DNA of 4,387 bases from a virus (taxonomy: Duplodnaviria > Heunggongvirae > Uroviricota > Caudoviricetes), in the IMG/VR virus record IMGVR_UViG_2698536307_000013. One strand, written 5' to 3'. Within the stretch, counting starts at the first letter, position 1. The number at the start of each line of letters is the position of its first letter. Below the pieces are notes generated by a model that did not search any database, was not told the DNA's origin, and worked only from the letters and a program-made list of their open reading frames with translations. A program made the translations under genes and the position numbers. This document shows positions 1 to 4,387 of this stretch, in pieces.

Positions 1-27
1 TGCACGATAGAGCAGGTGGTGAACTGA
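1..27 (+). CDS. M: 3' terminal fragment (last 8 codons plus TGA stop) of an upstream copy of tail tip protein M; 5' end lies outside the window
   Basis: Bases 1-27 encode CTIEQVVN-stop and are identical to the 3' end of the complete M gene at 913-939. The same ATGA-style 1-nt overlap with the following ATG at 27 is present. Confidence 0.5.
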   Translation, partial: CTIEQVVN

Positions 28-526
28 TGCAGGATATTCACGAAGAAAGCCTGAACGAGTCGGTTAAGTCAGAGCAGTCACCGCGTGTGGTACTCTGGGA
101 AATCGACCTGACGGTGCAGGGCGGTGAGCGCTATTTTTTCTGCAATGAACTGAATGAAAAAGGGGAGCCGGTCACCTGGCAGGGGCGGCAATATCAGGCG
201 TACCCGATTGACGGCAGCGGCTTTGAGATGAACGGGAAGGGCAGCAGTGCCAGACCGTCGCTGACGGTGTCCAATCTGTTTGGCCTTGTCACCGGAATGG
301 CGGAGGACCTGCAGAGCCTGGTGGGGGCCACGGTGGTCCGCCGCCGGGTGTATGCCCGTTTTCTGGATGCGGTGAATTTTGTGGCGGGCAATCCGGAAGC
401 GGACCCGGAGCAGGAGCTGAGCGACCGCTGGGTGGTGGAGCAGATGTCAGAGCTGACGGCCATGACAGCCTCGTTTGTGCTGGCAACACCGACGGAGACG
501 GACGGAGCGCTGTTTCCCGGTCGCAT
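1..526 (+). repeat. Copy A of a diverged direct repeat (M 3' end plus L 5' ~500 bp); offset 912 bp to copy B
   Basis: Direct comparison of 1-526 with 913-1438 shows about 15 single-base differences (hand-counted), all at codon third positions. The window begins inside the repeat, so it may extend upstream. Confidence 0.85.
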
Positions 527-605
527 ACTTGTGCAGCTGATTGACCAGCGGGTGCAGGCGGTGATGCTGTCCATGCGACGTGACGGAGGAATGCTGAGTG
601 GCTGA
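27..605 (+). CDS. Truncated, chimeric tail tip assembly protein L-like ORF (192 aa): L residues 1-167 fused to an unrelated 25-aa C-terminal tail (LVQLIDQRVQAVMLSMRRDGGMLSG), possibly the 3' end of a tape-measure (H-like) gene; probably a pseudogene or remnant
   Basis: The first 167 aa are identical to the full L at 939-1637. Identity ends near nt 524-527, after which the ORF runs in a different sequence context and stops at 603-605, overlapping the M start. It lacks the Cys-rich C-terminus of L. Confidence 0.6.
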   Translation: MQDIHEESLNESVKSEQSPRVVLWEIDLTVQGGERYFFCNELNEKGEPVTWQGRQYQAYPIDGSGFEMNGKGSSARPSLTVSNLFGLVTGMAEDLQSLVGATVVRRRVYARFLDAVNFVAGNPEADPEQELSDRWVVEQMSELTAMTASFVLATPTETDGALFPGRILVQLIDQRVQAVMLSMRRDGGMLSG

Positions 606-939
606 GATAAAAACGCTGCATCTGGTCCCGCGTGAAGGGATGCAGGTGAGTGAGAAGCCGTCGGTGGTGAGGGTGCGGTTTGGTGACGGTTATGAACAGC
701 GCCGCCCCACAGGGCTGAATCCTCAACTGAAGACGTTTCAGGCGGTGTTCCGGGTGACGGATGAGTCAACCCGGCGCTGGCTGGAAGAGTTTTTATCGTG
801 GCATGGTGGTTACCGTGCCTTTTTGTGGCGACCGCCGAAACATAACCGGACGGTGAGGGTTGTGTGCCGTGAGTGGAGTGTCACGGATAATGCCCGGTAC
901 AGTGATTTCAGTTGCACGATAGAGCAGGTGGTGAACTGA
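598..939 (+). CDS. M: Tail tip protein M (lambda gpM homolog), 113 aa
   Basis: The protein aligns with lambda gpM as recalled: a shared RFGDGY motif and an identical EQVVN C-terminus. GTG start at 598 sits 7 nt after a GGAGGA Shine-Dalgarno (585-590). Stop TGA 937-939 overlaps the L ATG by 1 nt. Confidence 0.88.
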   Translation: MAEIKTLHLVPREGMQVSEKPSVVRVRFGDGYEQRRPTGLNPQLKTFQAVFRVTDESTRRWLEEFLSWHGGYRAFLWRPPKHNRTVRVVCREWSVTDNARYSDFSCTIEQVVN

Positions 940-1438
940 TGCAGGATATTCACGAAGAAAGTCTGAACGAGTCGGTTAAATCAGAGCAGTCACCGCGGGT
1001 GGTGCTCTGGGAAATTGACCTGACGGTGCAGGGCGGTGAGCGGTATTTTTTCTGTAATGAGCTGAATGAAAAAGGGGAGCCGGTCACCTGGCAGGGGCGG
1101 CAATATCAGGCATACCCGATTGACGGCAGCGGTTTTGAGATGAACGGGAAGGGCAGCAGTGCCAGACCGTCGCTGACGGTGTCCAATCTGTTTGGTCTGG
1201 TCACCGGGATGGCGGAGGACCTGCAGAGCCTGGTGGGGGCCACGGTGGTCCGCCGCCGGGTGTATGCCCGTTTTCTGGATGCGGTGAATTTTGTGGCGGG
1301 CAATCCGGAAGCGGACCCGGAGCAGGAGCTGAGCGACCGCTGGGTGGTGGAGCAGATGTCAGAGCTGACGGCCATGACAGCCTCGTTTGTGCTGGCAACA
1401 CCGACGGAGACGGACGGAGCGCTGTTTCCCGGTCGTAT
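913..1438 (+). repeat. Copy B of the diverged direct repeat (within the intact M 3' end and L 5' region)
   Basis: Matches 1-526 at an offset of 912 bp; see copy A. Confidence 0.85.
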
Positions 1439-1637
1439 CATGCTGGCGAACACCTGTATGTGGACCTACCGCTCTGATGAGTGTGGTTACACGGGCGGGG
1501 CTGTGGCGGATGAGTTCGATAAACCCACCACGGATATCCGTAAGGACAGATGCAGCAAGTGCATGCGCGGGTGTGAGATGCGCGGCATGGTGGCTAATTT
1601 TGGCGGTTTCCTTTCCATCAATAAACTTTCGCAGTAA
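939..1637 (+). CDS. L: Tail tip assembly protein L (lambda gpL homolog), 232 aa, with a C-terminal cysteine cluster
   Basis: Strong similarity to lambda gpL as recalled (VVLWEIDLT, GGERYFFCNE, VTWQGRQYQ, FGGFLSINKLSQ C-terminus). The 699-nt length matches lambda L. ATG at 939 follows an AGGTGG Shine-Dalgarno (926-931). The track's 912 start is an upstream extension into M and is not used. Confidence 0.93.
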   Translation: MQDIHEESLNESVKSEQSPRVVLWEIDLTVQGGERYFFCNELNEKGEPVTWQGRQYQAYPIDGSGFEMNGKGSSARPSLTVSNLFGLVTGMAEDLQSLVGATVVRRRVYARFLDAVNFVAGNPEADPEQELSDRWVVEQMSELTAMTASFVLATPTETDGALFPGRIMLANTCMWTYRSDECGYTGGAVADEFDKPTTDIRKDRCSKCMRGCEMRGMVANFGGFLSINKLSQ

Positions 1638-1647
1638 ATCCTGTTTT

Positions 1648-2391
1648 ATGACACAGACTGAATCAGCGATTCTGGCGCATGCCCGGCGGTGTGCGCCTGC
1701 GGAGTCGTGCGGCTTCGTGGTGAGAACGCCGGAGGGGGAGCGGTATATCCCTTGTGTGAATATCTCTGCAGAGCCGGAGGCGTATTTTCGTATTGCACCG
1801 GAAGACTGGCTGCGGGCAGAGATGCAGGGGGAGATTGTGGCACTGGTCCACAGTCATCCCGGTGGTCTGCCCTGGCTGAGCGAGGCCGACCGGCGGCTGC
1901 AGATAAAAAGTGCACTGTCCTGGTGGCTGGTCTGCCGGGGGGACATTCATAAATTCCGCTGTGTGCCGCACCTGACGGGACGGCGCTTTGCGCACGGGGT
2001 GACGGACTGTTACACGCTGTTCCGGGATGCCTACCATCTGGCGGGAATTGATATGCCGGATTTTGAGCGTGAGGATGACTGGTGGCGCAACGGCCAGAAC
2101 CTGTACCTGGACAATATGGCGGTCACCGGCTTTTACCGGGTGCCCCTGTCCTCTGCACAGGCGGGCGATATTCTGCTGTGCTGCTTTGGCGCATCGGTGG
2201 CCAATCATGCCGCCATATACTGCGGCAACGGTGAACTGCTTCACCATCTGCCAGAACAACTGAGTAAACGGGAGAGGTATTCTGAAAAATGGCAACGACG
2301 AACGCATTCTGTCTGGCGTCACCGCCACTGGCACGCATCTGCCTTCACGGGGATTTGCAACGATTTGGCCGCCGCCTCAGCCTGTACGTGA
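1648..2391 (+). CDS. K: Tail tip assembly protein K (lambda gpK homolog), 247 aa: N-terminal JAB/MPN (JAMM) metalloprotease-like domain plus C-terminal NlpC/P60 cysteine peptidase-like domain
   Basis: JAMM motif HSHPGGLPWLSEAD (H68-x-H70-x7-S78-x2-D81) with candidate upstream Glu (E19). NlpC/P60-like Cys in GVTDCYTLF (C121) and His in NHAAIY (H187). ATG at 1648 lies 11 nt after the L stop. The track ORF starting at 1387 overlaps L and is rejected. The start is somewhat uncertain; the next in-frame ATG is at 1822. Confidence 0.88.
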   Translation: MTQTESAILAHARRCAPAESCGFVVRTPEGERYIPCVNISAEPEAYFRIAPEDWLRAEMQGEIVALVHSHPGGLPWLSEADRRLQIKSALSWWLVCRGDIHKFRCVPHLTGRRFAHGVTDCYTLFRDAYHLAGIDMPDFEREDDWWRNGQNLYLDNMAVTGFYRVPLSSAQAGDILLCCFGASVANHAAIYCGNGELLHHLPEQLSKRERYSEKWQRRTHSVWRHRHWHASAFTGICNDLAAASACT

Positions 2392-2969
2392 ACACGGCAG
2401 CGGAAGCCATCCGTGCCCTGTCGATGCAGATGCCGGGCTTTCGCCGTCAGATGAACGAAGGCTGGTACCAGATACGTATTCGCGGTGAGGACACGGCACC
2501 GGAGGCGGTGTACGCCCGTCTTCACGAACCTCTGGGTGAGGGGGCGGTCATCCATATTGTGCCGCGACTGGTCGGAGCCGGAAAGGGCGGACTGCAGATT
2601 GTGCTGGGGGCGGCGGCCATCGTGGGGTCGTTCTTCACGGCCGGGGCATCAATGGCGTTATGGGGTTCAGCCCTGGCAGCCGGTGGTTTTTCTGCCACCA
2701 CGATGCTGTTTTCACTGGGGGCTAGCATGATACTGGGCGGTGTGGCCCAGATGCTGGCACCGAAGGCAAAAACACCGGATTACCGCGCAACGGATAACGG
2801 TAAACAGAACACGTATTTTTCCTCACTGGACAATATGATTGCCCAGGGTAACCCGATGCCGGTGCCTTATGGTGAAATGCTGGTTGGTTCACGACGGATA
2901 TCCCAGGACATCAGTACCCGTGATGAAGGCGGTGGCGGAAAGGTTGTGGTTATCGGGCGGCAGGGGTAA
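2289..2969 (+). CDS. I: Tail tip assembly protein I (lambda gpI homolog), 226 aa; N-terminal ubiquitin-like region and a Gly/Ala-rich hydrophobic central segment
   Basis: Similarity to lambda gpI as recalled (ARICL.GDLQRFGRR, AVIHIVPR, KQNTYFSSLDNM.AQGN, VVVIGR). GGGAGAGG Shine-Dalgarno at 2270-2277. Overlaps the K 3' end by 103 nt in a different frame, as in lambda. Confidence 0.9.
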   Translation: MATTNAFCLASPPLARICLHGDLQRFGRRLSLYVNTAAEAIRALSMQMPGFRRQMNEGWYQIRIRGEDTAPEAVYARLHEPLGEGAVIHIVPRLVGAGKGGLQIVLGAAAIVGSFFTAGASMALWGSALAAGGFSATTMLFSLGASMILGGVAQMLAPKAKTPDYRATDNGKQNTYFSSLDNMIAQGNPMPVPYGEMLVGSRRISQDISTRDEGGGGKVVVIGRQG

Positions 2970-2984
2970 AAAGAATAAAACAAT

Positions 2985-3000
2985 CCCGCAGAGTTGCGGG
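2985..3000. other. Short GC-rich hairpin (CCCGCA-GAGT-TGCGGG) 16 nt after the I stop; possible RNA 3' stability element, or a terminator on the minus strand where it is followed by a T-rich run
   Basis: Perfect 6-bp inverted repeat with a 4-nt loop. On the + strand no T-tract follows. The reverse complement is followed by ATTGTTTTATTCTTTTT. Confidence 0.3.
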
Positions 3001-3032
3001 GACAGACAAAGATTAACGTTAAGGAGTTATTT

Positions 3033-3137
3033 TTGTTTCTGGTGCTCGGGCAAAAAAACATTAACGCAGAGAAATTATTAGCACCACAGTCAGTTTGTGA
3101 AAATGTGAAGATATTCAGAAGTTTTATTCCGTCATGA
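3033..3137 (+). CDS. Hypothetical 34-aa mini-ORF (MFLVLGQKNINAEKLLAPQSVCENVKIFRSFIPS) in the I-J spacer; speculative
   Basis: Consensus Shine-Dalgarno AAGGAG (3021-3026) lies 6 nt upstream of TTG at 3033. The ORF stops at TGA 3135-3137, immediately before an intrinsic terminator. The segment is AT-rich compared with its flanks. No homology is recognised. Confidence 0.15.
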   Translation: MFLVLGQKNINAEKLLAPQSVCENVKIFRSFIPS

Positions 3138-3139
3138 TG

Positions 3140-3169
3140 CAGGCATCCTCCGGGATGCCTGTTGTTTTT
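3140..3169 (+). terminator. Rho-independent (intrinsic) terminator-like hairpin with T-tract in the I-J intergenic region
   Basis: Stem CAGGCATCC (3140-3148) pairs with GGATGCCTG (3153-3161) around loop TCCG, followed by TTGTTTTT (3162-3169). Perfect 9-bp GC-rich stem. Confidence 0.6.
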
Positions 3170-3203
3170 GTGCGTAACAGTTATCACAGTAAAGGGTGAG
3201 ACA

Positions 3204-4387
3204 ATGGGCAAAGGTGGCGGCAAGGCGCACACACCGCGCGAGGCGAAGGACAATCTCAAATCCACGCAGATGATGAGTGTGATTGATGCGATTGGTGAGG
3301 GACCGATAGAAGGCCCGGTGAAGGGGCTGCAGAGTATCCTGGTGAACAAAACCCCGCTGACGGACACGGACGGCAATCCTGTGATACACGGTGTGACCGC
3401 GGTCTGGCGCGCCGGGGAGCAGGAGCAGACACCACCGGAAGGCTTTGAGTCCTCCGGAGCTGAAACCGGACTGGGCGTGGAAGTGACGAAGGCAAAGCCG
3501 GTAACGCGCACCATTACGTCCGCGAACATTGACCGCCTGCGGGTTACCTTCGGGGTGCAGTCACTGGTGGAGACCACCTCAAAGGGTGACCGTAACCCGA
3601 CGTCTGTCCGCCTGCTGATTCAGCTTGAGCGTGGTGGTAAATGGATGACGGAAAAGGATGTCACCATTAACGGCAAGACCACCTCACAGTACCTGGCGTC
3701 GGTGATTCTGGATAATCTGCCTCCCCGTCCTTTTAACATCCGGATGGTCCGGGAGACAGCGGACAGCACCACGGACCAGTTGCAGAATAAGACGCTCTGG
3801 TCGTCATACACCGAAATCATCGATGTGAAACAGTGCTACCCGAACACGGCGATTGTGGGGCTGCAGGTGGATGCGGAGCAGTTTGGCGGTCAGCAGATGA
3901 CGGTGAACTACCATATCCGCGGTCGCATCATCCAGGTACCGTCAAACTATGACCCGGAAAAACGCACTTACAGCGGCATCTGGGACGGCAGCCTGAAACC
4001 GGCATACAGCAACAACCCTGCCTGGTGCCTGTGGGACATGCTGACTCACCCGCGCTACGGCATGGGAAAACGTCTGGGGGCGGCGGATGTGGACAAGTGG
4101 GCGCTGTATGCCATCGGGCAGTACTGCGACCAGATGGTGCCGGATGGCTTCGGGGGCACCGAGCCGCGGATGACCTTCAATGCGTACCTGGCACAACAGC
4201 GTAAGGCGTGGGATGTTCTCAGTGATTTCTGCTCGGCGATGCGCTGTATGCCGGTATGGAACGGTCAGACGCTGACGTTCGTTCAGGACCGCCCGTCGGA
4301 TGTGGTGTGGCCGTACACCAACAGCGATGTGGTGGTGGATGATAACGGCGTGGGGTTTCGCTACAGCTTCAGCGCCCTGAAGGACCG
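3204..4387 (+). CDS. J: Host specificity / central tail fiber protein J (lambda gpJ homolog), N-terminal 394 codons; 3' end lies beyond the window
   Basis: Open frame from ATG 3204 to the window end with no stop. The N-terminus MGKGGGKAHTPREAKDNLKSTQ and long stretches (TTSKGDRNP, NKTLWSSYTEIIDVKQCYPNTA, AWCLWDMLTHPRYGMGKRLGAADVDKWALY, FCSAMRCMPVWNGQTLTFVQDRPSD) match lambda gpJ as recalled. Shine-Dalgarno-like AAGGGTGAG precedes the ATG. Confidence 0.93.
   Translation, partial: MGKGGGKAHTPREAKDNLKSTQMMSVIDAIGEGPIEGPVKGLQSILVNKTPLTDTDGNPVIHGVTAVWRAGEQEQTPPEGFESSGAETGLGVEVTKAKPVTRTITSANIDRLRVTFGVQSLVETTSKGDRNPTSVRLLIQLERGGKWMTEKDVTINGKTTSQYLASVILDNLPPRPFNIRMVRETADSTTDQLQNKTLWSSYTEIIDVKQCYPNTAIVGLQVDAEQFGGQQMTVNYHIRGRIIQVPSNYDPEKRTYSGIWDGSLKPAYSNNPAWCLWDMLTHPRYGMGKRLGAADVDKWALYAIGQYCDQMVPDGFGGTEPRMTFNAYLAQQRKAWDVLSDFCSAMRCMPVWNGQTLTFVQDRPSDVVWPYTNSDVVVDDNGVGFRYSFSALKD

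Follow-up and report, generated by a model that had tools for sequence, protein, structure and literature searches.

Does this lambdoid tail operon carry a genuine tandem duplication of its M-L region, with a truncated L gene that runs into another gene, or were two pieces of different prophages set side by side by assembly? The question is raised by a stretch of 4,387 nucleotides (here called the window), which is the whole of a 4.4-kb draft contig, with no sequence upstream of base 1. A preliminary description of the window had read it as a diverged partial duplication that creates a chimeric L-like ORF. The answer depends on what the two sides of the junction are, on whether the junction occurs anywhere else, and on where the two copies of the repeat come from.

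Layout of the window and its repeat

As first described, the segment 1-526 is found again 912 bases further on, at 913-1438. The ungapped alignment has 512 of 526 positions identical, which is far more than chance would give. The 14 differences between the copies (positions 50, 68, 86, 92, 104, 131, 143, 149, 200, 221, 284, 287, 296 and 524) are without exception synonymous and at third codon positions of the L frame, and the copies do not differ at all across 297-523. The repeat extends to window base 1, which is the contig edge. The gene order M-L-K-I-J given in the preliminary description is supported by Pfam for all five genes. The window contains the following features, where L001, L004 and L009 denote single-copy loci used for comparison and L003 a sibling draft scaffold.

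1-26, + strand: M gene 3' end (last 26 bases), left piece; identical to 913-938, and L003 begins on the same base
27-526, + strand: L codons 1-167 (of codon 167, the first two bases), allele a, left piece; PF05100 profile positions 3-142 of 206
527, + strand: odd base A at the join, fitting the natural alleles of neither flank
528-605, + strand: tape-measure (H-like) 3' end, 25 codons and stop in the native frame, start of the right piece; 100% identical in L001, L004 and L009
27-605, + strand: chimeric 192-aa ORF, L(1-167)::tape-measure (C-terminal 25 aa), probably a join artefact; product on no record
598-939, + strand: intact M gene, minor tail protein, 113 aa; PF05939, E=3e-29; same protein in L003 and L004
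913-1438, + strand: second repeat copy, M end and L codons 1-167, allele b; it differs from copy 1 only at sites where L004 differs from L009
939-1637, + strand: intact L gene, 232 aa, Cys-rich C-terminal domain present; full-length PF05100 match, E=9e-92
1648-2391, + strand: K gene, JAB and NlpC/P60 domains, 247 aa (Pfam)
2388-2969, + strand: I gene, tail assembly protein, 193 aa; PF06805
3204-4387, + strand: 5' part of J, tip attachment protein, cut off by the contig end; PF24801, PF13550

The start of I differs between gene callers: it is GTG 2388 in L003 and L004 (193 aa), and an upstream start inside K in a further locus, L002 (210 aa). An ATG at 2289 would make I 226 aa long, with a K/I overlap of 2289-2391.

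I and J are separated by a spacer of 234 bases (2970-3203), the GC content of which is 0.40 versus 0.58 for the window. It is conserved in 49 lambdoid loci, in which 31 variants are found, and it is not known from lambda. Because the spacer varies by indels of lengths not divisible by 3, its small ORF (2994-3137) is non-coding. A conserved 40-base block (3099-3138) is followed on the + strand by a terminator-like hairpin with a T-run (3139-3162), in which one compensatory C-G/U-A pair is found. A second hairpin (2985-3000) reads as a terminator of the - strand, and a promoter-like site of the - strand lies at 3101-3074. The search of the whole window against Rfam, spacer included, gave no match. 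The spacer could act as a regulatory terminator or as a small RNA within the late tail operon. A 220-aa ORF on the minus strand (2867-3529), which lies opposite the spacer and the adjoining ends of I and J, has been called as a gene in L003 and L004; it has no Pfam match and was probably miscalled owing to the GC-rich coding DNA.

The join and its occurrence elsewhere

The junction was mapped against L001, a single-copy locus of a complete genome with the order tape measure-M-L-K-I-J. The L register continues to 526 and the tape-measure register runs from 528 in its native frame. Thus, the 167 L codons attributed to the first copy in the preliminary description are borne out, and the switch to another sequence is indeed located near 524-527, although it is sharper than described, with L to 526, an odd A at 527 and tape measure from 528. 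The sequence after the switch is not an unrelated tail, as it had been called. A comparison with tape-measure genes gave 100% identity from 528 over the whole of 528-605, which confirms the accompanying guess of an H-like 3' end, and the homologues of this segment are annotated as tape measure protein in their records. Its stop codon overlaps the start of the intact M, as had been noticed, and the same overlap is present at the native H-M junctions of single-copy loci. The join between L and the tape measure is in frame for both genes and lies on a codon boundary; the comparison with L001 revealed no usable microhomology.

The resulting 192-aa ORF contains the N-terminal HDI β-sandwich domain (PF05100 positions 3-142, E=2e-62), and it matches residues 1-169 of lambda gpL (E=1e-86). 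The C-terminal four-Cys [4Fe-4S] domain is missing. The ORF switches after residue 167 and has no Cys beyond it, in agreement with the earlier statement that the truncated product lacks the Cys cluster of L.

When a 171-base query over the junction was run against 5,426 complete E. coli genomes and 50,697 phage records, none of its matches spanned the junction, and all of them ended at window 526. A degenerate 25-mer over the junction was found neither in GTDB representative genomes nor in IMG/VR or JGI metagenomes. The junction is likewise absent from 120 lambdoid IMG/VR loci, and the only locus with two L starts among the fetched lambdoid loci is L003. At the protein level, exact look-ups of the 192-aa product, with either I or X at residue 167, found no entry in the protein collection, the look-up with X being uninformative because L003's own X-containing product is also missing from this collection. 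Among 5.8 billion protein clusters there is no homologue that covers the tape-measure-derived tail, and coverage reaches a plateau at 88%. The junction was therefore reproduced in no independent sequence, and the proposed arrangement M'-L'::tail-M-L is found in this one contig alone.

Other unusual L proteins were encountered in the search of the protein clusters. P0016, P0025 and P0039 contain internal tandem repeats of ~50-100 aa with differing junctions, and each of them is a singleton on a draft contig of 1-4 kb. They are likely to be further false duplications in L, a gene in which short-read assemblies evidently tend to generate such constructs. P0020, P0030 and P0034 are 314-aa L variants that read past the normal C-terminus (…GGFLSIKNFRSKS…) into an alternative K frame, which points to a frameshift close to the A-rich end of the L gene in a small number of assemblies.

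Origin of the two pieces

Copy 1 has only two mismatches (188 and 189) to the full-length L of the complete genome NZ_CP148357 (L009), and window 528-939, which comprises the tape-measure 3' end and M, is 100% identical to the same genome. These matches indicate that prophages exist which share the H 3' end and M and yet differ in L. All 14 differences between copy 1 and copy 2 recur as differences between L009 and L004, two independent single-copy loci. The copies are thus two circulating alleles, the one known in single copy from L009 (copy 1) and the other from L004 (copy 2). Divergence after a duplication is ruled out, because every difference is a synonymous third-position change that already existed between the alleles; the word 'diverged' in the preliminary description was in this respect misleading. 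L004 (CYEV01000136.1) carries the allele of the right piece (99.9%) in an ordinary single-copy H-M-L-K-I-J locus, and its last base is the last base of the window.

The L alleles of L009 and L004 are near-identical over the HDI domain and diverge sharply after codon 167 (window 1436-1560, codons about 166-207). This sequence pattern suggests that the Fe-S domain may be exchanged modularly among lambdoid prophages. Over 297-523, the left allele of the window is the same as its own copy 2, and the left allele of L003 differs at 10 sites. The mosaic is also present in L009 and hence represents a natural allele; it points to possible patchwise exchange (gene conversion) among the L genes of co-resident prophages.

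The sibling scaffold L003 (CYCT01000156.1, 4,491 bp, GCA_001286285.1) has first and last bases that coincide with those of the window, and all complete proteins are the same in both. It has the same two-piece layout, with a single N (position 630) between the pieces. Its left piece contains 103 bases more of the normal L frame and reaches codon 201 before the N. This piece is plainly a part of another prophage's ordinary L, attached by scaffolding. The right piece of L003 (631-4491) starts within one base of window 528 and has 99.92% identity to window 528-4387. Two independent real duplications that have one breakpoint in common and the other not are implausible, whereas shared nodes of an assembly graph account for the same right start and the different left breakpoints of the window and L003.

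The matches listed by exact look-ups of the K and I proteins were all short draft contigs of E. coli, three of them for K. Among other draft contigs that match parts of the window at 100% identity, breaks lie at 1165, 1841, 1955, 1969 and 2349, and such scattered breaks are typical of a repeated region beyond short-read resolution. The region is present in a median of 2 and in up to 12 copies per E. coli genome. Besides the position of the repeat at a contig edge, the ends of the window match those of draft scaffolds (both ends in L003, the last base in L004).

The ends of the pieces were compared with natural alleles by using the 49-mers that adjoin each of them, in a sample of about 120 lambdoid IMG/VR loci and E. 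coli loci. In the alleles that contain the 49-mer 478-526, the next base is C (13) or T (7); in those with the 49-mer 528-576, the base before it is T (20) or C (6). The base before the contig start (T/G/C) and the base after the contig end (C/G/T) are also polymorphic in natural alleles, being T or G and C or G, respectively, when the adjoining 49-mer is shared, and all four piece ends of the window are k-mer branch points among these alleles. With about 24% of the sample sites being polymorphic, all four ends would fall on such sites by chance with a probability of about 0.003. For the two inner ends alone the value is about 0.06, so that their coincidence is only moderately improbable by chance. 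The T/C branch before 528 was not reproduced from one prophage pair, L009 and L004 both having T, and appears only across the wider allele sample. The left-piece end of L003 is not a branch point in the sample. The distance of 49 bases between the contig start and the first allele-specific site was also used to derive an assembler k-value, but the resulting k=50 fits no common odd-k assembler and was rejected.

The base at position 527 cannot be assigned cleanly to either side. No A is found at this position in either natural set, the sharers of the L-side 49-mer or those of the tape-measure-side 49-mer. ATA at L codon 167 occurs in 1 IMG/VR contig, compared to at least 120 with ATY, and no tape-measure allele with an A before CTTGTG was found. 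The character at the join is A in the window and N in L003, and a single N at joins is a convention of scaffolders or gap fillers. The best explanation of A527 is a placeholder or an error at the join. If the source record truly has an A at 527, the sequence was made continuous by reads or by a gap-closing step.

It is very probable that short-read assembly put two pieces of paralogous prophages in tandem, which makes the M-L duplication and the chimeric L an artefact. The source would be a short-read draft of an E. coli strain with several near-identical lambdoid prophages. The left piece (1-526), with the M end and L codons 1-167, would come from one prophage with allele a. The right piece (528-4387) would stem from a second prophage and extend from the tape-measure 3' end through M, L (allele b), K and I into J. 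The identical tape-measure-3'/M segment together with the differing 5' part of L would create alternative paths in the assembly graph. The shorter path (1-526) may then have been kept separate and placed before the longer contig rather than beside it, and one base at the join would stay unresolved or wrong in the window, with a single N in its place in the sibling scaffold. In that case the tandem duplication would be false, and both the L'::H' junction and the 192-aa ORF would be spurious. The clean appearance of the join would follow from the same process: allelic differences at third codon positions plus one stray base give an in-frame join on a codon boundary, and the divergence of the alleles just past codon 167 places the mosaic boundary, and hence the graph branch, at the domain boundary of gpL.

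What the data directly show is that there are two pieces, which alleles they represent, that their boundaries are branch points and that a sibling is joined by an N; the exact assembler or software step is what we infer from these observations. An assembly misjoin had been named beforehand as the scenario that would refute a duplication, and it is now favoured by the N-joined L003, the alleles and the branch points. A biological M-L duplication is most likely wrong in view of the N-join of the sibling, the natural alleles, the branch-point ends and the unique junction. Several points count against an artefact. The implied overlap of ~912 bases is hard to reconcile with the exact steps of a standard scaffolder. 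The join of the window reads A and not N, and the breakpoint lies in frame at the HDI/Fe-S boundary of gpL, where a selectable real fusion would look alike.

If the duplication is an artefact, it calls for caution. Tail operons are present 2-12 times per pathogenic E. coli genome, and short-read scaffolds may falsely duplicate them. Such false duplications can yield clean in-frame 'fusion genes' with joins at domain boundaries, which are then recorded in protein databases as L proteins of partial or unusual length.

Real-junction readings and comparison with known systems

A real duplication is an unlikely alternative. It would require that illegitimate (unequal) recombination between lambdoid prophages or co-infecting phages joined L codon 167 to the last 25 codons of the tape measure. 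The resulting layout, H-M-L'(1-167)::H(C25)-M-L-K-I-J, would have native translational coupling at both ends, and expression with the late operon would be expected. No N interrupts the window at the join, which would suit such an event, but L003 has an N and a different left breakpoint, and A527 matches neither parent. Both genes are joined in frame at a codon boundary, the breakpoint in L coincides with the end of the HDI domain (residues 1-166) and the tail corresponds to the C-terminal helix of gpH, all of which would suit a real fusion; the absence of microhomology at the join speaks against it, and since the copies are pre-existing alleles, a blunt join between phages would be needed. E. 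coli is not known to possess end-joining. In the graph of a true duplication, a resolved loop would also produce a contig start 49 bases before the first allele-specific site, yet both inner ends lie on natural polymorphic branch points, and the junction is present in no other genome, phage, metagenome or protein record.

It is highly unlikely that the adjacency is real without being a local duplication, i.e., that a deletion between tandem prophages fused L' to the next H 3' end and the repeated unit is a whole prophage: pathogenic E. coli are known to harbour prophages in tandem or next to each other, an E. coli genome can contain as many as 12 copies of the region and the local sequence would look the same as the window, but the junction is unique, A527 is anomalous, the ends lie on branch points and the left allele of L003 runs on normally in L beyond the breakpoint of the window. 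With this variant included, a real junction is improbable, and the case for it comes from one contig.

The consequences of a real junction can be derived from the lambda tail tip. The tail segment 528-605 aligns to about residues 826-850 of lambda gpH, and thus lies inside the gpH helix 818-849, which forms a coiled coil that is held by the gpI tripod in the lumen of the tip (PMC10721106). Lambda gpL consists of the HDI domain (residues 1-166) and the Fe-S domain with Cys173/182/205/212 (PMC10721106). If the junction were real, the 192-aa protein could replace gpL in the last tail ring or tether the tape measure there, and it might have a dominant-negative or modulating effect on tip assembly, possibly against co-resident or superinfecting lambdoid phages; as a whole, this reading is very unlikely. 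It would nevertheless represent a rare natural fusion of a hub-protein domain to the terminus of a tape measure, and provide a handle on how the tail tip holds the C-terminus of the tape-measure protein.

The lambda tail-tip module H-M-L-K-I-J shares its gene order and all Pfam families with the window. The intact L of the window (939-1637) contains, like lambda gpL (PF05100; PDB 8iyk chain L), an HDI domain and a Cys-rich Fe-S domain, whereas the 192-aa ORF is devoid of the domain that carries these four cysteines in lambda and ends in a tape-measure helix. A head-to-tail repeat of ~1 kb in the late operon would, as in the classical lambda duplication mutants, be within the packaging limits. 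Fresh real duplications in lambdoid phages have identical copies and usually show microhomology or homology at the novel joint. In contrast, the copies in the window are two circulating alleles and their joint is without homology.

The preferred reading, an artefact of assembly, has its closest parallel in the false 'heterotype' duplications of vertebrate assemblies (Rhie et al., VGP; bioRxiv 10.1101/2020.05.22.110833), in which diverged alleles form bubbles and their contigs meet in the scaffold with a gap. There too, two diverged versions of a locus become alternative paths of the graph, and the shorter version forms its own contig in tandem beside the longer one, typically with a gap in between, which in L003 is a single N. 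The window differs from these cases in that paralogous prophage copies in a haploid bacterium take the place of parental haplotypes, and in that its join is a base and not an N. The false duplications of the VGP assemblies mimic the duplication of exons or genes.

Follow-up and report, generated by a model that had tools for sequence, protein, structure and literature searches.

The window, as we call the whole stretch of DNA analysed here, comprises 4,387 nucleotides and covers the tail-tip region of a lambdoid prophage, as indicated by Pfam matches and annotated relatives. Its genes form an H-M-L-K-I-J cluster that, by Pfam matches, lambda gene order and overlapping starts and stops, represents a lambda-like tail tip module. 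The features along the window are the following.

1-26, plus strand: 3′ end of gene M (last 26 nt), with its stop overlapping the L start; identical to 913-938.
27-526, plus strand: 'X-type' allele of the minor tail gene L, 5′ part, reaching the second base of codon 167 after 166 full codons; matched by Pfam PF05100 over profile positions 3-142 of 206.
297-523, plus strand: shared block R2, identical to 1209-1435; found in at least 10 distinct L alleles of the population.
527-527, plus strand: joint base 'A', an orphan that matches no scanned L or H allele.
528-605, plus strand: 3′ end of H, the tape-measure gene, comprising its final 25 codons and the stop; annotated tape-measure genes match at 100% from exactly 528 onward.
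528-961, plus strand: shared block R1, made up of the H end, M and the first 23 nt of L; several prophage lineages carry it unchanged, with a polymorphic site on either side (527 and 962).
598-939, plus strand: gene M for the distal tail protein, whose GTG start overlaps the stop of H; Pfam PF05939 over its full length, and annotated relatives.
939-1637, plus strand: complete gene L, 'Y-type' allele, 232 aa, with Cys173, Cys182, Cys205 and Cys212; Pfam PF05100, profile positions 3-206 of 206.
1648-2391, plus strand: gene K (JAB/MPN and NlpC/P60); Pfam PF14464 and PF00877.
2289-2969, plus strand: gene I, tail assembly/insertion protein, 226 aa from ATG 2289; Pfam PF06805 and the open reading frame list.
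2970-3203: I-J spacer, 235 nt.
3204-4387, plus strand: gene J, of which the contig end leaves only the 5′ part; Pfam PF24801 and PF13550.

The Pfam families of M, L, K, I and J in the window agree with those of the lambda series gpH/gpM/gpL/gpK/gpI/gpJ. The H end aligns to lambda gpH residues about 826-850, and its stop occupies 603-605, in register with L001. The complete L is colinear with lambda gpL at 77% identity and retains all four Fe-S cysteines. In lambda gpL, the HDI domain spans residues 1-166, and the protein also has a C-terminal Fe-S domain (PMC10721106). In contrast, the first L copy of the window ends at residue 167, where the HDI domain ends, and lacks the Fe-S domain. With this truncation, copy 1 in its present form is not a functional L gene.

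Several further features lie downstream of the repeat. Gene I probably starts at ATG 2289 (226 aa) and would share 103 nt with K, an overlap also seen in lambda (gpI, 223 aa), and RefSeq relatives annotate it from GTG 2388 (193 aa), with the first 25 positions of the Pfam profile missing. The I-J spacer at 2970-3203 carries a terminator-like hairpin at 3139-3162 on the plus strand, together with a hairpin at 3000-2985 and a promoter-like site at 3101-3074 on the minus strand. Related prophages hold a minus-strand sodC moron at this place, or spacers of other lengths; in the window the place is empty, and the spacer resembles those of many prophages at 70-93%. An open reading frame of 236 aa on the minus strand (2867-3577) runs antisense to the spacer and the start of J. 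It appears in the public gene calls of two sibling contigs (L210 and L225) as a 220-aa call without a Pfam hit and is probably a spurious call. An Rfam scan of the window returned no hits.

The window contains a repeat of period 912, in which positions 1-526 recur at 913-1438, and at face value it contains a partial tandem duplication H′-M-L′ of 912 bp. An earlier note, written from the sequence and a hand count, had placed about 13 differences between codons 8 and 97 of the two L copies and two more just before the junction, had described all of them as third-position changes that leave 167 residues identical, and had found roughly 200 bp in between (about 297-521) unchanged. We compared the copies exactly and without gaps at offset 912 (1-526 versus 913-1438). 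The count of 13 stands, at sites 50, 68, 86, 92, 104, 131, 143, 149, 200, 221, 284, 287 and 296, and the range is narrower than stated, covering codons 8-90. The two additional differences were located at 524 (codon 166) and 527 (codon 167), of which the latter is probably not an L base at all, but rather the joint base. The identical stretch runs slightly further than described, over 297-523 (227 nt), and homology stops at 528. As the note had it, all 15 differences fall at third codon positions and are synonymous, the 167 encoded residues are the same, and the alignment reveals an uneven spread with no nonsynonymous change.

Both properties are difficult to obtain by chance. The 15 differences comprise 11 transitions and 4 transversions, and random hits of this composition would all be synonymous with a probability of ~1e-8. 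If the 13 differences were spread uniformly, the interval 297-523 would remain free of them with a probability of ~4e-4. The silence of all 15 changes and the clean interval therefore constitute a real pattern and not one of neutral decay.

To place this pattern against natural variation, we drew on a sample of 64 distinct L alleles, among which 82% of codon differences are synonymous. Allele pairs separated by 10-20 differences (n=317) include 14 without any amino-acid change and 42 with an identical run of at least 227 nt, and silent-only differences are thus unremarkable among natural L alleles. The interval 297-523 was considered as a mutational cold spot, an idea rejected on the 48 polymorphic sites that it holds across the 64 alleles. 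The exact 297-523 block is common to at least 10 different L alleles, and its identity between the copies reflects shared ancestry, a mosaicism inherited from the population.

Each of the two copies can be matched to an allele with an existence of its own. Copy 2 shows 0 mismatches to the allele of sibling contig L004 over the repeat register 913-1439. Copy 1 differs at 2 positions from the intact L genes of L002 and L084, and at 13-15 from the Y allele; its best hits, NZ_CP148357.1 and NZ_CP148374.1, are closed E. coli genomes in which the prophage is intact, and L084 is an IMG/VR contig. At 14 of the 15 variant sites, copy 1 has the state of an allele that occurs singly in intact prophages (L002, L003, L084). 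Both copies are consequently distinct alleles that are each present singly in unduplicated H-M-L-K-I-J clusters, as in a false duplication. These matches bear out the view of the earlier note that two functional alleles of related lambdoid prophages are represented here, and not an in-place duplicate that has decayed.

The patchiness of the differences also has a counterpart outside the window. When X-type (L084) and Y-type (L004) alleles are compared in their own unduplicated genomes, the H end, M and the first 23 nt of L are identical, and 15 differences follow in L 50-296. X-type (L084, L002) and Y-type (L004) alleles of separate genomes are then identical over 297-523 and diverge strongly from 524 on. 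Since the same patchiness is found between alleles of separate unduplicated genomes, no gene conversion inside the locus is needed, and the 'patchy gene conversion' invoked in the earlier note becomes superfluous. The identical tract is not restricted to linked copies, as it would be after conversion within the locus. Homologous places number up to 12 in single genomes, and as many as 3 prophages of one closed genome encode the same M protein.

The position at which X/Y divergence restarts, L codons 165-168 (window 1430-1445), coincides with the HDI/Fe-S domain boundary of lambda gpL. A widespread 208/209-aa L variant of E. coli and E. albertii (P0093, P0119 and many 208-aa clusters) has a frame change at the same codons, and this seam appears to be a recurrent breakpoint in L.

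The junction lies between the first L copy and the H end. The joint reads ...GGTCGCAT-A-CTTGTGCAG..., the surrounding region 500-560 includes ...GGTCGCATACTTGTGCAG..., and the stretch 515-540 contains CGCATACTTG. It is contiguous, without N over 520-535, and in frame, such that L residues 1-167 are fused to the last 25 residues of H, with the breakpoint at the gpL HDI/Fe-S domain boundary. The base at 527 does not fit either side: position 527 of L is C or T in 85 of 85 L genes scanned, and the base before CTTG is T or C in 46 of 46 sampled H-gene segments, never A in either set. With L reading ...CGCAT(T/C) and H reading ...GGCAG(T/C)|CTTG, the sequence CGCAT-A-CTTG is unreachable without an untemplated base. 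Illegitimate recombination leaves a joint that derives from the parental sequences, usually with microhomology; the joint of the window does not so derive, and no microhomology was found between its sides.

Searches for the joint with exact and degenerate patterns came back empty from 5,426 closed E. coli genomes, 50,697 phage records, GTDB species representatives, IMG/VR and JGI metagenomes. The 192-aa fusion open reading frame is not on record by exact look-up, and none of its 552 homologues is an L-H fusion. The joint was thus not reproduced in the independent assemblies and close relatives searched, whereas that of a genuine duplication would be.

The edges of the segments coincide with allelic variation. 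Polymorphic positions among the alleles include H 527 (T/C), L 527 (C/T) and the equivalent of 912, the base before the window start (T/C/G). Polymorphic sites make up 13% of the region, and the contig start as well as both sides of the joint adjoin such sites, with a chance expectation of ~0.017 for the two joint sides alone. L046, L062 and L096 differ up to 527 and are identical over 528-961. The segments accordingly end where co-resident repeats diverge, a property of false duplications. The in-frame fusion and its placement at a domain boundary would follow from contig breaks at third-position SNPs and at an allele/mosaic seam.

Sibling draft contigs provide a direct view of the alternatives at this locus, and copy 2 with its downstream sequence matches them at 99.9%. 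IMGVR_UViG_2690316227_000010 (= CYEV01000136.1) has 4 differences from window 528-4387 (3,860 nt), and its upstream sequence runs normally into H with no duplication. Those 4 differences, at window 2253, 2283, 2310 and 2312, lie within 60 nt in the K/I overlap, and such clustering suggests a small patch of recombination, or a consensus of mixed alleles, rather than mutations scattered along the sequence.

A second sibling, CYCT01000156.1 (L210), is 99.92% identical over 528-4387 and shares both the start base and the 3′ end of the window; the identical first base places the window start at a contig edge. The L fragment on its left agrees with copy 1 throughout 1-379, extends to 629, which is 103 nt beyond the fragment of the window, and is joined to TCTTGTGCAG of the H end via a literal N. 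Sibling strains thus combine the same right end with two left ends, in one case with an N in between, which fits scaffolding and not one recombination event; of all the evidence for an artefact, this is the strongest. To the base, the 3′ end of the window is also the end of the sibling contigs CYEV01000136.1 and CYCT01000156.1 (also listed as L101/L225 and L210), and it follows that the window behaves as a complete draft contig. The window end lies in a J segment found in at least 120 IMG/VR contigs.

Comparable structures occur in other draft E. coli contigs of this gene cluster. Among unrelated contigs, L205 holds an allelic second copy of gene I with a single-N joint at 4750, and L207 has single-N joints at 3130 and 3559 with L duplicates flanking; L208 contains an exact 213-nt tandem at its contig end (663-1088). 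Such cases suggest that these artefacts are common around multi-copy prophage tail genes. Where the window has one orphan base at 527, the equivalent joint of CYCT01000156.1 and the joints of L205 and L207 are single Ns. In a different assembly, L209 (GCA_040424915.1 ABTFHN010000161.1) is 100% identical to window 1165-4387; this contig begins within L and extends beyond the window end in J. Assembled differently, this lineage hence has its break inside the L 5′ region, which is expected if the genome holds more than one L allele.

Overall, we consider it highly probable, on the strength of these sequence comparisons, that the duplication is a scaffolding or gap-filling artefact that put together pieces of two co-resident lambdoid prophages. 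Direct observations are the identities of the alleles, a mosaic pattern that they already had, segment boundaries that coincide with polymorphic sites, an N at the joint of the sibling, and no second instance of the joint in the collections searched; the course of events can be reconstructed around them. The source would be a short-read draft assembly of an Escherichia strain with at least two lambdoid prophages that carry near-identical tail genes. The main contig, 528-4387, would represent the 'Y' prophage from the H end through M, L, K and I to the J start; the 434 nt at its head (528-961) would match the other prophage exactly and behave as a collapsed repeat. A small separate contig, 1-526, would carry the 5′ two-thirds of L from the other prophage (the 'X' allele), with both its start and its end where the co-resident alleles diverge. 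The second co-resident prophage is most likely the source of 27-526, and the M end at 1-26 belongs to the same left fragment.

Read pairs of the X prophage that reach from its own M into its own L may have linked the small contig to the collapsed block. The scaffolder would then have abutted the two contigs with a minimal gap, missing their status as alternative alleles. Some scaffolders may emit one N where the estimated gap is zero or negative. The one-base gap at 527 would finally have become 'A', presumably because it was filled or because an N was converted. A de Bruijn path error was considered and set aside, because the sides of the joint share no k-mer, which places the error at the scaffolding or gap-closing stage. 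The silent differences confined to the 5′ part would, on the scaffolding account, be the ordinary variation of two L alleles, both functional and each maintained by purifying selection in its own phage; the mosaic block 297-523 is already common to both alleles in the population. Assembly errors are documented in which gaps, or gaps filled wrongly, split false duplications (PMC9516828, Ko et al. 2022), and in bacterial pipelines false joins are known to arise from greedy scaffolding together with gap filling (PMC5320598, Page et al. 2016).

The apparent duplication is therefore most likely not a real feature. The earlier note had named a chimeric assembly of two co-resident prophages as its fallback, and the sibling contigs and the features of the joint make this the best-supported reading. 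Its preferred version, two alleles joined by recombination, is not supported at the joint itself, which bears the signature of a scaffold gap in its orphan base, the N joint of the sibling and the polymorphic boundaries.

A real partial tandem duplication was our first working model and is the most probable of the alternatives. Here, an X-type and a Y-type phage or prophage would have recombined illegitimately, without homology, so as to join X L codon 167 to H codon -25, beside the Y M-L-K-I-J. The outcome would be an in-frame fusion, L(1-167)::H(C-terminal 25 aa), with a second and complete M-L set downstream of it. The contiguous sequence without N, the clearly different alleles of the two copies, and an in-frame fusion that ends at the natural H stop overlapping the M start all speak for such an event, as do the break at the gpL HDI/Fe-S boundary (lambda residues 1-166; PMC10721106) and the real tandem duplications known in J of closed genomes. 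The lack of an N, the in-frame reading and the J tandems also count against an artefact. The coincidences of reading frame and domain boundary would be automatic if the breaks fall at third-position SNPs and a mosaic seam. The joint is present in none of the collections searched, the nearest sibling lacks it, and a second sibling carries another left end before the same right end, with an N in between. The orphan base, the missing microhomology and the two breakpoints adjoining polymorphic sites weigh in the same direction. We dropped this model on the sibling N joint with its other left end and on the coincidence of boundaries with polymorphism, and now regard it as improbable. Still less probable, by our reading of the sequence, is the specific claim that the joint is real and that an illegitimate exchange of two co-resident lambdoid prophages fused a complete gpL HDI domain (1-167) in frame to the C-terminal tip-lumen helix segment of the tape measure, upstream of a second, intact M-L set.

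An in-place tandem duplication within one prophage, followed by conversion of the 5′ 300 bp of the upstream copy and of site 524 from another prophage, is very improbable. Recombination is common among co-resident lambdoid prophages, with up to 12 homologous places per genome, and the identical 297-523 would be the unconverted part; yet X and Y are already identical over that interval in unduplicated genomes. Site 524 lies beyond the identical block and is X-type, which would require a second conversion tract. This scenario also needs the same unsupported L|H joint as the illegitimate recombinant, and the siblings count against it, given that CYEV01000136.1 has no duplication and CYCT01000156.1 has an N joint.

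An in-place duplication followed by independent mutational divergence of the redundant copy is favoured by nothing beyond the repeat itself and has next to no probability, refuted as it is by the synonymous-only test (15 of 15 changes, P ~1e-8 under random hits) and by the allele states (copy 1 has, at 14 of 15 sites, that of a pre-existing allele from unrelated genomes), and at odds with the contrast between 15 differences in 527 nt inside the repeat and 4 sites in 3,860 nt outside it relative to the sibling contig.

If the scaffolding account holds, the present value of the locus is cautionary. Scaffolders can set an allelic fragment of one prophage before that of another in multi-prophage drafts, and the by-products of such artefacts are apparent partial duplications, truncated genes and in-frame fusion open reading frames. 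A finding that all differences are synonymous is, in this setting, a sign of two functional paralogous alleles and not of selection on a duplicate. Three flags separate the artefact from a genuine rearrangement: one N or one orphan base where the segments meet, breakpoints adjoining polymorphic sites, and siblings whose left ends vary while the right end stays constant. A genuine duplication would add a fresh case of domain-level shuffling among prophages; and if the joint were real and the fusion expressed with the late genes, the product could be a dominant-negative poison of tail-tip assembly, acting on its own prophage or on competing lambdoid phages.

The window finds its closest parallel among assembly errors in the false 'heterotype' duplications (PMC9516828), in which diverged versions of one locus stand side by side and each copy has its own variant k-mers, as seen here. 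The gap or unsupported filled gap that separates the copies in that class may correspond to the orphan base of the window. It differs from that class in that the versions are paralogous alleles of two prophages in one bacterial chromosome, not diploid haplotypes, and in that the putative gap is a single base reading 'A', not N. A genuine repeat in the same tail cluster offers a useful contrast. The 599-nt J repeat of closed O157:H7 genomes is likewise a direct repeat of several hundred bases, and its joint is contiguous in several of these genomes, with copies 96.5-99.7% identical, whereas the L|H joint of the window is found in none. This J tandem lies at 4224-5422 in L172 and at 3048-4245 in L179, with a window-equivalent start at about 4115, and in the closed O157:H7 genomes H181-H184, J is annotated as two fragments. 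Finally, the mosaic lambdoid (Stx-type) prophages of E. coli have the same H-M-L-K-I-J order as the window, with several copies of the tail genes per genome. Their tail alleles are 92-99% identical, with mostly silent differences and with exact blocks alternating with diverged patches. The variant pattern of the window is an ordinary instance of this and shows no difference from it, and nothing at the locus departs from the known biology of mosaic lambdoid prophages.

What the first reader, a model, noticed from the sequence alone, without database searches (positions are those of the whole stretch)
1648..2391. K encodes a two-domain JAB/MPN plus NlpC/P60 protein; this homolog favours the long N-terminal form
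The JAMM signature (H-x-H-x7-S-x2-D at residues 68-81) and NlpC/P60-like Cys and His are readable directly. From memory, the lambda reference K is annotated as 199 aa from an internal Met, which would cut into the MPN domain. Here the equivalent position is Ile (FRIAPEDW), and an ATG sits 11 nt after the L stop. That supports a 247-aa K with a complete MPN domain. The pairing of a JAB peptidase with a ubiquitin-like gpI has been proposed in the literature as a phage ubiquitin-like processing system.
Basis: partly seen in the sequence, partly recalled or inferred. Interest (0 to 1): 0.4.

Follow-up and report, generated by a model that had tools for sequence, protein, structure and literature searches.

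The report
Full-length lambda-type tail protein K
This is an ordinary, already-annotated 247-residue phage tail-tip assembly protein K with two peptidase domains, and the shorter 199-residue K of the phage lambda reference comes from one missing G in the 1982 sequence.

Summary
Window 1648-2391 (+) is an intact 247-codon ORF starting 11 nt after the L stop. It has a complete Prok-JAB/MPN domain (residues 3-105, with E19 and H68-x-H70-x7-S78-x2-D81) and an NlpC/P60 domain (residues 111-224, with C121, H187, H199). The long form is strongly supported. Residues 10-48 are as conserved as the rest of the JAB domain in 101 homologs of 32-59% identity. 102 of 107 distant cluster representatives align from the N-terminus. 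The AlphaFold2 model (pLDDT 97) puts residues 1-48 in the MPN core. Cutting to 199 residues removes JAB profile positions 1-62.

That G is present in 44 phage records, in lambda-gt10, and at 3,007 places in 2,247 complete E. coli genomes. The G-less allele occurs in 0 of 5,426 E. coli genomes. So lambda's real K is also 247 aa.

None of this is new. The exact protein is WP_053884989.1 ("C40 family peptidase"), and the JAB + NlpC/P60 architecture and K-I pairing were published in 2006. The substrate remains unknown.

The parts
1648..2391 (+). K gene, 247 codons plus TGA. Encodes the tail-tip assembly protein K (28.1 kDa).
   Evidence: ORF and translation. Identical to WP_053884989.1. 85.4% identical to the corrected lambda K. 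phrog_30 'minor tail protein' covers residues 1-247.
1654..1962 (+). JAB/MPN (JAMM) metallopeptidase domain, residues 3-105.
   Evidence: Pfam PF14464, 58.3 bits, profile 3-113 of 114. PDB 2KKS aligns to residues 7-108. The AF2 model has helix 3-15 and strands 21-27, 30-36, 62-69, 91-96 and 99-103. Foldseek hits include 2KKS, PfJAMM1 5LD9/5LDA, AMSH and CSN5.
1702..1704 (+). Codon for Glu19, the JAMM catalytic glutamate, in P17-x-E19-x-C21-G22. It lies in the stretch that the 199-aa annotation omits.
   Evidence: E19 is kept in 100 of 101 homologs and G22 in 101 of 101. It aligns to PNEACG of 2KKS.
1782..1782 (+). The G that corresponds to the base missing from the lambda reference (between J02459 positions 14266 and 14267).
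   Evidence: Alignment A1. The variant '14266 C>CG' is listed for lambda-gt10 (PMC6760142 Table 5). 30-mer allele counts. Whole-genome comparison of LC730321 with J02459.
1792..1794 (+). ATT (Ile49), the position of the Met used as start codon in lambda's 199-aa annotation. It is preceded by a GGAGG that is part of the E-P-E-A coding sequence.
   Evidence: Position 49 is I in 72, L in 11 and M in 10 of 101. SD-like duplex dG is -9.5 kcal/mol.
1822..1824 (+). Internal in-frame ATG (Met59). Not a conserved start.
   Evidence: Position 59 is mostly D, E or K in homologs. The SD is weak, dG -3.6. A product from this ATG keeps only Prok-JAB profile positions 66-113.
1849..1890 (+). JAMM zinc-site motif H68-S-H70-x7-S78-x2-D81.
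   Evidence: Read directly from the sequence. H68, H70 and D81 are kept in 101 of 101, and S78 in 95 of 101.
1978..2319 (+). NlpC/P60 (C40, papain-like) cysteine peptidase domain, residues 111-224. The triad is C121 (2008-2010), H187 (2206-2208) and H199 (2242-2244).
   Evidence: Pfam PF00877, 50 bits, profile 1-105 of 105. C121, H187 and H199 are each kept in 100 of 101. Foldseek hits include MepS 8XUP, Spr 2K1G, Acd33800 9UBF and LytE 8I2E.
939..1637 (+). L gene (minor tail protein L). Its stop codon lies 10 nt upstream of the K ATG.
   Evidence: Pfam PF05100 at E 9.3e-92. No Shine-Dalgarno sequence precedes the K ATG, dG +0.6, so coupling to L is inferred.
2289..2969 (+). I gene, 226 aa. 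It has an N-terminal ubiquitin-like domain and overlaps the K 3' end by 103 nt in the -1 frame.
   Evidence: Pfam PF06805 on residues 15-97. SD dG is -8.6 before ATG 2289, against +0.8 before GTG 2388. The N-terminus and G96/G101 are conserved.

Best explanation
Window 1648-2391 is the K gene of a lambda-like (Stx-phage-type) tail-tip module ordered M-L-K-I-J. Its product is the full 247-residue, 28-kDa protein. The N-terminal half is a complete JAB/MPN (JAMM) zinc metallopeptidase domain (E19, H68, H70, S78, D81). The C-terminal half is an NlpC/P60 papain-like cysteine peptidase domain (C121, H187, H199).

Shown here: the ORF, both domains, their catalytic residues, their conservation, and the gene order.

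Also shown: authentic lambda K has the same 247-residue form. The 199-residue K in the lambda reference and in UniProt TIPK_LAMBD comes from one G missing after position 14266 of the 1982 sequence. That gap puts the first 44 codons in another frame.

Inferred: translation starts at ATG 1648 by coupling to termination of L 10 nt upstream, because there is no Shine-Dalgarno sequence.

Inferred from the literature and the anatomy: K is a non-structural or sub-stoichiometric assembly enzyme that acts on the J-I-L tail-tip intermediate. Its JAMM domain most likely recognises the ubiquitin-like N-terminal domain of gpI. It would cut after the conserved glycines that end that domain (lambda gpI G96-G101), leaving the C-terminal part of gpI as the plug seen in virions. 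The NlpC/P60 domain would do a second processing step or cut peptidoglycan. Neither substrate has been demonstrated.
For: ORF and domains.

The N-terminal 48 residues belong to the protein:
- E19 is kept in 100, G22 in 101, N38 in 101, F47 in 98, C21 in 96 and P17 in 91 of 101 homologs at 32-59% identity.
- Column entropy is 2.37 for residues 10-48 and 2.44 for residues 59-108.
- 102 of 107 cluster representatives below 62% identity align from K residue 20 or earlier through residue 215 or later. 101 of those 102 carry E-x-C-G.
- Codons 1-48 differ from lambda at 11 synonymous and 3 nonsynonymous codons.
- The AF2 model has mean pLDDT 97.2 and pTM 0.91, and residues 1-48 form helix 1 and two core strands.
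- The solved JAB protein 2KKS aligns to residues 7-108.
- Foldseek returns both JAMM and NlpC/P60 structures.
- Truncated forms score 25.4 and 24.0 bits for Prok-JAB against 58.3 bits for the full form. For lambda the figures are 23.3 bits (199 aa, below the cut-off of 25) and 52.3 bits (247 aa).

The lambda reference gap:
- Alignment A1 places the missing G.
- Lambda-gt10 carries the variant 14266 C>CG (PMC6760142).
- The G-less 30-mer is in 4 phage records and in 0 of 5,426 complete E. coli genomes. The 30-mer with G is in 44 phage records and at 3,007 places in 2,247 genomes.
- LC730321 carries the G.
- PV340536 annotates lambda K as 744 nt.

Existing annotation of the long form.

Mechanism:
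- Iyer et al. 2006 proposed that K processes I (PMC1779556).
- gpK was not detected in virions by mass spectrometry (PMC10721106).
- gpI is resolved only from residue 101 (PMC11101478) or from 134/135.
- gpI G96 is invariant and G101 is kept in at least 90% of homologs.
Against: - There is no Shine-Dalgarno sequence upstream of ATG 1648, so the start rests on comparative evidence and not on an initiation signal.
- No proteomic or N-terminal data exist for this protein.
- Two phage records (OR474059, OR974322) share the G-less lambda allele. They may be reference-guided assemblies, but this was not checked.
- Processing of gpI by K is untested. The unresolved N-terminal domain of gpI in cryo-EM maps could simply be flexible. 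The virion mass spectrometry found only one gpI peptide, and its position is not given.
Confidence: 0.88

Rival explanations
1. The functional K is a short product made by internal initiation, either at ATG 1822 (Met59) or at the codon aligned with lambda's annotated start. On this reading the upstream 48-58 codons are untranslated or irrelevant.
For: The lambda reference, UniProt TIPK_LAMBD and several derived records annotate 199 aa. A GGAGG lies 11 nt upstream of codon 49, with dG -9.5.
Against: Codon 49 is ATT in the window and Met in only 10 of 101 homologs. Position 59 is not conserved as Met. The upstream region is as conserved as the rest of the domain, contains the invariant JAMM glutamate, and shows a synonymous bias of 11:3. 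The short forms lose more than half of the JAB profile. The lambda annotation itself follows from a missing base.
Confidence: 0.03
2. Two products are made. The full-length K is one. The other is an N-terminally truncated, NlpC/P60-only form made from an internal start, at least in lambda-type alleles that have ATG at codon 49 behind the GGAGG.
For: In lambda the GGAGG-N11-ATG arrangement looks like a usable ribosome-binding site. Iyer et al. noted phage K versions with only the NlpC/P60 domain (PMC1779556).
Against: The window has ATT at that codon, and 91 of 101 homologs lack Met there. The signal is therefore not conserved, and the GGAGG is explained by the coding sequence E-P-E-A. There are no expression data.
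Confidence: 0.08
3. The NlpC/P60 domain is the main business end. On this reading K is a peptidoglycan peptidase carried in the tail lumen in one or a few copies and released at infection, as proposed for RcGTA g14. It would not be a protease acting on phage proteins.
For: The best structural neighbours are the peptidoglycan endopeptidases MepS/Spr, LytE and the Acd autolysins. There is a weak match to TIGR02219 'putative phage cell wall peptidase'. RcGTA g14 degrades peptidoglycan and is needed for tail formation (PMC7296036). The enzyme that cuts the cell wall for lambda is unidentified (PMC11101478).
Against: gpK was not detected in lambda virions by mass spectrometry, nor resolved in three cryo-EM studies. 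This reading does not explain the strictly conserved JAMM site fused to the NlpC/P60 domain, nor its constant pairing with a ubiquitin-like neighbour. The TIGR02219 score of 25 bits is far below its cut-off of 81.9.
Confidence: 0.2
4. The JAB domain is a catalytically silent binding module. It would act as a chaperone that holds the ubiquitin-like domain of gpI during tip assembly without cutting it.
For: Many MPN domains in eukaryotic complexes are non-catalytic scaffolds (general knowledge). No cleavage of gpI has ever been reported, and the cryo-EM papers treat the gpI N-terminus as merely unresolved.
Against: All five JAMM catalytic residues are present and nearly invariant across homologs down to 32% identity. 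That pattern is typical of active MPN+ enzymes, not of MPN- scaffolds.
Confidence: 0.12

Closest known systems
Bacteriophage lambda gpK (tail tip assembly protein K; UniProt TIPK_LAMBD, NP_040598)
   Same: Same gene position (M-L-K-I-J). Same 103-nt overlap with I. 85.4% identical over all 247 residues to the K of re-sequenced lambda, such as PV340536. Same two domains and the same catalytic residues.
   Different: Only the reference annotation differs. It gives 199 aa because J02459 lacks a G after position 14266. The window has Ile where lambda has Met49. There are 36 amino-acid differences, mostly in the NlpC/P60 half.
TAPK family as defined by Iyer, Burroughs and Aravind 2006 (JAB + NlpC/P60 tail assembly proteins next to the ubiquitin-like TAPI)
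   Same: Same architecture and the same neighbourhood: JAB + NlpC/P60, followed by an I protein with a beta-grasp domain, then J.
   Different: Nothing material. This is a typical member.
Prokaryotic JAMM enzymes that trim ubiquitin-like proteins (Pyrococcus furiosus JAMM1 with SAMP2, PDB 5LD9/5LDA; haloarchaeal desampylase NF041370; DSY2949, PDB 2KKS)
   Same: Same minimal MPN+ fold and the same E...HxHx7Sx2D site. A partner protein with a beta-grasp domain ending in glycines is encoded next door.
   Different: Sequence identity is only 19-26%, and the NF041370 score (30.6) is far below its cut-off (130). Here the domain is fused to a cysteine peptidase. The presumed substrate is a phage structural protein and not a SAMP, ThiS or MoaD carrier. 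No E1-like enzyme is present in the module.
RcGTA g14 / TIGR02219 phage NlpC/P60 cell-wall peptidase
   Same: An NlpC/P60 domain encoded in the same place in a siphovirus-type tail module, and needed for tail formation (PMC7296036). There is a weak profile match at E 1.6e-5.
   Different: g14 is a 150-residue single-domain protein without a JAB domain. The window protein scores 25.4 bits against a cut-off of 81.9, so it is not a member of that family.
E. coli MepS (Spr) and other NlpC/P60 peptidoglycan endopeptidases
   Same: Papain-like fold with a Cys-His-His triad. These are the top Foldseek matches for residues of about 110-230.
   Different: About 20% identity. K has no signal peptide or lipobox and is expected to be cytoplasmic during assembly. 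Its substrate is unknown.

Membership tests
JAB/MPN+ (JAMM) metallopeptidases, Pfam PF14464 Prok-JAB | Profile match above the curated threshold that covers the whole domain. | tested here: met
   58.3 bits against a cut-off of 25. Profile positions 3-113 of 114 on residues 3-105.
JAB/MPN+ (JAMM) metallopeptidases, Pfam PF14464 Prok-JAB | JAMM motif E-x(n)-H-x-H-x7-S-x2-D. | tested here: met
   E19, H68, H70, S78 and D81 are read from the sequence. They are kept in 100, 101, 101, 95 and 101 of 101 homologs.
JAB/MPN+ (JAMM) metallopeptidases, Pfam PF14464 Prok-JAB | MPN fold. | tested here: met
   AF2 model with pLDDT 97.2. Foldseek probability 1.00 to 2KKS, 5LD9/5LDA, AMSH and CSN5. This is a predicted structure, not a solved one.
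JAB/MPN+ (JAMM) metallopeptidases, Pfam PF14464 Prok-JAB | Zinc-dependent (iso)peptidase activity. | not testable with these tools
   Needs biochemistry.
NlpC/P60 (MEROPS C40) cysteine peptidases, Pfam PF00877 | Profile match above the curated threshold. | tested here: met
   50.0 bits against a cut-off of 23. Profile positions 1-105 of 105 on residues 111-224.
NlpC/P60 (MEROPS C40) cysteine peptidases, Pfam PF00877 | Catalytic Cys, His and a third polar residue (His) in the canonical order. | tested here: met
   C121, H187 and H199 are each kept in 100 of 101 homologs.
NlpC/P60 (MEROPS C40) cysteine peptidases, Pfam PF00877 | Papain-like alpha+beta fold. | tested here: met
   Foldseek hits to MepS 8XUP, Spr 2K1G, Acd33800 9UBF and LytE 8I2E, with target TM-scores of 0.56-0.68.
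NlpC/P60 (MEROPS C40) cysteine peptidases, Pfam PF00877 | Peptidoglycan or peptide hydrolase activity. | not testable with these tools
   Needs biochemistry.
Lambda gpK / TAPK tail-tip assembly proteins | Position between L and I in an M-L-K-I-J tail-tip module. | tested here: met
   Pfam assignments for M, L, I and the J N-terminus. Annotated neighbours in JLK-2012 and lambda.
Lambda gpK / TAPK tail-tip assembly proteins | Full-length similarity to lambda K. | tested here: met
   211 of 247 residues identical (85.4%) to the corrected lambda K, with no gaps.
Lambda gpK / TAPK tail-tip assembly proteins | Required for tail assembly and absent from mature virions. | not testable with these tools
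   Known for lambda only, from the literature (PMC12617516, PMC10721106).
TIGR02219 phage_NlpC_fam (RcGTA g14-like cell-wall peptidase) | Score at or above the NCBIfam cut-off. | tested here: not met
   25.4 bits against a cut-off of 81.9.
NF041370 desampylase | Score at or above the NCBIfam cut-off. | tested here: not met
   30.6 bits against a cut-off of 130. The fold and active site are related, but this is not an equivalog.

The most novel reading that the evidence does not exclude
With its JAMM domain restored to full length, including the catalytic Glu19, K would be a working deubiquitinase-like protease of the phage. It would clip the ubiquitin-like N-terminal domain off gpI at the conserved G96-G101 glycines. 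That would produce the gpI form that begins near residue 101 in cryo-EM maps of the lambda tail tip. K, through either of its two peptidase domains, might also be the still-unidentified protease that converts the tape-measure protein gpH to gpH*. This would give a minimal, E1/E2-free ubiquitin-like maturation switch that controls tail-tip assembly.
Probability: 0.3. Interest if true: 0.6.

Novelty: already known. Interest (0 to 1): 0.22.

Why it matters
For the window itself, little changes. The gene is a standard K homolog and public databases already annotate it correctly.

The practical value is a curation point. The lambda reference records (J02459, NC_001416) and Swiss-Prot TIPK_LAMBD still give a 199-residue K. 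That form lacks 48 residues, half of the JAMM domain and its catalytic glutamate. A 2020 review analysed that truncated sequence and saw only 'a peptidase domain' (PMC7291167). Virion proteomics, structure prediction or mutagenesis of gpK based on the reference entry would use the wrong protein.

Open questions about lambda remain: where gpK acts, what cleaves gpH, and what happens to the gpI N-terminal domain. The full-length two-peptidase K is the right object for addressing them.

Tried and rejected
1. Programmed -1 frameshift making a K-I fusion.
- I lies in the -1 frame relative to K across the 103-nt overlap.
- Fused K-I proteins exist in databases (P0024, P0044, P0120; phrog_28576).
- They are singletons or near-singletons, set against clusters of thousands of separate K and I proteins.
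- I found no X-XXY-YYZ slippery heptamer in the K frame within 2287-2391 by reading the sequence.
- I therefore treat them as sequencing or assembly frameshifts.

2. A start upstream of 1648. The frame is open back to 1387, but that stretch is the L coding region in another frame. Distant homologs have a median of only about 7-11 residues before the first conserved column.

3. A structured RNA or regulatory element in the region. There were no Rfam hits at gathering score in the whole window. The terminator-like hit at 1763-1780 is inside the conserved coding sequence and is weak.

4. Literature on the lambda K error. Five searches found no paper that states it explicitly. Only a variant-table entry turned up (PMC6760142). 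The Casjens and Hendrix 2015 review is not in the held library, so prior explicit reports cannot be excluded.

5. Peptide positions for gpI in the virion mass-spectrometry supplement of PMC10721106. Only the summary is held: 1 peptide, 9.87% coverage.

It was repeated without that row.

7. Source of the window. No complete RefSeq E. coli genome or phage record matches at more than 96.1%. The exact K protein is known only from three short contigs.
Full report
**What is in the window.** The 4,387-nt window is a lambda-like tail-tip module.
- It is 94-95% identical over its length to Stx-converting phages and to phage JLK-2012. It is at most 96.1% identical to any complete RefSeq E. coli genome.
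- Pfam assigns 598-939 to M (PF05939), 939-1637 to L (PF05100), 1648-2391 to K and 2289-2969 to I (PF06805).
- J starts at ATG 3205 and runs off the end.

**The observation.**
- 1648-2391 (+) is an uninterrupted 247-codon ORF.
- The L stop (TAA 1635-1637) is followed by a 10-nt spacer and then the ATG.
- The motif H68-S-H70-x7-S78-x2-D81 sits at 1849-1890.
- The NlpC/P60 residues are C121 (2008-2010), H187 (2206-2208) and H199 (2242-2244).
- Pfam gives Prok-JAB PF14464 at E 8.5e-16 (58.3 bits, residues 3-105, profile positions 3-113 of 114). It gives NLPC_P60 PF00877 at E 3.3e-13 (residues 111-224, full profile).
- PHROG 30 'minor tail protein' covers residues 1-247.

**Long form against short form.** The first could be tested, and it fails to refute.
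- An exhaustive HMMER search of 1.84 billion cluster representatives found 2,804 relatives. Of the 107 listed representatives below 62% identity, 102 align from K residue 20 or earlier through residue 215 or later. Their median length is 244 aa, and 101 of them carry E-x-C-G near the N-terminus.
- In an alignment of 101 sequences at 32-59% identity to the window protein, P17 is kept in 91, E19 in 100, C21 in 96, G22 in 101, N38 in 101 and F47 in 98. Mean column entropy is 2.37 for residues 10-48 and 2.44 for residues 59-108.
- The residue aligned with lambda's annotated start (position 49) is Ile in 72, Leu in 11 and Met in 10 sequences. Position 59 is mostly Asp, Glu or Lys.
- Between the window and lambda, codons 1-48 differ at 11 synonymous and 3 nonsynonymous codons. 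That pattern is expected for translated sequence under purifying selection.
- The solved JAB protein 2KKS aligns to residues 7-108.
- An AlphaFold2 model built on 112 sequences has mean pLDDT 97.2 and pTM 0.91. It places residues 1-48 as helix 3-15 plus strands 21-27 and 30-36 of the MPN core.
- Foldseek returns two sets of solved structures. One set is JAMM enzymes (2KKS, P. furiosus JAMM1 with and without SAMP2, AMSH, CSN5, Rpn11). The other is NlpC/P60 endopeptidases (MepS/Spr, LytE, Acd autolysins). No solved chain has both domains.
- Products starting at codon 49 or 59 keep only Prok-JAB profile positions 63-113 or 66-113, at 25.4 and 24.0 bits. They also lose the match to the desampylase model.

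**Why lambda K is annotated as 199 aa.** The reason is not just a choice of start codon.
- In the reference, the ATG that follows L (14133) opens a frame that reads 44 K-like codons. It then drifts out of frame and stops after 76 codons.
- Alignment with five other lambda-derived records shows that the reference lacks one G in GGAGGC[G]TATTTCC, between positions 14266 and 14267. The five are PV340536, LC730321, KT232076, lambda imm21 OM418625 and DE3 EU078592. The window and JLK-2012 also carry the G.
- The same change, '14266 C>CG', is listed among the constitutional variants of the lambda-gt10 transgene in MutaMouse whole-genome data (PMC6760142 Table 5).
- A whole-genome comparison of LC730321 with J02459 finds this insertion among 15 differences. 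Another is the loss of G139, which lambda-gt10 also shows.
- Exact 30-mers spanning the site were counted. The G-less allele is in 4 phage records (J02459, its RefSeq copy, OR474059 and OR974322) and in 0 of 5,426 complete E. coli genomes. The allele with G is in 44 phage records and at 3,007 places in 2,247 genomes.
- With the G, lambda K is one 744-nt ORF. PV340536 annotates it that way. It is 85.4% identical to the window protein without gaps, and the 199-aa sequence is exactly its residues 49-247.
- The most economical reading is a single-base error in the 1982 sequence. A private mutation of the sequenced stock is much less likely, but only re-sequencing that stock can exclude it.
- Swiss-Prot TIPK_LAMBD is still the 199-aa form. 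A 2020 review analysed 'residues 52-182 out of 199' and saw only one peptidase domain (PMC7291167).

**Start signal.** There is no Shine-Dalgarno complementarity before ATG 1648 (dG +0.6 kcal/mol). Initiation by coupling to termination of L is an inference. The GGAGG upstream of codon 49 (dG -9.5) is the 'RBS' marked in lambda-derived annotations. It is part of the conserved E-P-E-A coding sequence, and in the window it precedes ATT.

**How it probably works.**
- Shown here: two intact peptidase active sites, strictly conserved, in one 28-kDa protein encoded between L and I.
- From the literature: K is required for lambda tail assembly but its location is unknown (PMC12617516). It was not found in virions by mass spectrometry (PMC10721106).
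- Iyer, Burroughs and Aravind (2006) described the JAB + NlpC/P60 architecture of K and the ubiquitin-like beta-grasp domain of I. They proposed that the JAB domain releases the ubiquitin-like domain by cutting at its C-terminal glycine (PMC1779556).
- Two results fit that proposal without proving it. First, in the gpI alignment G96 is invariant and G101 is kept in at least 90% of sequences, within V-P-R-x-x-G-A-x-x-G-G. Second, cryo-EM models of lambda gpI start at residue 101 (PMC11101478) or at 134/135, and the N-terminal domain is never seen.
- The same papers state that the protease for gpH to gpH* is unknown. They also state that the enzyme that cuts the cell wall is unidentified.
- RcGTA g14 is a single-domain NlpC/P60 protein at the equivalent locus. 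It degrades peptidoglycan and is needed for tail formation (PMC7296036). This supports the rival reading in which K's C-terminal domain acts on the cell wall.
- My preferred model is that K is a transient assembly enzyme whose JAMM domain processes gpI. The role of the NlpC/P60 domain stays open.

**Comparison with what is known, and novelty.**
- The exact 247-aa protein is WP_053884989.1, 'C40 family peptidase'.
- RefSeq annotates the JLK-2012 homolog as 744 nt.
- Most homolog clusters are 242-249 aa and carry both Pfam domains.
- The protein meets every testable membership criterion for Prok-JAB, for NlpC/P60 and for lambda-type K. It does not reach the cut-offs of TIGR02219 or of the desampylase equivalog.

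The finding is therefore correct but already known. The one useful addition is the explicit explanation of the truncated lambda reference entry. I did not find that explanation stated in the held literature.

Noticed in passing
window 1-605 versus 913-1435: The window opens with a second, truncated copy of the M 3' end plus L codons 1 to about 165. Copy 1 (1-523) differs from copy 2 (913-1435) at 13 positions, all within 1-296, and is identical over 297-523. At 524-527 it joins the last ~75 nt of gene H, giving a chimeric 192-aa ORF (27-605) made of L' plus the H tail. The best phage and E. coli matches span only about 3,860 nt and lack this 912-nt repeat. It is either recombination between related prophages or an assembly chimera.
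   Followed up: partly
window 2289-2391 (K/I overlap) and GTG 2388: Databases disagree on the start of gene I. Lambda uses the ATG inside K (223 aa). PGAP calls a 193-aa I from the GTG that overlaps the K stop in JLK-2012, and many clusters are 193-210 aa. Three results favour the long form from ATG 2289. The Pfam Lambda_tail_I domain starts at residue 15 of the long form. ATG 2289 has an SD (dG -8.6) whereas GTG 2388 has none. The N-terminal MA...P stretch is conserved in homologs of 65-75% identity.
   Followed up: partly
window 2970-3204: The I-J intergenic region is 235 nt and AT-rich, against 60 nt in lambda. It holds a 47-codon ORF (2994-3137). It also holds a strong terminator-like hairpin (3139-3162, 10 bp, followed by TGTTTTTGTG) just upstream of the J start at 3205. 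Its function is unknown, and it looks like a small inserted element.
   Followed up: no
L011 (J02459) position 139 versus L010 (LC730321): A second single-base difference, loss of one G at reference position 137-139, is shared by LC730321 and by lambda-gt10 in MutaMouse ('137 AG>A'). The lambda reference may therefore carry another single-base error near the left end.
   Followed up: no
L010 (LC730321) before reference position 20836: LC730321 has an extra C here. From memory, this is near the site of the stf frameshift that separates laboratory lambda from Ur-lambda, so this isolate may have intact side tail fibres. Not checked.
   Followed up: no
proteins P0024, P0044, P0113, P0120; P0317, P0327, P0393, P0395, P0409; phrog_28576: Database entries and one PHROG profile fuse K (or its NlpC/P60 half) to I. 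Others fuse L to K (P0018, P0043, P0045, P0061). Almost all are singletons, so they are probably frameshifted assemblies. However, I is in the -1 frame of K, so a low-level natural fusion is not formally excluded.
   Followed up: partly
window I protein residues 92-101 (nt about 2562-2591); lambda gpI residues 92-101: The motif V-P-R-x-x-G-A-x-x-G-G ends the ubiquitin-like domain of gpI. G96 is invariant and G101 is kept in at least 90% of homologs. One cryo-EM model of lambda gpI begins exactly at residue 101 (PMC11101478). This fits cleavage after the glycines but does not prove it.
   Followed up: partly
phage records OR474059.1 and OR974322.1: These two recent 'lambda' records carry the G-less reference allele at 14266, which is otherwise unique to J02459. 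One of them comes from chicken cloacal swabs. They may be reference-guided assemblies of lambda control DNA.
   Followed up: no

Follow-up and report, generated by a model that had tools for sequence, protein, structure and literature searches.

Organization of the I–J junction

The stretch of DNA analyzed here (4,387 nucleotides, hereafter the window) is a lambdoid tail-tip module. The genes and the junction that concerns us are arranged as follows.

27 to ~527: truncated L'
Between truncated L' and M: tape-measure gene, 3' end only
598-939: M
939-1637: L
Between L and I: K, C40 peptidase
2289-2969: I, with its TAA stop at 2967-2969
2970-3203: I–J gap, 234 bp
3194..3206, plus strand: J ribosome-binding region, GGGTGAG plus ATG, read from the sequence
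From 3204: J, beginning with ATG

The N-terminus of J agrees with the J proteins of relatives. The L'-M-L region is rearranged in the window. At approximately 96% identity, prophages from bovine and human E. coli are its closest full-length relatives, and one IMG/VR contig carries an identical I gene together with an identical gap. The gap sequence itself is common, being present in 1121 of 5426 complete E. coli genomes, at up to seven places per genome, and in a further 147 phage records, mainly of Stx-converting phages.

A preliminary description, made from the sequence alone, had singled out the gap as an AT-rich spacer longer than the roughly 60 bp found in lambda. Both observations hold. 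GC content is 0.37-0.46 in the gap versus 0.52-0.67 in the flanking tail genes, and the 234 bp compare with exactly 60 bp in the lambda genome (NC_001416; I ends at 15444 and J starts at 15505). The same description had suggested comparing the junction across related lambdoid phages. We extracted the I–J gaps from 80 IMG/VR loci with close relatives of I and aligned 41 distinct gaps, reference prophages included. All 41 measure 234-344 bp, the 60-bp lambda form occurs in none of them, and relative to lambda the gap is an insertion. In our reading, the ancestral I–J junction corresponds to the right-hand ~80 bp of the window gap, and the left-hand ~150 bp are inserted DNA, probably expressed antisense to the tail genes. 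Similarity between the window and lambda within the gap is weak, and the equivalence is positional and structural.

A predicted antisense sRNA gene related to PasB

The preliminary description considered the plus strand of the gap; promoter-like hexamers and a terminator on the minus strand were overlooked. The features found on that strand, with a box that lies just upstream of the hexamers, are listed here.

3104..3119: invariant TGTGA-N6-TCAGA box, CRP-like, its center ~44.5 nt upstream of the predicted sRNA start
3101..3074, minus strand: sigma-70-type promoter-like sequence TTCACA-N16-AATAAT (promoter scan, 10/12 matches)
3101..3096, minus strand: -35-like hexamer TTCACA
3079..3074, minus strand: -10 hexamer AATAAT
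2977..3067, minus strand: predicted PasB / EcOnc22-family sRNA gene, ~76-91 nt (synteny, alignment, blastn)
3067, minus strand: predicted sRNA 5' end, first option, 7 nt downstream of the -10 hexamer
~3052, minus strand: predicted sRNA 5' end, second option, homologous to the coverage-based PasB 5' end
3009..3026, minus strand: candidate seed region, single-stranded (conservation; unpaired or variably paired in folds)
3026..3021, minus strand: CUCCUU, complement of AAGGAG
3016..3009, minus strand: UUAAUCUU, the best-conserved stretch of the sRNA
3000..2985, minus strand: terminator stem-loop CCCGCA-ACUC-UGCGGG (terminator scan)
2984..2970, minus strand: U-rich tail AUUGUUUUAUUCUUU after the sRNA terminator
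~2977, minus strand: predicted sRNA 3' end, within the U-run

This arrangement matches that of PasB, an sRNA described by Pearl Mizrahi et al. 2021 (PMC8550237) in enteropathogenic E. coli E2348/69. There, PasB is an 83-nt RNA encoded on the minus strand of prophage PP6 (1466343 to 1466261; Table S6), between E2348C_1436 and E2348C_1437. According to the RefSeq record and the annotation file of PMC8550237, these two genes are I (end 1466255) and J (start 1466496). The sequence of the PasB Northern probe corresponds to the tail-sense strand, and therefore the RNA detected with it is antisense to the tail genes. A Northern blot confirmed PasB, which requires Hfq for its stability and reaches a higher level in overnight LB cultures than in DMEM. 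By the number of its RIL-seq interactions it takes 15th place (PMC8550237); another table of that paper apparently lists 37 for it. In the E2348/69 lysogen, the tail genes themselves are almost silent (base means, 2-15).

The gaps of the window and of PP6 can be aligned over their whole length, and the two alleles are 85.6% identical over aligned columns. In a blastn comparison, the 83-nt PasB matched the minus strand of the window with 47/58 identities (E = 6e-12). Like PasB, the window cassette lies upstream of J and antisense to the tail genes, ends no more than ~10 nt from the I stop, has its -10 hexamer at the same position and the TGTGA-N6-TCAGA block upstream of it, and shares the core of the terminator stem and the UUAAUCUU stretch. 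It has a predicted promoter of its own at the position conserved in the family, as a consensus match in the promoter scan. Moreover, it ends in a Rho-independent terminator hairpin followed by a U-tail, that is, in an Hfq-binding 3' module.

However, the two alleles are clearly distinct. Identity between them is ~81-86%; the alignment shows one insertion of 6 nt and one deletion of 4 nt, and a further deletion removes 9 nt of the terminator loop. The -10 hexamer reads AATAAT in the window rather than TATAAT, and a single G breaks the U-run of the window sRNA tail. The DNA following the minus-strand terminator CCCGCA-ACTC-TGCGGG in the terminator scan is ATTGTTTTATTCTTT. Despite its short deletion, the window terminator keeps a 6-pair tetraloop hairpin, which folds at -10.9 kcal/mol (z = -3.6), compared with -12.6 for the E2348/69 counterpart. 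Because of the weaker -10 hexamer, the shortened terminator, and the G in the U-run, output of the window sRNA could be lower.

This divergence has a practical consequence for surveys. A megablast comparison with a 28-nt word found no match between the 83-nt PasB and the window. As the two have no 28-nt exact word in common, the window allele would be missed by the search of a recent survey, which used a word size of 28 and a 75% query-coverage filter (10.64898/2026.05.13.724894, Zhu, Shabalina and Storz 2026). The family has several alleles with divergent bodies, which would escape a strict BLAST survey, and this diversity implies different sets of targets from one prophage to the next. A scan of the whole window with the Rfam 15 covariance models at E <= 1 also gave no match.

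Homologous copies in enterohemorrhagic E. coli

A second group of RNAs maps to the same junction. Tree et al. 2014 (PMC4104026, Table S2) reported EcOnc22, EcOnc23, and EcOnc24 as Hfq-CRAC peaks in the Sakai prophages Sp15, Sp14, and Sp11, respectively; the three are homologous to one another, run at ~85 nt on Northern blots, and are destabilized without hfq. The published coordinates refer to an older version of the Sakai genome. We calibrated the shift to +132 to +143 with the three identical copies of HnrS (EcOnc10-12), as the shift that keeps all three HnrS peaks inside the RNA; the position of the 66-nt HnrS was fixed by its promoter, its terminator, and its published complementarity to mazF. 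In the current Sakai record, EcOnc22-24 fall into I–J gaps, on the strand opposite the tail genes, and at a shift of +137 their peaks cover positions ~14-76 of the predicted 92-nt PasB-like RNA. Taken at face value, the coordinates had suggested that EcOnc22-24 were the antisense of the sense hairpin described below, a reading that was dropped after the HnrS calibration.

EcOnc22-24 and the window cassette have in common their antisense orientation in the I–J gap, the core of the terminator, and the AACGUUAAUCUU stretch. However, the 5' part and the -35 region of EcOnc22-24 are unlike those of the window. Between the window and Sp15 alleles, identity over aligned columns is 81.9%, and the alignment contains 27 gap columns. 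EHEC counterparts of PasA and PasD are given in Table S6 of PMC8550237 and none of PasB, and the term "EcOnc" is absent from the preprint 10.64898/2026.05.13.724894. On the grounds of sequence, synteny, and the coordinate-shift calibration, PasB of EPEC and EcOnc22-24 of EHEC nonetheless appear to form one syntenic family. The window cassette has the same placement, in the I–J gap and antisense to the tail genes. Consequently, the preliminary description was right to consider a small RNA, as one is documented at this locus in relatives; the strand is the opposite of the one it had in view, as PasB and EcOnc22-24 are antisense.

The closest copy in Sakai is that of Sp9, 98.5% identical to the window gap, which has no entry among the Hfq-CRAC orphan peaks of Tree et al. 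(PMC4104026). The closest O157 relatives of the window allele, in Sp9 and EDL933, lie in tail modules with large deletions.

Other prophage-borne sRNAs were compared with the window cassette. HnrS is another multicopy sRNA of EHEC prophages and has an anti-ribosome-site seed. It was rejected as the identity of the cassette, since its sequence differs and its locus is elsewhere, with the gene for the Rz endopeptidase on one side and the terminase genes on the other. HnrS, AgvB, and AsxR resemble the predicted RNA as short Hfq-dependent sRNAs with an intrinsic terminator, present in multiple prophage copies and expressed in the lysogen. However, AgvB and AsxR also have other loci and sequences, and their Rfam models give no match in the window.

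Conservation of the gap

Among the 41 distinct gaps, the minus-strand terminator, the -10 hexamer, and the TGTGA-N6-TCAGA box are each kept in all 41. The -10 hexamer is TATAAT, AATAAT, or TATCAT, at a fixed position in every gap variant, with a variable -35-like hexamer. In the terminator region, the A-run and the CCCGCAG...CTGCGGG arms do not vary, whereas the loops do, and the invariant block of the gap reads AAATGTGAAGAnnTTCAGAA. The body of the sRNA is far more changeable. Several allelic types can be distinguished, with 65-95% identity to the window and many indels; islands of conservation are UUAAUCUU and, in most alleles, CUCC.

In an alignment of distinct alleles, the CCCGCAG/CUGCGGG stem is present in 19/19. 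RNAalifold applied to these 19 alleles supported the terminator stem only, and its pairs never vary; the 19-allele consensus fold contained no covariation in the sRNA structure, and the folds of individual alleles contained no consistent 5' hairpin. An Hfq-dependent base-pairing RNA is expected to have a variable, mostly unstructured 5' half and a conserved terminator with a U-tail. The pattern of conservation in the gap is thus the one expected if its product is an RNA of this kind.

In a scan of one genome per species, the conserved block was found only in E. albertii and on three tiny contigs. These contigs belong to unrelated assemblies, are 81-98% identical to the window, and are probably contamination. 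The species scan agrees with the reported restriction to Escherichia and Shigella.

Conservation of this kind could also arise if the gap were a decaying remnant without current function, preserved by recent divergence and recombination of modules. Several features of the window allele would suit such a remnant, including its weaker -10 hexamer, its shortened terminator, the heavily deleted tail modules that hold its closest O157 relatives in Sp9 and EDL933, and the rearrangement of the window's own L'-M-L region; the covariation statistics are likewise weak. However, the -10 hexamer, the box upstream of it, and the terminators on both strands have been kept among RNA bodies that differ by 15-35% and by many indels, and the deletion in the window terminator still leaves a stable hairpin. 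Homologues are, in addition, abundantly expressed and Hfq-dependent in two pathotypes (PMC8550237, PMC4104026). We consider a functionless remnant to be quite unlikely.

The mini-ORF

The preliminary description had centered on the plus strand, where it saw a consensus ribosome-binding site followed by a small open reading frame.

3021-3026, plus strand: AAGGAG hexamer
3033..3137, plus strand: TTG-initiated 34-codon mini-ORF, present as a string and judged to be no gene
3033-3035 and 3135-3137, plus strand: TTG start and in-frame stop of the mini-ORF

Both strings are present, with a spacing of 6 nt between AAGGAG and TTG that is good for translation initiation. On this basis, the AAGGAG could drive a 34-codon small protein carried as moron-like cargo of the late operon, and a hypothetical plus-strand protein has been annotated at the gap in a few GenBank phage records (PhiR12_1, 32 aa; phage 1720a-02). 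However, a small-protein gene should keep its start, frame, and length in relatives, and the mini-ORF keeps none of these. The aligned start is TTG in 17/41 distinct gaps and TTA, TTT, or TTC, which are non-start codons, in the other 24/41. The length ranges from 7 to 89 codons over all 41 gaps and from 8 to 89 codons among the 17 with TTG. Only three other variants retain the frame and stop of the window, and in E2348/69 a stop follows after 13 codons. The A-run inside the mini-ORF differs in length between variants, and indels are often not multiples of three; together with premature stops, these changes account for the spread in length.

The presumed ribosome-binding site fares no better, as the hexamer occurs in seven forms (AAGGAG, AAGGAA, AGGGAG, AGGGGG, ATGGAG, AGATAA, and AGAGAG). 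In the window, AAGGAG is the complement of CUCCUU within the antisense RNA. The C-terminal "peptide" of the mini-ORF is conserved; however, it overlaps the conserved block of the antisense promoter region. No plus-strand promoter-like site was found in a promoter scan of positions 2700-3500. The preliminary description had itself proposed conservation of the frame as the point on which the mini-ORF should be judged, and across the 41 gaps the frame is not conserved. Consequently, a plus-strand small protein is very improbable, and we regard the GenBank hypothetical proteins at the gap as over-annotation. It would be more fitting to annotate the gap as a predicted antisense sRNA gene and a candidate sense terminator.

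A candidate terminator upstream of J

The right-hand part of the gap contains a second hairpin, here on the strand of the tail genes.

3139..3172, plus strand: intrinsic-terminator candidate, a 10-pair stem with a 4-nt loop, followed by TGTTTTTGTG (terminator scan, folding)
3139-3162, plus strand: the sense hairpin proper

The preliminary description reported a strong hairpin and T-tract about 35 nt before J, and our analysis bears this out. The distance from the end of the T-run to the J ATG is 33 nt. Within 45 nt of sequence context, the folding energy of the hairpin is -19.6 kcal/mol (z = -3.9), and 0/200 shuffles fold as well. Among 10 distinct variants, 98% of cells are paired and one U:A pair is exchanged for C:G. 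This single compensatory pair is not significant as covariation (52/500 shuffles). In the 343-nt class of gaps, a different and stronger sense hairpin (-29.9 kcal/mol) takes its place. In lambda, the 60-bp gap has AAACCGCC-TGCG-GGCGGTTTTGTCATTT equally far from J, with a T-run; folded within 49 nt of context, this hairpin has an energy of -19.9 kcal/mol. The terminator scan left the lambda I–J hairpin unflagged, though it folds well. Being conserved, the gap and the sense hairpin are more than chance features, and we regard the hairpin as a good candidate for a conserved intrinsic terminator.

Transcription of the lambda late genes is Q-antiterminated. By analogy, it is a reasonable inference, already drawn in the preliminary description, that J would be expressed through antiterminated read-through of the sense hairpin.

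A hairpin with a U-run is also the typical 3' module of Hfq-dependent sRNAs. The conserved sense hairpin could consequently mark the end of a sense sRNA at 3139-3172, released by processing of the I message at its 3' end in lytic growth or transcribed from an unrecognized promoter within the conserved block; such an RNA would be compatible with the antisense cassette, the antisense RNA then being secondary. It would fit that nowhere in the gap is conservation higher than in the block at 3101-3135, just upstream of the hairpin, and that gaps of the 343-nt class likewise finish with a strong sense hairpin. However, lambda keeps the hairpin without the upstream block, and the promoter scan of 2700-3500 that bears on the mini-ORF applies equally to a sense sRNA. 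The published data point the same way. The Hfq-CRAC table of PMC4104026 contains no sense RNA from the gap, and the table of novel sRNAs found by RIL-seq gives only the antisense PasB for it (PMC8550237). Among the RIL-seq entries of PMC8550237 that were covered, no sense RNA from the gap was seen either, and the tail genes are, as given above, nearly silent in the lysogen. We consider a sense sRNA as the principal product of the gap to be unlikely.

A CRP-like box upstream of the promoter

The box at 3104..3119 reads TGTGA-AGATAT-TCAGA in the window. Both half-sites are identical in 41/41 distinct gaps, with a varying central N6. The half-sites match the CRP half-site consensus at 9/10 bases, and the box matches 13/16 of the specified bases of the 22-mer CRP consensus, a score for which 0.01 occurrences are expected per window. 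At a class II CRP-dependent promoter, the site TGTGA-N6-TCACA is canonically centered at -41.5. The distance between the box and the -10 hexamer is 24 nt, versus the 21 expected for class II. Class II geometry was set aside, as the center lies at about -44.5 rather than -41.5 when the start is taken to be 7 nt past the -10 hexamer. Because the predicted start is derived from the position of the -10 hexamer only, we treat CRP control of the sRNA promoter as a lead rather than a classification, and judge it possible but doubtful. The invariance of the box does offer a testable idea as to when the RNA is made. The higher level of PasB in LB than in DMEM is the sole physiological hint at CRP, and other explanations of it are possible.

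Discussion

Taken together, the evidence favors reading the gap as an antisense sRNA cassette of the PasB / EcOnc22-24 type, inserted as ~150 bp relative to lambda, followed by a sense terminator before J; we assign this reading a probability of roughly 80%. The cassette would run on the minus strand from the CRP-like box (3119..3104) through the promoter hexamers (3101..3074) to an RNA of ~76-91 nt that ends in the terminator (3000..2985) and its U-tail. The 5' part of this RNA would be variable, and CUCCUU and UUAAUCUU would lie in an A/U-rich, single-stranded stretch. Judging from its homologues, on which expression, size, and dependence on Hfq have been reported, it would be transcribed in lysogenic cells, in which the tail operon is silent, and Hfq would bind and stabilize it via the U-tail.

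The single-stranded stretch upstream of the terminator would then pair in trans with mRNAs. For PasB, a seed just 5' of the terminator has been proposed (10.64898/2026.05.13.724894). CUCCUU resembles a complement of ribosome sites, and we infer that it may be able to pair with those of mRNAs. The target set of the window sRNA is probably different from those of PasB and EcOnc22, because its body differs from both. On the other strand, the sense hairpin would most likely block stray, non-antiterminated transcription from entering J and the cargo genes downstream, and late transcription modified by Q would read through it.

Prophage-borne Hfq-dependent sRNAs are already well established in EHEC and EPEC, and our analysis leaves this understanding as it stands. 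The kind of element described here is known as well, from EcOnc22-24 in 2014 and PasB in 2021; the window carries a divergent allele of it.

Morons are extra genes, with their own promoter and terminator, that lie between conserved phage genes. The preliminary description called the layout of the gap moron-like, and this comparison is sound. The insert is absent from the lambda junction, is distinct from its surroundings in composition, and is flanked by a predicted promoter and terminator. It thus resembles cargo such as the antisense sodC of the Sakai prophage Sp10 in being inserted at a gene boundary, in its lower GC content, and in having its own predicted promoter and terminator, and expression in the lysogen would be expected for the window cassette too. 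However, the cargo here would be a non-coding RNA antisense to the operon rather than a protein gene.

A broader view would hold the I–J junction of Escherichia lambdoid prophages to be a dedicated slot for antisense cargo, in which a conserved promoter module with the CRP-like box and a terminator surround an exchangeable sRNA body of at least five or six allelic types, or sodC. Each prophage copy would then contribute a differently targeted, possibly catabolite-controlled Hfq sRNA to the network of the host, and at induction the RNA might act in cis on the host-specificity protein J together with the sense terminator. Action in cis on the expression of J is conceivable because the antisense RNA is perfectly complementary to the late I–J message. 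We offer this view as speculation that is rather unlikely to hold as a whole. As for the Sp10 copy, antisense sodC occupies its I–J gap; the sRNA promoter and the sense terminator have been replaced by the sodC cassette, and the sRNA body is left in place.

Antisense cargo at the I-J junction

An antisense gene lies within one I-J gap, that of Sakai prophage Sp10, which spans 851 bp:

L091 8485-9335 (NC_002695.2 1963484-1964334): I-J gap of Sakai Sp10, 851 bp

Inside it is ECs_1989 (sodC), an antisense Cu/Zn superoxide dismutase gene, inserted at the usual site of the sRNA promoter, CRP-like box, and sense terminator. Downstream of sodC, the PasB-like body and its terminator have been retained. 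This exchange of the promoter, box, and sense terminator for sodC, with the PasB-like body kept, suggests that the I-J junction behaves as an antisense cargo slot.

Sense hairpins ahead of J

A second class of I-J gap, 338-344 bp long, also occurs, for example in L024, L071, and L088 from IMG/VR. Here the antisense sRNA cassette is retained, and the sense terminator of the type seen in the window is replaced by approximately 130 bp. The replacement holds a far stronger sense hairpin (AAAACCCCGGTATC...GATACCGGGGTTTCTCTTT, folding at -29.9 kcal/mol) and brings additional sequence of no assigned role ahead of J. Lambda carries a sense hairpin within its own 60-bp I-J gap:

L089 770-795 (lambda 15469-15494), sense: hairpin with a T-run, approximately 25 nt upstream of the J start

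The lambda hairpin was not flagged by a simple terminator scan, yet folding it within 49 nt of sequence gives -19.9 kcal/mol.

Related copies and their annotation

The O157 copies closest to the gap of the window are 98.5-98.7% identical to it:

L092 6481-6790: copy in Sakai Sp9
L001 5610-6234: copy in EDL933

In the tail modules that bear these two copies, mid-L is joined straight to the final codons of I, and K, most of L, and most of I are missing by deletion. Contigs of 460-3408 bp from Asaia, Parendozoicomonas, and Streptomyces assemblies (L093, L094, and L096) match the tail genes and gap of the window at 81-98% identity; these most likely represent E. coli prophage contamination of those assemblies.

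Two GenBank phage records annotate a "hypothetical protein" in the I-J gap, the counterpart of the non-conserved mini-ORF:

L097 648-746, plus strand: phage PhiR12_1
L098 559-711, plus strand: phage 1720a-02

Placing the EcOnc peaks on the current Sakai genome requires a correction: between 1.78 and 2.23 Mb, coordinates in NC_002695.2 run approximately 132-143 nt above those that Tree et al. 2014 give in their Table S2. The offset comes from three loci:

L003 2148-2213: Sakai Sp9
L007: Sakai Sp12
L008: Sakai Sp10

Duplicated left end of the window

Positions 913 to ~1440 of the window duplicate bases 1 to ~527 with 96% identity, at a spacing of 912. At the junction near 527, a truncated L' runs into the last ~78 bp of the tape-measure gene; next come M and a complete L. 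The repeat (1-1440) has the look of a tandem duplication that has since diverged, or of unequal exchange involving two prophages, rather than of identical repeats collapsed during assembly.
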